Assembly (NCBI GenBank): GCA_030037335.1
Contig: JASHRN010000234.1
Location: forward strand, 19,371-83,370
From: Candidatus Acidiferrales bacterium
GTDB lineage: Bacteria > Acidobacteriota > Terriglobia > Acidiferrales > UBA7541
Length of the DNA: 64,000 nucleotides
Reading direction: 5' to 3'
This document shows, piece after piece, positions 1 to 64,000 of this stretch. How positions within the stretch are numbered: position 1 is the first letter of the stretch; each line of letters begins with the position of its first letter. The position numbers and the translations under genes were made by a program. The notes below the pieces were generated by a model. It was given only the letters and a program-made list of their open reading frames with translations, ran no database searches and was not told where the DNA came from.

Positions 1-1
1 T

Positions 2-76
2 GATGAGCTGCAGGACCTTATCAATCGCGGAGTGACTTCTCCCGCTATGACCGGCAAAACACCGGTCCGGCGGTAA
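2..76 (+). CDS. 3' end of an upstream gene (partial). Product cannot be determined from 24 codons; context suggests a pilus ATPase
   Basis: Open frame from the window edge to TAA at 74-76 (...DELQDLINRGVTSPAMTGKTPVRR*), directly upstream of pilC. Confidence 0.3.
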   Translation, partial: DELQDLINRGVTSPAMTGKTPVRR

Positions 77-111
77 AGCGGGTCGAGGAAAAGGAAACAG
101 GAGGGAACAAG

Positions 112-1332
112 ATGCCGGTCTACACATATACCGGAGTCAACCGGGCAGGAGCAAAAGTCTCGGGGGAGCGCTCCGCTACGACCAAGAGCGAATTGCAGAA
201 CGCGCTGCGGCGCGAGCAAATCAATGTGAGCAAAGTGTCGGAAAAGGGAAAAGAGTTCTCGATTCCGTCCTTTGGCGGCGGCAAGGTGAAGAGCAAAGAG
301 CTGGCGGTCTTCACGCGGCAATTCTCCGTGATGATCGATGCCGGTTTGCCGCTGGTGCAGTGCCTCGAGATTCTGGCCCAGCAGCAGGAGAACAAGACAT
401 TTCAGAAGATTTTGACCGGCGTCCGCAGCTCAGTGGAAGGCGGCGCGACACTTTCTTCGTCCATGAGGCAGTACGAAAAGGTGTTTGATCCGCTGTATTA
501 CAACATGGTGGAAGCGGGCGAGACGGGCGGTATCTTGGACACCATCCTTCAGCGGTTGTCCACTTACATCGAAAAGAACGTGAAGCTGAAGCGCGCGGTG
601 ACGTCGGCGATGATTTATCCCGCGGCTGTGATGGGCATTGCGGCTGGCGTGATTGCGCTACTGCTATGGAAGGTCGTGCCGATTTTCGTGACTCTATTTG
701 CGGGCCTCGGAGCGGCGTTGCCTTTGCCGACGCGTATTGTGATTGGCTTGAGTAACTTCGTGGGCAGCATTTACGGATTCCTGGTTGTGGTTTTTGTCGT
801 GGGCGGTGCGTTCGCTTTGAAGATGTGGTACGGCACGCCACAAGGCAAGCTGGCAATCGATAGTGCCCTGCTGAAGATTCCCATCATCGGAATGCTGCTG
901 CGAAAAATCGCGGTGGCGCGTTTTACGCGGACTTTAGGGACGCTGATTTCCAGCGGTGTGCCCATTTTGGAAGGGCTGGACATCACGGCGAAGACTTCCG
1001 GAAACGCGGTGGTGGAGCGCGCGATACAAAAGACGCGTAAGGCGGTCGAAGCGGGGCGCTCACTTGTGGATCCGTTGAAGGAAACGGAAGTGTTTCCAGG
1101 GATGGTGACGCAAATGATCGCGGTCGGCGAGCAGACCGGCGCGATGGATGCGATGCTGCAGAAAATCGCCGATTTCTATGAAGATGAAGTGGATGCGGCG
1201 GTGAAGGACCTGCTGACGCTGATGGAGCCGGTCATGATCATGTTTTTGGGAATCGTGGTCGGCGGCATCGTGATTTCGATGTACTTGCCACTGTTCTCGC
1301 TGATTGGAAAGCTGGCGACAGGCGGAGGATAG
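112..1332 (+). CDS. pilC: Type IV pilus platform protein PilC (T2SS F family)
   Basis: 406 aa. Two repeated T2SSF-type segments (FTRQFSVMIDAGLPLVQCLEIL and FTRTLGTLISSGVPILEGLDI), 3 TM segments, C-terminal LPLFSLIG. Pilus gene context. Confidence 0.9.
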   Translation: MPVYTYTGVNRAGAKVSGERSATTKSELQNALRREQINVSKVSEKGKEFSIPSFGGGKVKSKELAVFTRQFSVMIDAGLPLVQCLEILAQQQENKTFQKILTGVRSSVEGGATLSSSMRQYEKVFDPLYYNMVEAGETGGILDTILQRLSTYIEKNVKLKRAVTSAMIYPAAVMGIAAGVIALLLWKVVPIFVTLFAGLGAALPLPTRIVIGLSNFVGSIYGFLVVVFVVGGAFALKMWYGTPQGKLAIDSALLKIPIIGMLLRKIAVARFTRTLGTLISSGVPILEGLDITAKTSGNAVVERAIQKTRKAVEAGRSLVDPLKETEVFPGMVTQMIAVGEQTGAMDAMLQKIADFYEDEVDAAVKDLLTLMEPVMIMFLGIVVGGIVISMYLPLFSLIGKLATGGG

Positions 1333-1478
1333 GCCGGAGTTCGCGAAGGGGAAAGAACGGCTTCGGGATCGGGCTGCTTATGGTGCGCAGGCCCTGTTGA
1401 GGGTGGGTCTTCGGTTGTTTGCCGGGAGCGCGGTTGAGATCCTGACTCCAGCGGCGGCAGACGTTACGGACGATCGGG

Positions 1479-3167
1479 ATGGAACTCGCGCAACACACAA
1501 CACAATGGCTGGGATGGCTGGGACGAGTACGGTTCCTGGTCATTTCGTTTCTGCTGGCGGTAGTGTTGGCGGTGCACCAACTGACGCAACTGCCGCTCGT
1601 TGTCAAAGACTTCGTTCCGGTCATTCTCCTGTGGTATTTCCTGGCGATCTGCTTCGTGATTCTGCTGCGCTGGATTCCGCAGGCGCGCTGGCACGCGCCG
1701 TTGCAGATTACTTGCGACATCATTTTGATTACGGGACTGGTGTATTCCACCGGCGGGCACGAGAGCTATTTTATTTCGCTATACCTGCTGGCGATTTTGA
1801 TGGCCAGCGTGCTTTTTGAGCGACGCGGAGTATTTTTGGCGGCTGGCGGCGCGTTTGCGTTGTTAGGAGCGCTGGTCGAATTTACAGAATACGGATTTCT
1901 TCCGCGCACCTCGCTGACTACGCCGACCGCGCGCGCCCTGGAATTCTGGGTGTTCAGCAATCTGATTGGATTTTTTGCGGTGGCCTACCTGGGAAGCCTG
2001 CTCGCGCAGATGCTGCGCAGCAAGGGCGTGGAGCTCGAGGAAAAGCGCGAAGAGCTGCGCGATTTGCAGGCGTTCAACGAGAACATCATCGAGTCGATGC
2101 GCGGAGGCCTGATTACGACGGACCTCGAAGGGAAAATTTTGCTGGTGAACCATGCGGGAGGAGAGATTGCCGGAATTTCGCCGGCGGCATTCATCGGGAA
2201 GCAGATTCGCGAAGTCCTGCCAGGATTCTGGCTGACCGATGCGGATACAGAGTCGGGATTCACCGCATCGCGGAAGGAAGCTGAATTCCACACACCGGCG
2301 GGTGAGAAGAAATACCTGGGAGTCTCGGTTTCGCCGCTGCAAACGGGGCAGCAGGAAGTGAGCGGGTACGTCTTCAGCTTTCAGGATTTGACGGAATTGA
2401 AGCGATTGGAACGAGAAGTGGAAACGAAGAACCGCATGGCAGCGGTAGGACGGCTCTCGGCGGCGATTGCGCATGAAATCCGGCAGCCGCTGACTGCCAT
2501 GACCGGCGCACTGAAAGAGCTGGCGCGGCTCGCGCCTCTCGATGAGGACGACAAAAGACTGGTGCAGATTGTGGGGCGCGAGTCAGAAAGACTGAACCAG
2601 ATCATCACCGATTTCCTGGACTACTCGCGTGACAAGACCTATTCATTTCTCGGCAGCGATGTGCACGTGCTGATCGATGAAGCGCTCACGTTGATTGAAC
2701 GGGAGCAAAGCGCGGGAGGGAAGTACCGCATCGAGAGGCAATTCGCGGTGGAGCGCGCGATGGCGCGAGTGGATCGCGACCGCATCAAGCAATTGATCTG
2801 GAATCTGTGCAACAACGCAATGAGAGCTATGCCGGACGGCGGAACGCTTACGGTCAAGCTGGACGCGGATGAGGAATGGGTGCGCATTGGTATTCGCGAT
2901 ACGGGCGTGGGTCTGGACGCGCGGCAAGCAGCGAAATTATTCGAGCCTTTCCAGTCGGGCTTCCCGAAAGGCACTGGATTAGGGCTGGCGATTGTGTATC
3001 AGGTGGTGCAGGCGCATGGCGGGAAAATTCGCGTCGAATCGGAGCCGGCGCACGGGTCGGAATTCGTGATTGAACTGCCGCGATTGGGCGGCGCGGAATT
3101 CAGGGCGACGCATGCAAATGCGAGGCGCCTCGAGCGGCCGCAACCGGCAGTTGTCGGATGGGAGTGA
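1479..3167 (+). CDS. pilS: Membrane sensor histidine kinase, PilS-like
   Basis: 562 aa. About 6 N-terminal TM helices and a PAS-like middle region. H-box AAIAHEIRQPLTAM, N-box NLCNNAMRAM, G-boxes DTGVGL and GTGLGLAIV. Lies between pilC and a sigma-54 response regulator. Confidence 0.75.
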   Translation: MELAQHTTQWLGWLGRVRFLVISFLLAVVLAVHQLTQLPLVVKDFVPVILLWYFLAICFVILLRWIPQARWHAPLQITCDIILITGLVYSTGGHESYFISLYLLAILMASVLFERRGVFLAAGGAFALLGALVEFTEYGFLPRTSLTTPTARALEFWVFSNLIGFFAVAYLGSLLAQMLRSKGVELEEKREELRDLQAFNENIIESMRGGLITTDLEGKILLVNHAGGEIAGISPAAFIGKQIREVLPGFWLTDADTESGFTASRKEAEFHTPAGEKKYLGVSVSPLQTGQQEVSGYVFSFQDLTELKRLEREVETKNRMAAVGRLSAAIAHEIRQPLTAMTGALKELARLAPLDEDDKRLVQIVGRESERLNQIITDFLDYSRDKTYSFLGSDVHVLIDEALTLIEREQSAGGKYRIERQFAVERAMARVDRDRIKQLIWNLCNNAMRAMPDGGTLTVKLDADEEWVRIGIRDTGVGLDARQAAKLFEPFQSGFPKGTGLGLAIVYQVVQAHGGKIRVESEPAHGSEFVIELPRLGGAEFRATHANARRLERPQPAVVGWE

Positions 3168-3173
3168 GGAATT

Positions 3174-4562
3174 ATGGCGCACATGCTGGTCGTAGATGAC
3201 GAGAAGTCCATCTGCGAACTGTTGGAGATCACGTTTCGTAAGGAAGGGCATCGCGTTGAAGTGGCGAGCAATGGCGACGCGGCGAAGCGGCGGCTCGAGT
3301 CTCAAATCTACGACATCGTTATTTCCGATATTCGTATGCCGGACATGACCGGTGTGGACTTGCTGCGGTATTCAAAGGAAGTATCGCCGGCGACGGTCTT
3401 CATTTTGATTACGGGAGTGCCGACGCTGGGAACGGCGATCGAAGCGGTCAATTCTGGCGCAGACCGGTATGCGATCAAAGGAGACAAGCTGCTGGAGGAA
3501 TTGCGGCCAGCCGTGCAACAGGTGGCGGAAAACTTAAAGCTGAAGAAGGAGGCGGGGATTTTGCGCCGCGAGCTGCGGCGGCTGACCGGGCTCGACAATA
3601 TTGTAGGCACAAGCGCAAAGATGCGCGCGATTTTCGAGTTGATCCAAACCATTGCGCCGCAATCAAGCCGCGTCCTGATTACCGGAGAGAGCGGCACGGG
3701 AAAAGAGCTGGTGGCGCGGGCGATTCACGAAAACAGCGCGCGCACAAAGGCGCCGTTCATCACTATCAACTGCGGCGCTTTTCCAGAGACACTGCTCGAA
3801 TCTGAGCTTTTCGGCTACGTCAAGGGTGCGTTCACCGGTGCGAACGACAACCGCTCGGGACTGTTTCAGGCAGCCGATGGCGGAACACTGTTCATGGACG
3901 AAATCGGGAACATGAGCCCAACCATGCAGGTGAAGCTATATCGCGTTCTCCAGGAAGGCAAGGTACGGCCCATTGGGAGCACAGAAGAAATGGACGTGGA
4001 CGTACGCGTCATCGCCGCGACCAATAAAGACCTGGAGAAGGAGATTGCGGAGGACCGTTTTCGCGAGGATTTGTATTACCGGCTAAGCGTGATTCCCGTG
4101 CACGTACCGGCTCTGCGAGACCGCCGGGAAGATATTCCTCTTTTGGCGCGGCATTTTCTGGAGCGGTTCCGCAACACAACCGGAAAGAAAATTGAAGGCA
4201 TCGAACCAAAGGCAATGGAGCGGCTGGAGGCGTACGACTGGCCGGGAAACGTCCGCGAATTGGAGAATACGATTGAGCGGGCTGTCGCGCTGGAGACGGA
4301 AAAGCGAATTACGCTGGAAGGCTTGCCGGAGCGAATCCTGATGTATTATCAAAACCATTTCGCCGAGCGGCAGGTTCCGGAGGAGGCGACACGCCTGATT
4401 CCCGATGGTGGACTCGACTTGGAGAAACACATTTCGGAAATCGAAAGGGCGTATTTGCTGGGGGCGCTGGAGTGTTCAGGAGGGGTGCGGGTACGAGCGG
4501 CGGAGCTGCTACACATGACATACCGGTCATTCCGACACTATGCCAAGAAATACGAGATATAG
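3174..4562 (+). CDS. pilR: Sigma-54-dependent response regulator, PilR-like (NtrC family)
   Basis: 462 aa. Receiver domain (VVDDE...DIRMPDMTG), AAA+ Walker A GESGTGKE, ESELFGY..GAFTGA motif, C-terminal Fis-type HTH. Both downstream pilin genes carry -24/-12 promoters. Confidence 0.8.
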   Translation: MAHMLVVDDEKSICELLEITFRKEGHRVEVASNGDAAKRRLESQIYDIVISDIRMPDMTGVDLLRYSKEVSPATVFILITGVPTLGTAIEAVNSGADRYAIKGDKLLEELRPAVQQVAENLKLKKEAGILRRELRRLTGLDNIVGTSAKMRAIFELIQTIAPQSSRVLITGESGTGKELVARAIHENSARTKAPFITINCGAFPETLLESELFGYVKGAFTGANDNRSGLFQAADGGTLFMDEIGNMSPTMQVKLYRVLQEGKVRPIGSTEEMDVDVRVIAATNKDLEKEIAEDRFREDLYYRLSVIPVHVPALRDRREDIPLLARHFLERFRNTTGKKIEGIEPKAMERLEAYDWPGNVRELENTIERAVALETEKRITLEGLPERILMYYQNHFAERQVPEEATRLIPDGGLDLEKHISEIERAYLLGALECSGGVRVRAAELLHMTYRSFRHYAKKYEI

Positions 4563-4597
4563 ATATAGATGTACGGATCGGCTCCGCGATGAGGCAT

Positions 4598-4710
4598 GTA
4601 GGGGCCGACGTATTTGTTTGGTCGGCCCGCAAGCCGTCAGGATGGCAGGAATTCGAGGATTAGATGGCGCGATTGAATTGCGGCCCGACGAACCACGTCG
4701 GGCCCTACAA
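4598..4710. repeat. REP doublet (two inverted REP hairpins) on the left flank of the RAYT gene
   Basis: 4598-4628: GTAG-GGGCCGAC-N11-GTCGGCCC. 4682-4710: GGCCCGACG-aacca-CGTCGGGCC-CTACAA, which is the reverse orientation (TTGTAG on the other strand). Confidence 0.85.
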
Positions 4711-5266
4711 AACAAGGAAGCGATTTCACCTTGCAAAGGACAATTACGTTGGGCGACGAACGTATTTCATAACCTTGTGCACGACGAACCGCGCGTCCCT
4801 GTTTTTGGAGCGAAATTTGGCAGAGAAGGTTATTTCTATTCTGAAGGAAGATGCCAGCAGGATGGCATTTCTTCTTCACGCGTGGTGTTTGATGCCCGAT
4901 CATCTGCATTTTTTGACGGAGGGTGCTGACGAAACTGCGGATCTCTTTCAGTTTGTTACGCACTTCAAGCAGCGAACAACAGCCTCGTTCACCGGACCAC
5001 GAACTCTTTGGCAAAGAAATTTCTATGAGCACATTCTGCGAAGCCACGAGAAGATTGGACGCGTCGCAAATTACATTTGGATGAATCCAGTCCGGAAGGG
5101 CCTCTGCGAATTCGTGAACGAGCATCCGTATTCGGGCTCGCTGACCATGCCGTGGACGGATCCGGTCCAAGACCCATGGATACCGCCGTGGAAGAAAAGC
5201 ATCGCGGCCCGACGGACCACGTCGGGCCCTACAAGGCCGCGGGTCGGCGGCGTTGGGAAATTGTAG
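4664..5266 (+). CDS. REP-associated tyrosine transposase (RAYT; IS200/IS605 Y1 transposase-like)
   Basis: 200-aa ORF. HUH motif in HAWCLMPDHLHFL; catalytic-Tyr region ANYIWMNPVRKG. Flanked on both sides by REP hairpins carrying the GTAG tetranucleotide. There is no in-frame ATG/GTG/TTG between the REP at 4682-4710 and the conserved core, so the start (ATG 4664 or TTG 4673) lies upstream of that REP. The C-terminal ~40 aa read through REPs. Confidence 0.85.
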   Translation: MARLNCGPTNHVGPYKTRKRFHLAKDNYVGRRTYFITLCTTNRASLFLERNLAEKVISILKEDASRMAFLLHAWCLMPDHLHFLTEGADETADLFQFVTHFKQRTTASFTGPRTLWQRNFYEHILRSHEKIGRVANYIWMNPVRKGLCEFVNEHPYSGSLTMPWTDPVQDPWIPPWKKSIAARRTTSGPTRPRVGGVGKL

Positions 5267-5289
5267 GGGCCGACGTGTTTGGTCGGCCC
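5206..5289. repeat. REP doublet (REPIN-like inverted pair) on the right flank of the RAYT, upstream of pilA1
   Basis: 5206-5234: GGCCCGACG-gacca-CGTCGGGCC-CTACAA. 5261-5289: TTGTAG-GGGCCGAC-N7-GTCGGCCC. The GTAG ends face each other. Confidence 0.85.
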
Positions 5290-5457
5290 ATCAGGGAGAC
5301 ACATGGTGACGGTGCGCACCGACAATTTTCGGCGCTTTCTACGGCGGAAGGTTGTCCGGAAGGCACACCCCAAGGGGCGTCGTCCGGGGAGGAATGCAAC
5401 CATTTCATTTTCATAAGGTTGCGATGGCGCCCACACCATCGTGGAAAAGCACGGGGT

Positions 5458-5473
5458 TGGCATGTGGAGTGCT
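5458..5473 (+). promoter_or_regulatory. Sigma-54 (-24/-12) promoter of pilin gene 1
   Basis: TGGCATgtggaGTGCT. GG and GC have the exact consensus spacing of TGGCACG-N4-TTGCW. Lies 78 nt upstream of ATG 5551, downstream of a PilR-like activator gene. Confidence 0.7.
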
Positions 5474-5550
5474 TTTTACTTCCGTGCCGCCAAGGATTTG
5501 AGGCAATTCGCCTTGGGAAAAGTTTGACGCACGAACTTTAAGGAGAGGAC

Positions 5551-6108
5551 ATGAACCTGAATCGAAACAAGAACCAGAAGGGTTTTTCGTTAATCGAACT
5601 ACTGATCGTGGTGGCGATCATCCTGATTATCGCCGCGATCGCGATTCCGAACCTGCTGCGCTCGAAGATGGCCGCCAATGAGGCCTCGGCAGTCGGTTCA
5701 ATCCGTACGATTGTTACCGCTTCGATCACCTATAACTCGACCTATGGCAACCAGTTCGAACCCACGCTGGCGACGCTTGGACCTCCGGCGGGCGGCAGCG
5801 CAGTGAGCTGTTCGGCGGCTGGCCTGCTGGACCCGCTCCTTTCGGGCGTGAATCCGGCAACCGCTAACCCGCAGAAGAGCGGATATGAATTCACCTACAC
5901 CCCGACGGGCGCAGCGACGAACCCGGTTCCGACGAATTGCACGGCCGGATCAGCAGGGTTTGTGATTGCGGCGAAAGCGATCACCGAAGGGACGACGGGA
6001 AACCGTTCATTCTGTTCGGACGAGACGGGCGTGCTGTATGACGACCCGACAGGTGCTACGACGGCGACCACCGAATCGGTCTGCGAAGGCCTAACCCCAT
6101 TGCAGTAA
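5551..6108 (+). CDS. pilA: Type IV pilin (prepilin with class III signal peptide)
   Basis: 185 aa. MNLNRNKNQKG|FSLIELLIVVAIILIIAAIAIPNLL N-terminal cleavage/methylation motif with Glu+5. 4 Cys in the C-terminal globular part. RBS AAGGAGAGG upstream. Confidence 0.9.
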   Translation: MNLNRNKNQKGFSLIELLIVVAIILIIAAIAIPNLLRSKMAANEASAVGSIRTIVTASITYNSTYGNQFEPTLATLGPPAGGSAVSCSAAGLLDPLLSGVNPATANPQKSGYEFTYTPTGAATNPVPTNCTAGSAGFVIAAKAITEGTTGNRSFCSDETGVLYDDPTGATTATTESVCEGLTPLQ

Positions 6109-6133
6109 CAACAATCAACATTTGAGCACGAAA

Positions 6134-6166
6134 GGGAGGGGCTGCCGCCCCTCCCTTTTTTGTTTT
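6134..6166 (+). terminator. Rho-independent terminator after pilin gene 1
   Basis: Perfect 9-bp GC stem GGGAGGGGC-tgcc-GCCCCTCCC followed by TTTTTTGTTTT, 25 nt after the stop codon. Confidence 0.85.
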
Positions 6167-6215
6167 GGACGCGGTTTCATAAGGGCCAACGCGCTCGGTC
6201 TGCCCGTAAAGCCTC

Positions 6216-6284
6216 GGCCCGACGAACCACGTCGGGCCCTACAAAAAGCGTAGGGTTGTAGGGGCCGACGTAGCTAGTCGGCCC
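6216..6284. repeat. REP doublet between the two pilin genes
   Basis: 6216-6244: GGCCCGACG-aacca-CGTCGGGCC-CTACAA. 6256-6284: TTGTAG-GGGCCGAC-N7-GTCGGCCC. Confidence 0.85.
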
Positions 6285-6454
6285 GCATCTGCTCCGACAG
6301 CTTATGACGGCCCAAACTGACATTTCCCGTCGCTTTCGTTCGAGTTCACTGTTGGGAATAACCGGCACTGAAACAGCCTCGCTCAAACAATAGATAACGC
6401 TATCTGAATCAATGGAATACACCGTAGAAAGCATCGACCCGATGGCGCTGGGAA

Positions 6455-6470
6455 TGGCAAGGGATGTGCT
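6455..6470 (+). promoter_or_regulatory. Sigma-54 (-24/-12) promoter of pilin gene 2
   Basis: TGGCAAgggatGTGCT, with the same spacing and the same GTGCT -12 element as the pilA1 promoter. Lies 65 nt upstream of ATG 6535. Confidence 0.65.
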
Positions 6471-6534
6471 TTCTATCTATCCCATGACCCCAAGGGATGC
6501 TTTCGGTACAAGGAGAGGAGTGCCGGTCAGGACA

Positions 6535-7089
6535 ATGGGCAAAGCCAAACAATTCGAAACGGCAATGGGGAGCAGCCGTGGTTTTTCTCTGATTGAGCTG
6601 CTCATCGTCGTGGCAATTATCCTGATTATCGCTGGAATTGCGATTCCGAACCTGCTGCGGTCAAAGATGGCTGCGAATGACGCATCTGCTGTGGAGAGCA
6701 TTCACGCGATGCTGACGGCCGCAAGCGTGTATTACACGACCTACGATAACGGTTATCCTCCGAGCGCAACGGTGATGGGCCCGACGACTCTTGCGACGTG
6801 CAATCTGGCGGGATTGATTGATCCGCTTCTGGCGAATTCGCCGAATCAAAAGAGCGGATATACGGTTACGTATACCGGCCAAGAAGGGACCGTGAATGCG
6901 CCGACAGGTTGTGCGGCGCCTGGGTTTAATGGATTTCTGATCGCTGCAGTTCCGATCACCACAGGTGAGACAGGCGCGCGAAGCTTTTGCACTGAAGAAG
7001 ATGGCGTAATCCACGTAGACGTGAACGGCGGTGCGATCGGCAGCGATACTGTTTGCTCGGCGTTACCGATTCTGGCAACAGGGGATTGA
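6535..7089 (+). CDS. Type IV pilin paralogue 2
   Basis: The ORF track starts at 6412, but the -24/-12 promoter at 6455 and the RBS AGGAGAGGAG (6511-6520) favour ATG 6535 (alternative ATG 6565). ...SSRG|FSLIELLIVVAIILIIAGIAIPNLLRSKMAAN is nearly identical to pilin 1 in the N-terminal helix. The C-terminal domain is diverged, with 4 Cys. Confidence 0.85.
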   Translation: MGKAKQFETAMGSSRGFSLIELLIVVAIILIIAGIAIPNLLRSKMAANDASAVESIHAMLTAASVYYTTYDNGYPPSATVMGPTTLATCNLAGLIDPLLANSPNQKSGYTVTYTGQEGTVNAPTGCAAPGFNGFLIAAVPITTGETGARSFCTEEDGVIHVDVNGGAIGSDTVCSALPILATGD

Positions 7090-7111
7090 GTCCACCAGAC
7101 AGCCGCTGCAC

Positions 7112-7226
7112 GGGCCGACTGAATACGTCGGCCCCTACAACCCCCCTTTGCTGTCCTAAAGAGACGTGCGGGCGGCGTAAAGCCGCCCCTACAACAAACG
7201 GCAATGGGCTAACGCAGCCCCTACAA
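7112..7226. repeat. Three tandem REP-like hairpins sharing a GCCCCTACAAC tail
   Basis: 7112-7140: GGGCCGAC-N7-GTCGGCCC-CTACAA. 7170-7194: GGGCGGC-gtaaa-GCCGCCC-CTACAA. 7206-7226: GGGCT-aacgc-AGCCC-CTACAA. Confidence 0.8.
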
Positions 7227-7234
7227 CCAAGGCA

Positions 7235-7960
7235 ATGGTGGACGATGGCTGGCGTCCTGCTACACTGTTGGTCATGCCCGCTTTGATTACGGCGCTGGCG
7301 ATTCTACTCAGCTCACACCTCAGCGGAGCGCCCCCGATTCCTCAAAATCAGCGAACTGCCCGGCAGATCGCGCAGGCGTTTGATGCGCACTACCATAAGG
7401 TGCGCACATTGGCAGGATATTTTCTCGAGAAATACACCTCAGGAGGGTCAGGTCTGCTAGTCGAGAGCGGGACGGTCTATTTTGAGAAGCCGGGGCGGAT
7501 GCGCTGGGATTACGATTCGCCGGAGAAGAAGCTGTTTTTGGATGACGGCAAGGATATTTGGTTTTACGTTCCTGCGGACCATACCGCGAGCCGCACCCCC
7601 GCGAAGCAGAGCACAGACTGGCGAACGCCGCTGGCTCTTTTAGCAGGAAAGGTGGATCTCGAACGGCTGTGCGGCAGTTTGAGCCTTGGTCAGACCAGCA
7701 CAGCCGAGGCTGGTGATAGCGTCCTGATTTGCAAGCCACGGAAGGCGGATGAAAATGTATTCAGCCAGGTGCTGCTGGAATTGAACTTCCAGAGCCAGCT
7801 TGTTCGGCTGGACATTCAACAGCCGGGCGATTTGGAAATGGATTTTCATTTTGGCGATTGGCACGAGGATGCGCCGATCGAAGCTGCGAAATTTCATTTT
7901 GAGCCTCCGCGCGGTGTTGCCATTGTGGACGACGCGGAATTGGCGAAACAGGCACAGTAG
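7235..7960 (+). CDS. LolA-like outer-membrane lipoprotein carrier family protein
   Basis: 241 aa with a signal peptide (alternative start ATG 7274, MPALITALAILL...). LolA-like core: GYFLEKY...GTVYFEKPGRMRWDYDSPEKKLFLDDGKDIWFYVP. Confidence 0.6.
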   Translation: MVDDGWRPATLLVMPALITALAILLSSHLSGAPPIPQNQRTARQIAQAFDAHYHKVRTLAGYFLEKYTSGGSGLLVESGTVYFEKPGRMRWDYDSPEKKLFLDDGKDIWFYVPADHTASRTPAKQSTDWRTPLALLAGKVDLERLCGSLSLGQTSTAEAGDSVLICKPRKADENVFSQVLLELNFQSQLVRLDIQQPGDLEMDFHFGDWHEDAPIEAAKFHFEPPRGVAIVDDAELAKQAQ

Positions 7961-8254
7961 CCCCGCAACAGTCAGCCAGCCCCTCAGACACTCCCGGATT
8001 CCGGTCTTTCCCTGGAACCTGTGGGAGTCCTGTCGCGCGTGCTTCCGTTTGCCGGGCAACCGCCTTTGCCGCCGAGACGCTCGCAGCCCTTTCGCTCCGC
8101 GCTACCAGCGGCGGCGCGCACGGTCACAGCGCTGTAACTGCGGCCAGTAACGCTTTGGCGGCGCGAAAAGCGCGCGCTGACTGGCCGGCGCTGCGCCTGA
8201 AGGGTAGAGTAAACCATTGCATCCATTGAGGCGGGTGATGGAGGGTAGAGCGTC

Positions 8255-9661
8255 TTGCGAATCTGGCGGTTGCTTTCCTGCTCGGAAAAAGCGCTCATCG
8301 TCTTGTTTTTGCTGACGATTCCCTTTGTGCAAGCCACCGTCAGCGGCGATGGCATTGGATATTATGCTTATGCCCGCTCGCTGCTGGTCGATCACAACCT
8401 GGACTTCAAGGGCGACTGGAAAGATCCAAGAGGGCTTCCGGTTCTGACCACGCTTGGGAGAAACGGCCAATACGAATCGTCCACGCACTATACCAAGAAC
8501 GGCCATATTGCTAATTTTTATCCGGTCGGTCCGGCGATTCTCTGGTCCCCGTTCCTGGTGGCAACCCATGTAGTGGTCCTGGTGCTGCGCCGCGCGGGAT
8601 GGCGCGTCGCGGCAGACGGTTTTGGGCGGCCCTACCTGCTTACCATGGCGTTGGCTACAGCGCTCTATGGTTTCCTCGGTTTATGGCTCTCCTTTCAGTT
8701 GGCGCGGAACTATTTCGAGGAGCGGTGGGCTTTCTGGGCAACCATTGGAATTTGGTTTGGGAGTTCCCTGCCGGCATACATGTATCTCGAACCATCCTGG
8801 TCGCACGCGCATTCGGCGTTCTTGGTCGCGCTCTTCCTGTGGTACTGGCACCGAACCCGCAAGGCTCGAACGCTGCAGCAGTGGCTGGTGCTGGGGCTGA
8901 TTTCCGGGCTCATGCTCGACGTTTACTTTGCGAACGCTGTTTTCCTGCTAATTCCGTTCCTAGAATGCTGCTGGGTTTTCGTCTCCGCTTGGGCAGATCG
9001 CATACGCGCCGCTGGGGTGTTCACAAACGTCTTCAAAGGCGGTTTGGTGTATATCGCGGCAACGGCTGCGGCCTTTGTGCCAACATTAGCCGCGCGCAAG
9101 ATCGTGTTCGGAAGCGCCGTCGCGATTGGCGGATATGCGAACCAACGATGGCATTGGACTTCACCGGCCTTGGGGAAGGTGCTCTTTTCGTCGAATCACG
9201 GGCTCTTGTCGTGGAACCCCATATTGATCCTGGCTTTGGCCGGAGTGTTGTTGCTGTGGCGTCGCGCCCCGGATATTGGCAGGTACTTGCTCGCGGCGAC
9301 GCTTGGGTTTTACTTGTTGATTTCCGTCTACCCGTGGTGGACAGGTGTGGTGTCGTTCGGGGATCGTTTTTTCATTTCGCTCACGCCGGTTTTTGTGATT
9401 GGCATGGCGTGCACGTTCTCGGAGTTCGCGCGCGCCTGGCGAAGCACGCGCGCTGCCACGTTCCGAGTGGTCACCGTGTCCGTCCTCTTGATTCTCTGGA
9501 ACATCGGCTTGTTGCTTCAGTGGAGCACGGGGTTGCTGCCTGGCACTGGACCGGTCTATTGGAACGAAGTTCTTTACAACCAGTTCCGCGTCTTACCTGG
9601 CCAGACGGTTGATGCCGTTCGGAACCAACTCGGCGCGTCGGTGCACAAACCACTTCTGTAG
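8255..9661 (+). CDS. Polytopic inner-membrane protein, possibly a GT-C-fold glycosyltransferase
   Basis: 468 aa, TTG start with GGAGGG about 10 nt upstream, at least 10 predicted TM helices. The first loop carries SGDGIGYYAYARSLLVDHNLDF, an acidic motif plus aromatic residues as in ArnT/PMT-type enzymes. Family not verified. Confidence 0.4.
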   Translation: MRIWRLLSCSEKALIVLFLLTIPFVQATVSGDGIGYYAYARSLLVDHNLDFKGDWKDPRGLPVLTTLGRNGQYESSTHYTKNGHIANFYPVGPAILWSPFLVATHVVVLVLRRAGWRVAADGFGRPYLLTMALATALYGFLGLWLSFQLARNYFEERWAFWATIGIWFGSSLPAYMYLEPSWSHAHSAFLVALFLWYWHRTRKARTLQQWLVLGLISGLMLDVYFANAVFLLIPFLECCWVFVSAWADRIRAAGVFTNVFKGGLVYIAATAAAFVPTLAARKIVFGSAVAIGGYANQRWHWTSPALGKVLFSSNHGLLSWNPILILALAGVLLLWRRAPDIGRYLLAATLGFYLLISVYPWWTGVVSFGDRFFISLTPVFVIGMACTFSEFARAWRSTRAATFRVVTVSVLLILWNIGLLLQWSTGLLPGTGPVYWNEVLYNQFRVLPGQTVDAVRNQLGASVHKPLL

Positions 9662-9940
9662 GCAGTGCTGCGATTGTGGATGACGTGGAATTGGTGAATC
9701 AAGCACGTTAGCCGAATCAAGGTTCAGTAACATGAAATAAAGTCAGCCAACCCTCACGCGCTTCACGGATTCCTATAGAGATGCCCGGCCGGGATTGGCT
9801 CCTCCCAACATCAAAATGAGTGGCGTCACGCGGCTGTTTCCGGCTAGGCACAAACAGCCGCGCAGACAGCCTGAGGCCAAATCCGCTGTGCTAGAATTTG
9901 CAGAAGGTTCAGAACGGATCAGTAGGCATAAGTCATAACT

Positions 9941-11155
9941 ATGGCTGAGTTTGTCTGCAAAGTCGGGGACTCGACAGGGCACGTTTTCCAGCAACTCGAG
10001 ACGGCCCAGAGCGAGACGGAAGCTCGCCAGAAGCTCGCGGACCGCGGCTTTTATGTTTATGGAGTACGGCCGAACCTAAGCGTAGACCGGTTGATCAGGG
10101 GATCTCGGTCCAGCCGGAAGCTGCCTGCGAACGATTTCATGATTTTTAATCAGCAGTTTAATACTCTGATTAAGGCCGGCCTGCCAATTTTGAAGGCGCT
10201 AGATTTGCTGGCGGATCGCGCCGCCCTGCCGAAAATGCGTCCGATTTTGAACGATGTGCGCGGTCGAGTGCGCGAAGGAGCGCTACTGTCGGATGGGATA
10301 GAAGCTTCGGGAATGTTTCCCCCGGTTTATGTCACATCGCTTCGCGCGGGAGAAAAGAGCGGCGATTTAGCGGGCGTGTTAGACGATTACATCGCGTATC
10401 AGCGCACGACGACTGGGCTGAAAAAGAAACTGATCGGTGTGCTGATCTATCCAGCGATCTTAATCATTGTGGCGTCGTGCATTGTTTCCTACCTGGTGAC
10501 TTATGTGATTCCGGAATTCGCGCGTTTGTATTCGGACCTTGGGACGACATTGCCTGCTCCTACGCAATTCTTAATTACGGTTGTGGTGGGCTACCGCGCG
10601 TGGCTGCTGACAGCGGCGGGCTTGGTTGTCTTCGGCGCGATATTTTTATTCCTATGGTCGAGGACGCAGCACGGCGGTGTCGCGGTGGACCGTATGACGA
10701 TGAAACTGCCGATGCTTGGCGACGTGTGGATCAAATTTCAAATGGCGCAATTCACCAGGACGCTGGGAACGCTGCTGAGAGGAGGAACGCCTCTCGTCAC
10801 GGCGCTTTCGACGGCGGCGAATGCAATGCGGAGTCGGCTGGTCGCGGGATCGGTGGAAAAGGCTTCGGAGCGAGTCCGCGAGGGTGCGTCCTTGCACTCT
10901 TCGCTCGCGGAAACGAAAATGATTCCCGATCTGGCGCTGGACATGATTGAAGTGGGAGAAGCTTCCGGCGCGCTGGCGCCGATGCTCTCGAGCGTAGCGG
11001 TTTTCTACGAAGAAGAATCAAACATGAAGACCAGCGCGCTGATCGCCGTGATTGAACCGGCGGTATTGATTGTAATGGCGGGGCTGATCTTTTTCATTCT
11101 GGTTGCGCTGTACCTGCCGCTGTTTTCGATTCAGGCGGGCGGGGCTGGCGGGTAG
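9941..11155 (+). CDS. Second T2SS-F/PilC-family platform protein
   Basis: 404 aa. Duplicated T2SSF segments (FNQQFNTLIKAGLPILKALDLL and FTRTLGTLLRGGTPLVTALST), 3 TM segments. Confidence 0.85.
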   Translation: MAEFVCKVGDSTGHVFQQLETAQSETEARQKLADRGFYVYGVRPNLSVDRLIRGSRSSRKLPANDFMIFNQQFNTLIKAGLPILKALDLLADRAALPKMRPILNDVRGRVREGALLSDGIEASGMFPPVYVTSLRAGEKSGDLAGVLDDYIAYQRTTTGLKKKLIGVLIYPAILIIVASCIVSYLVTYVIPEFARLYSDLGTTLPAPTQFLITVVVGYRAWLLTAAGLVVFGAIFLFLWSRTQHGGVAVDRMTMKLPMLGDVWIKFQMAQFTRTLGTLLRGGTPLVTALSTAANAMRSRLVAGSVEKASERVREGASLHSSLAETKMIPDLALDMIEVGEASGALAPMLSSVAVFYEEESNMKTSALIAVIEPAVLIVMAGLIFFILVALYLPLFSIQAGGAGG

Positions 11156-11160
11156 GAATT

Positions 11161-12801
11161 ATGGCGGTCACAAAGGCGACAAATAAGGAAATCCATCTGG
11201 AGCCGTTGCACGACGAAAACGTTGAGCGCGAGCGCACGCAGAAACTCGCCGAGCGTTATCGCGTGCCGTTCATCGATCTGGCAGAGCAGCAGATTGATCC
11301 GGAACTTTTCCGCTCGATTCCTGCAGAGCTGATGTTTCGCTACAACTTTGTGCCGCTGGAGTCCCGGGATCACTCGCTGGTAGTGGTTGTGTCGGACCCA
11401 AGCCAGTTGCTGCTGAATGACGAGTTAGCGTTGCTGCTGGGAAAGAAGCTGACGATCAAAGTTGCGACCTCGACGCAGATCGCTGATCTGCTAAAGCGCA
11501 CCGAGCAGTCGCAGCGCGTGCTGGACCAAGCGACGGAAGGCTTCACGCTGCAAGTGGTAAGCGATGAGGACAGCGACGAAAACATTTCCATGGAGAAGCT
11601 GGCGCAAGCGGACAGCGGCGTCAGCCCGGTGGTGCGCTTGGTGGACACGGTGATCTTTACGGCGCTGGAGCGACGCGCAAGCGACATCCACATTGAGACG
11701 CGCAATACGGAAGTGGCCGTGAAGTACCGAATCGACGGAGTGTTGCAGTACGCCATGCAGCCGCTGGCGAAAGAATGGCATTCGACGATTCTGTCGCGCA
11801 TCAAGGTGATGAGCGAGCTGGATATTGCGGAGAGACGCGTCCCGCAAGACGGGCGCTTCCGCGTTCGATATAAGGGCCGTTTCATTGATTTTCGCGTTTC
11901 GGTGATGCCGTCGGTCCACGGCGAAGATGCCGTTCTTCGTGTGCTGGACAAGGAAACGCTGAGCGAAAAATTCCGGAATTTGACTTTGGACGTGGTGGGA
12001 TTCGCGGAAGAGGATTTGCGGAAGTTTCGCCGGTACATTCATGAACCTTATGGAATGGTGCTGGTGACCGGACCGACTGGCTCGGGGAAAACGACGACGC
12101 TTTACGCCGCGATCAACGAAATCAAGACCGACGAAGACAAGATCATCACCATTGAAGATCCCGTGGAATATCAGGTGAGCGGAATCACGCAGATTCCGGT
12201 GAATGAAAAGAAGGGCCTGACTTTCGCTCGCGGGCTGCGTTCGATTCTGCGGCACGACCCGGACAAAATCATGGTTGGCGAAATTCGCGACCACGAAACC
12301 GCGCAGATCGCCATTCAATCGGCGCTGACCGGGCATTTGGTGTTCACAACGGTGCACGCCAACAATGTGACTGACGTAATCGGACGTTTCGTGAACATGG
12401 ACGTGGAGCCGTACAATTTCGTCTCCGCTCTGAATTGCATTCTCGCGCAGCGACTCGTGCGCGTGATTTGCCCGAGTTGCAAGAGAGAGGCCAAGTGTTC
12501 ACCGGAGATTCTGCGCGAATCGGGAATCAATCCGGAAGAGTGGGGCAATACTCCGCTGTACGAGGGCGCAGGCTGCCTTGAGTGTTCTGGCAGCGGCTTT
12601 CGCGGGCGAACTGCGATTTCCGAACTGCTGGATTTATCCGACCGCATTCGCGAAATGATCATCGATCGCCGTCCGACTTCAGAAATCAAACGCGCAGCGA
12701 AGGAAGAGGGGATGCAGTTCCTGCGGGAATCGGGAATTGCGCGAGTACGCGAGGGGATCACAACGCTCCGCGAGATCAATAAGGTGACGTTCATTGACTA
12801 G
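11161..12801 (+). CDS. PilB/GspE-family secretion ATPase
   Basis: 546 aa. N-terminal T2SSE_N/MshEN-like domain, Walker A GPTGSGKTTT, Walker B IMVGEIRD, tetracysteine motif CPSCK...CLECSGSG. Confidence 0.9.
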   Translation: MAVTKATNKEIHLEPLHDENVERERTQKLAERYRVPFIDLAEQQIDPELFRSIPAELMFRYNFVPLESRDHSLVVVVSDPSQLLLNDELALLLGKKLTIKVATSTQIADLLKRTEQSQRVLDQATEGFTLQVVSDEDSDENISMEKLAQADSGVSPVVRLVDTVIFTALERRASDIHIETRNTEVAVKYRIDGVLQYAMQPLAKEWHSTILSRIKVMSELDIAERRVPQDGRFRVRYKGRFIDFRVSVMPSVHGEDAVLRVLDKETLSEKFRNLTLDVVGFAEEDLRKFRRYIHEPYGMVLVTGPTGSGKTTTLYAAINEIKTDEDKIITIEDPVEYQVSGITQIPVNEKKGLTFARGLRSILRHDPDKIMVGEIRDHETAQIAIQSALTGHLVFTTVHANNVTDVIGRFVNMDVEPYNFVSALNCILAQRLVRVICPSCKREAKCSPEILRESGINPEEWGNTPLYEGAGCLECSGSGFRGRTAISELLDLSDRIREMIIDRRPTSEIKRAAKEEGMQFLRESGIARVREGITTLREINKVTFID

Positions 12802-13759
12802 CCTGACTATAGCAGCGCGGCCAGAAAGACAGAGACGCGGCGGATTTTCCGAGTGGCTCGACGCCATGCCGCATCCCAGCGTGGTGGTGGAAGTTGCGCC
12901 AACGCACGTGGCGGCAGCGCGATGGGGCCGGGATTTGGCGCATTTGTCCGCCTTTGCCGCCGAGCCGTTGCCGGATGGTGCGGTGACGCCTTCGGCAACG
13001 CAGGTAAACATTGCCGATCCGGATGCCGTGCGAAGCGTGATTCACAGCATGATTTCGCGCGTGCCGAAGCAAGGTTCAGACGTGGCGCTGCTGTTGCCGG
13101 ATCCCAGTATTCGCGTCTTCATCTTGCCGTTTGACACTTTTCCGCGGCGAACGGATGAAGCGCTGCCGTTGCTGCGGTGGCGTTTGAAGAAGAGTTTGCC
13201 GTTCCCCGCAGAGGAAGCGGTTCTTTCCTGGGTGAGACAGTCGAGCCGAGATGGAAAAATCGAAATCGTGGCAGCAGTGGCGCGCCAGAAAATCGTCAGG
13301 GAGTATGAATCGCTGCTCGAAGAGGCGGGGCTGCTGGCGGGAATCGTGCAGAGCTCGACGCTGGCCACGCTGCCAATCCTGAGTCAGGCGGGCGCAACGC
13401 TGCTTGCGCGGCTGAGCGGAAGGAATCTGACAACAGTGATTGTGCGCGGCGAGACGATGTGTGTTTATCGCTCAACCGAATTGGGCGCGAACGCCGACGG
13501 GCTCAAGCCGCAGGTAATTTTCGACGAAGTTTTTCCGGCCGTGGCGTTTTATCAGGATACATGGGGCGGAAAAGTGGAGCAGCTGTGCGTTGCAGGTTTC
13601 GGTTTGGGCGAAGAAGAATTGCGCGAAGCATTGACGCGCGAGCTGGGATGTCCCGCGGAACCGCTGGGCTCGGGCGCCGAAATTACCGCGGAAGCGCGTT
13701 CGCTTATCGCGCAGGGCCTGGAGCCGCTGGTTGGATGGCAAATGAACCGCGGAGCATGA
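12794..13759 (+). CDS. PilM-like actin-fold pilus assembly protein
   Basis: 321 aa. Overlaps the ATPase stop by 8 nt (TTG start; alternative ATG 12866). PilM/GspL-cytoplasmic-like pattern (LLLPDPSIRVFILPFD...LRWRLKKSLPFP). Confidence 0.65.
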   Translation: MTSLTIAARPERQRRGGFSEWLDAMPHPSVVVEVAPTHVAAARWGRDLAHLSAFAAEPLPDGAVTPSATQVNIADPDAVRSVIHSMISRVPKQGSDVALLLPDPSIRVFILPFDTFPRRTDEALPLLRWRLKKSLPFPAEEAVLSWVRQSSRDGKIEIVAAVARQKIVREYESLLEEAGLLAGIVQSSTLATLPILSQAGATLLARLSGRNLTTVIVRGETMCVYRSTELGANADGLKPQVIFDEVFPAVAFYQDTWGGKVEQLCVAGFGLGEEELREALTRELGCPAEPLGSGAEITAEARSLIAQGLEPLVGWQMNRGA

Positions 13760-13781
13760 CCGGCAGGGAACGAGACTAGGG

Positions 13782-14357
13782 ATGAAGACGAGTTTCAATC
13801 TGGCAACGGCGCCGCTGGAAAATAACCGGCGCTTCATCGCCGGTGCGAGCGCGCTGGGAATTCTGGCGCTGGCGGCAATGGTCCTGCTTTCTTTGCACGC
13901 GGTGAGCGCCAGGCGGGCGAACCGCGCAATGCACGCTCAGATCGACAATCTGCATTCGCAAATTCGCATTTCGCTGCGTCATCAGGACGCCCTTCGAACC
14001 GAGTTCAAATCAGCGCAGGCTGAGGAGGCGCTCAAGCGCTCCACTTTCCTGAACGGATTGATTGAAGCGCGTGCTTTCCCATGGACAAAAATGTTTGCCG
14101 ACCTGGAACAAATTTTACCTCCGGGGGTGCGGGTAATCAGCATCTCTCCGCAAATGAACAGAGATGGCAGTGTGAGAGTCGAGTTGTTGATCGGCGCCGT
14201 CAATGATGACCAGGGGCTCAAGTTTCTGAATTCGATGAGTTCGTCGCCGGTATTTTCACAAGTGCATGTGACGCAGGAGACCCATCCCGCGAAAGCGCCG
14301 GAAGGCGGGGACGATACCGTGCTGGTAAACCTTGAAGTGCATTATTCGACTTCATGA
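13782..14357 (+). CDS. PilN-like assembly protein
   Basis: 191 aa. N-terminal FNLATAP motif, one TM, coiled coil, then a ferredoxin-like C-terminal region. Position after PilM. Confidence 0.65.
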   Translation: MKTSFNLATAPLENNRRFIAGASALGILALAAMVLLSLHAVSARRANRAMHAQIDNLHSQIRISLRHQDALRTEFKSAQAEEALKRSTFLNGLIEARAFPWTKMFADLEQILPPGVRVISISPQMNRDGSVRVELLIGAVNDDQGLKFLNSMSSSPVFSQVHVTQETHPAKAPEGGDDTVLVNLEVHYSTS

Positions 14358-14905
14358 ATGGCAGAACCAATTCGCGAAAGTGGAAGCTGACGGTGAAGAT
14401 CGCGTTGGCTTGCGCGCTGGCGATCGACGCAGCGTTGCTAGTGGTGAACTGGCGCGCCGCGAGCGAGTCGGTGCAATCGCAGAAAATGGAGCGCACCCAA
14501 CTGGAACAGAAATTAAAACTGTTGAGTGCGGATGTTCAGAACGGCCGGGAAATCGAAAAACAGCTTCCGAACGTGGCGCAAGAATGCGATGAGTTTTACC
14601 AGAAGGATTTGCTGCCCGCGTCTTCGGGAGACACGGCAGTGATTGCGGATCTTGGGAAAATCGCGAATAGCGCAGGCGTTCAGACCGGTGGAGTGGCACT
14701 CCATGAAAAAGAGGTGAAGGGGCGGGGGCTGGAAGAAGTGGAAATAACGGGATCAGTGCAGGGCAGCTATCAGAATTTGATCCAACTGATCGATGGCATC
14801 GAGCGCTCGACGCACTTCTACTTGCTGGAAAGCTTGACGTTAAACTCGGAGAACTCAGGGATCGTCAAGTTGCAGATTGCTTTGCGGACGTATTTCCGAA
14901 CGTGA
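14354..14905 (+). CDS. PilO/GspM-like assembly protein
   Basis: 183 aa. One TM, coiled coil, C-terminal alpha/beta domain. ATGA overlap with the upstream gene. Confidence 0.6.
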   Translation: MNGRTNSRKWKLTVKIALACALAIDAALLVVNWRAASESVQSQKMERTQLEQKLKLLSADVQNGREIEKQLPNVAQECDEFYQKDLLPASSGDTAVIADLGKIANSAGVQTGGVALHEKEVKGRGLEEVEITGSVQGSYQNLIQLIDGIERSTHFYLLESLTLNSENSGIVKLQIALRTYFRT

Positions 14906-15459
14906 CGATGACGAAGAAAACTCGGTATGAAGTTTCGGCGCTGGCGATTCTCGTCGTCATACTGGCATTTTTCGTTTTTATGCGGCGCTCCCCGGATGAC
15001 GTTTTTGAGGGCGTTCACAACGATGACGGGAAATTCCAGCCGTTGAATTTCCCGGATCCCTCCCTGAGAGTGGATTTGCTCGCGCGGATTCAGAATGAGC
15101 ACTACAACGGGGAGCGTCGCAACATTTTCAGCGAAGAGCCGCTGCCGCCGCCGCCGGAAGTGGTGGCTCAGCAGAAGGCCGCAGACGCGCAGAGGGCTGC
15201 AACTCCGCCGCCACCACCGCCTCTGACGATTCCGGCAACGTTTTATGGGATCGTGACCGATCCTGCTACCGGAGAGAGCCGCGCCTGTTTCTCGAATACC
15301 GATCACGTTTACATTTTGCCCGTGGGCGGCATCCTGCTTCATCAGTTCCGGGTGGTGAAAATTGGCCCGAACTCGGTTGATTTGCAGGAAGTCTCCTCGG
15401 GCCGAAGCACTACATTGACCCTGCCGGATGCAGCACCGCAGCAATCAGCGCAGCAATGA
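14902..15459 (+). CDS. PilP/GspC-HR-like protein (TM anchor, Pro-rich linker, beta domain)
   Basis: 185 aa. N-terminal TM, PPPPEVV...PPPPPPL linker, C-terminal FYGIV...FRVVKIGPNSVDLQE resembling the PilP/GspC HR domain. 4-nt overlaps on both sides. Confidence 0.45.
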   Translation: MTMTKKTRYEVSALAILVVILAFFVFMRRSPDDVFEGVHNDDGKFQPLNFPDPSLRVDLLARIQNEHYNGERRNIFSEEPLPPPPEVVAQQKAADAQRAATPPPPPPLTIPATFYGIVTDPATGESRACFSNTDHVYILPVGGILLHQFRVVKIGPNSVDLQEVSSGRSTTLTLPDAAPQQSAQQ

Positions 15460-16562
15460 AAACTAATTTCGATACAAATCGGCGGCGGGGAAATGGGGGA
15501 AATGAAGGTTACGCGCTTGTGTTCGTGCTGTTTTTGATGGCGTTGGTGATTATTGGTGCAGCGACCGCTACGCTCGACCAGTTGACGGAGGGGCGCCGCG
15601 AAAAGGAAGCGGTGATGATCTGGCGCGGAAAGCAATATCAGCGCGCCATTGGGCTCTTCTATAAAAAGCTTGGACGGTTTCCCACCAGCGTCGACGATTT
15701 GGTGAAAGTTCAGAATGGCGAAGAGCGTTTTCTGCGCGAAGCGTACAAGAATCCGATGAACAAGGACGGAACGTGGAGATTCGTCTACGTTACTCCGGCA
15801 GGACAACTGATTGGCAGCGTGATGTATACGTCGCTGCAGCAAATGGCGTTCATCGATCAGCAGCGGCGACTAGGACTGGCCTCAGGTGCGGCCACCTCAC
15901 CGGCCGCTCTCTCCTCAATGTTTCCAGGCGCCAGTCCAGACAACTCGGATAATTCGAATGCCTTTGGGAATAATTCAGGGCCTCTATCAGGGACCACCAC
16001 GCTGGGCGGAAGCCTGGGCAGTGCAGGCGCGCTCAGCGGCATCAACCCAAGCAGTTTGAACCTGAATAACTTGAGTCCTTCGCAGTTGCAAGCGCTGCAA
16101 TCGCAGTTGCAGGGACTAAGTCCGCAGCAACTGCAGGCGCTCGAATCACAGTATCAAGGGCAGATTCCGCCGCAACTGCAATCACAACTGCAACAGATGC
16201 TAGGGCAGAATTCTTCGCAAGCAGGAGGTTCATCGTTTTTCACGCAGCCGGGCGCGAATCCAAGCGGCGGGATGACGGTGCAAGAATCGTCCGGCTCAAG
16301 CGATTCAACGGACTCGAATGGGCAGGTGATTGGCGGATTCATCATCGGCGTGGCGGGAACGCAGGACAAGTCCTCGATCAAAGTTTATAAGGGCGGCACA
16401 ACGTACAAGCGATGGGAATTCATTTTCAATCCGCTCGAGCAAGTACAGACAATTGGCACGACTTCCACGGCGCCCGCGAATCCGACAGGCTCACAGGCCG
16501 GTGGAACGCCGCAAATTCCACAAACGCCACAACAGCCGCAAATCCCCCAGCAGCCCCAGTAG
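15456..16562 (+). CDS. Pseudopilin-like (GspG/GspK-like) protein with a ~200-aa Gln/Ser/Pro-rich low-complexity insertion
   Basis: 368 aa. Hydrophobic N-terminus EG|YALVFVLFLMALVIIG without Glu+5. GspG-like core QRAIGLFYKKLGRFPTSVDDLVK...NPMNKDGTWRFVY. Low-complexity stretch (SPSQLQALQSQLQGLSPQQLQALESQYQGQIPPQLQ...). C-terminal beta segment KVYKGGTTYKRWEFIF. Confidence 0.5.
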   Translation: MKTNFDTNRRRGNGGNEGYALVFVLFLMALVIIGAATATLDQLTEGRREKEAVMIWRGKQYQRAIGLFYKKLGRFPTSVDDLVKVQNGEERFLREAYKNPMNKDGTWRFVYVTPAGQLIGSVMYTSLQQMAFIDQQRRLGLASGAATSPAALSSMFPGASPDNSDNSNAFGNNSGPLSGTTTLGGSLGSAGALSGINPSSLNLNNLSPSQLQALQSQLQGLSPQQLQALESQYQGQIPPQLQSQLQQMLGQNSSQAGGSSFFTQPGANPSGGMTVQESSGSSDSTDSNGQVIGGFIIGVAGTQDKSSIKVYKGGTTYKRWEFIFNPLEQVQTIGTTSTAPANPTGSQAGGTPQIPQTPQQPQIPQQPQ

Positions 16563-16603
16563 CCAAAAAAATTTCTGTGATGATTTTAAGCGGCAGAGCA
16601 GCT

Positions 16604-17458
16604 TTATTTACGGCTGACTTCTTTCGCTTCGAGGACGTATTTGCGGATAGCGGAAGCGACGCCGCATTCGTCATTTGACAGCGTGACAGGCCAGCCGAGA
16701 GATTTCAGTTCGGCAACACTGTTGGCCATCACGACAGGCACGGCCGCGAATTCAAGCATGTCGCGATCATTCCAGTTGTCGCCGATGGCCATCACTTCAC
16801 TTTGTGGTATTCCGCGGCGGTGAGCCCATTCGGCCAGCGCTGCACCTTTTGAAGACCCGCTGGAAATCACATCGAGGATGCTGAGGTCGCGATGCTCGTA
16901 TTCGGTGTGCGCGAGCCCAAATTGGGGAGAGCAATCCATATTACGCACAATTCCTAGTGCGGCGCGCATTCGGGCGACCGAGCCGACAAACATGACCTGA
17001 ATCGGATCTTCGGTCAGGCAATCCTCCAGCGGAACGCATTCGGCAATGAATTCGCGATTGCGCTGGTAATAGCCGCTGCTGACAGCATCGCTCCAGTCAA
17101 TGCGTTCGAAAATGAGTTGGTTTTCGCGCGGGCGATCGAAACAAACCGCCGCCCCAGAACGGAATTCGTAAGTCGCTCGCAGCACTTCGCGAGCAATCTC
17201 GCGCGGCAGCAGATGCCGAAGATGGGTCTCGCCGGTTTTCGATTTGATCAGCGCACCATTGTTGATGATAAGCGCGAGCTCGCAGGGAATGCGCTCAGCG
17301 ATGGGACGCGCGAAATCGAAGCGCCGTCCCGTGACCAGCACGATTTCCACGCCGCGCGATTGCGCTTCAAGAATTGCGTCACGGTTGTCGTCAGGAAGTT
17401 CATGACGGTTATCGAGTAGCGTGCCGTCGATGTCCATGGCGATGAGACGAACGGCCAT
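16604..17458 (-). CDS. Cof-type HAD-IIB family hydrolase
   Basis: 284 aa. Motif I DIDGTLL, motif IV GDNWNDRDM. Confidence 0.8.
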   Translation of the reverse strand: MAVRLIAMDIDGTLLDNRHELPDDNRDAILEAQSRGVEIVLVTGRRFDFARPIAERIPCELALIINNGALIKSKTGETHLRHLLPREIAREVLRATYEFRSGAAVCFDRPRENQLIFERIDWSDAVSSGYYQRNREFIAECVPLEDCLTEDPIQVMFVGSVARMRAALGIVRNMDCSPQFGLAHTEYEHRDLSILDVISSGSSKGAALAEWAHRRGIPQSEVMAIGDNWNDRDMLEFAAVPVVMANSVAELKSLGWPVTLSNDECGVASAIRKYVLEAKEVSRK

Positions 17459-17509
17459 CGCAGTATTGTAACTGCTCGCCAGGGTGCTTTGCGGACGAAT
17501 TGCAGGACG

Positions 17510-18541
17510 CTATTTGATTCCGATCACCATGGAATCGGGGCCGACGAGATGCTCAACGCGAGTTTCTTTGAAGCCGGCTTCTTTCATCCAGCCAGTGCAA
17601 TCTGCGCCTGTGTAATCGAAACCGCCGGGTGTTTCGAGCAGCATGTTAAGACTCATCAGCAGGCCGAAGGCGTTCCCCGATCGCTGGTCGTCGATGATGG
17701 TGTCATAAACAATGAGCGCGCCACCTGTGGGAATCGCGTCGAACGCTTTGCGAATGAGCATCTTCTTTTCGTCCAGATTCCAGTCATGCAGAATGTGGCC
17801 CATCATCAGCACGTCGGCGCGCGGTAATGGATGTTCAAAGAAACTGCCGGTGTGAAAGGTGACGCGAGAAGAAAGCCCGTTTGCTGCGATGTACTCTTCG
17901 CAAATTGGCCGGACTTCGGGAAGGTCAAAACCGATGCCCGTCAAATGCGGATTGGCAAGCGCAACTTGCACGATCAAATCGCCCTGCGCGGTGCCGATAT
18001 CCGCAGCCGTCTTGTAGTTTTTCCAGGGAAACAGGCGCGCTATCGCGCGATTCGCCCCATTGCTGATGCCGGACATAGCTCTGAGAAATTGCTTCAGGCG
18101 TTCGGGATCTGCATACAGAGCCACAAAGGGGTTTGGGCCTCCACCCTTGGCTTCATTTTGAAGTTCGCCGGTGTGAAGAGCGGTAGTCAGGTTCGCCCAA
18201 ATGCCGTAATGTCGCGCATTCGCCATTTCGAGAATCCCGCCGATGTAGGAGGGCTTGCTCGTATCCAGAAACAAATCTGTCGACGGTGTATTTCTGTATT
18301 CGCCATTCGTGCGGGCGAGAAGACCCAGTGCAACCAGAGCGTCGAGAAAATCGTGCGCTGAGCGCGGATGCAGGTTGAGTTTTTCCGAAAGCGCTTGCAA
18401 TGTTGCTGGCTTCTTCGCCAATTCGGTGAACAAGCCCAGTTCGATGGCGCTGAACAGTGTCTTGGAGGCCCAGAAGCCAAACCCCACTTGCATGATGAGA
18501 GCCGGATCAGGCTGGTTCGTTGCGGCAGTGTGACTGTCCAT
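17510..18541 (-). CDS. SAM-dependent O-methyltransferase (class I, Methyltransf_2-like with dimerisation domain)
   Basis: 343 aa. Winged-helix dimerisation N-terminus, SAM motif [16 protein letters not shown] motif. Confidence 0.75.
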
Positions 18542-18670
18542 TGAATTTCGCTCCAGGATTTTGTGGCGCTGAGTATACGCATAGTTTTTTTGTGGCGCTA
18601 TGAATTTCTATACGATGCCGATGCGATTCGAGTGCTCTACGTCGGCGGTTAGCGGATGTGCTAAACTTTT

Positions 18671-19870
18671 TTGCTTATGAAAAGTACATTGCAAACATCC
18701 ATCACTCATCTGGAATGCTCCCGGTGCAAGAAAACTTACGTACACAATCAACTCCGCAATTTGTGCGATTGCGGCGGGCCATTGCTGGCGCGTTACGATC
18801 TGAAAGCGGCAGCGAAGACGCTGACAAGAGAGGCTCTGCGCTCGCGGCCCGCGACGATGTGGCGTTACGAAGAGGTGCTGCCGTCGCGCGAATGCGTCAC
18901 GCTCGGCGAAGGCATGACGGCCATGCTGCATGCCAAACGACTGGGAGACGCAATTGGTTTGCGCAAGCTGTATATCAAAGACGAGGGGCTCAACCCCACA
19001 GGCTCCTTCAAGGCGCGTGGGATGGCGGCAGCGGTGAGCCGCGCAAAGGAATTGGGAGCGAAGGCGCTCGCGACTCCGACCGCTGGAAACGCTGGCGGAG
19101 CTCTTGCGGCCTACGCAGCGCAGGCTGGAATTCCGGCGGTGATTGTGATGCCTGCCGATACTCCTCTCGCGAACGAAATGGAATGTCGTGCGTTCGGCGC
19201 GGATGTGCGCAAACTGAATGGACTGATTTCCGACTGCGGAAAATATGTTGCCGAAAACAAAGACAAGCATGGATGGTATGAGGTGACCACGCTGAAGGAG
19301 CCGTATCGCATCGAAGGCAAGAAGACCATGGGATACGAACTCTGGGAGCAATTCGAAGGGAAATTGCCCGACGTGATTATTTATCCCACGGGCGGCGGTG
19401 TTGGCATGATTGGAATGTGGAAAGCATTTGAGGAGATGGAAACGATGGGATGGATCGGTCGCGAGCGTCCGCGAATGGTGACTGTGCAGGCTTCGGGCTG
19501 CGCGCCGATTGTGGACGCTTTCGAAAAGGGAGAAGATTCGGCTCCGATGTGGCAGAACGCCGCGACGATTGCGTCCGGATTACGTGTTCCCAAAGCGCTC
19601 GGCGATTTTCTAATTTTGCAGGCGATTCGCGAAAGCAACGGAACCGCGGTCGCAGCTACGGATGACGAAATCCTCGCGACAAGCAAAGAACTGGCGGCGA
19701 AAGAGGGCATGTACGCGGCTCCTGAAGGAGCTGCTACGGTTGTGGCGGCGCGAAAGCTCGCGGCTAAGAAGTGGATCAAGCCGGACGAGACAGTCGTGCT
19801 GTTCAACACGGGCTGCGGCTACAAGTACAATGAAGCCTGGCAGAAGGCGTTAAACAACGGCAAAGTGTAA
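18671..19870 (+). CDS. thrC: Threonine synthase
   Basis: 399 aa. N-terminal Zn-ribbon-like CSRCKK...CDCGG. PLP-lysine motif NPTGSFKARG. Fold-type II PLP enzyme pattern. Confidence 0.8.
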   Translation: MLMKSTLQTSITHLECSRCKKTYVHNQLRNLCDCGGPLLARYDLKAAAKTLTREALRSRPATMWRYEEVLPSRECVTLGEGMTAMLHAKRLGDAIGLRKLYIKDEGLNPTGSFKARGMAAAVSRAKELGAKALATPTAGNAGGALAAYAAQAGIPAVIVMPADTPLANEMECRAFGADVRKLNGLISDCGKYVAENKDKHGWYEVTTLKEPYRIEGKKTMGYELWEQFEGKLPDVIIYPTGGGVGMIGMWKAFEEMETMGWIGRERPRMVTVQASGCAPIVDAFEKGEDSAPMWQNAATIASGLRVPKALGDFLILQAIRESNGTAVAATDDEILATSKELAAKEGMYAAPEGAATVVAARKLAAKKWIKPDETVVLFNTGCGYKYNEAWQKALNNGKV

Positions 19871-19876
19871 GGGCCG

Positions 19877-21100
19877 ATGAATCTGGCGAGCAAGCTGAGG
19901 AAAATGGCGACAGAGCGTTTGTATTACGACGACCCGTTCTTGTGCGAATTTGACGCTGCCGTGATTGCGTGCGAGCCGGTGGGAGACCGCTGGCACCTGC
20001 GGCTCGATCGCACCGCGTTTTATCCCACCTCCGGCGGACAGCCGTTTGATACCGGACGGCTGAATGATGTGGCAGTCATCGACGTATCGGATGAGCATGG
20101 CGATGAAATCGTGCACGTTGTCGAGCGGCAGATTGTCTCGCCTGAAGTTCATGGCGTTATCGACTGGCCTCGGCGTTTCGATCACATGCAGCAGCACACG
20201 GCGCAGCATATGCTCTCCGCCGCGTTCATCGAGTTGTTTGGATTTCAGACCGTTTCTTTTCACCTTGGACGCGACATCTCCACCATTGATCTAGCGACGC
20301 CTTCCGTCGTCGCGCGCCATTTGGAAGAGGCGGAGCGCCGCGTGAATGAAATCATCTTCGAAGACCGCGAAATCACCGTGCGTTACGGAACGGCGGAAGA
20401 ATTAGCGCAGGAAGGCATTCGCAAAAAAGTGGACCGCGAAGGAACGCTTCGCGTGATTGACATTGAGGGATTCGACCGCCAGCCGTGCGGCGGAACGCAT
20501 CTTTCGCGGACCGGTCAGGCAGGAATGCTGCTGCTCCGCAAATGTGAACGTCAAAAACAGAATTGGCGCGTGGAATTTGTCGCCGGTTTTCGAGCGTTGG
20601 CTGCGGCGCGCGGAGATTTAGCTGTGTTGCGAAGCGCGGCGGAAGAGATTGGGTGTGGAATGTCCGAGCTCCCGCAAATGATCGGAAAGATGCAAGAAGA
20701 ACGGCGCGCGAGCCAACGAGATGCAAAAAAGCTCACGGAACGTCTTGCGGAGCTCGAAGCAGCGCATCTGTTGGCGCGGAATGCGGAAAGCACTGCGAAT
20801 GGCTCGGCAAAAATTGTGAGCGCGATTTTCGATGATGCGGAACAGAGTTATCTAGCCATGCTCGCAGCAAAACTCACGGCAAGTCCTGGCGTACGGGCTG
20901 TGCTGGTTGGCCGTAGCGCTCAATGCATTGTGCTCACGCAATCAGCGGAACTTCCCGGCGATGCGGGCATGCTTCTGCGTGAATTGCTCGCGAAATTCGG
21001 CGGCAAAGGCGGCGGAAGCAAAGTTTTCGCGCAGGGAAGAGTCGGCGATGCGGCCGCGATCGATGAAATCGTCCATGAAGCACGCCGTCTTCTTGGTTAG
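19877..21100 (+). CDS. alaX: Alanyl-tRNA editing protein AlaX-L (AlaRS editing-domain homologue)
   Basis: 407 aa. HxxxH (HTAQHMLS) and CGGTH zinc motifs of the tRNA_SAD editing domain. C-terminal DHHA1-like segment FGGKGGG. Confidence 0.8.
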   Translation: MNLASKLRKMATERLYYDDPFLCEFDAAVIACEPVGDRWHLRLDRTAFYPTSGGQPFDTGRLNDVAVIDVSDEHGDEIVHVVERQIVSPEVHGVIDWPRRFDHMQQHTAQHMLSAAFIELFGFQTVSFHLGRDISTIDLATPSVVARHLEEAERRVNEIIFEDREITVRYGTAEELAQEGIRKKVDREGTLRVIDIEGFDRQPCGGTHLSRTGQAGMLLLRKCERQKQNWRVEFVAGFRALAAARGDLAVLRSAAEEIGCGMSELPQMIGKMQEERRASQRDAKKLTERLAELEAAHLLARNAESTANGSAKIVSAIFDDAEQSYLAMLAAKLTASPGVRAVLVGRSAQCIVLTQSAELPGDAGMLLRELLAKFGGKGGGSKVFAQGRVGDAAAIDEIVHEARRLLG

Positions 21101-21866
21101 CAGCCAATGGTTTTATGGGTGTACTGTGAGTGATGAAGTTCGGAATTTGGATCTTTCAGCCAAAACTTTTGAGGAGTTCATCCAATTTTTCTTCGCGCGT
21201 GAAGTTGTCACTTTAGATCCGCCGCTCGACCACCTTCCAGATGACGTGGTTCACAAAGGTCGGGACTTTGACGAAGCTGTGCCTTCTTTACCCGAAGTCT
21301 TACTCGGCTATTTGACACGCCTCTTCTCTGATTTTGGACGAATCGCGCCGAATTACTCGCCTAAACAAGTAAATCAGGCTATCTGGACGATATTAGGACC
21401 GGGGTTGGGCATGCCCGAGATCCTGTTCGATGCGGCGGTGCCTCTTTCGAAGCGATTGGACTGCATTCGTGCCATGTACCACGTTTATTCGGATTTCGTT
21501 GCTCTCCCCAAAGTAGAGGTAGTGGCAAACTCCTTCGACATGTGGTGGGACTTGCTGGCGCATAATTTCTGGTTTCAGCGCCGATTTTACGATCCTCGGA
21601 AATGCGCATTCGACATTGAATGGGGCGACGTGTCGAGGCTTGATAGCGAGTCACGGATGACGTTGGATATTATGTTTGAGACTCTGAACCGCATACTCGA
21701 GCTTCCGGACGTGAGGACGCAGATGTTCGCATTGCATGGGCTTGGACACCTTTGCCATCCTGACGTGAAGAAAATCGTGCAACGCTTCATCGACGAGCAC
21801 GAATCTGAGCTCACCGACGAAAGACGAAAGTGGATTGAGCAGTGCCGCGACGGAACGGTGATGTAG
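21075..21866 (+). CDS. Hypothetical protein (orphan, lower GC)
   Basis: The ORF-track frame is open from 20907 but overlaps alaX. Plausible starts are ATG 21075 or GTG 21126. No motif I recognise. Hand-counted GC of five 60-nt lines is about 40-52%, against about 58% for a neighbouring line. Confidence 0.5.
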   Translation: MKHAVFLVSSQWFYGCTVSDEVRNLDLSAKTFEEFIQFFFAREVVTLDPPLDHLPDDVVHKGRDFDEAVPSLPEVLLGYLTRLFSDFGRIAPNYSPKQVNQAIWTILGPGLGMPEILFDAAVPLSKRLDCIRAMYHVYSDFVALPKVEVVANSFDMWWDLLAHNFWFQRRFYDPRKCAFDIEWGDVSRLDSESRMTLDIMFETLNRILELPDVRTQMFALHGLGHLCHPDVKKIVQRFIDEHESELTDERRKWIEQCRDGTVM

Positions 21867-21934
21867 CACCGGGTTTTGCGTGTGGAGTCCCAATTGGTAG
21901 GTAGTCGCACGTCTGCTAAAATAATTGCCTCGGT

Positions 21935-22010
21935 GGGCGGCTAGCTCAGCTGGGAGAGCATCGCGTTCGCAACGCGGGGGTCGGGGGTTCGAATCCCCTG
22001 CCGTCCACCA
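21935..22010 (+). tRNA. tRNA-Ala (anticodon CGC)
   Basis: 76 nt. Acceptor stem GGGCGGC/GCCGTCC with the G3:U70 alanine identity pair. D-arm GCTCAGCTGGGAGAGC, anticodon loop TTCGCAA, T-arm GGGGGTTCGAATCCCC, encoded CCA. Confidence 0.95.
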
Positions 22011-22358
22011 ATCCTTTCAATTCAATCACTTGTGAATTCTCCGGCTGAATTTGGCTCGCGAAGTTGCCGCCAAAGTTCCGTCCGCCTCGCGGTGCGACCT
22101 TGGTCTCTGCTCCCGGCCGCCAAACTAAAGAACAAAAGGAAAAAAACTCTTGACAGTCCCAGAGATTGAGGAGTATTGCCGCTTGAGGCACACGAGAAGA
22201 ACACGACACTATAGACGGTCTAAGAGTCGCTACGCTACCGTTCAAGCGAAGCGCGGCTGTCTACGCCAGCCGAAGGCGTAACTACAGGTGAACTGCGGTT
22301 AAGCTGCGAGACGAGAAGGAACTGAACTTTCGTCTCGACTGAGAAAGGTGGAGAACCG

Positions 22359-25300
22359 ATGCGCGATCCGAAGTGGTACCAATGGGCGCTAGCGGTGTTG
22401 GTCCTGCTCACGTTCCTGGCGCCGATGGCACGTGCGCAGACAGCTAGCTCGCTGAACGGCAGGATAGTCGACCCGTCGGGCGCTGCCGTGCCCAATGCGA
22501 AGATTACGCTTACCAACAACGCCACCGGTTCGGTACGCACGACGTCCAGTAATGCTCAAGGGCTCTATGAGTTTCTTGCGGTGCCACCTGGGGACTACAG
22601 CCTGCAAGCGGCCGCCCCTGGATTTTCCAACTACTTGGCGCAGCACGTGACTCTGCTGGTCAGCACCGCTTCGACAGTGAACGTAGCGCTGGGTCTCGCG
22701 AAGGTGGCCTCGGAGGTCGTCGTCAAGGGTAACACCGTACCGCTGGTCAACCGCACCGACGCATCCCTGGGCAACGTGATCGAACAGGACCAATTGGCGC
22801 AACTTCCGATTGCCGGCCGGGATGTGGCTAACCTGCTCAGCCTGCAAGCCGGCGTGGTCTACTTGGGCAGCCAGTTGAATACTTCCATCACCGACACGCG
22901 CAGCGGCGCGTCGAACGGCCTCCGCAGCGATCAAAATAACATCACGCTCGACGGCGCCGACATCAACGACGTAAACAACGGCTTCGCCTTTACGGGCGTG
23001 CTGAACGTCCCCATCGATTCGGTTGAGGAATACCGTGTGACGACGGCCAATGCCAACGCCACCTTAGGTTATTCCAGCGGCTCCCAAGAGATGATGGTCA
23101 CCAAATCCGGCACGAACCACTACCATGGTTCTCTATATGAATACAATCGCAACACCATCTTCAGCGCCAATGATCCGTTCCTGAAGGGGTCGGAGGGAGC
23201 CAGCGGACAACCCAACACGCCGCCCGAGCTCCTGCAGAATTTTTTCGGCGGGACCATCGGTGGCCCCATCGTGCACAATCGCTTGTTCTTTTTTGCCAAC
23301 TACGAAGGCCAGCGGGACGCCCAGGGCCAGAGCGAGCTGCGGTATGTGCCCACCGCGTCGCTAAAAGATGGCATCATCCAATACCAGTGTGCTGATAGCA
23401 CTCAGTGTCCGGGTGGAACCACGCTGGGGAATAGCGGAAAGAGCTATCCTGTTGCAGCGGGCAATTTCGCGCTCTCCCAGGCTCAGGGTCAACTACAGGC
23501 GATGGACCCGAATCACATCGGAGCGGATCCAGCAATCTTGCAACTGCTGCAGCAATATCCGAACCCAAACGACACCACTGTGGGCGACGGCCTGAACATT
23601 GAAGGGTACCGCTTTTCTTCCAACTCGGATTCCCGGTACGACACATTCATCACTCGGCTCGACTACCAAATCACGCGAAACGGCTCCGAGACCATCTTCT
23701 GGCGTGGGCAGACCCAGAACAACAAGGTGCCCGGAGCGCAGGAATTTCCCGGCCAAATAGCGCAGACCACGCTGCTCGACGGCAGCAAGGCCTCGATTGT
23801 TGGCCTGACCTCGGTGCTTTCATCGAGCAAGGTGAACACTTTCCACTGGGACTTTATACGACAGGCCGATACGAATGCCGGCGCGTCGCTCCTGCCTGCG
23901 GTGCTCCTGTCCGGCGTGAGTCAACTTACCCCTACCACCCGCTCGACAGCTTATATCGTTCCCGTCAACGAGCTGAACGAGAACCTGAACTGGATACGCG
24001 GCAACCACACCATGAGTTTCGGCACTAACCTGTTCATCATTCGCGATAACCGCGTGAGCTATGCCAAGTCTTTTTCGGATGCGTCGATGAATCTGGCGTA
24101 TTTGAATACGACGGGCATCATTTGCACCTCAGATTTGTCCAGCCCTCTCAACCCCGCGAACAATGGCTTTCCTGCCGTGAACAGTGACTTCGGCTGTAGC
24201 GGCTACGATCCGGCGGCGATGCTCATGTACGGCATCCTGGCCGAAGGTGACGGCTTTTACAACTATACCCCCAAGGGTACTGCTCTTGCGCAGGGCGCTC
24301 CCGTTGATCGCAACTATGCGCTGAACGATTACGAATTTTACGGTCAGGACGCTTGGCGCGTTACGCCGAACCTGACCTTCACCTATGGCCTGCGCTATGT
24401 GCTTGAGGCTCCGCCTTACGAAACCAACGGGGCAGAGGTCATTCCCTGCGTCTTGACCGCAAGTAACGGCTGTTCGGGGCAATACCTCGGTGATTGGATG
24501 GAAAAATCCGCTCAGCTTGCCAGCCAAGGGATGCCAGCCATTGATGCCGGTGAGCTCGGGTTCTTTTTGGGCGGCCCGGCGAATCATGGGCCGGGCTTCT
24601 GGAATTGGGATTACGACGACTTTTCGCCGCGCTTGGCCTTGGCTTGGGCGCCGGACACCGGAGAGGGATGGCTCTCAAAGATCTTCGGCCGTAAGAACCA
24701 GTTTTCGATTCGCGGCGGGTACAGTATCGTCTACGACCATTTTGGAATGCCGATCGTCAACACTTTCGATCAGAACGGTTCGTTTGGACTGACGAGCGAC
24801 ATCGGTAACGCTGCCGGAGCCAGCGGCAATACGGTGCAAGCCCTGCCGCGTTTCACTTGTGCTACCTGCCTGCCACCGCCGTGCCCCTCCCTCGGCGCGC
24901 CCGGATGCATACTGGAAACCCCGCCACCGGGCGGCTTTCCCGTGATTCCCAGCGACTCGAACTTTGCCATCAACTGGGGCTTGGACTCATCGCTCAAAAC
25001 TCCTTATGCCAATGAGTTCAATTTGACTCTCACGCGCGAATTCGGCCAGAGCTCTTCCTTACAAATCGCCTACGTCGGAACGGTCGGCCGCCGCTTGCCT
25101 ATGCAGGTGGATGAGGCCATGCCAACCGATTTCAGGGACCCGGCGAGCAATACGGATTACTTCACGGCGGCGACAATGTTGTCGAAAGAAGTTGCAGAGG
25201 GTGTACCGACTTCTCAGGTTCAGCCCATTCCCTTCTGGCAGGATGTCTTCCCAGCGTGGAGCACCGTTACGCAAAGCTATCTGGATGGGCAAGGGCTCAA

Positions 25301-26330
25301 CTGCATCGGAGACGATGATCCCGGCGCGCTCACCGCCACGCAGGCTATTTACGATTTTTGGTCCTGCCAAGAGCACGACGAGACGTTCAATCTGTTTATT
25401 CTCGACACACCCAGCTCGGTTTCGGGATATTCCGTCCCCAACAGTAAGTTCGGCCCGTACACATTTTTCCACAACCAGTTCAGCTCCCTCACTGCTTGGA
25501 GAAATATCGGCACCTCCGACTACAACGCCCTGCAAGCGACTTACAACGTTCGTTGGAGCGATAACCTCATCAGCCAGTTCAATTACACTTTCTCGAAATC
25601 CCTCGATGAAGTTTCCGACGCAGGCCGTATCGGCGCGTGGGAGGGCAGCGGCGGCACCGGTAACGACGATAATGGTGGCGGGATCGTCATCAATACTTGG
25701 GCTCCGCTGAGTCTGCGCGGTCTGTCGAGCTTCAATGCCTTCGATCAAATCAATGCCAACTGGGTTTATCGCCTGCCGTTTGGTAAAGGCCAGATGCTTG
25801 CCGGGAATGTCCACTCTTGGCTGAATGAATTGATTGGTGGCTGGCAGTTCTCTGGGCTATTTCGCTGGACCACCGGATTTCCCACGTCGGTGGATAACGG
25901 CGGTTTCTGGCCCACCAACTGGAATATCGAAGGCTTGGCCATGCCCGTCGTCAATGGGCAACTCCCTGAAGCATCCAACCCCAGCAACGCCTACGTGGGT
26001 GGTCAGCCTATCGGTCCGGACATTTTCGCGAATCCCACCGCCGCAGAGGCTGACTTCCGACACAGTTGGCCCGGCGAATCAGGCACGCGAGACGAAATTA
26101 TCGGTGACGGGATGTTCGACATCGATACCGGCTTGGCCAAAGATTTCTCGCTTGGCGAGGCGCGCAAGGTGGAATTCAGCTGGCAGACTTTTAACCTGAC
26201 CAACTCAGTGCGCTACGACGTGCAAGACGCCATGCCGACGCTCAGCGAGATTCCCAGCCAGTTCGGGCGATACACATCCACTATGACTCAGCCGCGATTC
26301 ATGCAGTTCGCCCTGCGTTTCTCTTTCTGA
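22359..26330 (+). CDS. TonB-dependent outer-membrane receptor with N-terminal carboxypeptidase-regulatory-like domain
   Basis: 1323 aa. Signal peptide ...APMARAQT. CarboxypepD_reg-like LNGRIVDPSGAAVPNAKITLTNNATG...GDYSL. Long beta-barrel-type sequence ending in the aromatic residues ...FALRFSF. Confidence 0.85.
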   Translation: MRDPKWYQWALAVLVLLTFLAPMARAQTASSLNGRIVDPSGAAVPNAKITLTNNATGSVRTTSSNAQGLYEFLAVPPGDYSLQAAAPGFSNYLAQHVTLLVSTASTVNVALGLAKVASEVVVKGNTVPLVNRTDASLGNVIEQDQLAQLPIAGRDVANLLSLQAGVVYLGSQLNTSITDTRSGASNGLRSDQNNITLDGADINDVNNGFAFTGVLNVPIDSVEEYRVTTANANATLGYSSGSQEMMVTKSGTNHYHGSLYEYNRNTIFSANDPFLKGSEGASGQPNTPPELLQNFFGGTIGGPIVHNRLFFFANYEGQRDAQGQSELRYVPTASLKDGIIQYQCADSTQCPGGTTLGNSGKSYPVAAGNFALSQAQGQLQAMDPNHIGADPAILQLLQQYPNPNDTTVGDGLNIEGYRFSSNSDSRYDTFITRLDYQITRNGSETIFWRGQTQNNKVPGAQEFPGQIAQTTLLDGSKASIVGLTSVLSSSKVNTFHWDFIRQADTNAGASLLPAVLLSGVSQLTPTTRSTAYIVPVNELNENLNWIRGNHTMSFGTNLFIIRDNRVSYAKSFSDASMNLAYLNTTGIICTSDLSSPLNPANNGFPAVNSDFGCSGYDPAAMLMYGILAEGDGFYNYTPKGTALAQGAPVDRNYALNDYEFYGQDAWRVTPNLTFTYGLRYVLEAPPYETNGAEVIPCVLTASNGCSGQYLGDWMEKSAQLASQGMPAIDAGELGFFLGGPANHGPGFWNWDYDDFSPRLALAWAPDTGEGWLSKIFGRKNQFSIRGGYSIVYDHFGMPIVNTFDQNGSFGLTSDIGNAAGASGNTVQALPRFTCATCLPPPCPSLGAPGCILETPPPGGFPVIPSDSNFAINWGLDSSLKTPYANEFNLTLTREFGQSSSLQIAYVGTVGRRLPMQVDEAMPTDFRDPASNTDYFTAATMLSKEVAEGVPTSQVQPIPFWQDVFPAWSTVTQSYLDGQGLNCIGDDDPGALTATQAIYDFWSCQEHDETFNLFILDTPSSVSGYSVPNSKFGPYTFFHNQFSSLTAWRNIGTSDYNALQATYNVRWSDNLISQFNYTFSKSLDEVSDAGRIGAWEGSGGTGNDDNGGGIVINTWAPLSLRGLSSFNAFDQINANWVYRLPFGKGQMLAGNVHSWLNELIGGWQFSGLFRWTTGFPTSVDNGGFWPTNWNIEGLAMPVVNGQLPEASNPSNAYVGGQPIGPDIFANPTAAEADFRHSWPGESGTRDEIIGDGMFDIDTGLAKDFSLGEARKVEFSWQTFNLTNSVRYDVQDAMPTLSEIPSQFGRYTSTMTQPRFMQFALRFSF

Positions 26331-26646
26331 GAGACGACGAAGAGGGCGACTCGCGGCCCGGACAACCCCAAAGGACGCCCTGCGGCCTTTTCCCAGCGGA
26401 TACTTCCATTTTGGGATACCTTGGCCGTCTGAGCAGCAGGAAATTGCTGGTGTTTGGTATTGCAGTTGTGTTATCCATCATGCCGATGTTCAGTGAGCCG
26501 CGTTCGTCGCATTTGTTAGTCTCGCCGCATACGCTGTTTTCTCTTCTGAGTTATACCGCGAGCTACTTTTAACCCGACCCTCCAGCCTGATGCGCCTCTT
26601 TTGCGAGGGGTGTTTTTGATGTTCGATTGAAGGGGAGGGCGAAAAC

Positions 26647-27633
26647 ATGAGTTCGCATTCCGAGGGTCCGGTCAGCGCGTTTATGAAGCATCATTACCGC
26701 CATTTCAACGCGGCGGTGGTCATCGACGCGAGCGAGAGCTACAAGGCCTTGCTAGTGAGCGGCGGGAAAATGTTCCTGACGCTGGCGGGAGCAATGAGTA
26801 CAGCGGAGTTGGGATTGTCCCTCGCAGCGATGATTCGCCAGGATAAGATTCACGGCATCTGTTGCACCGGAGCAAACCTGGAAGAGGATCTTTATAATCT
26901 CGTCGCTCACAATCACTACAAGCGCGTTCCGCATTACCGGCATCTCGCGCCACAGCAGGAAGCCGATCTTTTGGAGCAGCACCTAAATCGCGTGACCGAT
27001 ACGTGTATTCCCGAAGAAGAGGCGATGCGGCGGATTGAGCGCGTAGTGATGGAGGAGTGGCATGCTGCGGACAAAGCGCAAGAGCGATTTTTTCCGCATG
27101 AATTTCTCTTCAAGATTTTGCGCGAGGGGAAACTGAAGCAATTTTACGAGATCGACCCAAAAGATAGCTGGATGCTGGCTGCTGCGGAGAAACAACTGCC
27201 CGTATTTGTACCTGGGTGGGAAGATTCCACGCTGGGCAACATGTACGCTGCGCAGGTGATCGGCGGCAAAGTGAAGAATGCCACAACGACACGCAGCGGT
27301 GTCGAATACATGATTGAACTGGCGCGCTGGTACACGGAAACCACAAAGCAAAGCCCGCTTGGATTTTTCCAAATCGGCGGCGGCATCGCCGGGGACTTTC
27401 CGATTTGTGTCGTTCCCATGTTGCATCAGGACCTTCGGCGCGAAAATGTGCCGCTATGGGCGTACTTCTGCCAGATTAGCGACTCGACGACGAGCTATGG
27501 CTCCTATTCCGGAGCCGTGCCGAACGAGAAGATCACCTGGGGCAAACTCGGTCCCGACACGCCGCGATTCATCATCGAATCCGACGCGACGATTGTTGCG
27601 CCCCTGATATTTGCCTATGTGCTTGATTGGTAG
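26647..27633 (+). CDS. Deoxyhypusine synthase-like (homospermidine synthase-like) protein
   Basis: 328 aa. Overall resemblance to the DHS family (FLTLAGAMSTAELGL...CTGANLEEDL...GGGIAGDFPIC). Recalled similarity, not verified. Confidence 0.55.
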   Translation: MSSHSEGPVSAFMKHHYRHFNAAVVIDASESYKALLVSGGKMFLTLAGAMSTAELGLSLAAMIRQDKIHGICCTGANLEEDLYNLVAHNHYKRVPHYRHLAPQQEADLLEQHLNRVTDTCIPEEEAMRRIERVVMEEWHAADKAQERFFPHEFLFKILREGKLKQFYEIDPKDSWMLAAAEKQLPVFVPGWEDSTLGNMYAAQVIGGKVKNATTTRSGVEYMIELARWYTETTKQSPLGFFQIGGGIAGDFPICVVPMLHQDLRRENVPLWAYFCQISDSTTSYGSYSGAVPNEKITWGKLGPDTPRFIIESDATIVAPLIFAYVLDW

Positions 27634-27662
27634 ATCGCTATGCTTATTGAAGTTGAGGAAAA

Positions 27663-28712
27663 ATGATCCTTCGATTCACAGCGTTGGCCGACGATTCCTC
27701 CGAAAATCTTAGGGCCAAAACCCTCGCCATTTATGGAATCTTGTTCGCGTTCAATCTTGGCGCCTGGGGCTGGGCTGCAATGGCCTTCCGGCATTCTCCG
27801 CTGCTTTTGGGAACGGCGCTGCTAGCCTATAGTTTTGGTTTGCGTCACGCGGTCGATGCCGATCACATCGCAGCCATTGACAACGTAACCCGCAAATTCA
27901 TGCAGGAAGGCAAGCGCCCCGTCGCAGTCGGCCTGATGTTTTCGCTCGGGCACTCCACCATTGTCGTAGTGGGAGCTGCCGCGATCGCTGGAACGGCGCT
28001 GGCGATGCAGCACAGGCTCGACGGGCTCAGAGACATCGGCAATGTGTTCGGAACGCTCGTATCGGCCTTTTTTCTCTTTGCTATCGCCGTCGTCAACGTC
28101 ATCATCCTGCGCTCGGTGTATCAAGCGTTTCTCCGCGTGCGCAGAGGCCAGCCTTACACCGACGAGGATCTCGACCTTCTGCTGGGGAGTCGTGGGATGC
28201 TCTCCCGGTTTTTCCGTCCAATGTTTCGCATGATCAGCCGCAGTTGGCACATGTACCCGCTGGGCATTCTCTTTGGGCTCGGCTTCGATACCGCGACGGA
28301 GGTCGCGGTGCTGGGCATCTCAGCAGCGGAGGGTTCCAGGGGCCTGTCCTTCTGGATGATTCTCGTGTTCCCAATTCTCTTCGCGGCCGGAATGTGCCTG
28401 ATCGATACGACGGACAACATTTTGATGTTAGGCGCATACGGATGGGCTTTCGCCAAGCCAGTCCGCAAGCTGTATTACAACCTTACCATCACATCAGTTT
28501 CAGTAGCGGTCGCTCTTGTCGTCGGGGGAATTGAGAGCCTTGGACTGCTGGTTAGCCGCTTTCATTGGGAAGGCCGCTTCTGGCAGGCTGTGGCAGATCT
28601 CAATAGCAATTTCGGGTTGCTGGGGTTTTTCATCGTAGGACTATTCGCTTTAAGCTGGATCGTTTCGATTGCCATCTATAAATGGCGGGGATTTGACGAC
28701 CTTCCCGTCTGA
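27663..28712 (+). CDS. HoxN/HupN/NixA-family nickel/cobalt transporter (NiCoT)
   Basis: 349 aa, 8 TM segments. Signature RHAVDADHIAAIDN in TM2 and GLGFDTATEV. Confidence 0.85.
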   Translation: MILRFTALADDSSENLRAKTLAIYGILFAFNLGAWGWAAMAFRHSPLLLGTALLAYSFGLRHAVDADHIAAIDNVTRKFMQEGKRPVAVGLMFSLGHSTIVVVGAAAIAGTALAMQHRLDGLRDIGNVFGTLVSAFFLFAIAVVNVIILRSVYQAFLRVRRGQPYTDEDLDLLLGSRGMLSRFFRPMFRMISRSWHMYPLGILFGLGFDTATEVAVLGISAAEGSRGLSFWMILVFPILFAAGMCLIDTTDNILMLGAYGWAFAKPVRKLYYNLTITSVSVAVALVVGGIESLGLLVSRFHWEGRFWQAVADLNSNFGLLGFFIVGLFALSWIVSIAIYKWRGFDDLPV

Positions 28713-28750
28713 TCCCTGACGGTGCGTCAGCACCCCTGTATAATGCCGCG

Positions 28751-30415
28751 ATGGAAAATCGCTGGTTGAACGCGGCGAAGTGGTTGCTCGGCCCTGAATC
28801 CGGCGAGCGGGGTCATCTTGGCCCGCGATGGATTTTTCTGCGCGCGCTTGGCGTGATTTTCTTCTCCGCGTTTTACTCCCTCGTTTATCAGGCAACTGGA
28901 CTCATCGGCCCAAACGGAATCCTTCCTGCCGATAATTATCTAGATACGGTCGCCCACTACATGCACGGGCTGTCGAAATTCTGGTTCGCGCCTTCTGTGT
29001 TTTGGATCAGCTCGAGCGATCACGCGCTGCTCGTCGTTTGTTGGATTGGAATGATCGCTGCAGCACTGCTTTTTCTGAATATCTGTCCGCGTGGAATGAC
29101 CGCGATCTGCTTTCTGTGCTTTCTTTCCTTCATCGGGACGCTGCAGGATTTTGCCAGTTATCAGTCTGATGGCATGTTGTTGGAAGCTGGTTTTCTTTGC
29201 CTGTTTTTCGCACCGTGGGGATGGCGTCCGAACTGGGGAGCATTCTGCCCGCCTGCGCGCGCATGCACTTTCCTGCTGCTCTGGGAGTGGTTCCGCATTT
29301 ATTTTGAATCCGGCATGGTGAAAATGCTCAGCGGAGATCCGGAGTGGCGCCATTTCACCGCGATGTACGAGTACTATCAAAACGGGCCATTGCCCACGTG
29401 GATTGGATATTACGTGCAGCATGCGCCGCACTGGTTCCACTGGGCCACGGCGTTCGCGACCATCGTGATGGAACTCGGCATTGTGCTGATGCTTTTCCTG
29501 CCGCGCCGGTTCCGGCTGATCTGCTTTTTCATCGTCACTCCATGGGAAATCGGCGTGATTCTGACCGCGAATTACGCATTTTTGAACTATATCGTGCTTG
29601 CCCTCGGCTTCTTGCTGCTCGACGACCAATTCCTCGTGAAAATTGCGCCGAAAAAGTGGTTCCGCAAATACCACATCGTGGTTGCAATGCGAGCGGAGGA
29701 CACCCTAGAAGCGGAGCGAGGCGCTCCGGCAATAGAGGGCAAGAAAACAAGGAACGTGTTTTCCCGCGCGGTGGTTCCGGTTGGCATGACCATCGCAGGA
29801 ATATGTTTTGCGTGGATTTTCTATGCCACTTCGGCGGAGCTGCTCGGAATGATCGCTCCAGAATTTCCCTTGCCGCAAGCGCCTGTTCAGAAGCTAGAGC
29901 CTTTTCGCATCGCCAATCAATTTGGGCTATTCGCGGTAATGACGCGCGGCCGTTATGAGATTGAATTCCAGGGTTCGAACGACGGCGGCAAAACGTGGAC
30001 GGCTTATCCGTTTCGCAACAAGCCGCAGGCCGTCAACGAAGCGCCGGGAATCTACGCTCCCTACCAGCCGCGATTCGAATGGAATTTGTGGTTCGCTTCG
30101 CTGGGAGACTGGCGCCAATATCAGTTTGTCATCAGCGTGGAAGAAGAGCTGCTCGAGGGGAGCCATGAAGTACTTTCGCTTTTCGCGAGGAATCCGTTTC
30201 CGAATGGGCCGCCGCAGGAAATCCGCTGTGTGATCTGGCAGTATTGGTTCACAACCTTGGCTGAAAAACGCGCGACTGGAGATTGGTGGAGGCGCAAACT
30301 CCTCGGACTGTATGCGCCTACGCTGTTGCGGGAAGGGAATGACCGCTTCGGAGTGGTGCAAATGCCCGGGACGATCGAGCGCGAAGGCGATGCTGACGAG
30401 CCGAACTGGCCCTAG
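28751..30415 (+). CDS. Lipase maturation factor (LMF1)-family membrane protein
   Basis: 554 aa, polytopic N-terminal half. RWIFLRALGVIFFSAFYSL...GLIGPNGILPA and C-terminal WWRR pattern typical of the LMF family (recalled). Confidence 0.55.
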   Translation: MENRWLNAAKWLLGPESGERGHLGPRWIFLRALGVIFFSAFYSLVYQATGLIGPNGILPADNYLDTVAHYMHGLSKFWFAPSVFWISSSDHALLVVCWIGMIAAALLFLNICPRGMTAICFLCFLSFIGTLQDFASYQSDGMLLEAGFLCLFFAPWGWRPNWGAFCPPARACTFLLLWEWFRIYFESGMVKMLSGDPEWRHFTAMYEYYQNGPLPTWIGYYVQHAPHWFHWATAFATIVMELGIVLMLFLPRRFRLICFFIVTPWEIGVILTANYAFLNYIVLALGFLLLDDQFLVKIAPKKWFRKYHIVVAMRAEDTLEAERGAPAIEGKKTRNVFSRAVVPVGMTIAGICFAWIFYATSAELLGMIAPEFPLPQAPVQKLEPFRIANQFGLFAVMTRGRYEIEFQGSNDGGKTWTAYPFRNKPQAVNEAPGIYAPYQPRFEWNLWFASLGDWRQYQFVISVEEELLEGSHEVLSLFARNPFPNGPPQEIRCVIWQYWFTTLAEKRATGDWWRRKLLGLYAPTLLREGNDRFGVVQMPGTIEREGDADEPNWP

Positions 30416-30479
30416 GCTTGCTGAAACCGAGCCCGTGTATCATGGTGTCAGCAACGAAACCGGAGAAACGAGGCACGCT

Positions 30480-30857
30480 ATGGACTATTTGCTTAAGACA
30501 GAACCCTCAGAATATTCATTCGCTGACCTGCAGCGCGATAAAACAACGGAATGGGATGGGGTACACAATCCTGTCGCGCTGAAAAATCTTCGCGAAATGA
30601 AGCCCGGCGACCGGCTCATCATCTACGAAACTGGCGAACGCAAGAGCGCGGTCGGTAACGCCACCGTAGTTTCCGTCGACGCAAGCAACCCGAAAAATCC
30701 TCGAGTAAAGATCAAAGCCGGAGAATCGCTGAATCCAATCACGCTTGCTGAAATCAAATCCAACAAGATATTCGCGGATTCGCCGCTGGTCCGCCAGGGC
30801 CGTCTGAGCGTTGTTCCACTCACGACCGCACAGTACAAATTGCTGGCGGGCCGTTAG
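30480..30857 (+). CDS. EVE (PUA-like) domain protein
   Basis: 125 aa from ATG 30480 (RBS GGAGAAACGAGG). MDYLLKTEPSEYSFADL...WDGVHNPVALKNLREMKPGD. The ORF-track start 30312 overlaps the upstream gene. Confidence 0.75.
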   Translation: MDYLLKTEPSEYSFADLQRDKTTEWDGVHNPVALKNLREMKPGDRLIIYETGERKSAVGNATVVSVDASNPKNPRVKIKAGESLNPITLAEIKSNKIFADSPLVRQGRLSVVPLTTAQYKLLAGR

Positions 30858-30976
30858 CAAGCGCAACAAAACAGGAAATCCACCCGCTGGCGCGTGTCAA
30901 ACGTTCAACAGTTTGCTTTTATTTGTATGCATGCCGGCGTATTATGCACGCGCAAATTTAACTTCAGGGGTGATTC

Positions 30977-33133
30977 ATGCGGCGCGGGCAATATTTTAGC
31001 GGAATGCAAGGCGTGCTTATTGTAGCGGCGGCTTTTTTCCTTGCGATGACGGGAGCTGTGTACGCGGCACCGGGCGGCTTTACGCTCGAACAAGTCATGA
31101 GCTTTGCTTTTCCGGATGGCTTAACCGCGGCGAGCCACGTTGACCGCATTGCATGGACCTTCGACATCAAGGGCGTGCGCAACGTCTGGATCGCCGACGC
31201 GCCGGATTTTGATGCAAGGCAGGTTACTCACTATTCCGAAGATGATGGGCAGGCCATCGCAAGCGTCCGCCTGACGCCGGATGGCAAAACGGTCGTGTAT
31301 GCGCGCGGCAGCGAAACGAACTCTGTCGGCGAAGTCGCCGATCCCACGAGCGACGTGCAAAAACCCGAGCAGCAGGTCTGGGCCGTCGATGTCTCGAGCG
31401 GGCAACCGCGCTTGTTGGGAACGATGGATTGCGGCGAAGAGGACTGCGAGGACATCGAGATTTCGCCCGACGGCCAGTTCGCGGTTTGGCCCGCGCGCGA
31501 TGCGCTCTGGATTGCTCCTGTTTCCGGCGCGGTTGAAGCGCATCAGCTTTGCTACGTTCGGGGCGATAATTCCGATTCCCAGTGGTCTCCGGATGGGAAG
31601 CAGATTGCATTTTCGAGCAATCGCGGAGATCACAGCCTGATCGCCATCTATGACTTTGGCAAAAAATCCATTCACTATTTGCAGCCCAGCGTTGATCGCG
31701 ATGATCTGCCGCGCTGGTCTCCCGATGGAACGAAAATCGCTTATGTGAAGACGAACGGCGCGGAGCGCGGCTTGCCTGTTATTCCTGAGCGGCCGCAACC
31801 GTGGTCGATTTGGGTTGGCGATCCCGCTACGGGCGAGGCGCATCAGATTTGGCGCAGTGGCGATACGATGGACGATTCGATCCCCCGCTTGACCGAATCG
31901 GATTCCTTCCACTTTGCCGCAGATGATCGCATTACCTTTTCATCCGAAAAAGATGGCAGGAATCATCTCTATTCCATTTCCACCGATGGCGGCGATCCGA
32001 CGATTTTGACTCCGGGCGATTTCGACGTGAAAGACGTCACGCTCAGCTTCGATGGAAAGACGTTGGTCTATGACTCCAATGAAAATGATGTGGACCGGCG
32101 GCACATCTGGAGCGTCAGTGTTAGCGGAGGCTCTCCGCAACAGCTAACGAAGGGTGAAACGATCGAGTGGGCGCCGACAATTACTCAAGATGGCAGATAT
32201 TTCCTCTGTCTTGGGTCCAGCGGCACTTCGCCAGCGATGCCATATCGCATCACGTCGAGCGGACGCGAGATGATCGCGCGCGAAGAACTGCCGTCCGATT
32301 TCCCTTCCAGCCAACTGGTCACGCCCAAACAGGTGATTTTCGAAAGCGGTGACGGCCTTGAGATACACGGCCAGCTTTTTGTTCCGCGTGGGAGGACTGG
32401 CCCTGGCCCAGCTCTTGTTTACATGCACGGCGGGCCAATTCGCCAGATGATGCTCGGCTTTCATCCCATGGATTACTACCATTACGGATACGCTGAGAAT
32501 CAGTATCTCGTCAGCCAGGGTTTTGTCGTGCTTTCGGTCAACTATCGAACGGGCATCATGTATGGGCGCGCTTTCCGCGAGCCAGCAAACGCGGGCTGGC
32601 GCGGAGCTTCGGAATACCAGGATATTGTTGCCGGAGGGAAATATCTGCAGGGCCTGCCAATCGTTGATCCAAGCAAGATTGGGCTTTGGGGTGGTTCCTA
32701 TGGCGGTTTTCTAACGGCAATGGGACTCGCCCGCAATTCCGATATTTTCAAAGCAGGCGTCGACATGCATGGCGTACACGATTGGTCAGCCTTTCTTTCG
32801 AGTGGCCGGCGAGGAAGGGAGGGTGCAGGTGCGCCGGATATGGGCCAAGCAATCAAGCTGGCCTTCAGTTCATCGCCGGATGCATCCATTGACACATGGA
32901 AATCCCCGGTGCTGCTCATTCAGGGAGACGATGACCGCAACGTGCCTTTCGATCAAATGGTGGATTTGGTGCAGCGGTTGCGTGCCGATCACGTGCCGTT
33001 CGAACAGATCGTTTTCCCGGATGAAATTCACGGCTTTCTGATGTGGAAGACGTGGATTAAAGCCTATACGGCTACCGCAAATTTTTTTGAGCGCGTTCTC
33101 GTAAAGGGCGAAACGATTCCGCCCAGCCAGTAA
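30977..33133 (+). CDS. S9-family serine peptidase (beta-propeller plus prolyl-oligopeptidase catalytic domain)
   Basis: 718 aa. Signal peptide, TolB-like propeller repeats (SPDG...). Catalytic Ser in GGSYGG, Asp in GDDDRNVP, His in DEIHGF. Confidence 0.85.
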   Translation: MRRGQYFSGMQGVLIVAAAFFLAMTGAVYAAPGGFTLEQVMSFAFPDGLTAASHVDRIAWTFDIKGVRNVWIADAPDFDARQVTHYSEDDGQAIASVRLTPDGKTVVYARGSETNSVGEVADPTSDVQKPEQQVWAVDVSSGQPRLLGTMDCGEEDCEDIEISPDGQFAVWPARDALWIAPVSGAVEAHQLCYVRGDNSDSQWSPDGKQIAFSSNRGDHSLIAIYDFGKKSIHYLQPSVDRDDLPRWSPDGTKIAYVKTNGAERGLPVIPERPQPWSIWVGDPATGEAHQIWRSGDTMDDSIPRLTESDSFHFAADDRITFSSEKDGRNHLYSISTDGGDPTILTPGDFDVKDVTLSFDGKTLVYDSNENDVDRRHIWSVSVSGGSPQQLTKGETIEWAPTITQDGRYFLCLGSSGTSPAMPYRITSSGREMIAREELPSDFPSSQLVTPKQVIFESGDGLEIHGQLFVPRGRTGPGPALVYMHGGPIRQMMLGFHPMDYYHYGYAENQYLVSQGFVVLSVNYRTGIMYGRAFREPANAGWRGASEYQDIVAGGKYLQGLPIVDPSKIGLWGGSYGGFLTAMGLARNSDIFKAGVDMHGVHDWSAFLSSGRRGREGAGAPDMGQAIKLAFSSSPDASIDTWKSPVLLIQGDDDRNVPFDQMVDLVQRLRADHVPFEQIVFPDEIHGFLMWKTWIKAYTATANFFERVLVKGETIPPSQ

Positions 33134-33169
33134 TCTCTACGGAATCGTGGCGGAAAAGCCAAGCGTCGT

Positions 33170-34822
33170 CTAGCGCTGAGGGGCCTGCTCCGCTGCTTGG
33201 CGCTCCGCGACGATTTTCTTGGCATTGTCGTAGAGCGCTCTTGCCTGCGGGACGAGTTCTTCCGCCCGGATGACTTGCGGATCGTCATCGACCGAAATCT
33301 TATATCCGGCCGGAAGCCCAAACGTGTAGGTCAGCGCCTCGCGTTGGATGTGCTGCTTGATCCATATCGTGTTGTCGCTAATCTCCTGCTGGGTGTACTT
33401 GATGTCTTCGCGGTTCAAAAACGAAAGAAATTCCGACATTACCGCATCATTCACGGTGAAATCCTTTGTGATTGTCGGATGTGTTCCCATGAAATACCGC
33501 GTGAAATCGCCAATTCCAATATCGACAGGATACAGAACATTTCGCTCGAGCAGCAGCGTCTGGAACGGATCGAGCTTCTGAGCGGGGTCTTCCACATCGG
33601 GAGTGATGCCACCGCCACCGTAGACTTTTCGTCCGCTGTCGGTGAGCCTCACTTCGGGCTCTTTGTTCGGATGCCGGTTGAATTCGTAATCGTAAATGGA
33701 AACGTTCTTGTAGTCGCGCTGGATCAATCGGCCGCTCGGGGTGTAATAGCGGGCCGTCGTCAGCAGCAGAGCGGTGTCGTTATCTGTCGGATATTGCGTT
33801 TGAACCAATCCCTTTCCAAAGCTCCGCGAACCGACGATCAGCGCGCGGTCGTGGTCCTGCAACGCGCCAGACACAATCTCAGACGCCGATGCAGTGCCGC
33901 CATTGATCAGCACTACCAGCGGAATACTGTCTCCACCATTGCCCTTCAGCGCGTAGTAGCGCCGCTCAGGCGACTCACGGCCTTTATGCGAGACAACAAG
34001 TTGATCTTTCTGCAGGAACATGTCCGCCATTCCCACCGCCTGCATAAGCAAGCCGCCCGGATTTCCACGCAGGTCCAGAATTAGTCCATCCAGATGCGGG
34101 TAATCCAGCTTTGTCAAGGCATCGGCCAGATCGCTGTCGGTATTCTCGGAAGTGAAGGCCGTCACGTGCACATATCCGATACCCGGTTTAAGAATCGTCG
34201 CGAATTGCACGGCGGATTGAGGAATTTCGTCGCGCATCACATTGACTACGATCGGCTTTGGATTTCCCTCGCGATCGAGCGTTATAGTTACCACAGTGCC
34301 TTTGGCGCCTTTCAGCATGTCCGCTACCTGCAGTGATGACATGGAAGCCGTGCTCTTCCCATCCACTTTTGCAATCACGTCGCCCGGCTTGATGCCTGCC
34401 CTATCTGCGGGTGAGCCGGGAAATGGCGAAACCACTTCGACCTGATTTTCGTCGGGCCTAGGCACAATTGTCATTCCTACACCATAGTAATTCCCGCGCT
34501 GCTGCTCCATCTGCAGCGCCCATTCCTGCGGGTCGAAGAAGTTCGAGTGCGGATCCAGCACGTGCAGCATTCCAGGAATAGCGCCGTCGTACACAACCTT
34601 ATCGGTATCGATGGGCTCCGCGTAGTTTTGCTGAATAATGGAAAGCACTTGCGCAAATGTCTTTACGGAATCCTGCAAATCCGTTGTGCCGGCGGCTGTG
34701 GCTTTTAGCGACGGACCATAGAGTCCGCCCATGACCGCTGCAATTACCAGTATTGCAGACAGAAGAAAGGCCCCGCGCTTGGATGACTCCGGTCGGGTAC
34801 TATTACCCTGCTTCGTTTCCAT
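33170..34822 (-). CDS. ctpA: S41-family carboxy-terminal processing protease
   Basis: 550 aa. N-terminal anchor, PDZ (GSPADRAGIKPGDVI), catalytic region LINGGTASASEI...FGKG. Confidence 0.85.
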   Translation of the reverse strand: METKQGNSTRPESSKRGAFLLSAILVIAAVMGGLYGPSLKATAAGTTDLQDSVKTFAQVLSIIQQNYAEPIDTDKVVYDGAIPGMLHVLDPHSNFFDPQEWALQMEQQRGNYYGVGMTIVPRPDENQVEVVSPFPGSPADRAGIKPGDVIAKVDGKSTASMSSLQVADMLKGAKGTVVTITLDREGNPKPIVVNVMRDEIPQSAVQFATILKPGIGYVHVTAFTSENTDSDLADALTKLDYPHLDGLILDLRGNPGGLLMQAVGMADMFLQKDQLVVSHKGRESPERRYYALKGNGGDSIPLVVLINGGTASASEIVSGALQDHDRALIVGSRSFGKGLVQTQYPTDNDTALLLTTARYYTPSGRLIQRDYKNVSIYDYEFNRHPNKEPEVRLTDSGRKVYGGGGITPDVEDPAQKLDPFQTLLLERNVLYPVDIGIGDFTRYFMGTHPTITKDFTVNDAVMSEFLSFLNREDIKYTQQEISDNTIWIKQHIQREALTYTFGLPAGYKISVDDDPQVIRAEELVPQARALYDNAKKIVAERQAAEQAPQR

Positions 34823-34890
34823 AAGAAGCGACGCCCTAACCGCCTTTCGCGATAACTAAATGACAGTATAGCATACGTTTTTCCGGCGGT

Positions 34891-34919
34891 TTGACACGCT
34901 CCGCCACGTCTTCTATGAT
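34891..34919 (+). promoter_or_regulatory. Sigma-70-type promoter for tatA
   Basis: TTGACA (34891-34896), 17-nt spacer, TATGAT (34914-34919). Lies 29 nt upstream of ATG 34948. Confidence 0.6.
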
Positions 34920-34947
34920 GCCAAAGTAGGCTCTTGCGCGCGAAAAA

Positions 34948-35292
34948 ATGTTAAGCGTGCCCCATCTCATAATCATTTTTCTGGTTGCTTTGATTGTCTT
35001 TGGCCCGGAAAAGCTGCCGGAGCTTGCACGAAATTTTGGCAAGATCATGGCGGAGTTCAAGCGTGCCACGGGCGATCTGAAGGCCGGATTTGAAGAGCAC
35101 ATGCGCGATTTGGAGCGCGAGACGCGTCAGGCGGAATACAGAGCGCATCAAGTGCAGCCCTCAAACACCATCTTGCCGCCGCCTCATGTCACGGTAGATC
35201 CTCTGCCAGCGCCCGCCGATGCTATTCCTCACTCTGGCGAAGAGCCTGCCTACTCCGAAACAGCGTCCGAGAAACCCGCAAATGGTGACTAG
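34948..35292 (+). CDS. tatA: Twin-arginine translocase TatA/TatB-family protein
   Basis: 114 aa. N-terminal TM plus hinge FGPEKLPELAR and an amphipathic helix. Confidence 0.85.
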   Translation: MLSVPHLIIIFLVALIVFGPEKLPELARNFGKIMAEFKRATGDLKAGFEEHMRDLERETRQAEYRAHQVQPSNTILPPPHVTVDPLPAPADAIPHSGEEPAYSETASEKPANGD

Positions 35293-35344
35293 CCAGCCCG
35301 GATTGCCGGCCGTCCGCACAGAGGAAGAAGAGGATGGCGGCAAG

Positions 35345-36097
35345 ATGTCTCTCTTCGAGCATCTGGCTGACCTGCGAAAACGCCTGATTTACTCCGCCAT
35401 TGCCATCGGCGTGGGCTTTCTCATCGGATTCGCAGTTTCCAAGTCCGTCATCAACATCGTGATGCAACCGATGGTGCTCGCGCTAAAGGCAGCGCATTTT
35501 CCTCCTAAGCTGATTTACACCGCGCCTGCGGGCCCGATCAATTTGCTGATCGCTCTTGGATTTTATTTGGGCATCGTCATCGCCCTGCCGGTTGTGCTCT
35601 ACCAAATTTGGCTTTTCATTGCGCCCGGTTTGTACAAACACGAACGCAAGGCTGTCGCGTCTTTCATCTTGTCCTCGATTTTTCTCTTTCTCGCCGGAAT
35701 TGCTTTTGGCTACTTCCTTCTGCTTCCCTACGTCTTGAAGTTTCTGATTGGATTTGAAGGTTCGCTCCCGCTGCAGCCCATGATTGACATCAACGAGTAT
35801 TTCGATCTCATCCTGATTGTCATGGTGGGTCTCGGAGCGATTTTCGAGCTGCCAGTGCTGATTTTTGTTCTCTCGATGTTTGGGATCGTTACTCCGCAGT
35901 GGCTCTGGAAAAATATCCGCTACGCGATTCTGATCATCACCATTCTCGCGGCAATCGTCACGCCCACTCCGGACGCCACAACGATGCTCGTTTTCATGTC
36001 GCCGATGATAGGGTTGTACTTCCTGGGCATCGGTGTTTCGTATATGGTCGTGCGCAGCAAGCGCAAGCGCGAGATGGCTCGGGAAGGAGCCCACTAG
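35345..36097 (+). CDS. tatC: Twin-arginine translocase subunit TatC
   Basis: MSLFEHLADLRKRLIYS... and 6 TM segments. Alternative upstream start ATG 35282 overlaps tatA. The ORF-track start 35219 is unlikely. Confidence 0.85.
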   Translation: MSLFEHLADLRKRLIYSAIAIGVGFLIGFAVSKSVINIVMQPMVLALKAAHFPPKLIYTAPAGPINLLIALGFYLGIVIALPVVLYQIWLFIAPGLYKHERKAVASFILSSIFLFLAGIAFGYFLLLPYVLKFLIGFEGSLPLQPMIDINEYFDLILIVMVGLGAIFELPVLIFVLSMFGIVTPQWLWKNIRYAILIITILAAIVTPTPDATTMLVFMSPMIGLYFLGIGVSYMVVRSKRKREMAREGAH

Positions 36098-36098
36098 A

Positions 36099-37079
36099 AT
36101 GTCGAATCTTCGTGTTTGGATCATCTTGGCTGCGCTGGCGTGCGCTGCGGGCTGTGGAGGAAGCGGAACGCAGGCCACCGTTTCGGCGAACACCGCCACT
36201 GCTCCAGTTACTCTGGATGCGCAGGATCAAGCTCCGCCGCCTCAGCAAACCGGCGGATTCGACGGTTCGCGCGCTTATGACTTCACGGCCAAGCTCGTCA
36301 GCTTCGGCCCGCGCCCGTCCGGCTCAGACGCCATCAAACAAACGCAGAATTACATTTATTCCCAATTGCATGCCGATGGCTGCCAGATTGCCGAGGATAG
36401 CTTTAACGCTCAGACCCCTATCGGTGCCGTTCCCATGAAAAACATCATCGCCAAAGTTCCGGGAACAAAAAAAGGAATCATTCTTCTGCTGACTCATTAC
36501 GATACGGTTCGAACCGTTCCAAACTTCGTCGGGGCGGAAGACGGTGGCTCATCCACCGGATTGATGCTGGAGTTGGTGAGCCTTCTTTGCCGTGAAAAAC
36601 CGCAGCTTTCCATCTGGATGGCCTTTCTCGATGGCGAAGAAGCGATGGTCGACTGGAATACGAACAACGACCACACTTACGGCAGCCGCGAGCTCGTTGC
36701 AAGGCTCGAGCTCAGCGGCGAGCTGGAGAGTGTGAAGGCCGTGATCTTGGAGGACATGATCGGCCAAAAAGGCCTCACCATGAAGAAAGAAAGCAGCTCC
36801 ACGCCGTGGCTCGTTGACCTGATCTGGTCAACGGCCGCCAAACTCGGCTATCAAAATATCTTCGTTTCGCAGTCCACGAGCGTTTCCGATGACCATGACC
36901 CGTTCCTCGAACAGAAGGTTCCCGCCGTGGACCTGATCGATTTGGACGATTACATCTCAGAAGGCTACTGGCACACCCCGCAGGACACGATGGACAAAAT
37001 AAGCGCGAAGAATCTCGCAATCGTGGGTCACGTAACTCTGGCCAGCGTCGACGCCCTCGAAAAGAAATTCTCGCAGTGA
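36099..37079 (+). CDS. M28-family metallopeptidase lipoprotein (aminopeptidase/glutaminyl-cyclase-like)
   Basis: Start ATG 36099, 2 nt after the tatC stop. Lipoprotein signal MSNLRVWIILAALACAAGC. M28 metal ligands LLLTHYDT...FLDGEE. Confidence 0.65.
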   Translation: MSNLRVWIILAALACAAGCGGSGTQATVSANTATAPVTLDAQDQAPPPQQTGGFDGSRAYDFTAKLVSFGPRPSGSDAIKQTQNYIYSQLHADGCQIAEDSFNAQTPIGAVPMKNIIAKVPGTKKGIILLLTHYDTVRTVPNFVGAEDGGSSTGLMLELVSLLCREKPQLSIWMAFLDGEEAMVDWNTNNDHTYGSRELVARLELSGELESVKAVILEDMIGQKGLTMKKESSSTPWLVDLIWSTAAKLGYQNIFVSQSTSVSDDHDPFLEQKVPAVDLIDLDDYISEGYWHTPQDTMDKISAKNLAIVGHVTLASVDALEKKFSQ

Positions 37080-38182
37080 ATATCATTCAAGTAAAAACCG
37101 CATCGGGACGTTACGATGTGGTGTACGCTCGCGGCGCGCTCAGCCGCCTTGGCTCTGCGGTGAAGGGCCTGCACGATGCGGGGGGCCTCTTCGTATTGTC
37201 CTCGCCACGCGTTTGGAAATTCTGGGGCAGGGAAGTCGCGCGTAATCTGCGCAGTTTGCCGCACGACATAATTCTTTTCGACGACCGCGAATCCGCCAAG
37301 CGGCTTGCAACAGTCGAGACAATTTGCCGCAAACTTACCCGCGCTGGCGCTGATCGTCGCTCGCTCATTATCGCCGTAGGCGGAGGAGTCGTCGGCGACG
37401 TTGCCGGTTTCGTCGCGGCGAGCTATTTACGCGGAGTACGCATCCTGCATGTTCCGACCACGCTTGTCGCGCAAGTCGATAGCGCCATCGGCGGCAAAAC
37501 CGGAGTGGATCTGCCGGAAGGCAAGAACCTTGTTGGTGCGTTTTATCCACCAGAGATGGTCATCGCTGATCCCTCGACTTTGCACACCTTGCCCGCACGA
37601 CAGTTTCGTTCCGGCTTCTACGAAGTGATCAAATACGCCGTGATCGGCGATGCCGACCTTTTTGACTTTCTTGAGAGTGAAATGGACACGCTCTTGAAAT
37701 TGGATATGCGCGCATTGGAATGGGTGATTGCGCGCTGTGCGCGACAAAAAGCTCGTATTGTCAGCAAGGACGAACGCGAAAGCGGTTTACGCCAGATTTT
37801 GAATTTTGGGCATACAATCGGCCACGCTCTCGAAACTCTCACGGGCTATAAACGCTTTCTCCACGGCGAGGCAGTTGGCTGGGGCATGCTCGCGGCCACG
37901 GAAATCGCAGCTGCCACGAGCCGGCTCTCAGAGCGCGATGCAAACCGCATCGCGTCTCTCGTCGTGAGTTGCGGTGCGCTTCCTGCGTTCCCGCGCATCT
38001 CTTCGCACGCCCTTCTGAAAACCATTTCCCGCGATAAAAAATCGCGCAGTGGCCGTGTCGGATGGGTTCTGCCGCGAAAAATTGGCGCTGCGGAAATTGG
38101 CGCATCTGTGCCGGACAAAGTAATCTCGCGCGTTTGGCGCGACTTGCCGGGAACTTGCAACCGGGCGCGCAAGAGGAACTGA
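37076..38182 (+). CDS. aroB: 3-dehydroquinate synthase
   Basis: 368 aa. GGGVVGDVAGF nucleotide-binding motif, VDSAIGGKTG, HTIGHALE metal site. Confidence 0.9.
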   Translation: MNIIQVKTASGRYDVVYARGALSRLGSAVKGLHDAGGLFVLSSPRVWKFWGREVARNLRSLPHDIILFDDRESAKRLATVETICRKLTRAGADRRSLIIAVGGGVVGDVAGFVAASYLRGVRILHVPTTLVAQVDSAIGGKTGVDLPEGKNLVGAFYPPEMVIADPSTLHTLPARQFRSGFYEVIKYAVIGDADLFDFLESEMDTLLKLDMRALEWVIARCARQKARIVSKDERESGLRQILNFGHTIGHALETLTGYKRFLHGEAVGWGMLAATEIAAATSRLSERDANRIASLVVSCGALPAFPRISSHALLKTISRDKKSRSGRVGWVLPRKIGAAEIGASVPDKVISRVWRDLPGTCNRARKRN

Positions 38183-38976
38183 TGGTTCGCGCGATCGGCG
38201 AGAGTCGTGCACCACATCGGAATCCTTTACCCGGAACGCGTCCCGAAGGCTCGCGCGATGAGCGCGAAGCGGGCTTGCGAGTCCGCGAAATGTTCGGCTG
38301 CATCGCGCCGCGCTACGATTTCCTGAACCACTTTCTCTCGGCTTCGTTTGACAAGCTCTGGCGCAAGCGAACCGCCCGCCGTTTCTCCGCAATTTTGCAG
38401 AATCCGGACGCTCGCGTGCTCGACTTATGCTGCGGAACCGGCGACCTCGTCTTTGCCTTCGCCGCGGAGAATCGCAAAATCCGCGCTGCTGGCCCGCAGT
38501 TGATTGGCGCTGACTTTGCGCTTCCTATGCTCAAATTGGCGCGGCAGAAAAACGCAGCAGTGCCGTCGAAAATCACGTTCCTGGCAGCAGACGCTCTCGC
38601 GCTGCCCTTTCCCGATGTAAGTTTCGATTTGATCTCCGCCGCTTTCGGCTTTCGCAATCTCGCGAGTTACCAGTCGGGCCTCCGCGAAATGCTCCGACTC
38701 CTCCGTCCGGGTGGTGCGTTGGCCATTCTTGAATTTTGCGAACCGAAAAGCGGTCCGCTCGCCGCGCTATTCCGATTCTACTTCACGCGCATTCTGCCTG
38801 TTCTTGGCGGCGCAATTTCTGGAAACAAAGAAGCCTATTCCTATCTGCCCGGCTCGGTGGAAAAGTTTCCTTCTCCGGAGATTCTCAAGGATTGGATGGA
38901 GCAGGCTGGCTTTCGCGACGTGAAATACGAATGCTGGACATTCGGAGCGGTCGCGCTGCACACCGCAACACGTTGA
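38182..38976 (+). CDS. ubiE: Demethylmenaquinone/ubiquinone C-methyltransferase (UbiE/MenG)
   Basis: Start ATG 38182 overlaps the aroB TGA by 1 nt. MFGCIAPRYDFLNHFLSASFDKLWRKR and SAM motif VLDLCCGTGD. Confidence 0.85.
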   Translation: MVRAIGESRAPHRNPLPGTRPEGSRDEREAGLRVREMFGCIAPRYDFLNHFLSASFDKLWRKRTARRFSAILQNPDARVLDLCCGTGDLVFAFAAENRKIRAAGPQLIGADFALPMLKLARQKNAAVPSKITFLAADALALPFPDVSFDLISAAFGFRNLASYQSGLREMLRLLRPGGALAILEFCEPKSGPLAALFRFYFTRILPVLGGAISGNKEAYSYLPGSVEKFPSPEILKDWMEQAGFRDVKYECWTFGAVALHTATR

Positions 38977-38979
38977 GCT

Positions 38980-40368
38980 TCAGTTTTCCAGACCCAGCGC
39001 TCGAATTTTGTGCAGTAGAGTCTTATACGAGACGCCGAGCTTTTCCGCCGCGCGTGATTTGTTCCATTTCGCTTCGCGCAGCGCTGTATCAATTTTGAAT
39101 CTTTCCACGTGGTTCACCGCTCGCTGGGCTACGTCATCCAGCGAGCCGTCCCACAAGAATTCCGCATTCAGCATTCCCGCGGGCATATCTTTCGCAGACG
39201 GTCGCGGCGAAGGCAATTGCAACGCCGCCGCACCGATTTCCTCGCCGTCCGCGAGAATCGCCGCTCGCTCGATCGCGTTTTGTAACTCGCGCACGTTCCC
39301 GGGCCATTCATAGCTGCGAAGCCGCGCGAGCGAATCCTCGCTGAACCGCAGCGCCGGCTTGCGAAATTCCCGCCGGAATCGCTCCAGAAAATGTTCAGCA
39401 AGCAGCGACACGTCGTCGCCGCGCTCGCGCAACGGCGGAATCGTCACCGGAATGGAAGCGATGCGAAAGTAGAGGTCTTCGCGAAAAGCTTTCTGCTCCA
39501 CGGCGGCCTGCAAATTTTTGTTGGTCGCCACAATGAAGCGCACATCCACATCAATCGACTGGGTGCCGCCTACGCGTTCGAATCGCCGCTCCTCCAGCAC
39601 GCGCAGCAGCTTTGCCTGAATCGCCAGAGGAAGCTCGCCGATTTCGTCCAGAAAAATTGTCCCGCGGTGCGCCAATTCGAGTTTACCGATTTTGCGCGCG
39701 CCCGCGCCGGTATAAGCCCCGCGCTCGTGTCCGAAGAGCTCGTTTTCCACCAGGCCTTCCGGGATGGCCGCGCAATTCAGCGCCACGAATGGATTTCCCT
39801 GCCGTCTGCTCAAATGATGCACTGCGCGGGCAAAAAGCTCTTTGCCCGTGCCGCTTTCGCCCAGCAGCAAAACGGTCGCTTCGGTGGGCGCAACGCGCTG
39901 CACAACCTGGCTCGCCGCTTGCATCGACGGATGTTCGCCCACGATTCGCGGAAAGCCGTACCGCTCGGCGTATTCCTCGCGAAGCAACAGATTTTCGCGC
40001 AGCAACTCCTGCTGATGCGCCGCCCGCGCCACGAGCAGCTTCAGATGTTCGAGTTCCACCGGCTTTTGAATGAAATCGAACGCGCCGTCTTTCATCGCCG
40101 TAACTGCTTCTTCCACTGATCCGTACGCAGTAATCAAAATCACCGGAATCGCTGCGTCAGCGCGCCGCGCTTCGCGCAGCACATCCAATCCAGATGCTCC
40201 GGGAAGTTTCAGATCGCTGAGAACCACGAGGTAACGGCGGTTGCGGACTTTCTCGATTGCTGAGGAGCCGTCGGGCGCCTCATCTACGTTGTAGCCGGCC
40301 TTCTCCAGCGCCTTGCGCAGCATCGCGCGCAATTCGGCCTTGTCTTCCACCAGCAGAACTGCTTCCAT
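38980..40368 (-). CDS. Sigma-54-dependent response regulator (NtrC family)
   Basis: 462 aa. Receiver (LLVEDK...LSDLKLPG), AAA+ GESGTGKE, ENELFGHERGAYTGA, C-terminal HTH. Confidence 0.9.
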   Translation of the reverse strand: MEAVLLVEDKAELRAMLRKALEKAGYNVDEAPDGSSAIEKVRNRRYLVVLSDLKLPGASGLDVLREARRADAAIPVILITAYGSVEEAVTAMKDGAFDFIQKPVELEHLKLLVARAAHQQELLRENLLLREEYAERYGFPRIVGEHPSMQAASQVVQRVAPTEATVLLLGESGTGKELFARAVHHLSRRQGNPFVALNCAAIPEGLVENELFGHERGAYTGAGARKIGKLELAHRGTIFLDEIGELPLAIQAKLLRVLEERRFERVGGTQSIDVDVRFIVATNKNLQAAVEQKAFREDLYFRIASIPVTIPPLRERGDDVSLLAEHFLERFRREFRKPALRFSEDSLARLRSYEWPGNVRELQNAIERAAILADGEEIGAAALQLPSPRPSAKDMPAGMLNAEFLWDGSLDDVAQRAVNHVERFKIDTALREAKWNKSRAAEKLGVSYKTLLHKIRALGLEN

Positions 40369-40377
40369 CGGTTCGCG

Positions 40378-41025
40378 CTACTCTCTGGCCCAGCCGGGGT
40401 CGCCGCCCGCCTTGCGCAATTCGTCCTGAAGATCGGAAAGCGCCTGCTCGTCGGCCGCCAATTCTTTCTGTTTCGCATCAATGGCAGCTTGTTTTTTGTC
40501 GATGTCGCTGCGGCTGATCGATTGCATCAATGCCTGCGTTGGATTGGTGTAGTACTGCACGTTAAGTTCGCCCAATTCCCGCTGCATCAGGGCAAGATCC
40601 TGTTTGTCCTGATCGATTTTGTGGCGCGCGTCCGCGAATTTTTGCCGCCACGCTGCTTCGTCGCCTGCGGCTGCGGGTGTTGCGCCGGACGCGCTGTTGC
40701 CCGCCGCTTCTGAAGATGACGACGCCGCGGACTGACCCACTACGGAAACCGCGCTCGACGCCGTCGGAATATTGTCGTTCGTGAAAACCACAGTCGCTTT
40801 CGGCGCGGTCTTCTCAGCTGCACGCGCTTTACGTGCAGCCTCCGCGAGCGATTGCGGCTGTGGCGTCGCCGTCGCCTGCGAGGCGGTCTTCGTCGTCGAT
40901 TGCGAAGTCGTCTGCTTGTCTGATGACTGCGCAGATTGCGATGTTTGTTGCGCCCCGGCCATTGCCGGTATCATCAAAGCCGCCACAATTGCCGCAAACC
41001 AGATTTTCTGTCGCATAGCTTTCAC
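40378..41025 (-). CDS. Secreted hypothetical protein with low-complexity Ser/Thr/Ala/Gln region and C-terminal coiled coil
   Basis: 215 aa. Signal peptide MKAMRQKIWFAAIVAALMIPAMAGAQQ. C-terminal heptad-like region (QDKQDLALMQRELGELN...KQKELAADEQALSDLQDELRKAG). Confidence 0.6.
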   Translation of the reverse strand: MKAMRQKIWFAAIVAALMIPAMAGAQQTSQSAQSSDKQTTSQSTTKTASQATATPQPQSLAEAARKARAAEKTAPKATVVFTNDNIPTASSAVSVVGQSAASSSSEAAGNSASGATPAAAGDEAAWRQKFADARHKIDQDKQDLALMQRELGELNVQYYTNPTQALMQSISRSDIDKKQAAIDAKQKELAADEQALSDLQDELRKAGGDPGWARE

Positions 41026-41133
41026 CTCGTCACCCCGCTTGGCTATTGCCGCTCCGCAGAACCGAATATCCGCCTTTTTCTCTTTAGGTTAGATTGATTT
41101 CCTCGCCTTCGGCAATTGGCCGCCAGGACAGGT

Positions 41134-42519
41134 CTACCGCAAGGGTAACCATAGGTCGAATTCCGCCCCACCCCCCGTCTGGTTACGCGCCTCGACCCTC
41201 CCGCCATGCTGCAACGCGATCTTTTGCACCACCGCCAATCCCAGGCCCGTTCCAGTCGACTTTGTCGTGAAGAAAGGGACGAATATCTTATCGATGTTTC
41301 CCGTCGCAATCCCCGGCCCATTATCGCTCACGGTCACGCGTTGCCATTTCTTCCCGCCTTGGACTTCCTCTTTGCCAGTAATCCTCACCTCGCCTGGATG
41401 CCCGTTCGATGAAGCCGCCTCCGCCGCATTGCGCGTCAGATTGAGCAGCGCCTGCTTCAGGAGCCCCGCATCCCCGGAAATTTCGACGAAGGCTCCTTCT
41501 GTTCGGATAGAAATTCCGCTCACCGCCCCGCCGATTTCCTCCGCTACCTGCTCAACCAGAGCAGCCAGCGCAAAATCCTCCTGCGATAGCTCCATCGGCC
41601 GCGCAAACCTCAGAAACTCCGTCACCACATGCGATAGTGATCTCGTCTGCTCGATGATTTTCGCTGCGCATTCTCCGGTTTCATCCGAAGGCGCCTCGTT
41701 GTGAATCATCTGCGCGTACCCGGAGATTGTCGCCAGCGCATTTTTGAATTCGTGTGCAATTCCAGCCGACATCTCGCCCAGCACCGCGAGATTTTCCTTC
41801 CATCGCATCTGCTTTTGCAGCAGCGCGAGCTCTGTTAAATCGCTCATCAGGCAGAGAGCGCCCGTCAATTTCTGCTCGGCGGGTGCCAGCGGTCCCGCGA
41901 CAATCGTGTTGCGCACGGAGCGGTAAATCGGCGAAATCGTCACGCCCAGTTTGCGCAGTTCTCCCGCTGGCGTGACGTGCGGCACTTCATCGCGCTGGAA
42001 TGTCTGTCCATCGCGAAGGCACGCCGCCAGCATTTGCGTCAGCGTCGAATCTCCGCCCAGAATCTCGGCGTACCGCCGGTATTGCAATCCGCGAATTCCC
42101 AGGGCTTTCTCAGCCGCGGGATTTGCGGAGCTGATCGTCCCCGTTGCGCTCACCAGCAGCAGTCCTGCAGGCATGTTCCGCGTCACCGCTTCGCTGAGCC
42201 GTTCTGTTTCCTGCGCCCGCTCTTTCTCCAGCTGATGCAGCCGCGCCAATTCCTGCTCCTGCTCGCGCAGCCGCTGAATCACGCCCTGCATCGACGCGGT
42301 CATAAACGCCGACGGATTCTCCGCATTCACTCGAAATGCCTCATCCGAAGCTTTTGCCGCAGGACGCGGGGCCAGCACGGATCGCCGGAGCACAATGAAT
42401 GCCCCGACGACCACGAGGAAAATCAGGCAGAGCAGCACTAGCGCGACGCCCATTTCCACATTGAAATGTGCAGTAGCTGGTGCGAATGCGAGGAGGGAAA
42501 ATGAAAATGCGAACGCCAT
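41134..42519 (-). CDS. Sensor histidine kinase (NtrB-like, PAS-containing)
   Basis: 461 aa. N-terminal TM region, coiled coil, PAS-like segment. H-box AGIAHEFKNAL, N-box LNLTRNAAEA, G-boxes DNGPGI and GTGLGLAVV. Confidence 0.85.
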   Translation of the reverse strand: MAFAFSFSLLAFAPATAHFNVEMGVALVLLCLIFLVVVGAFIVLRRSVLAPRPAAKASDEAFRVNAENPSAFMTASMQGVIQRLREQEQELARLHQLEKERAQETERLSEAVTRNMPAGLLLVSATGTISSANPAAEKALGIRGLQYRRYAEILGGDSTLTQMLAACLRDGQTFQRDEVPHVTPAGELRKLGVTISPIYRSVRNTIVAGPLAPAEQKLTGALCLMSDLTELALLQKQMRWKENLAVLGEMSAGIAHEFKNALATISGYAQMIHNEAPSDETGECAAKIIEQTRSLSHVVTEFLRFARPMELSQEDFALAALVEQVAEEIGGAVSGISIRTEGAFVEISGDAGLLKQALLNLTRNAAEAASSNGHPGEVRITGKEEVQGGKKWQRVTVSDNGPGIATGNIDKIFVPFFTTKSTGTGLGLAVVQKIALQHGGRVEARNQTGGGAEFDLWLPLR

Positions 42520-42525
42520 CTGCGC

Positions 42526-43389
42526 CTACCGGATCATGAAAAGCGATTGATACCAGATGACCACCGGCGTGCCAAAGAACACCACCAGCAGCGCCGCCGC
42601 GCCCAGGAAAGTTCCGAAGGGCAGCTCATAATTCGAGCCTTTCCGCGAAGCAATAATGAAAATTGCCCCAAGAAATGCGCCCAGCAACGAACCAGCAAGT
42701 ATCGTCAGGATCGTTCTTCGCAAGCCAAGAAACGCTCCCGCCATCAGCATCATTTTCACGTCGCCGAATCCCATCCCCTCGCGTCCGCGCAGCCGGAAAT
42801 AAGCTTCGCCAACCAGCCAAAGCAGTCCGCCTCCAACCGCAGCGCCGATCACCGCATCTGCGAAGGAGATCACCGGAGCCGGCGGCGGAAAGTCGAACAT
42901 TCGGTTCGCCAGCCATGCCGCCGTTCCATCATCGGGACGCACAAAAAAGCTGATTGCCAGCGCGATTCCGAGTCCTGTGAAGTTCACCGCATCGGGCAAA
43001 ATTCGCTCGCGCCAGTCCGTAAAAATCAGCACGACCAAGACCGCCGAAAATGCCGCCCACTTCACTGTCAGTACCGAATTTCCAAACACCATGTAGCAGG
43101 CAAGAAAAAGCAGTCCCGTCAGTAGCTCCACCACCGGATAGACGGGCGAAATCCGTACTTTGCAGCTTCGGCATTTGCCGCCAAGAAAAAGATAACTGAG
43201 CACTGGAATGTTGTCGTACGCGCGAATCTCTTTTCCGCATTTCGGGCATCGTGACCGGGGCCGCACCACCGATTTTCCCGCGGGCAGCCGGCTGATGCAC
43301 ACGTTCAGGAAGCTGCCAATAATCAGCCCGAACAGGAACACAAAGATCGCAATCATCTGTTCCGGAAGCATCTTTTGACTTTGCCACAT
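42526..43389 (-). CDS. pilD: Prepilin peptidase / N-methyltransferase (A24 family)
   Basis: 287 aa. N-terminal GSFLNVCISRLP plus CPKCG...CRSC zinc motif. Polytopic peptidase domain with GFGDVKMM aspartate motif. Confidence 0.9.
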   Translation of the reverse strand: MWQSQKMLPEQMIAIFVFLFGLIIGSFLNVCISRLPAGKSVVRPRSRCPKCGKEIRAYDNIPVLSYLFLGGKCRSCKVRISPVYPVVELLTGLLFLACYMVFGNSVLTVKWAAFSAVLVVLIFTDWRERILPDAVNFTGLGIALAISFFVRPDDGTAAWLANRMFDFPPPAPVISFADAVIGAAVGGGLLWLVGEAYFRLRGREGMGFGDVKMMLMAGAFLGLRRTILTILAGSLLGAFLGAIFIIASRKGSNYELPFGTFLGAAALLVVFFGTPVVIWYQSLFMIR

Positions 43390-43478
43390 TCGCCGGTGCT
43401 CCTCAATCTCACCGGCGCATTCCGTGCCCGATGGCTAACTCTCTATCGCCTGTTTTCTTCCATTCGCTGCTCAGTTTT

Positions 43479-43506
43479 TTGCCCGGTTCCGCCTGTGAGA
43501 TATATT
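43479..43506 (+). promoter_or_regulatory. Candidate sigma-70-type promoter for the 43522 gene
   Basis: TTGCCC (43479-43484), 16-nt spacer, TATATT (43501-43506). Lies 16 nt upstream of ATG 43522 and no obvious SD follows. Confidence 0.3.
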
Positions 43507-43521
43507 GGCAGCTTTAATCTT

Positions 43522-44568
43522 ATGGGCTACTTTGAACAGAAAATTCGTCGCTATGAGCACAGGCGCTGGTCCGCTGAGCCAAATCGCCGCTCGCTTCCTT
43601 TTGCCTGGGGACTCGAACACATCGGCGGTCGCGCCGATGAGCCGGAGCCGCGCGCTTTCTTGCGTCATTTCGTCCAGCAGACGCTCGCCGCCAGCGACGC
43701 CTGGTTCGCCTGCGAAGCGCCGCGCGATTATGAACTACGATCCCCGACGGCCAGCGGCGCGCCATGGAGCGATGAATTGGAATTCACCAGCAGCATTCAT
43801 TCCTCGTGGCCCGAAAATAATCGTGTCCACGCGCGCCTGTTTCCGGCGAACTCGCGCGGCAGCGGCCCCGCCGTTGTCGTCCTGCCTCAATGGAACGCGG
43901 ATTATTCCGCGCATGTCGACATTTGCCGTTGGCTGAATCGCCTCGGAATTTCCGCGCTCCGCCTCAGCCTGCCCTATCACGATAAACGCGCCATTCCCGG
44001 CCATCCTCGCGCTGACCATATCGTCGGCCCCAATATCGGCCTCACTCTTCAGGCCAATCGCCAGGCTGTCTGCGACGCACGCTGTTGCTTGCGCTGGCTC
44101 GAAATGCGCGGCTACGGCCCGCTTGGAATTCTGGGCTCGAGCCTCGGCTCCTGCATTTCCTGCATTACCGCTTCTCATGAGCCGCTCATTCGCGCCGCTG
44201 CACTGCTGCACGTCTCCAGCTATTTTGGAGATGTTGTCGCCAACGGCCTCACTACCATCCACGTCTGGGAATCGATGCGTCCGAAAATTTCTGAAGAAGA
44301 GATTCGCCTTTACTGGTCGCCCATCAGTCCCATGCCTTACATTTCCAAATTGCGCGGCACAGGCCAAAAAATCCTCGCCATCAGCGCGCGTTACGATCCA
44401 ACTTTCCCGGACGAATTTTCCGATGACTTTTTCGCCGCCATTCGCGGCAATGAAGTCGATTGCCAGCCTCTGCGCCTTCCGTGCGGACACTACTCCCTCG
44501 GCGAGGCGCCCTTCAAATGGATTGTGGGCTGGCGTTTCGGAAAATTCCTGCAGCGCGCGTTGCGTTAG
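43522..44568 (+). CDS. Alpha/beta-fold hydrolase (ABHD18/DUF2048-like)
   Basis: Start ATG 43522; the ORF-track start 43375 overlaps pilD. Nucleophile elbow GSSLGS. 348 aa. Confidence 0.55.
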   Translation: MGYFEQKIRRYEHRRWSAEPNRRSLPFAWGLEHIGGRADEPEPRAFLRHFVQQTLAASDAWFACEAPRDYELRSPTASGAPWSDELEFTSSIHSSWPENNRVHARLFPANSRGSGPAVVVLPQWNADYSAHVDICRWLNRLGISALRLSLPYHDKRAIPGHPRADHIVGPNIGLTLQANRQAVCDARCCLRWLEMRGYGPLGILGSSLGSCISCITASHEPLIRAAALLHVSSYFGDVVANGLTTIHVWESMRPKISEEEIRLYWSPISPMPYISKLRGTGQKILAISARYDPTFPDEFSDDFFAAIRGNEVDCQPLRLPCGHYSLGEAPFKWIVGWRFGKFLQRALR

Positions 44569-44621
44569 ATTTCTGTGGGTTAATCCTATGCCAAATCGAG
44601 GAGGAAATCGGGACGCGAGTT

Positions 44622-46148
44622 CTAATGGACGATTTTCTGAAATTCGCCCCGTATCACTACTTTGGCCACAGCCTCAATATCCGTCGCCAGCACGCGGTCT
44701 TTTTCGACTACCGGCGACACTGATCGCACCAGCTCATACGCTCTGCGCGCTTCTGTTCCCGTCTGCAACGGCGCCTGAAAATCGATTCCTTGCGTGGCGG
44801 CCAGCAGCTCAATCGAAATCACGTTGCACAGTGCATCCAGCATCCGTCTCAATCGCCTCGCCGCGCTCATGCCCATCGACACGTAATCTTCCTGATCCCC
44901 TGAAGTCGGAATCGAATCCACCGAATGCGGCGTCGCCAGCGCCTTCATTTCGCTCACCAGACTCGCCGCCACCACTTGCGCGATCATGAATCCGGAATTC
45001 AGTCCCGGATCCGGTGTCAGAAATGCCGGCAGGCCGCTCGTATGCGGATTCGTCATATGCTCGATGCGCCGCTCGCAGATTCCGGCGAGCGTTGCCAGCG
45101 CAATCGCTGTTTGGTCCGCTGACATCGCCAGCGGCTGTCCATGAAAATTCCCGCCGCTAATCACTTCTCCCGAGTCGCTGAACACCAGCGGATTATCCGT
45201 CGCGCTGTTCAACTCGATGGAAAGTGTCGTGCGTACCTGCGAAAGCGAATCGCGCACCGCCCCATGCACCTGCGGAGTGCATCGCAAACTGTACGCATCC
45301 TGCACGCGCGGATCTACCTCCGGCGAGCGATGAGATTCGCGAATCTCGCTTCCGCGATTCAGTCGCGTCAGGTTGCGCGCCGTCACCGCGTGGCCCGGAT
45401 AAGGCCGAATGCGCGAAATTCTTTCATCGAACGGCGCAGGACTTCCGCGCAGCGCATCCAGCGAGAGCGCTGCCGCTACGTCCGCCGAATCCACCAGCAT
45501 CTCCGCTTCGCGTACCGCCAGCGAAATCAGCGCCAGCATTCCCTGCGTGCCATTCAACAGCCCGAGGCCCTCTTTCGCTTCCAATTTCAGCGGAGCAATT
45601 CCCGCTTGCCGCATCGCATCTGCGCCAGAAATTCGCGCGCCCTTGTAAAACGCTTCGCCCTCTCCAATCGCCACGAGCGCCAGATGCGCCAGCGGCGCCA
45701 AATCTCCCGAAGCGCCCACCGATCCCTGCGAAGGAATCACCGGAAGAACTCCGCGCTCCAGCATCGCCAGCAGCGTCTCCACAACCACCGGCCGCACGCC
45801 GCTGAATCCCTTCGCCAGCGTATTCGCCCGCAGCAGAAGCATCGCGCGCGTTTCATCCTCGCCAAGCGCCGCGCCCACTCCGCACGCATGGCTCCGCACC
45901 AAATTGAATTGCAACTCGCTTACTTGGTCGCGATGAATCCGCACCGACGCCAGCGCGCCAAACCCTGTATTCACGCCATAAACCGCTACCTCGCCCGCGC
46001 CTAACTTTTCGACCAGCGCCCGTGAAGCCTCCATCCGCTCGCGCGCGTGCGGTGCAAGCGTGACGTCGAATCCTTCGTAAACAATTTGATAAACCTGCCC
46101 CAGCGTCAAATCATTCCCGGTCAGCGCGATGCTTTTCTTGCTCATCAA
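44622..46148 (-). CDS. hutH: Histidine ammonia-lyase
   Basis: 508 aa. MIO-forming GASGDLAPL. HAL-type selectivity motif NLVRSHACGVG (Ser-His). Confidence 0.85.
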   Translation of the reverse strand: MMSKKSIALTGNDLTLGQVYQIVYEGFDVTLAPHARERMEASRALVEKLGAGEVAVYGVNTGFGALASVRIHRDQVSELQFNLVRSHACGVGAALGEDETRAMLLLRANTLAKGFSGVRPVVVETLLAMLERGVLPVIPSQGSVGASGDLAPLAHLALVAIGEGEAFYKGARISGADAMRQAGIAPLKLEAKEGLGLLNGTQGMLALISLAVREAEMLVDSADVAAALSLDALRGSPAPFDERISRIRPYPGHAVTARNLTRLNRGSEIRESHRSPEVDPRVQDAYSLRCTPQVHGAVRDSLSQVRTTLSIELNSATDNPLVFSDSGEVISGGNFHGQPLAMSADQTAIALATLAGICERRIEHMTNPHTSGLPAFLTPDPGLNSGFMIAQVVAASLVSEMKALATPHSVDSIPTSGDQEDYVSMGMSAARRLRRMLDALCNVISIELLAATQGIDFQAPLQTGTEARRAYELVRSVSPVVEKDRVLATDIEAVAKVVIRGEFQKIVH

Positions 46149-46588
46149 TATGCGCCTCTCGCCGCTCCCGCGTTCGCTGCAAGCGTCAAAGGAAAATATT
46201 TTCTGTATTTCTCCGGCAAGCTCTTTGGCCGTCCTTTACTGTCGCAAATCACGTGCAGCGTTTCTCCCGTCGCAATTACCGCGTCGGCGCCTTGTTTGAA
46301 CACTTCGTATCCAAACGTAATCGTCCGCTTCCGCGATTCCGCAACATGCGTGCGAATCCGGATCACATCATCGAAACGCGCCGGCTGCTTGTACGTGCAG
46401 CTTGCCTTCGCTACAACTACAAAACTGTCGTCTTCGATTTCCATTTGTTTGTAGCTGAATCCCAATTGCCGCATCAGCTCCACACGCGCCACTTCAAACC
46501 ACACGAAGAAATTCGCGTAATACACTACGCCCATCTGGTCCGTTTCCGCATACCGCACTCGCACCGTCGTCTCGCCGCTGGCGGGCAT
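46145..46588 (-). CDS. 4HBT/YbgC-family acyl-CoA thioesterase
   Basis: 147 aa. Hot-dog fold motif VRYAETDQMGVVYYANFF. 4-nt overlap with the hutH start. Confidence 0.8.
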   Translation of the reverse strand: MPASGETTVRVRYAETDQMGVVYYANFFVWFEVARVELMRQLGFSYKQMEIEDDSFVVVAKASCTYKQPARFDDVIRIRTHVAESRKRTITFGYEVFKQGADAVIATGETLHVICDSKGRPKSLPEKYRKYFPLTLAANAGAARGAY

Positions 46589-46751
46589 ATCTGTGATTGC
46601 AAACTCCTGAACAAAGAGGGGAAGTGTAACAGAATCCCGTGGCCTTTCCGCTCACGTCCTATCGCGGTGTTGTGCCTATCGCAACTAATGACGTTACGAT
46701 TTCGCAGCGCCATTTGTCGGTCAACGGCTTTCAACTGTCAACTATCGACTA

Positions 46752-47537
46752 TCAATTGCTTTTCTGCCACTTCGGCGCGTGCTTCTCAAGGAACGCCGAA
46801 AGCCCCTCGCGAAAATCCGCTGTTCTGCGAATTTCCGCACTTTCGCGAATCGCGATTTCCAAATCGCGCTGGATCTCTTTTTCGTTCCAGCGCAGAATCA
46901 GCCGCTTGGTCATCTTTAAGCTCGTCGGACTCAGCGCCGCGAGCGCCTGAGCCAATTCGCGCGCCCGGGTCATCAATTTGTCCGCGGCCACAATTTCCGT
47001 CACCAATCCCAAACGGTGTGCTTCCGCCGCATCAAAACTCTTCCCCGTTAGCAACAGTTCACGCGTGATTTTCTCTCCTACTTGGCGCAGCAGAAATACC
47101 GAAACCACAGCAGGCAAAAATCCAATTCGTGCTTCCGTGTACCCGAACTTCGCCTCCGGCACAGCCAGCGTGAAATCCGCAAGAGTCGCCAGTCCTGTCC
47201 CGCCCGCAATCGCTGGCCCATTCACCGCCGCAATCAGCGGCTTCGGAAAACTGTACACGCGATAAAACATCTTCCCCATGCGCTCCGCGTCCGCCGCGTG
47301 CTGCTCTGGCGTTTGCGTGGACAAATTCCGCAGCGCCTCCAAATCCATTCCCGCGCAGAACGCGCTTCCCGCTCCTGTCAAAATCACGACGCGCACCGCA
47401 CTCTTTTCCGCTTCGTCCAACACGCCTAGCAAATCGCCGATCATCTCCGGAGAAATCGCGTTACGCTTCTCCGGACGCGCGAGCGTAATCGTCCCAATTT
47501 CTCCCTCGATCGCGAATTGCAATGTGCTATAGCCCAT
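46752..47537 (-). CDS. Enoyl-CoA hydratase/isomerase family (possibly methylglutaconyl-CoA hydratase)
   Basis: 261 aa. Crotonase oxyanion motif GAGSAFCAGMDL. Context with HMG-CoA lyase and the MCCase beta subunit. Confidence 0.8.
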   Translation of the reverse strand: MGYSTLQFAIEGEIGTITLARPEKRNAISPEMIGDLLGVLDEAEKSAVRVVILTGAGSAFCAGMDLEALRNLSTQTPEQHAADAERMGKMFYRVYSFPKPLIAAVNGPAIAGGTGLATLADFTLAVPEAKFGYTEARIGFLPAVVSVFLLRQVGEKITRELLLTGKSFDAAEAHRLGLVTEIVAADKLMTRARELAQALAALSPTSLKMTKRLILRWNEKEIQRDLEIAIRESAEIRRTADFREGLSAFLEKHAPKWQKSN

Positions 47538-47546
47538 CTCTAGTTC

Positions 47547-48464
47547 TCAGTTCGGTTTCGGCGCGTTCACCTCGCGCCCGTACGTTCTTCGAATTTCTCC
47601 TGTAATCGCGCACGCCATCGCCAGCGATTTCGTATCCACACCTGTTGAAACGCCGCGCGCCGCCAGCGTCGTCAGTACGGTCTCCGTCGGAATATTCCCC
47701 ACCAGCTCGTCCCCCGCGAATGGACATCCGCCGAGCCCCGTCAGCGCGCCGTCAAATCTTCTGCATCCCGCCTTGAACGCGGCCAGCACTTTTTCCGCTG
47801 CTCCATCGGGACGGCTGTGCAGGTGCACTCCAAGTTCCACTCCATCCGCGCAATTTTTCACCGCATTGAAAAGCGCCGCCACATCCTGCGGTGATGCCGT
47901 TCCCACCGTGTCCGCCAGCGAAACCGTGCGCACGCCAATTTCTTTCAGCCATACCAGTGCGTCTTCCACGATTTCCGGCCCCCACGGCTCGTCATACGGA
48001 TTTCCAAACGCCATCGAAATGTAAACCACCAACCCGCGCTTCGCGCTCGTCGTTTCTTTTTGTAGCGTTTCCACCAGCACACGCGACTCCGCGCGCGTCA
48101 TGTTCGCATTCGCTCGCCGAAAATAAGCGGAAATGGAATACGGATAACCGACTGTCGTTACGCCGGCCGTCGCCAGTGCGCGCTTCAATCCCTGCTCGTT
48201 CACCACAATTCCAATGACTTCCGGCCCTGACTTGTCCGCCGGGAAACGCTCCGTCAGCCCCGCCATCACTTCTTCGCTGTCCGCCATCTGCGGAACGTGC
48301 TTCGGCGAAACGAAGCTCACCGCATCCAGATGCCGGAATCCGAGTGACACAAGCTGCGCCAGGTAAACAATCTTTGTCTGCGTAGGAATAATCTGCGGCA
48401 ATCCCTGCCACGCATCCCGCGGACATTCGATGATCGTTACGGAATTCTCAGGCCCGGCGGTCAC
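47547..48464 (-). CDS. Hydroxymethylglutaryl-CoA lyase
   Basis: 305 aa. HMGL-like TIM barrel, ECPRDAWQ motif, HLH metal site, GLGGCPFAG. Confidence 0.8.
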   Translation of the reverse strand: MTAGPENSVTIIECPRDAWQGLPQIIPTQTKIVYLAQLVSLGFRHLDAVSFVSPKHVPQMADSEEVMAGLTERFPADKSGPEVIGIVVNEQGLKRALATAGVTTVGYPYSISAYFRRANANMTRAESRVLVETLQKETTSAKRGLVVYISMAFGNPYDEPWGPEIVEDALVWLKEIGVRTVSLADTVGTASPQDVAALFNAVKNCADGVELGVHLHSRPDGAAEKVLAAFKAGCRRFDGALTGLGGCPFAGDELVGNIPTETVLTTLAARGVSTGVDTKSLAMACAITGEIRRTYGREVNAPKPN

Positions 48465-50188
48465 GTCTGCAAAACCCCAGTCCTGAACTCGGCAACGTCC
48501 GGATTCAAACTTGCCGCCGCCAGCGCCTCAATAATCGCTCCGCGAGTCTCCGCCGGATCGATAATCGCGTCCACCCAAAGCCGAGCTGCTGCATAACGCG
48601 CATCGCTCTGCTTTTCATATGTCGCGCGCGTCGACTCAAACAATTCCTTTTTTTCTTTTTCCGTCAGTTTCTTGCCGCTGCGTTCCATCTGCTTGATTTT
48701 GATTTCCACCAGCGTTCCTGCCGCCGATTCGCCGCCCATCACCGCATAACGCGCCGTCGGCCACGCAAAAATAAATCGCGGATCATATGCTTTTCCGCAC
48801 ATCGCATAGTGCCCGGCGCCAAAACTTCCGCCGCAAATCACCGCAATTTTTGGCACCACACTGTTCGCCACGGCATTCACCATTTTCGCGCCGGCACGAA
48901 TAATTCCGCTCCACTCTGCTTCTTTTCCGACCATGAATCCGTTCACATCGTGCAAGAAAATGAGCGGAATCAAATTCTGATTGCAATCCAGAATAAATCG
49001 CGCCGCTTTGTCCGCCGCTTCCGTATAAATCACTCCGCCGAATTCCATGCGACGTTCGCCCGTGCCTGCTGCGGCGATCTGCACGTGTTTTTTCTGATTC
49101 GCCACAATTCCCACCGCCCATCCGCCGATTCGCGCAAATCCGCACACGACCGTTTGCCCGTACTCCGCGCGATACTCTTCCCATTTGCTTCCATCGACAA
49201 TCCGTGCAATCACTTCGCGCATGTCGTACTGCTTCGCCGCATCGCTGGAAAAAATTCCGTAAATCTCATCCGCTGAATACTTCGGCGCCTCCGCTTTCTG
49301 ATGATCGAAAGGCGCTGCCGCGCGATGACCGATCTTGTCGACGAGAGCGCGAATTCTCGCAATGCAGTCCTCGTCGCTCGCTTCGCGAAAATCCACGGTG
49401 CCGCTGATCTGCGCGTGCATTTTCGCGCCGCCCAGTTCCTCCGCTGAATTTTTCTGTCCAATCGCCGCCTGCACCAGCGCCGGACCCGCCAAAAAAAGCC
49501 CGCTGCCCTCGGTCATCAAAATGTGATCGCACATCACCGGCAAATACGCGCCTCCCGCCACGCACATGCCCATAATCGCAGTCACCTGCGGGATTCCCAT
49601 TGCCGACATCACCGCGTTATTACGAAAAACGCGCCCGAAATCGTCTGTATCCGGAAACACGTCTTCCTGCAGCGGCAAAAAAACGCCCGCGGAATCCACC
49701 AGGTAAATTGTCGGAATGCGGTTGTCGATGGAAATATTCTGCGCGCGAATCACTTTTTTCGCGGTCATCGGAAAAAACGCGCCCGCTTTCACCGTCGCGT
49801 CGTTCGCGATAATCATCGTTTGCCGGCCTGCAACGCGCCCGAGCCCCGTGATGGTTCCCGCGGCCGGCGCGCCTCCCCATTCTTCATACATCTCAAACGC
49901 GGCGTAGAGTCCCAGCTCGAAAAATGTCGTCCCGGGATCAATCAGCTTCGCTATCCGTTCGCGCGCCGTCAGCCGGTTTTTCTTGTGCTGCGACTCAATG
50001 GCCTTCGCGCCGCCGCCTTGGCGGATGTGCTCTTCCTGATTCTTGATTTCCGTCAGGCGCTCAACCATCGCGCGGCGGTTCTTCTGGAATTCTGTAGAGT
50101 CTTTTTTGATTTGCGTTTCAATCAGCGAATTGCTCAACGCGAGTCCTCGCAAAAGGACGCCTTTTTCCATGCGCCCGAAACTCCGCAT
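48461..50188 (-). CDS. Acyl-CoA carboxylase carboxyltransferase (beta) subunit, probably methylcrotonoyl-CoA carboxylase
   Basis: 575 aa (alternative start Met7 at 50170). Carboxyl_trans domain duplication. 4-nt overlap with the HMG-CoA lyase gene. Confidence 0.8.
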   Translation of the reverse strand: MRSFGRMEKGVLLRGLALSNSLIETQIKKDSTEFQKNRRAMVERLTEIKNQEEHIRQGGGAKAIESQHKKNRLTARERIAKLIDPGTTFFELGLYAAFEMYEEWGGAPAAGTITGLGRVAGRQTMIIANDATVKAGAFFPMTAKKVIRAQNISIDNRIPTIYLVDSAGVFLPLQEDVFPDTDDFGRVFRNNAVMSAMGIPQVTAIMGMCVAGGAYLPVMCDHILMTEGSGLFLAGPALVQAAIGQKNSAEELGGAKMHAQISGTVDFREASDEDCIARIRALVDKIGHRAAAPFDHQKAEAPKYSADEIYGIFSSDAAKQYDMREVIARIVDGSKWEEYRAEYGQTVVCGFARIGGWAVGIVANQKKHVQIAAAGTGERRMEFGGVIYTEAADKAARFILDCNQNLIPLIFLHDVNGFMVGKEAEWSGIIRAGAKMVNAVANSVVPKIAVICGGSFGAGHYAMCGKAYDPRFIFAWPTARYAVMGGESAAGTLVEIKIKQMERSGKKLTEKEKKELFESTRATYEKQSDARYAAARLWVDAIIDPAETRGAIIEALAAASLNPDVAEFRTGVLQT

Positions 50189-50204
50189 TGTATCAGTAAC
50201 GGCA

Positions 50205-50232
50205 TTGACGTGCCTGCCGCCATCTGTATAAT
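50205..50232 (+). promoter_or_regulatory. Strong sigma-70-type promoter (plus strand)
   Basis: TTGACG (50205-50210), 16-nt spacer, TATAAT (50227-50232). Followed by a 16-codon ORF with RBS, then the GNAT gene 220 nt further on. Confidence 0.55.
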
Positions 50233-50457
50233 TTTCAAAGCCGCAATTCGTTAGCGGCGAAATTCCTCTGGGAGGCGCCTATGTTGATGCCGATTTCCAC
50301 GCGGGTGAAGCGCGCCTCAACTGCAGTTTTTTAGCTCATCGTCCCGCTTCTTTCCGCGATCTCCATTCCTTGATTATTTAACGCTCGTGTTTTGCGCGGA
50401 TGACACTTGGAAAAATTGAAGCTGGCCGCTCGGCGGCCCTATGGAGGAAATTCAAGC

Positions 50458-51282
50458 ATGGAATTCATCGATTTGAATCTGGCACGAAAGTTTGAATTGA
50501 CGGAAGCGCGCATTGGTGAATCGCTTGTTCATTCGATGCAAAAACGCATGCCACAGGCTGGGGCTGCGTCCATTCATGTCGCAGGCGGAATCGCGACATT
50601 CACTGGCATTGACTCGCCAATTTCGCAAGTCATCGGCGCTGGCCTCGACGCAAGCATTGCTGAAACAGAACTCGATCGCTTGGAGGACTTCTTCAGAACG
50701 CGCGGCGCTCCCGCGATTCTGGAGCTTTCCAGTTTTGCTTCTCCTTCCTTTTTGGAAATGCTCAACCGCCGCGGCTACACCGTCGTCGAATTCTCGCATG
50801 TGATGTGGCGCAAGTGCGAGCACGGCAAGAAATTTGCGCCCGCGTCTTCCGGCATCGCAATCCGTGAACTCGCTGCGAATCTCCGTCCCGAAGAAGCCAA
50901 GCTCTACACCGAAGTCGTCTCCAAGGGTTTTGCCGAATTGTTGCCGGTCACTCAGGAGTTGCTCGATGTAGTCGAGGGATTTTGCTACGACCCGCAGGGC
51001 CGCTGTTTTCTCGCGTCGATGGATGGCCATCCCGCAGGAGGCGGCGCAGCCGCGCTCTTCGATGGCGTCGGCACACTTGGCGGCGCAAGCGTGCTTCCTC
51101 AATTTCGCCGCCGCGGAATCCACGCTGCACTGATGGTTGCGCGAATGAGTTGGCTCGCCTCGCAACAATGCGAATGGTTTTTGTCGGTCGCGCATCCCGG
51201 GAGCGCCTCGCAACGCAACATGGAGCGTTTCGGCTTTCGGCTCGCTTACGCGCGAATGAAAGTCATTCGTAAATGGGAGTGA
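50458..51282 (+). CDS. GNAT-family N-acetyltransferase
   Basis: Start ATG 50458 with GGAGG 10 nt upstream; the ORF-track TTG 50407 is less likely. C-terminal GNAT motif A FRRRGIHAAL. Confidence 0.55.
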   Translation: MEFIDLNLARKFELTEARIGESLVHSMQKRMPQAGAASIHVAGGIATFTGIDSPISQVIGAGLDASIAETELDRLEDFFRTRGAPAILELSSFASPSFLEMLNRRGYTVVEFSHVMWRKCEHGKKFAPASSGIAIRELAANLRPEEAKLYTEVVSKGFAELLPVTQELLDVVEGFCYDPQGRCFLASMDGHPAGGGAAALFDGVGTLGGASVLPQFRRRGIHAALMVARMSWLASQQCEWFLSVAHPGSASQRNMERFGFRLAYARMKVIRKWE

Positions 51283-51349
51283 TTTGGATAATCCGGAGTC
51301 GTGGAGCGTTAATTCCAAAAAAGATCGACGCTGAAGTGTGCGCCGATTC

Positions 51350-51760
51350 TCAAGCGCTTTGCCTGGCGGCAAATCGCTTGCGAATAAATTCCACAATATC
51401 CTGTGTCGAGGTGCCGGGCAGAAACACTTCCGCGATGCCGGCCTGCTTCAATCCGGGAATATCCGCTTCGGGAATGATTCCGCCGATCAGCACCGTGACG
51501 TCATTCATTCCTTTTTCGCGCAGCAATTCCATCAGTCGCGGGCACAGTGCGTTGTGTGCGCCGGACAAAATCGAAAGCCCGATAACGTCTACATCTTCCT
51601 GCACCGCCGCCGACGCGATCATTTCCGGGGTCTGGCGCAGCCCCGTGTAAATCACTTCCATGCCCGCATCGCGCAGCGCCCGCGCAATCACTTTTGCGCC
51701 GCGGTCGTGCCCGTCCAATCCAGGCTTTGCAATCAGCACGCGGATTTTCTTTTCAGCCAT
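51350..51760 (-). CDS. Cobalamin-binding small subunit of a split methylmalonyl-CoA mutase-family enzyme
   Basis: 136 aa. B12-binding DxHxxG motif ([10 protein letters not shown]), GLSILSGAH. Confidence 0.85.
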
Positions 51761-51826
51761 TTATTTTATTTTCAGCGCTAATAAGAATACTTCATATCGC
51801 CGCGCCTGTGTAGTTCCGCACGCTCG

Positions 51827-52534
51827 TCAGGCCGAAGCCAGAGACGCTTTTCGTTGCTGGTGATACTGCGCGAGCTGCGCGTTCGCGCTCACGACAGTTT
51901 CGAGTTCATCGGCTACGCGCGCAAGATCCTTTGCAGGAATTACAGCGTACATTTGGCCTTCGTCCAGTCCCGTGTACACGCGGTTCCCAATGCAGCCGGA
52001 ACTGACGACGGACCCATGGGCCATTGCCGCCGGAAGCGCCATGCAAGTTGGCCGCCCAAGGATCGGAAGCGCTGCCACGCAGCCCGCGCGCATCGCCGCT
52101 TCGTGCAGCAGCATGGTCTGCGATGCTGATCCCGTGAAAATCACGACGTCCGGCTCCAGTGGCGTCTCCGCGAGCGGCGCATAGACAATCGCGCGAGGCT
52201 GTTTCTCCAGCCGCGGAATGTCCGGCACTTCTTCCATTTTGACGTAGCCGATCTGGGCCATCAGGCCGAGCGTTTTCTCGAGTTCTTTTGCGCGCTCCGG
52301 CGGCAGGGAAATGCCGTGCGTGTAACTTCCGATGGGGCAGTTGTAGTGATCCTGCGGAACAGTGTAGAAAATTTTCCCCGCCGCGGCCAATCTCCAGAAG
52401 CTGCATCCGGAAGGCTCGGTGCCTGCGAATTTTTCAATTCCTGTTGGTTCCGCATCCAAGAACTTCACGGCGACCGGCCGCTTCTGTCCGCCAAGCGCCT
52501 TCGCAAGTGTTGCTTCTATTCCCTTGTAATCCAT
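51827..52534 (-). CDS. DUF169-family protein
   Basis: 235 aa. RPVAVKFLD...GCSFW...HYNCPIGSYTHG pattern recalled from DUF169. Function unknown. Confidence 0.55.
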   Translation of the reverse strand: MDYKGIEATLAKALGGQKRPVAVKFLDAEPTGIEKFAGTEPSGCSFWRLAAAGKIFYTVPQDHYNCPIGSYTHGISLPPERAKELEKTLGLMAQIGYVKMEEVPDIPRLEKQPRAIVYAPLAETPLEPDVVIFTGSASQTMLLHEAAMRAGCVAALPILGRPTCMALPAAMAHGSVVSSGCIGNRVYTGLDEGQMYAVIPAKDLARVADELETVVSANAQLAQYHQQRKASLASA

Positions 52535-52580
52535 CCTCTTCTCCCGAATTTTGAACCTTTCACTTCAAGGATAGCGCACT

Positions 52581-53579
52581 TCACTTTTGCAGGCTGCTCA
52601 GAAAAGTTTCTAGCACAGAATCGAACTGATCCGCATCATCGATAAAGAGAGCGTGTCCCGCGCCATCGAAAACCTCCACCCGCGAGCCTTTTACGCTTTG
52701 CTGCATTTCTGCGCGGGCGGCCGGCGGCATATACGGAGCATCGGCGTAACAAAACAACGCTGGCTTATCGATTTTCGCTGCCGTTGCGCGATAGTCCGCC
52801 GCATATTTTCCGACCAGCAGCGCCACCGCGTCGCTGGTCGGCGTGCGCATGCACGCAGCGATAACGCGATTCAAGTAATCGGCCGGCTGCGGCTTCCTGA
52901 AGCACAAATTGCGAACGAACGCGTCTGTATTTTTCTGCCTATCCGCCAGAATTTGGGCGATGAATCGCAAGTCAGCGGTGCCTTCGCCGGGAGCGAGGCC
53001 GCCGAAGTTGTCGTCCACGAAGATGAGTCCGGCGATTCCGTTGGTTCCGAACTGATCGACGTAAGCGGCGAGTTCCGTTACGGCCATGGACCATCCGACC
53101 AGCACGACTGGCGGGAGATGAAGCTGATCGACCACGGCTTTGATGTCGCGCGCCCGTACCGCAGGATACAATCCTTCACTCGTTATCGTCGATTCGCCCT
53201 GCGAACGAGGATCCATCGCCACCACGCGATAATTTTTCGAGAAATAGTCGATCTGCTTCTGTCAAATCCACGCCGGCATCGTCCAGCCCGGGATGAAAAG
53301 AATCGAGGGCTGCGATCGCAAGTCGCTGACAGAAACTTGGCCATTCGTCATTGCTACTAGAGGCAGTGTCCCACCCACTTGAAAAGTGCCGACCGTTCGC
53401 GGCGTGCCCGCTTCGAGGTAATGAATTTTCACGCCGTCCGCAGTTTTAACGAAGCCGCTCTTGGTGCTGGAAGCGCGAGACGAACCCGCCAGCGCTCCGA
53501 CAGTCAACAGAGCGACGGCAATTCCAGCAGCAAGGTTTTTCCGTCTCATCTTTTCTTCCTCATCGTCGAAATTCGACAC
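52581..53579 (-). pseudogene. Secreted alpha/beta hydrolase interrupted by an in-frame TGA
   Basis: ORFs 53579..53262 (signal peptide ...ILFIPGWTMPAWI*) and 53225..52581 (VAMDPRSQGES...LVGWSMA...) are in the same frame. Reading through TGA (53264-53262) gives WI*QKQIDYFSKNYRVVAMDPRSQGES, a continuous alpha/beta-hydrolase N-terminal pattern. Confidence 0.7.
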
Positions 53580-53598
53580 CGCCTCTTGACCATTTGCC

Positions 53599-55260
53599 CT
53601 AATGAGCCGCCGCTGGCGGGATATGACGCAGTGCTTTTCCGGCGAGGACGCCGGTGTATTTGCCGTCGTTCACTGCGAGCGTGCCGTTGATGAAAATGTA
53701 CTCCATGCCGACAGATAAAATTTCCGGATGCTCATACGTTGCTTTGTCAGCGACGGTTTTTGGATCGAATGCGATCACATCGGCGATGTTTCCTTCACGC
53801 AGTACGCCGCGATCTCTCAGCCCCAGCAATTCCGCAGGTAATTCCGTGCTCACGTGAACCATGAAGGGAAGCGTGATCAATTTCTTCTGATAGACGTAGA
53901 GGCACAGCTTGCGGGGGAAATTTCCGTAGAGGCGCGGATGGCCCGGCGAGCCATCGGAATCGGTCATGACCCACGGCTGGCGCATGAAATTGTCCACGTC
54001 CTGTTCGCTCATGTTAAACGAAATCACGCCAAGCTCGTCCCAGGTTTTATCTTTCGAGCACTCCTGCAAAATCGCGAGCGCGGTTTCAGGGGCGGGCATT
54101 TTTCGAGCCGCGGCGACCTGCGCCAAAGTTTTTGCGTAGAGTTCCGGCATGTGTTGCGACGTGAAGAGCAGAGTATTCGCGCCGCCACGCCGTTTTATGT
54201 TTTCCGTTATGGCTGCGAGAAGCTTTTCGCGCTGCGCGGGATCGTTGAGGCGGACCGAAATTTTCTGCTGCCCGCCTTCATGCGCCCACGGAGGCAGCAG
54301 CGATGCGGGAAGGCTCGTGCCTGAACCGGTGTAGGGATACTGCGCTGCCGTCACATTTTGCCCGGCCGCGCGCGCGGCATTTATTTTCGCGATGGCTTGC
54401 ACGCTTTTTCCCCACACTTCCGGGCCGAGCGCCTTGATGTGCGAAATGTGAACTGGAATATGGGCCTCGCGACCGATTTCGAGCGTTTCGTCAATCGCGC
54501 CGAGCAGTCCGATGGAATACGAATCTTCATCGCGCATGTGCGTGTCGTAGAATCCGCCGTATTGCGCGGCGACTTTCGAAAGCTCGATCACTTCGGGCGT
54601 TTTCGAAAAACTCTGCGGCGCATAAAAAAGCCCGGTGGAAAAGCCGAACGCGCCGCCCTCCATCGCTTTGCGGACGTAGGCGCGCTCCTGGTCGAGCTGC
54701 GCGGGTGTAGGATCCGCATCCGCCATGCCCATCACGGCGCGGCGGATGGTGCCGAAGCCGGTGAGAATTGCAACGTTGGTTCCGATTCCTTGCCGCTGAT
54801 ATTTGTCGAGCACAGCAGCGACATCGATAGGCCCTCCGCCATCGTTGCCGACGACGACCGTGGTGACGCCCTGCATGATGTAGTTGAGATTGTTGCGGCG
54901 AACGGGATCGTTCAGATAGCCGTCCGCGTGCGTGTGCGGATCAATGAAGCCGGGACAAATGATGAGTCCTTTGGCGGAAAAAGTTTGTTTCGCGTGGATG
55001 TGAGCGCGGGCGGCATTGCCGATGAAGGCGATACGGTCGGCGCGAATGCCCACGTCGGCGCGGCGCGGTCCGCTGCCGGTGCCGTCGACGATCTGGCCGT
55101 CGAGGAGGAGATAATCGAGCTGCTCGGTTTGCGCCGGAGCGGAAGCGAAGGGGATCAGGAACAGAATGGAGATGGTGAGTGCAGCGAAAGCTGCAGCACG
55201 GCGAGCATTGAGAGTTACCTGTTTTCGTTTCATGGTTTTAGGGTTGGGATTATCCACCAA
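53599..55260 (-). CDS. N-acyl-D-amino-acid deacylase (D-aminoacylase) family amidohydrolase
   Basis: 553 aa. Signal/anchor, metal-binding GFIDPHTHAD, amidohydrolase_3 pattern. Confidence 0.75.
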   Translation of the reverse strand: MVDNPNPKTMKRKQVTLNARRAAAFAALTISILFLIPFASAPAQTEQLDYLLLDGQIVDGTGSGPRRADVGIRADRIAFIGNAARAHIHAKQTFSAKGLIICPGFIDPHTHADGYLNDPVRRNNLNYIMQGVTTVVVGNDGGGPIDVAAVLDKYQRQGIGTNVAILTGFGTIRRAVMGMADADPTPAQLDQERAYVRKAMEGGAFGFSTGLFYAPQSFSKTPEVIELSKVAAQYGGFYDTHMRDEDSYSIGLLGAIDETLEIGREAHIPVHISHIKALGPEVWGKSVQAIAKINAARAAGQNVTAAQYPYTGSGTSLPASLLPPWAHEGGQQKISVRLNDPAQREKLLAAITENIKRRGGANTLLFTSQHMPELYAKTLAQVAAARKMPAPETALAILQECSKDKTWDELGVISFNMSEQDVDNFMRQPWVMTDSDGSPGHPRLYGNFPRKLCLYVYQKKLITLPFMVHVSTELPAELLGLRDRGVLREGNIADVIAFDPKTVADKATYEHPEILSVGMEYIFINGTLAVNDGKYTGVLAGKALRHIPPAAAH

Positions 55261-55353
55261 ATTGCCCAGTTATAGGTCGAATGTTTTCGAGGGGGCCAGT
55301 GCGAGGGTGATGTTCGGAAACGGACGAAGTGGCGAAAAAAACCGCGAAAAAAC

Positions 55354-55695
55354 TCGATTAGAGACGACCTCGGCCTTTTGTTTTCAGTGAGTTGGCTCAA
55401 TTTCTAATTTCCCATAGAAACTCGATTAGAAAATGCAGTGGCGAGTGGCTGGTGACGAGTGGCGAGGAACGGCCAGAAGGGCTTACGCGGGCGAAGCGTC
55501 CCGGCCAAGCGCAGGCCGGGGCAGGCGTAAGAGGAAGAAGATGCCGAAGAGGCCCTCTTAGGAAAATACGAAAAGGAGTGTCGATTAGAAACGACGAAAG
55601 ACGCGTATGTGTGTCGATTAGAAACGGGATCGGGTGCGTGTTTTGTGTAAGTTAGGTTGAATTCTAATTTTTTGAGGGTGTGTCGATTAGAATTC
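55354..55695. repeat. Five copies of the TCGATTAGA motif plus two AT-rich inverted repeats
   Basis: TCGATTAGA at 55354, 55422, 55581, 55614 and 55683; three copies are extended to GTGTCGATTAGAA. IR1: TTTCTAAT (55401-08) / ATTAGAAA (55425-32). IR2: GAATTCTAAT (55659-68) / ATTAGAATTC (55686-95). Confidence 0.8.
55438..55465. repeat. Heptanucleotide tandem array (GTGGCGA-like x4)
   Basis: GTGGCGA GTGGCTG GTGACGA GTGGCGA. Confidence 0.8.
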
Positions 55696-55711
55696 CTGCC
55701 ACGGCGGGCAA

Positions 55712-55746
55712 GCTGGAGGCTGGGGGCTGGAGGTTTGAGGCTGGAT
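55712..55746. repeat. Heptanucleotide tandem array (GCTGGAG-like x5)
   Basis: GCTGGAG GCTGGGG GCTGGAG GTTTGAG GCTGGAT. Confidence 0.8.
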
Positions 55747-55833
55747 GGTTCGCGCCCGCCTCGGCGGGCAGGCGCAAGGCGGCGCGAATCGGAAGGCGCT
55801 ATTTTCTCCATTACTGCACTCAAGTCCCGTCCT

Positions 55834-55863
55834 TAAAAAGGCGAAAGCCGCCGGAAGGCGGCT
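55834..55863 (-). terminator. Rho-independent terminator of the TMEM175-like gene
   Basis: Minus strand reads AGCCGCC-ttcc-GGCGGCT followed by TTCGCCTTTTTAAGG, 83 nt after the stop at 55946. Confidence 0.65.
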
Positions 55864-55945
55864 CGTGGCGCAGTTTGATTCTGCTTGCGTGCGGATCAAT
55901 GTATACCATTGAGATAACAGTTTGTCAAGGCGAAAATGGCGGCGG

Positions 55946-56530
55946 CTAGGCATCCTGACGGGAGATGCGGGATTCGATGCGGCGGTCGGGGACGAGCCAG
56001 ATGATGGCAACGGCGATGAAGCAAATCCACGAAATCCACGGGCGGACGAAGGCCAGAGGAATCGCCGGGACGTAAATGGCGATGGAGATTTTACCTTTGC
56101 GGTCGCTGCCAATGGAGATTGCCAGAGTGGAGGCTTTTCCGTGCAAGGCGAGAAGCGTCCGGACGAGGATGTAGTAGGCGATAGCCGCAAGGAGCAAGAC
56201 GATTCCGTAGAGCGCGACGGGACAGGAGGCGAAATGATCGTCGCCCATCCAGGCGGTGGTGAACGGAACGAGCGAGAGCCAAAAGAGAAGATGGAGATTG
56301 GCCCAGAGCGTCGCGCCGTTGACGCGTTCGACGGCGTGCAGCAGGTGATGATGATTGTTCCAGTAAATGGCGATGAAGACGAAGCTGAGAACGTAGCTGA
56401 GGAAAATGGGCGTGACGGGGCGAAGCGCGGCGAGCGAGGCGCCCTGCGGTGGCTTCATCTCGAGGACCATGATGGTGATGATGACGGCGAGGACGCCGTC
56501 GCTGAAGGCTTCGAGGCGGTTTTTGGTCAT
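55946..56530 (-). CDS. TMEM175/DUF1211-family potassium channel
   Basis: Start ATG 56530 with AGGAG upstream. MTKNRLEAFSDGVLAVIITIMVLE carries the family FSD motif. 6 TM segments. The ORF-track start 56677 is repeat-derived. Confidence 0.8.
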   Translation of the reverse strand: MTKNRLEAFSDGVLAVIITIMVLEMKPPQGASLAALRPVTPIFLSYVLSFVFIAIYWNNHHHLLHAVERVNGATLWANLHLLFWLSLVPFTTAWMGDDHFASCPVALYGIVLLLAAIAYYILVRTLLALHGKASTLAISIGSDRKGKISIAIYVPAIPLAFVRPWISWICFIAVAIIWLVPDRRIESRISRQDA

Positions 56531-56571
56531 GCAGTCTCCTGCGGCAGATGATACCTGAGAAGCAGCCGCGA

Positions 56572-56599
56572 GTGGCGAGTGGCAGGGAAAGCTAATCGA
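56572..56599. repeat. GTGGCGA heptamer x2 plus an inverted TCGATTAG motif
   Basis: GTGGCGA GTGGCAG (56572-56585), then CTAATCGA (56592-56599). These are the same modules as in the 55.3-55.9 kb intergenic region. Confidence 0.75.
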
Positions 56600-56670
56600 T
56601 CTCACGGGTAAGAAACTGAAAGTTGCGGCGACGCAAGGCGAGCGGCGACTTTCTTGTTTTTTGTGCAGAC

Positions 56671-56699
56671 TTGACAAACAGCCTTGAACTGTTTACTGT
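56671..56699 (+). promoter_or_regulatory. Sigma-70-type promoter of the GntR-ABC operon with an overlapping inverted repeat
   Basis: TTGACA (56671-76), 17-nt spacer, TACTGT (56694-99). The spacer contains ACAG-N7-CTGT. ATG at 56720. Confidence 0.5.
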
Positions 56700-56719
56700 A
56701 CTAGTTGAGTAGCACACCG

Positions 56720-57127
56720 ATGCTCTTTCGAATCCATCCCGACTCTGGGACACCGATTTACGTACAACTGATGGAGCAGGTGATGCACGCCATCGAAACG
56801 GGCGCGCTGCGCCCCGGCGAGCAGTTGCCGGCGATCCGCGCGTTGGCGGAAGACACGGTGACAAATCCCAACACTGTGGCGAAGGCGTACCGCGAACTGG
56901 AACACGAAGGGGTCATCGAGCTACGGCAGGGTCTGGGCGCCTACGTGCGAGCAGGTGTTTCTTCCGCTCGTGAGGCCGAGGCGATGAAGCAAGCGCATCG
57001 GGCGATGGGAGCGGCCGTTGCGGTCATGCGGAAGCTGCGATTATCGGAGGCGTCGATGCGCCGGGTCTTCGAAGCCGAGCTGACGCGCGATCAAGAGGTT
57101 CGCGAAGCAGTTTCTTTGAGGAGATAA
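56720..57127 (+). CDS. GntR-family (YtrA-like) transcriptional regulator
   Basis: Winged HTH: LPAIRALAEDTVTNPNTVAKAYRELEHEGVIELRQGLGAYV. Short C-terminal domain. Followed by ABC genes. Confidence 0.85.
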   Translation: MLFRIHPDSGTPIYVQLMEQVMHAIETGALRPGEQLPAIRALAEDTVTNPNTVAKAYRELEHEGVIELRQGLGAYVRAGVSSAREAEAMKQAHRAMGAAVAVMRKLRLSEASMRRVFEAELTRDQEVREAVSLRR

Positions 57128-57131
57128 CTTA

Positions 57132-58031
57132 GTGCATTCGGAACCGGCTGTTATTTCGGCTGAAGGGCTCAGGAAACGGCTGGGCAGCATTGATGCCGTT
57201 GCCGGCCTCGACCTCGCGGTGCCCCAAGGATCCATTTGCGGGTTCTTGGGCCGCAACGGCGCTGGAAAGACCACCACGATCAAGATGTTGATGGGCATGA
57301 CTCGCCCTGACGGCGGCGAGGGGCGAATCTTCGGGGAGCCGATCGACCACGAAGTTGCCAGCGTGCGCATCCGGCAAAAGACCGGCTTCGTCGCCGAGGT
57401 TAAGGAGTTCTATCCGTTCTTTACGGTTCAGCAGATGATCGACTTCACCCGCGCCTTTTATCCTCAGTGGCGCAACGACTGGGAACGACGATGCTTGCGA
57501 GAATACGAATTGCCGCTCGAGCGGAAGGCAGGAAAACTCTCGAAGGGCATGGGTTCGAAACTGGCGCTGCTTCTGGCCTTCTCCCGCGGAGCCGAGCTGC
57601 TGATTCTCGATGAGCCCACCGATGGTCTCGATCCCATTGCGATTGAGGCATTCCTGCAACATGTAGTGGCGCTTGCTGGCGAAGGGCAAACCATTTTCTT
57701 TTCCTCTCACCAGTTGCAGGAGGTCGAGCAGGTTTGCGACAGGGTTTGCCTGATTGACCGCGGCAAGGCCGTTCTCGAAACCGATCTCGATGAAGCAAAA
57801 ACGAGGTTTCGCAAGGTATCGATCACCTTTCCCGATGCCGTTCCCGAGCGCCTCTTCGAGGGAACAGGCGTCGGGCGGCTGAAAGTACGCGGCCGCTCCG
57901 CCTCGCTCCTGGTGAACGGCGACGTTGAGGCCGTCGCCGCGCGGGCGCGGCAGGCCGGCGCCACAGAAGTCGATTTCGCACCAGTCAGCCTGAAAGAAAT
58001 TTTCCTGGAAACAGTGGGAGGAGAGCAATGA
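57132..58031 (+). CDS. ABC transporter ATP-binding protein
   Basis: 299 aa, GTG start. Walker A GRNGAGKTTT, signature LSKGMGSKL, Walker B LLILDEPTDGLD. Confidence 0.9.
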   Translation: MHSEPAVISAEGLRKRLGSIDAVAGLDLAVPQGSICGFLGRNGAGKTTTIKMLMGMTRPDGGEGRIFGEPIDHEVASVRIRQKTGFVAEVKEFYPFFTVQQMIDFTRAFYPQWRNDWERRCLREYELPLERKAGKLSKGMGSKLALLLAFSRGAELLILDEPTDGLDPIAIEAFLQHVVALAGEGQTIFFSSHQLQEVEQVCDRVCLIDRGKAVLETDLDEAKTRFRKVSITFPDAVPERLFEGTGVGRLKVRGRSASLLVNGDVEAVAARARQAGATEVDFAPVSLKEIFLETVGGEQ

Positions 58032-58744
58032 TTGCCGCAATTTGGAGAAAACACTGGATGGAACTTTGGAAACGCTTGGTTTTCTTCACAGCCGCGGAGC
58101 TCCTTGCTGGGATAGCCTCCTCGGTCGAATTAACCGCCTTTCACGGACACGGACCCCGTCAGGCCCACGCTCTTCTCCTTGCTTTTCTCCTCGGTTTTCT
58201 CGCTATGTTCTCCGCCATCGCCATCGTAGTATTTCCCGGGCAGCTTGGCGGTACAGGGCTTAACACCACCAGGGGCCTCCATACGCAAACCGGCCCCGAC
58301 CCGTCACTTCTCTTCACGCTGTCGCTCCCGATTCGAAGGCGCGTTCTATTTCTCTATCGATCTGCCTTTGGATTATTGGCGATAGAAGCCGCGGTAGCCG
58401 TCGCGTTGGGAATCGATTGCTTGCTCCTTGCGCACTCAGGCGTGCCATGGCACATGCTTGTACCCGCGCTATGGGTTTTGCCCGCCCTTGCGCCGTTCTA
58501 TTTTCTGGATAGCTTCTTATTGATGTGGTTCAGTGAGGGGACGATAGTGGTGATACAGGCGCTCGTCGTCGCACTTCTTATCGTCGCGCTGGCATTGCTC
58601 TACCGCGTCTACTTCCACGCGGGGAAAATGGCCGGGATTGCTCTGGGACACTTCGCTCCGCTCCTCGGCGTGCTGGCCGCGTGCCTGCTCTCCACGGCTT
58701 TTGCTGCAACCACGGTCTGGTGCCTAGATCGGCGGAATTACTGA
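58028..58744 (+). CDS. ABC-2-type-like membrane protein (hypothetical permease)
   Basis: 238 aa, about 6 TM segments. 4-nt overlap with the ATPase gene. Confidence 0.55.
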   Translation: MIAAIWRKHWMELWKRLVFFTAAELLAGIASSVELTAFHGHGPRQAHALLLAFLLGFLAMFSAIAIVVFPGQLGGTGLNTTRGLHTQTGPDPSLLFTLSLPIRRRVLFLYRSAFGLLAIEAAVAVALGIDCLLLAHSGVPWHMLVPALWVLPALAPFYFLDSFLLMWFSEGTIVVIQALVVALLIVALALLYRVYFHAGKMAGIALGHFAPLLGVLAACLLSTAFAATTVWCLDRRNY

Positions 58745-58762
58745 TGCACCCCGAAGCCGAAA

Positions 58763-58784
58763 AGGAGAAGCGACAACTTCTCCT
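58763..58784 (+). terminator. Candidate terminator hairpin after the ABC operon (no U-tract)
   Basis: Perfect 8-bp stem AGGAGAAG-cgacaa-CTTCTCCT, 19 nt after the stop. No downstream T-run. Confidence 0.3.
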
Positions 58785-58944
58785 ACCTGAAGATTAGTGC
58801 TTGTGTTGAGCGTGGCTAGCTGAAAATAGTAGTTCCTGAGCACGAATTACCGAGCGCGGAATCCTGCACCTACTCGATTCTATTCGCGTCAGCTAAATTC
58901 CAACACTTGACAAAATCTCAGATTAGATATATTCCAAATAGTTC

Positions 58945-59370
58945 ATGGATGGCGAGGCGATAAAACGGTCGCTGGAGGAGAGGGGATTGCGGTGCACTCC
59001 GCAGCGCTATGCAGTGATGGCGTTTTTGATGGAGCAGAACAGCCATCCTACAGCTGCGGAGACGTTCGAGGCGGTGAATCGCGTCGATCCGCGTTCGTCC
59101 CGTGCCACGACCTACAACAATCTGCGAGACTTGGTGAAGGCGGGATTGGTGCGTGAAGTGGCTGTTGAGGGCCGGGCTGCGCGATACGATGCGCAAGGTG
59201 TGCGGCATCACCACTTCATTTGCGACCGCTGCGGCGAGGTTGAGGATGTGGACTGGTACGAAGTCCGGAAGCCTGCATCGAGGGCACTTGGCAAGCGGTA
59301 CGTTCGCGAATGCGAAGTTATTTTTCGCGGGCTTTGCGCGAGGTGTGCAAGGCGGCGCAGTTCCCGGTAA
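58945..59370 (+). CDS. Fur-family regulator (PerR-like by context)
   Basis: 141 aa. Winged helix. HHHFICDRCGEVEDV and CARC zinc motifs. Immediately upstream of katG. Confidence 0.8.
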   Translation: MDGEAIKRSLEERGLRCTPQRYAVMAFLMEQNSHPTAAETFEAVNRVDPRSSRATTYNNLRDLVKAGLVREVAVEGRAARYDAQGVRHHHFICDRCGEVEDVDWYEVRKPASRALGKRYVRECEVIFRGLCARCARRRSSR

Positions 59371-59448
59371 GCGTCACAGCCATTCGCGGGGTTTTTTGTT
59401 GGTAGTTCTGTTTGATCGCAATTATTTTGATTATTCCAAGGAGCATGA

Positions 59449-61668
<2,220 letters not shown>

Positions 61669-62098
61669 CCGCCATCTGCGCAGGCGGCGGCTGGGTTTCG
61701 GGATGACAACGTTAGGCAAATGTGACGGCTGCGCGAAGAAGATGCCGCAGAACTTCGTAGAAGGCAGAGAAGCTCGAGGCAAGATTCTTCGCTTCGCTCA
61801 GAATGACAACAAGAATTATGTAATGGCGACTTCTTCGTAGGCGGCGGAGACGGCGCGCAGGAGTTCGGGCCGACCATGGTGGACCCCATCCTTCGCAACA
61901 ACGGCGAAGGATGGGGCACCCGCAAAGGCAAAATGCAGATTCCTCGTCGCGAAGAACGCTCCTCGGAATGACAGAAAAAACGGAAGCAGGCCCTCACCTT
62001 CATCGCGCAAACCCGGCGCGCCGGGTTCGGGATGACAGAAAACGTCAGGTGATGGCGACTTCTTCGTAGGCGCCGAAGACGGCGCGCGTGTATGACGT
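61669..62098. repeat. Repeat mosaic between the convergent katG and mutase genes
   Basis: Two pseudo-copies of the mutase 3' end (61816-61866, 62045-62098). Four TC(G/A)G(G/A)ATGACA motifs (61698, 61798, 61963, 62027). A 13-bp perfect hairpin (61884-61916). An 18-nt palindrome AACCCGGCGCGCCGGGTT (62010-62027). Confidence 0.85.
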
Positions 62099-63811
62099 CT
62101 AGGTAATCGCAACTTCCTCGTACGCCCCAAACACATCCCTCAAGCAGTCGCAGATTTCGCCGAGGGTGGCGTAGGTTTTGACGGCTTCGTAGATGAAGGG
62201 CATGAGGTTTTCGGAGCCTTCGGCGGCTTTGCGAAGAGCGTTCAGGCGGCGGTCGACTTCGGCGGAGGAGCGGTCGGCGCGGAGCTTTGAGAGGCGCGCG
62301 GCCTGGCGATGCGCGACGGTTTCGTCGATTTGCAGAATGTCGATGGGCTTTTCTTCGGCGATGAAATCGTTGACGCCGACGATGATTTTTTCCTTGCGGT
62401 CAACTTCCACCTGATAGCGATAGGCGGCTTCGGCGATTTCACGTTGAGGATAGGAGCGTTCGATGGCGTCGACCATGCCGCCGAGGGCGTCGATTTTTTC
62501 GATGTAGTCCCAGGCGCCGCGCTCGACGTCGTCGGTGAGTTTTTCGACGAAATATGAGCCGCCGAGAGGATCGACGGTGTTGGTGACGCCGCTTTCGTGG
62601 GCGATGATTTGCTGGGTGCGGAGCGCGATGGTGGCGGCAAATTCGGTGGGGAGCGCCCAGGCTTCGTCGAGAGAATTCGTGTGGAGAGATTGCGTGCCGC
62701 CCATGACCGCGGCGAGGGCTTGCAGCGCGGTGCGGACGACGTTGTTGTAAGGCTGCTGCGCGGTGAGAGAGCAGCCCGCGGTTTGCGTGTGGAAGCGCAG
62801 CGCCCAGGAGCGAGGATTTTTTGCACCGAAGCGTTCGCGCATGACCTTGTACCAGATGCGGCGGGCGGCGCGATATTTGGCGATTTCTTCGAAGAAGTCG
62901 CTGTGAGCGTTGAAGAAAAATGAAAGGTGGGGCGCGAAATCGTCGACATCGAGACCGCGGCGAATGGCCCAGTCGACGTATTCGATGCCGTCGCGAAGAG
63001 TGAAGGCGAGTTCCTGAATGGCAGTGGAACCGGCTTCACGAATGTGGTAGCCGCTGATGGAAATAACGTTGAATTTGGGAGTTTGGCGCGCGCCGAATTC
63101 GAACGTGTCGATGACGAGGCGCATCGAAGGGCCGGGCGGGTAAATGTATTCCTTCTGTGCGATGTATTCCTTGAGGATGTCGTTTTGAATTGTGCCGCCG
63201 ATGGTTTTCCAGTCGGCGCCTTGCTTTTCGGCAACGGCGAGGTACATGGCCCAGACAACAGCGGCGGGAGAATTGATGGTCATCGAAGTGGTGACGTTGG
63301 CGAGCGGAATTTGATCGAAGAGGACTTCCATGTCGGCGAGCGAGCTGATGGCGACGCCGCATTTGCCGACTTCGCCTTCGGAGAGAGCGTGGTCAGCGTC
63401 GTAGCCCATGAGAGTTGGAAGGTCGAAGGCGACGGAAAGGCCGGTCTGTCCCTGCGAGAGCAAATAGCGGGAGCGCTGGTTGGTGTCTTCGGCGGTGCCG
63501 AAGCCAGCGAACTGGCGCATGGTCCAGAGGCGTCCGCGATACATCGTGGGATGAATACCGCGCGTGTAAGGAGGCTGGCCGGGGTAGCCGAGATTTTTTT
63601 CAGGCGACCAGTCGGCGAGATCGGCAGGGGTGTAAAGGCGATTGATGGGGAAGTCGGAGATGGTGGTGAATTTTGCGGCGCGTTCGGGAGATTTTGTGAG
63701 CGTGGGCTCGAGGACTTTTTGCTGCCATTCGAGTTCGGCGGGAGAGGGCTTGCGGTGCGATTCGGGATCGGCACTTGTGGTGACGGACGACGTGCGATTT
63801 TCCTTGGTCAT
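62099..63811 (-). CDS. Methylmalonyl-CoA mutase-family catalytic (large) subunit
   Basis: Start ATG 63811 with GGGAG upstream; the ORF-track start 63952 is unlikely. 570 aa. MM_CoA_mutase pattern ([25 protein letters not shown]). No fused B12 domain. Confidence 0.85.
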
Positions 63812-64000
63812 AAATGGCTCCCGAAAACGCAGAAGCGAAAATGTGACGTACATTTCATTGTAGGGCAATGGGCGAAGAGGGACAAGAGCGCACAACATTA
63901 CGGCAATAGAGCGCAAAACATCGCGCGGATAAAGCGCCCCGATTGACAGCATCGGGGCAGGCGCGAAAGGAGGAAGTACATCACGAATTTGTTATGTCAC

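Follow-up and report, generated by a model that had tools for sequence, protein, structure and literature searches.

Stacked copies of a methylmalonyl-CoA mutase 3' end in an uncultivated acidobacterium: probable serial displacement through recombination

Behind the methylmalonyl-CoA mutase gene of an acidobacterial contig, two further copies of the 3' end of this gene are stacked downstream of the end in use. We propose, as the best and a probable explanation, that foreign DNA recombined serially with the mutase gene and displaced its 3' end, at the border of a hypervariable region whose start is the mutase stop codon. The DNA analyzed is a single stretch of 64,000 nucleotides from a Candidatus Acidiferrales bacterium, called here the window, and the loci of relatives are designated by numbers preceded by L. 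The features of the window needed for the argument are listed below, from the mutase gene onward.

62099..63811, minus strand: methylmalonyl-CoA mutase gene of the N-terminal-domain type, 570 aa, with a TAG stop at 62099-62101 (from the ORF list).
62099-62152, minus strand: copy A, the 3' end in use.
62102..62146, minus strand: patch A, the last 15 codons in use, an imported, foreign-coded end.
62045-62098, minus strand: copy B, in frame with A and abutting it.
62088..62098, minus strand: linker ACGTCATACAC, 11 nt, from the stop of A to fossil B.
62045..62087, minus strand: fossil B, the displaced native 3' end, GCGCGCC...ATCACC plus TGA (nhmmer E=2e-9).
61935..62037, minus strand: two REP-like elements 3' of fossil B, TGTCATCCCGAAC...GGTGAGGGCCTGC and TGTCATTCCGAGGAGCG...CGACGAGGAATCTGC (motif matches).
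61884..61916, minus strand: perfect 13-bp hairpin CCCCATCCTTCGC / GCGAAGGATGGGG upstream of fossil C (inverted repeat).
61816-61869, minus strand: copy C.
61816..61869, minus strand: fossil C, an older, decaying displaced 3' end (nhmmer E=1.5e-6).
61697..61808, minus strand: two further REP-like elements (starts 61808 and 61708) flanking a GAAGTTCTGCGGCATCT... repeat, up to the katG stop.
55261..61668, strand (.): lineage-specific cargo, from the fossils to a conserved Amidohydro_3 gene.

The window mutase shares 92-96% protein identity over its full length with 570-aa mutases of Candidatus Acidoferrales (Acidobacteriota) carrying PF01642, and an exact-protein look-up of the window protein returned no record. 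The three 3'-end copies described in a first-pass annotation of this DNA were reproduced on the minus strand, with B abutting A in frame and a different stop codon in each copy, and a six-frame motif scan of the 64-kb window identified A, B, and C as the sole copies. All of them encode the terminus ...YEEVAIT. Over 11 shared codons A and B differ at 8 of 33 nucleotides, and all 8 differences fall on third codon positions as had been reported, a pattern expected by chance with a probability of (1/3)^8 = 1.5e-4; the longest identical stretch common to A and B is at most 5 nt. A diversity-generating retroelement was considered and rejected, 7 of the 8 A/B differences lying on a cytosine of copy B and 1 on an adenine, all of them synonymous. 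B and C are close to each other, with the 5 differences in the last 42 nt that had been counted before. They belong to a repeat of 61 nt with 80% identity, which takes in the gene end with its stop, then a spacer, then 11 nt from the start of a REP-like element. The 20-mer GCCTACGAAGAAGTCGCCAT, expected 0.02 times in the 64-kb window, is present there in these two copies alone. The claim that the copies differ only at synonymous sites stands for A against B and fails for C, which carries two non-synonymous changes (F->S and G->A). As the annotation had suggested, the downstream fragments do descend from mutase 3' ends that were once functional; the possibility that it had raised against itself, a dispersed repeat family unrelated to the mutase, finds no support, the copies being found only behind the mutase in the 64-kb window and among 87 sequences. 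A tandem repeat with a unit of about 229 nt, which had also been envisaged, is not borne out either: TRF detected no tandem array at the copies, and their spacing is not that of a regular repeat unit.

The relatives, whose DNA was fetched via exact-protein look-ups, indicate which end is native. B is 100% identical to the functional gene ends of L001, L002, and L004 (GCGCGCCGTCTTCGGCGCCTACGAAGAAGTCGCCATCACC), and its identity with L004 extends over 63 nt, through the TGA and 20 bases beyond it into the REP-like element. The protein C-termini of the closest relatives match B, and A reads CLRDV like more distant homologues. When the window gene was compared with its relatives by blastn, homology ended exactly after TGC GAC and restarted at the GCGCGCC of B. 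The codons of patch A (TGC TTG AGG GAT GTG TTT GGG GCG TAC GAG GAA GTT GCG ATT ACC) are foreign to the rest of the gene: a C ends 2 of its last 14 codons, against 325 of the 556 codons that form the gene body (Fisher p=0.0014), where AGG and GGG never occur and TTG, GTG, TTT, and GAG hardly do. A-like ends are native to the more distant Acidoferrales lineages L070 and L087, where whole genes use such codons, and the best look-alike of patch A is that of L070, with 88% identity over 43 nt. A perfect hairpin present in the native end, GCGCCG-TCTT-CGGCGC, is destroyed in patch A. Judged by these sequence comparisons, B is the native end, since its identity to L004 over 63 nt includes the sequence beyond the stop, and A is an import, since its codon usage is foreign and its nearest look-alikes lie in distant L070 and L087; B and C are both displaced resident ends. 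This reverses the earlier proposal that the fragments had landed here from elsewhere: the copy matching L004 is the resident one, and the end now in use is the newcomer. The search for the source of the fragments, which the annotation had recommended, succeeded for B, which matches the functional ends of three relatives, and found no donor for A: a metagenome scan for the A-type end gave 0 matches, as did a metagenome scan for any tandem pair of gene ends. A look-alike of only 88% over 43 nt and metagenome scans without a donor count against displacement.

Part of the arrangement recurs in relatives. A nucleotide profile of gene ends was run on 87 oriented sequences (86 loci and the window), and significant extra copies were found only downstream of the mutase and only in the window, L005, L007, and L002/L003, which belong to a close clade made up of the window, L001-L008, L029, and L090-L094; none turned up in about 75 Acidobacteriota loci that are more distant, 10-kb flanks included, nor in six further loci. 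In the independent assembly L005 (95% protein identity), the gene closes with an A-type end, DSLRSVFGSYEEVAIT-TAG, and then come ACGTCATAC followed by GCG at the position of the linker and a B copy (B'). In addition, a native 3'-end fossil of 195 nt with two in-frame TAG codons lies in L005 beyond an inserted gene for creatininase. In L007 the end in use is A-type, there is no B, and at +148 lies a decayed C-type fossil that is orthologous to C of the window and further decayed; the 13-bp hairpin CCCCATCCTTCGC / GCGAAGGATGGGG is found twice in L007, ahead of this fossil. In L002/L003 a 20-nt fossil lies at the far side of a peptidase-creatininase insert. The three carriers of an A-type end (the window, L005, and L007) switch from native to A at the same codon in 3 of 3 cases, and they are not sister lineages by gene body, L007 being closest to L029, which has a B-like end. 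Therefore patch A must, on the evidence of these gene-body comparisons, have moved between lineages by recombination. We read the identical switch point as a single origin followed by spread, and it would also fit a site-specific process. B and B' show 1 difference in 41 nt versus about 10% divergence of the gene body; they are too well conserved for a neutral relic as old as the split between the window and L005, which suggests recent spread or homogenization by recombination. Both this conservation and the shared switch point weigh against displacement. A search with the A'-type C-terminal 45 aa also yielded 97 short "mutase C-terminus" ORFs; as a sign of widespread fossils these were dropped, because the two long-contig cases checked (L088 and L089) proved to be long-read assemblies full of frameshift-split genes.

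The DNA that follows the gene is variable from one lineage to the next. Throughout the clade a conserved Amidohydro_3 gene follows the mutase at a distance of about 0.14-0.25 kb in the "empty" L006, L090, and L091, of 1.4 to 4.9 kb in other relatives, and of 6.9 kb in the window, where it maps to about 53.6-55.3 kb. The cargo in between differs by lineage and is lacking in some relatives: creatininase with or without an S41 peptidase in L002 and L005, CreD in L004, a KTSC-domain protein in L001, and a restriction-modification pair in L093. Relatives with identical last codons diverge from the stop codon onward, and their stops are TAA, TAG, or TGA. In the window, the cargo ORFs were read as katG, a Fur-like regulator, an ABC ATPase and a membrane protein, a GntR-like regulator, and a TMEM175-like protein; these names come from reading the translations and not from Pfam, the TMEM175-like ORF alone being backed, by its counterpart in L002 (PF06736), and a Pfam scan of the membrane protein gave no match. 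The katG cargo sits beyond C, and no fossil lies behind it. Little "cargo" separates the successive ends of the window, only 11 nt in the case of A and B and, from B to C, 229 nt made up of REP-like repeats; this goes against displacement, as does the lack of a fossil behind katG. No immunity-like ORFs occur between the copies, where REP-like repeats alone are present. Orthologues of the REP-like elements that follow B come after the functional stop in L004 and L029, and the GAAGTTCTGCGGCATCT repeat, which is not a mutase-end copy, is also present at about 10350 in L002. The linker ACGTCATACAC resembles native GACGCCAT with an insertion of 4-5 nt and could come from the donor flank or from resident sequence.

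Stacked gene ends are also what site-specific integration could leave, and the first-pass annotation had proposed repeated attP-type integration: elements carrying an attP mimic of the gene end would enter there through a tyrosine or serine recombinase, and their later deletion would leave att-like fossils. The different stop codons and synonymous divergence of the stacked copies, the inserted genes flanked by fossils in L002 and L005, the native-to-A switch at one codon in three lineages, and a likeness to the composite SCC arrays at rlmH would all agree with it, as would a PF00239 resolvase gene 7.5 kb downstream in L093/L094. That resolvase is, however, the sole recombinase gene seen. No integrase or transposase was found among the window ORFs of the 6.9-kb variable region between the mutase and Amidohydro_3, and, this resolvase apart, there were no integrase Pfam families in the called genes adjoining the mutase in 14 further close-clade loci, which include L001-L006, L090-L092, and L093/L094; L007, L008, and L029 were covered by an ORF listing and a partial Pfam scan only. 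Eight unannotated ORFs were scanned and contained no recombinase domains. The 5' boundaries of the fossils vary, at about -41/-50 for B, about -45 for C, and about -195 in L005, with a truncated copy of 20 nt left in L002; no identical core repeat was found flanking the inserts; and A directly adjoins B, which is not a product of site-specific excision. IMG/VR viral contigs gave 0 matches to the degenerate FG..YEEVAIT pattern, phage and plasmid records contained no mimic of the gene end, and the same conserved end is free of fossils in the about 75 more distant genomes. We regard the integration proposal as unlikely. Homing endonucleases beside the mutase were examined as well and rejected: an ORF of L001 (137 aa) has an HNH-like motif and one of L029 (147 aa) a GIY-YIG-like motif, neither matched anything in Pfam or NCBIfam, and the L001 ORF gave a weak endonuclease hint in PHROGs (phrog_2340, E=0.018). 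We also considered that an unrecognized site-specific process at the mutase 3' end installs a "gene-end cassette" of about 50 nt, recoded and immune to targeting, with a trans-acting recombinase or a free-standing homing-type nuclease that recognizes the native end with its hairpin as candidate agents. It would fit the fact that three lineages that are not sisters switch at one and the same point, the loss of the hairpin in A, and the preservation of B; we hold it to be improbable.

Local tandem duplication, by slippage or unequal crossing-over, is another alternative: a unit made of the gene end, the stop, and the start of the REP would have been doubled via the short GC-rich match GCGCGCC(G), present in the gene end and in the post-stop REP-like element, and the upstream copy would later have been overwritten by a foreign allele. 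It could explain the B/C unit, which crosses the stop into the first 11 nt of the REP-like element. GCGCGCC starts both fossils, sequence like the 5' half of the REP precedes both (GTCATAC... and GGTCGGCCCGAAC), and CCCGAACCCGGCGCGCCGGG is present in REP1. However, the gene's own GACGCCATG/GACGCCCTC resembles the stretches ahead of B and C about as closely as the REP does; being inseparable from a derivation from the gene's own sequence, the reading of these stretches as REP remnants is kept only as part of this alternative. Duplication alone does not account for the synonymous saturation and foreign codons of A beside a pristine B, and the 195-nt fossil of L005 lies behind an inserted gene, not in tandem. 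We consider this alternative doubtful. A functional arrangement, in which the C-terminus would be repeated as 18 extra residues after read-through of the TAG, or the copies further down would serve as RNA or regulatory elements, could be supported by the frame that B shares with A in the window and by the unusually good conservation of B and B'. The frame is not conserved, however: the second copy of L005 ends 55 nt after the first, out of frame, versus 54 nt in the window, which leaves the read-through extension suggested earlier unsupported, and L007 has no B at all. Rfam gave only sub-threshold chance matches on the region, and the folding of the whole spacer is unexceptional (z = -1.46); a function of this kind seems very improbable. 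The relatives all come from metagenome assemblies, and plausibly the window does too, which raises the question of an artefact in which an assembler concatenated two strain variants of the gene end. Against it, the A-B junction recurs in the independent assembly of L005, with substitutions of its own and a different junction length, and a third assembly, L007, again has an A-type end; we give such an artefact hardly any credence.

Serial displacement by recombination, which corresponds to the second alternative of the first-pass annotation (serial allelic replacement), fits the comparative data. In each event, incoming DNA consisting of a homologous mutase 3' end and whatever followed it in the donor would be joined to the gene a few dozen bases before the stop, within the last 40-200 nt. 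The left junction would be made by homology or microhomology inside the gene, TGCGAC in the case of patch A. The right junction would be illegitimate, with the result that the resident end would be kept, pushed downstream, and deprived of its function; for patch A it may have set the donor-side ACGTCATAC against the resident GACGCCATGC. The events that survived selection would be those restoring an intact conserved terminus, and the A/B differences would be purely synonymous because only such events were kept. The order of the copies would reproduce the order of the events: C would be the oldest, since it is decayed and common to L007, followed by B and then by A, the newest. B, still the functional end in the closest relatives, is the native end that A replaced, and A would be a 45-nt import from a lineage with G/T-ending codons. 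The sequence identities, the direction of replacement, the foreign composition of A and its distribution over non-sister lineages, the variability of the neighborhood, and the lack of an integrase beside the mutase in the loci covered are all shown by the data; the enzymology is inferred. As for the molecular route, homology-facilitated illegitimate recombination, short-patch double illegitimate recombination, and a single crossover with a circular intermediate are all candidates. The junctions of patch A lie in short matches, the pattern expected of the homology-facilitated or short-patch double illegitimate routes. The array itself seems to be a neutral scar, with no sign of benefit.

Displacement of gene ends has precedents. 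"C-terminal displacement" was described for rhs genes (Jackson et al. 2009, PMC2935791), and sequential displacement, with a model akin to homology-facilitated illegitimate recombination, for T6SS effectors (Kirchberger et al. 2017, PMC5361080). In rhs, CDI, and T6SS loci, as behind the mutase, displaced 3' ends with short homology to the gene line up after a gene body that stays constant, the newest being proximal, and the new ends are laterally acquired with no integrase involved. The routes considered for these systems are recombination through a circular intermediate or one resembling homology-facilitated illegitimate recombination, the finished arrays being spread by homologous recombination. 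The mutase locus presents the order of such a displacement array, with A foreign and in use, B native and intact, and C older and decayed. The difference lies in the content: the tips of rhs, CDI, and T6SS arrays are different toxins with immunity genes, whose diversity is selected, whereas the mutase array repeats the same peptide of a housekeeping enzyme in pieces of 40-200 nt. Homology-facilitated and short-patch double illegitimate recombination have been demonstrated experimentally in transformable bacteria (PMC3240628; bioRxiv 10.1101/2023.11.22.568220). In both, homology or microhomology at one side or at both anchors the foreign DNA, and the products are insertions that retain resident sequence and short clustered substitutions or indels. 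Patch A is bordered by microhomologies, TGCGAC and GACGxCAT, that fit this pattern. These processes are known from laboratory selection, whereas the lineage studied here is uncultivated, and its natural competence and the enzymes required would have to be presumed.

Other systems resemble the mutase locus in their outcome. Integrative elements such as islands in tRNA and tmRNA genes and the SCC arrays at rlmH restore the 3' end of their target gene: fusion with the element provides the gene with a surrogate 3' end and displaces the native one, and serial insertions leave several end-copies with synonymous differences and different stops. These elements depend on an integrase, on a crossover core that is constant, and on direct repeats that are identical, however, and none of the three was found at the mutase. 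Mobile endonuclease ORFs of fungal mitochondria, for example at Allomyces atp6, bring in a foreign C-terminal piece and leave the original as a downstream relic; the result is likewise a hybrid gene whose 3' end is foreign and has diverged synonymously, with the native one kept just downstream. An endonuclease ORF is needed between the two ends in that case, whereas the window has none.

The mutase array reveals neither a new mechanism nor a new function and can be seen as a tidy, unsurprising by-product of recombination at a variable spot. It is nonetheless a clean natural example of how a conserved housekeeping gene can take foreign DNA into its end and remain intact. Every event in the past has left the former end behind as a dated relic, and such relics give the direction and the relative order of transfers. 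For annotation the array is a warning, since the terminal codons of a gene may differ in origin from the rest of it. In these uncultivated soil Acidobacteriota, the relics mark the edge of a recombination hot spot.

The spacer behind the methylmalonyl-CoA mutase gene contains several kinds of short repeats, which we mapped in the window and at the mutase loci of close relatives (L-numbers):

Window 61697-62037, minus strand: REP-like elements, located by motif matches
L002 10250-10560, L004 3615-3735 and L029 11725-12250: REP-like elements in relatives
Window 61715-61770, L002 about 10325-10385 and about 10610-10660: second short repeat family
Window 61884-61916, L007 about 11727-11760 and about 11785-11818: perfect 13-bp inverted repeat

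Each REP-like element begins with 5' TGTCATYCYGAR, continues with a variable GC-rich hairpin and ends with 3' GAGGRAYCTGC. Scanning the 64 kb of the window turned up four copies (expected: 0.05), every one of them in this single intergenic spacer, and in several relatives such elements are clustered downstream of the mutase despite a density of merely ~0.02 per kb across 1.6 Mb of related loci. Rfam holds no family for the REP-like elements of the mutase spacer. Placed between them is the second short repeat, whose core GAAGTTCTGCGGCATCT stands inside ...CGCAGAGCTTCGCG...; it looks superficially like a fourth gene-end copy but is not one. The inverted repeat, with arms CCCCATCCTTCGC ... GCGAAGGATGGGG and no mismatch, is kept in the window and in L007, where it occurs twice, and in both loci it closely precedes a fossil of type C, the older, decaying displaced gene end.

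The native gene end itself, and the loci of two relatives, revealed further features:

Window 62069-62084, within fossil B (the displaced native mutase 3' end): perfect hairpin GCGCCG-TCTT-CGGCGC
L005 2983-3177: fossil mutase 3' end, 195 nt long
L001 7731-8144: uncalled 137-aa ORF, starting 21 nt past the mutase stop

Spanned by the codons R-A-V-F-G-A of the native end, the hairpin, as read from the sequence, is also contained in the functional mutase ends of L001, L002 and L004, is abolished in patch A, the imported 3' end now in use, and carries a single mismatch in copy C. The L005 fossil has two in-frame stops, each a TAC to TAG change at a Tyr codon. Numerous 27-79-aa "mutase C-terminus" ORFs (P0121-P0217) were also found in the protein collection; as candidate fossils they were rejected, the long-contig cases checked (L088 and L089) being pieces of frameshift-split genes from error-prone long-read assemblies. 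The L001 ORF shows a Cys/His pattern recalling HNH nucleases; it gave no match in Pfam or NCBIfam and, in PHROGs, a weak "endonuclease" match alone (E=0.018).

Finally, we compared the interval between the mutase and the conserved downstream gene Amidohydro_3 with L001-L008, L029 and L090-L094:

Window 55261-61668: variable segment, mutase to Amidohydro_3

The window carries here an ORF block reading as katG, Fur, ABC and GntR, L093 a restriction-modification system and L002 a creatininase/peptidase, while L006, L090 and L091 have no cargo. In the more distant relatives L070 and L087 the B12-binding partner gene immediately follows the mutase; in the window it lies at roughly 51.4-51.8 kb, ~10 kb from the mutase. 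The mutase-Amidohydro_3 segment is a hot spot whose cargo is lineage-specific.
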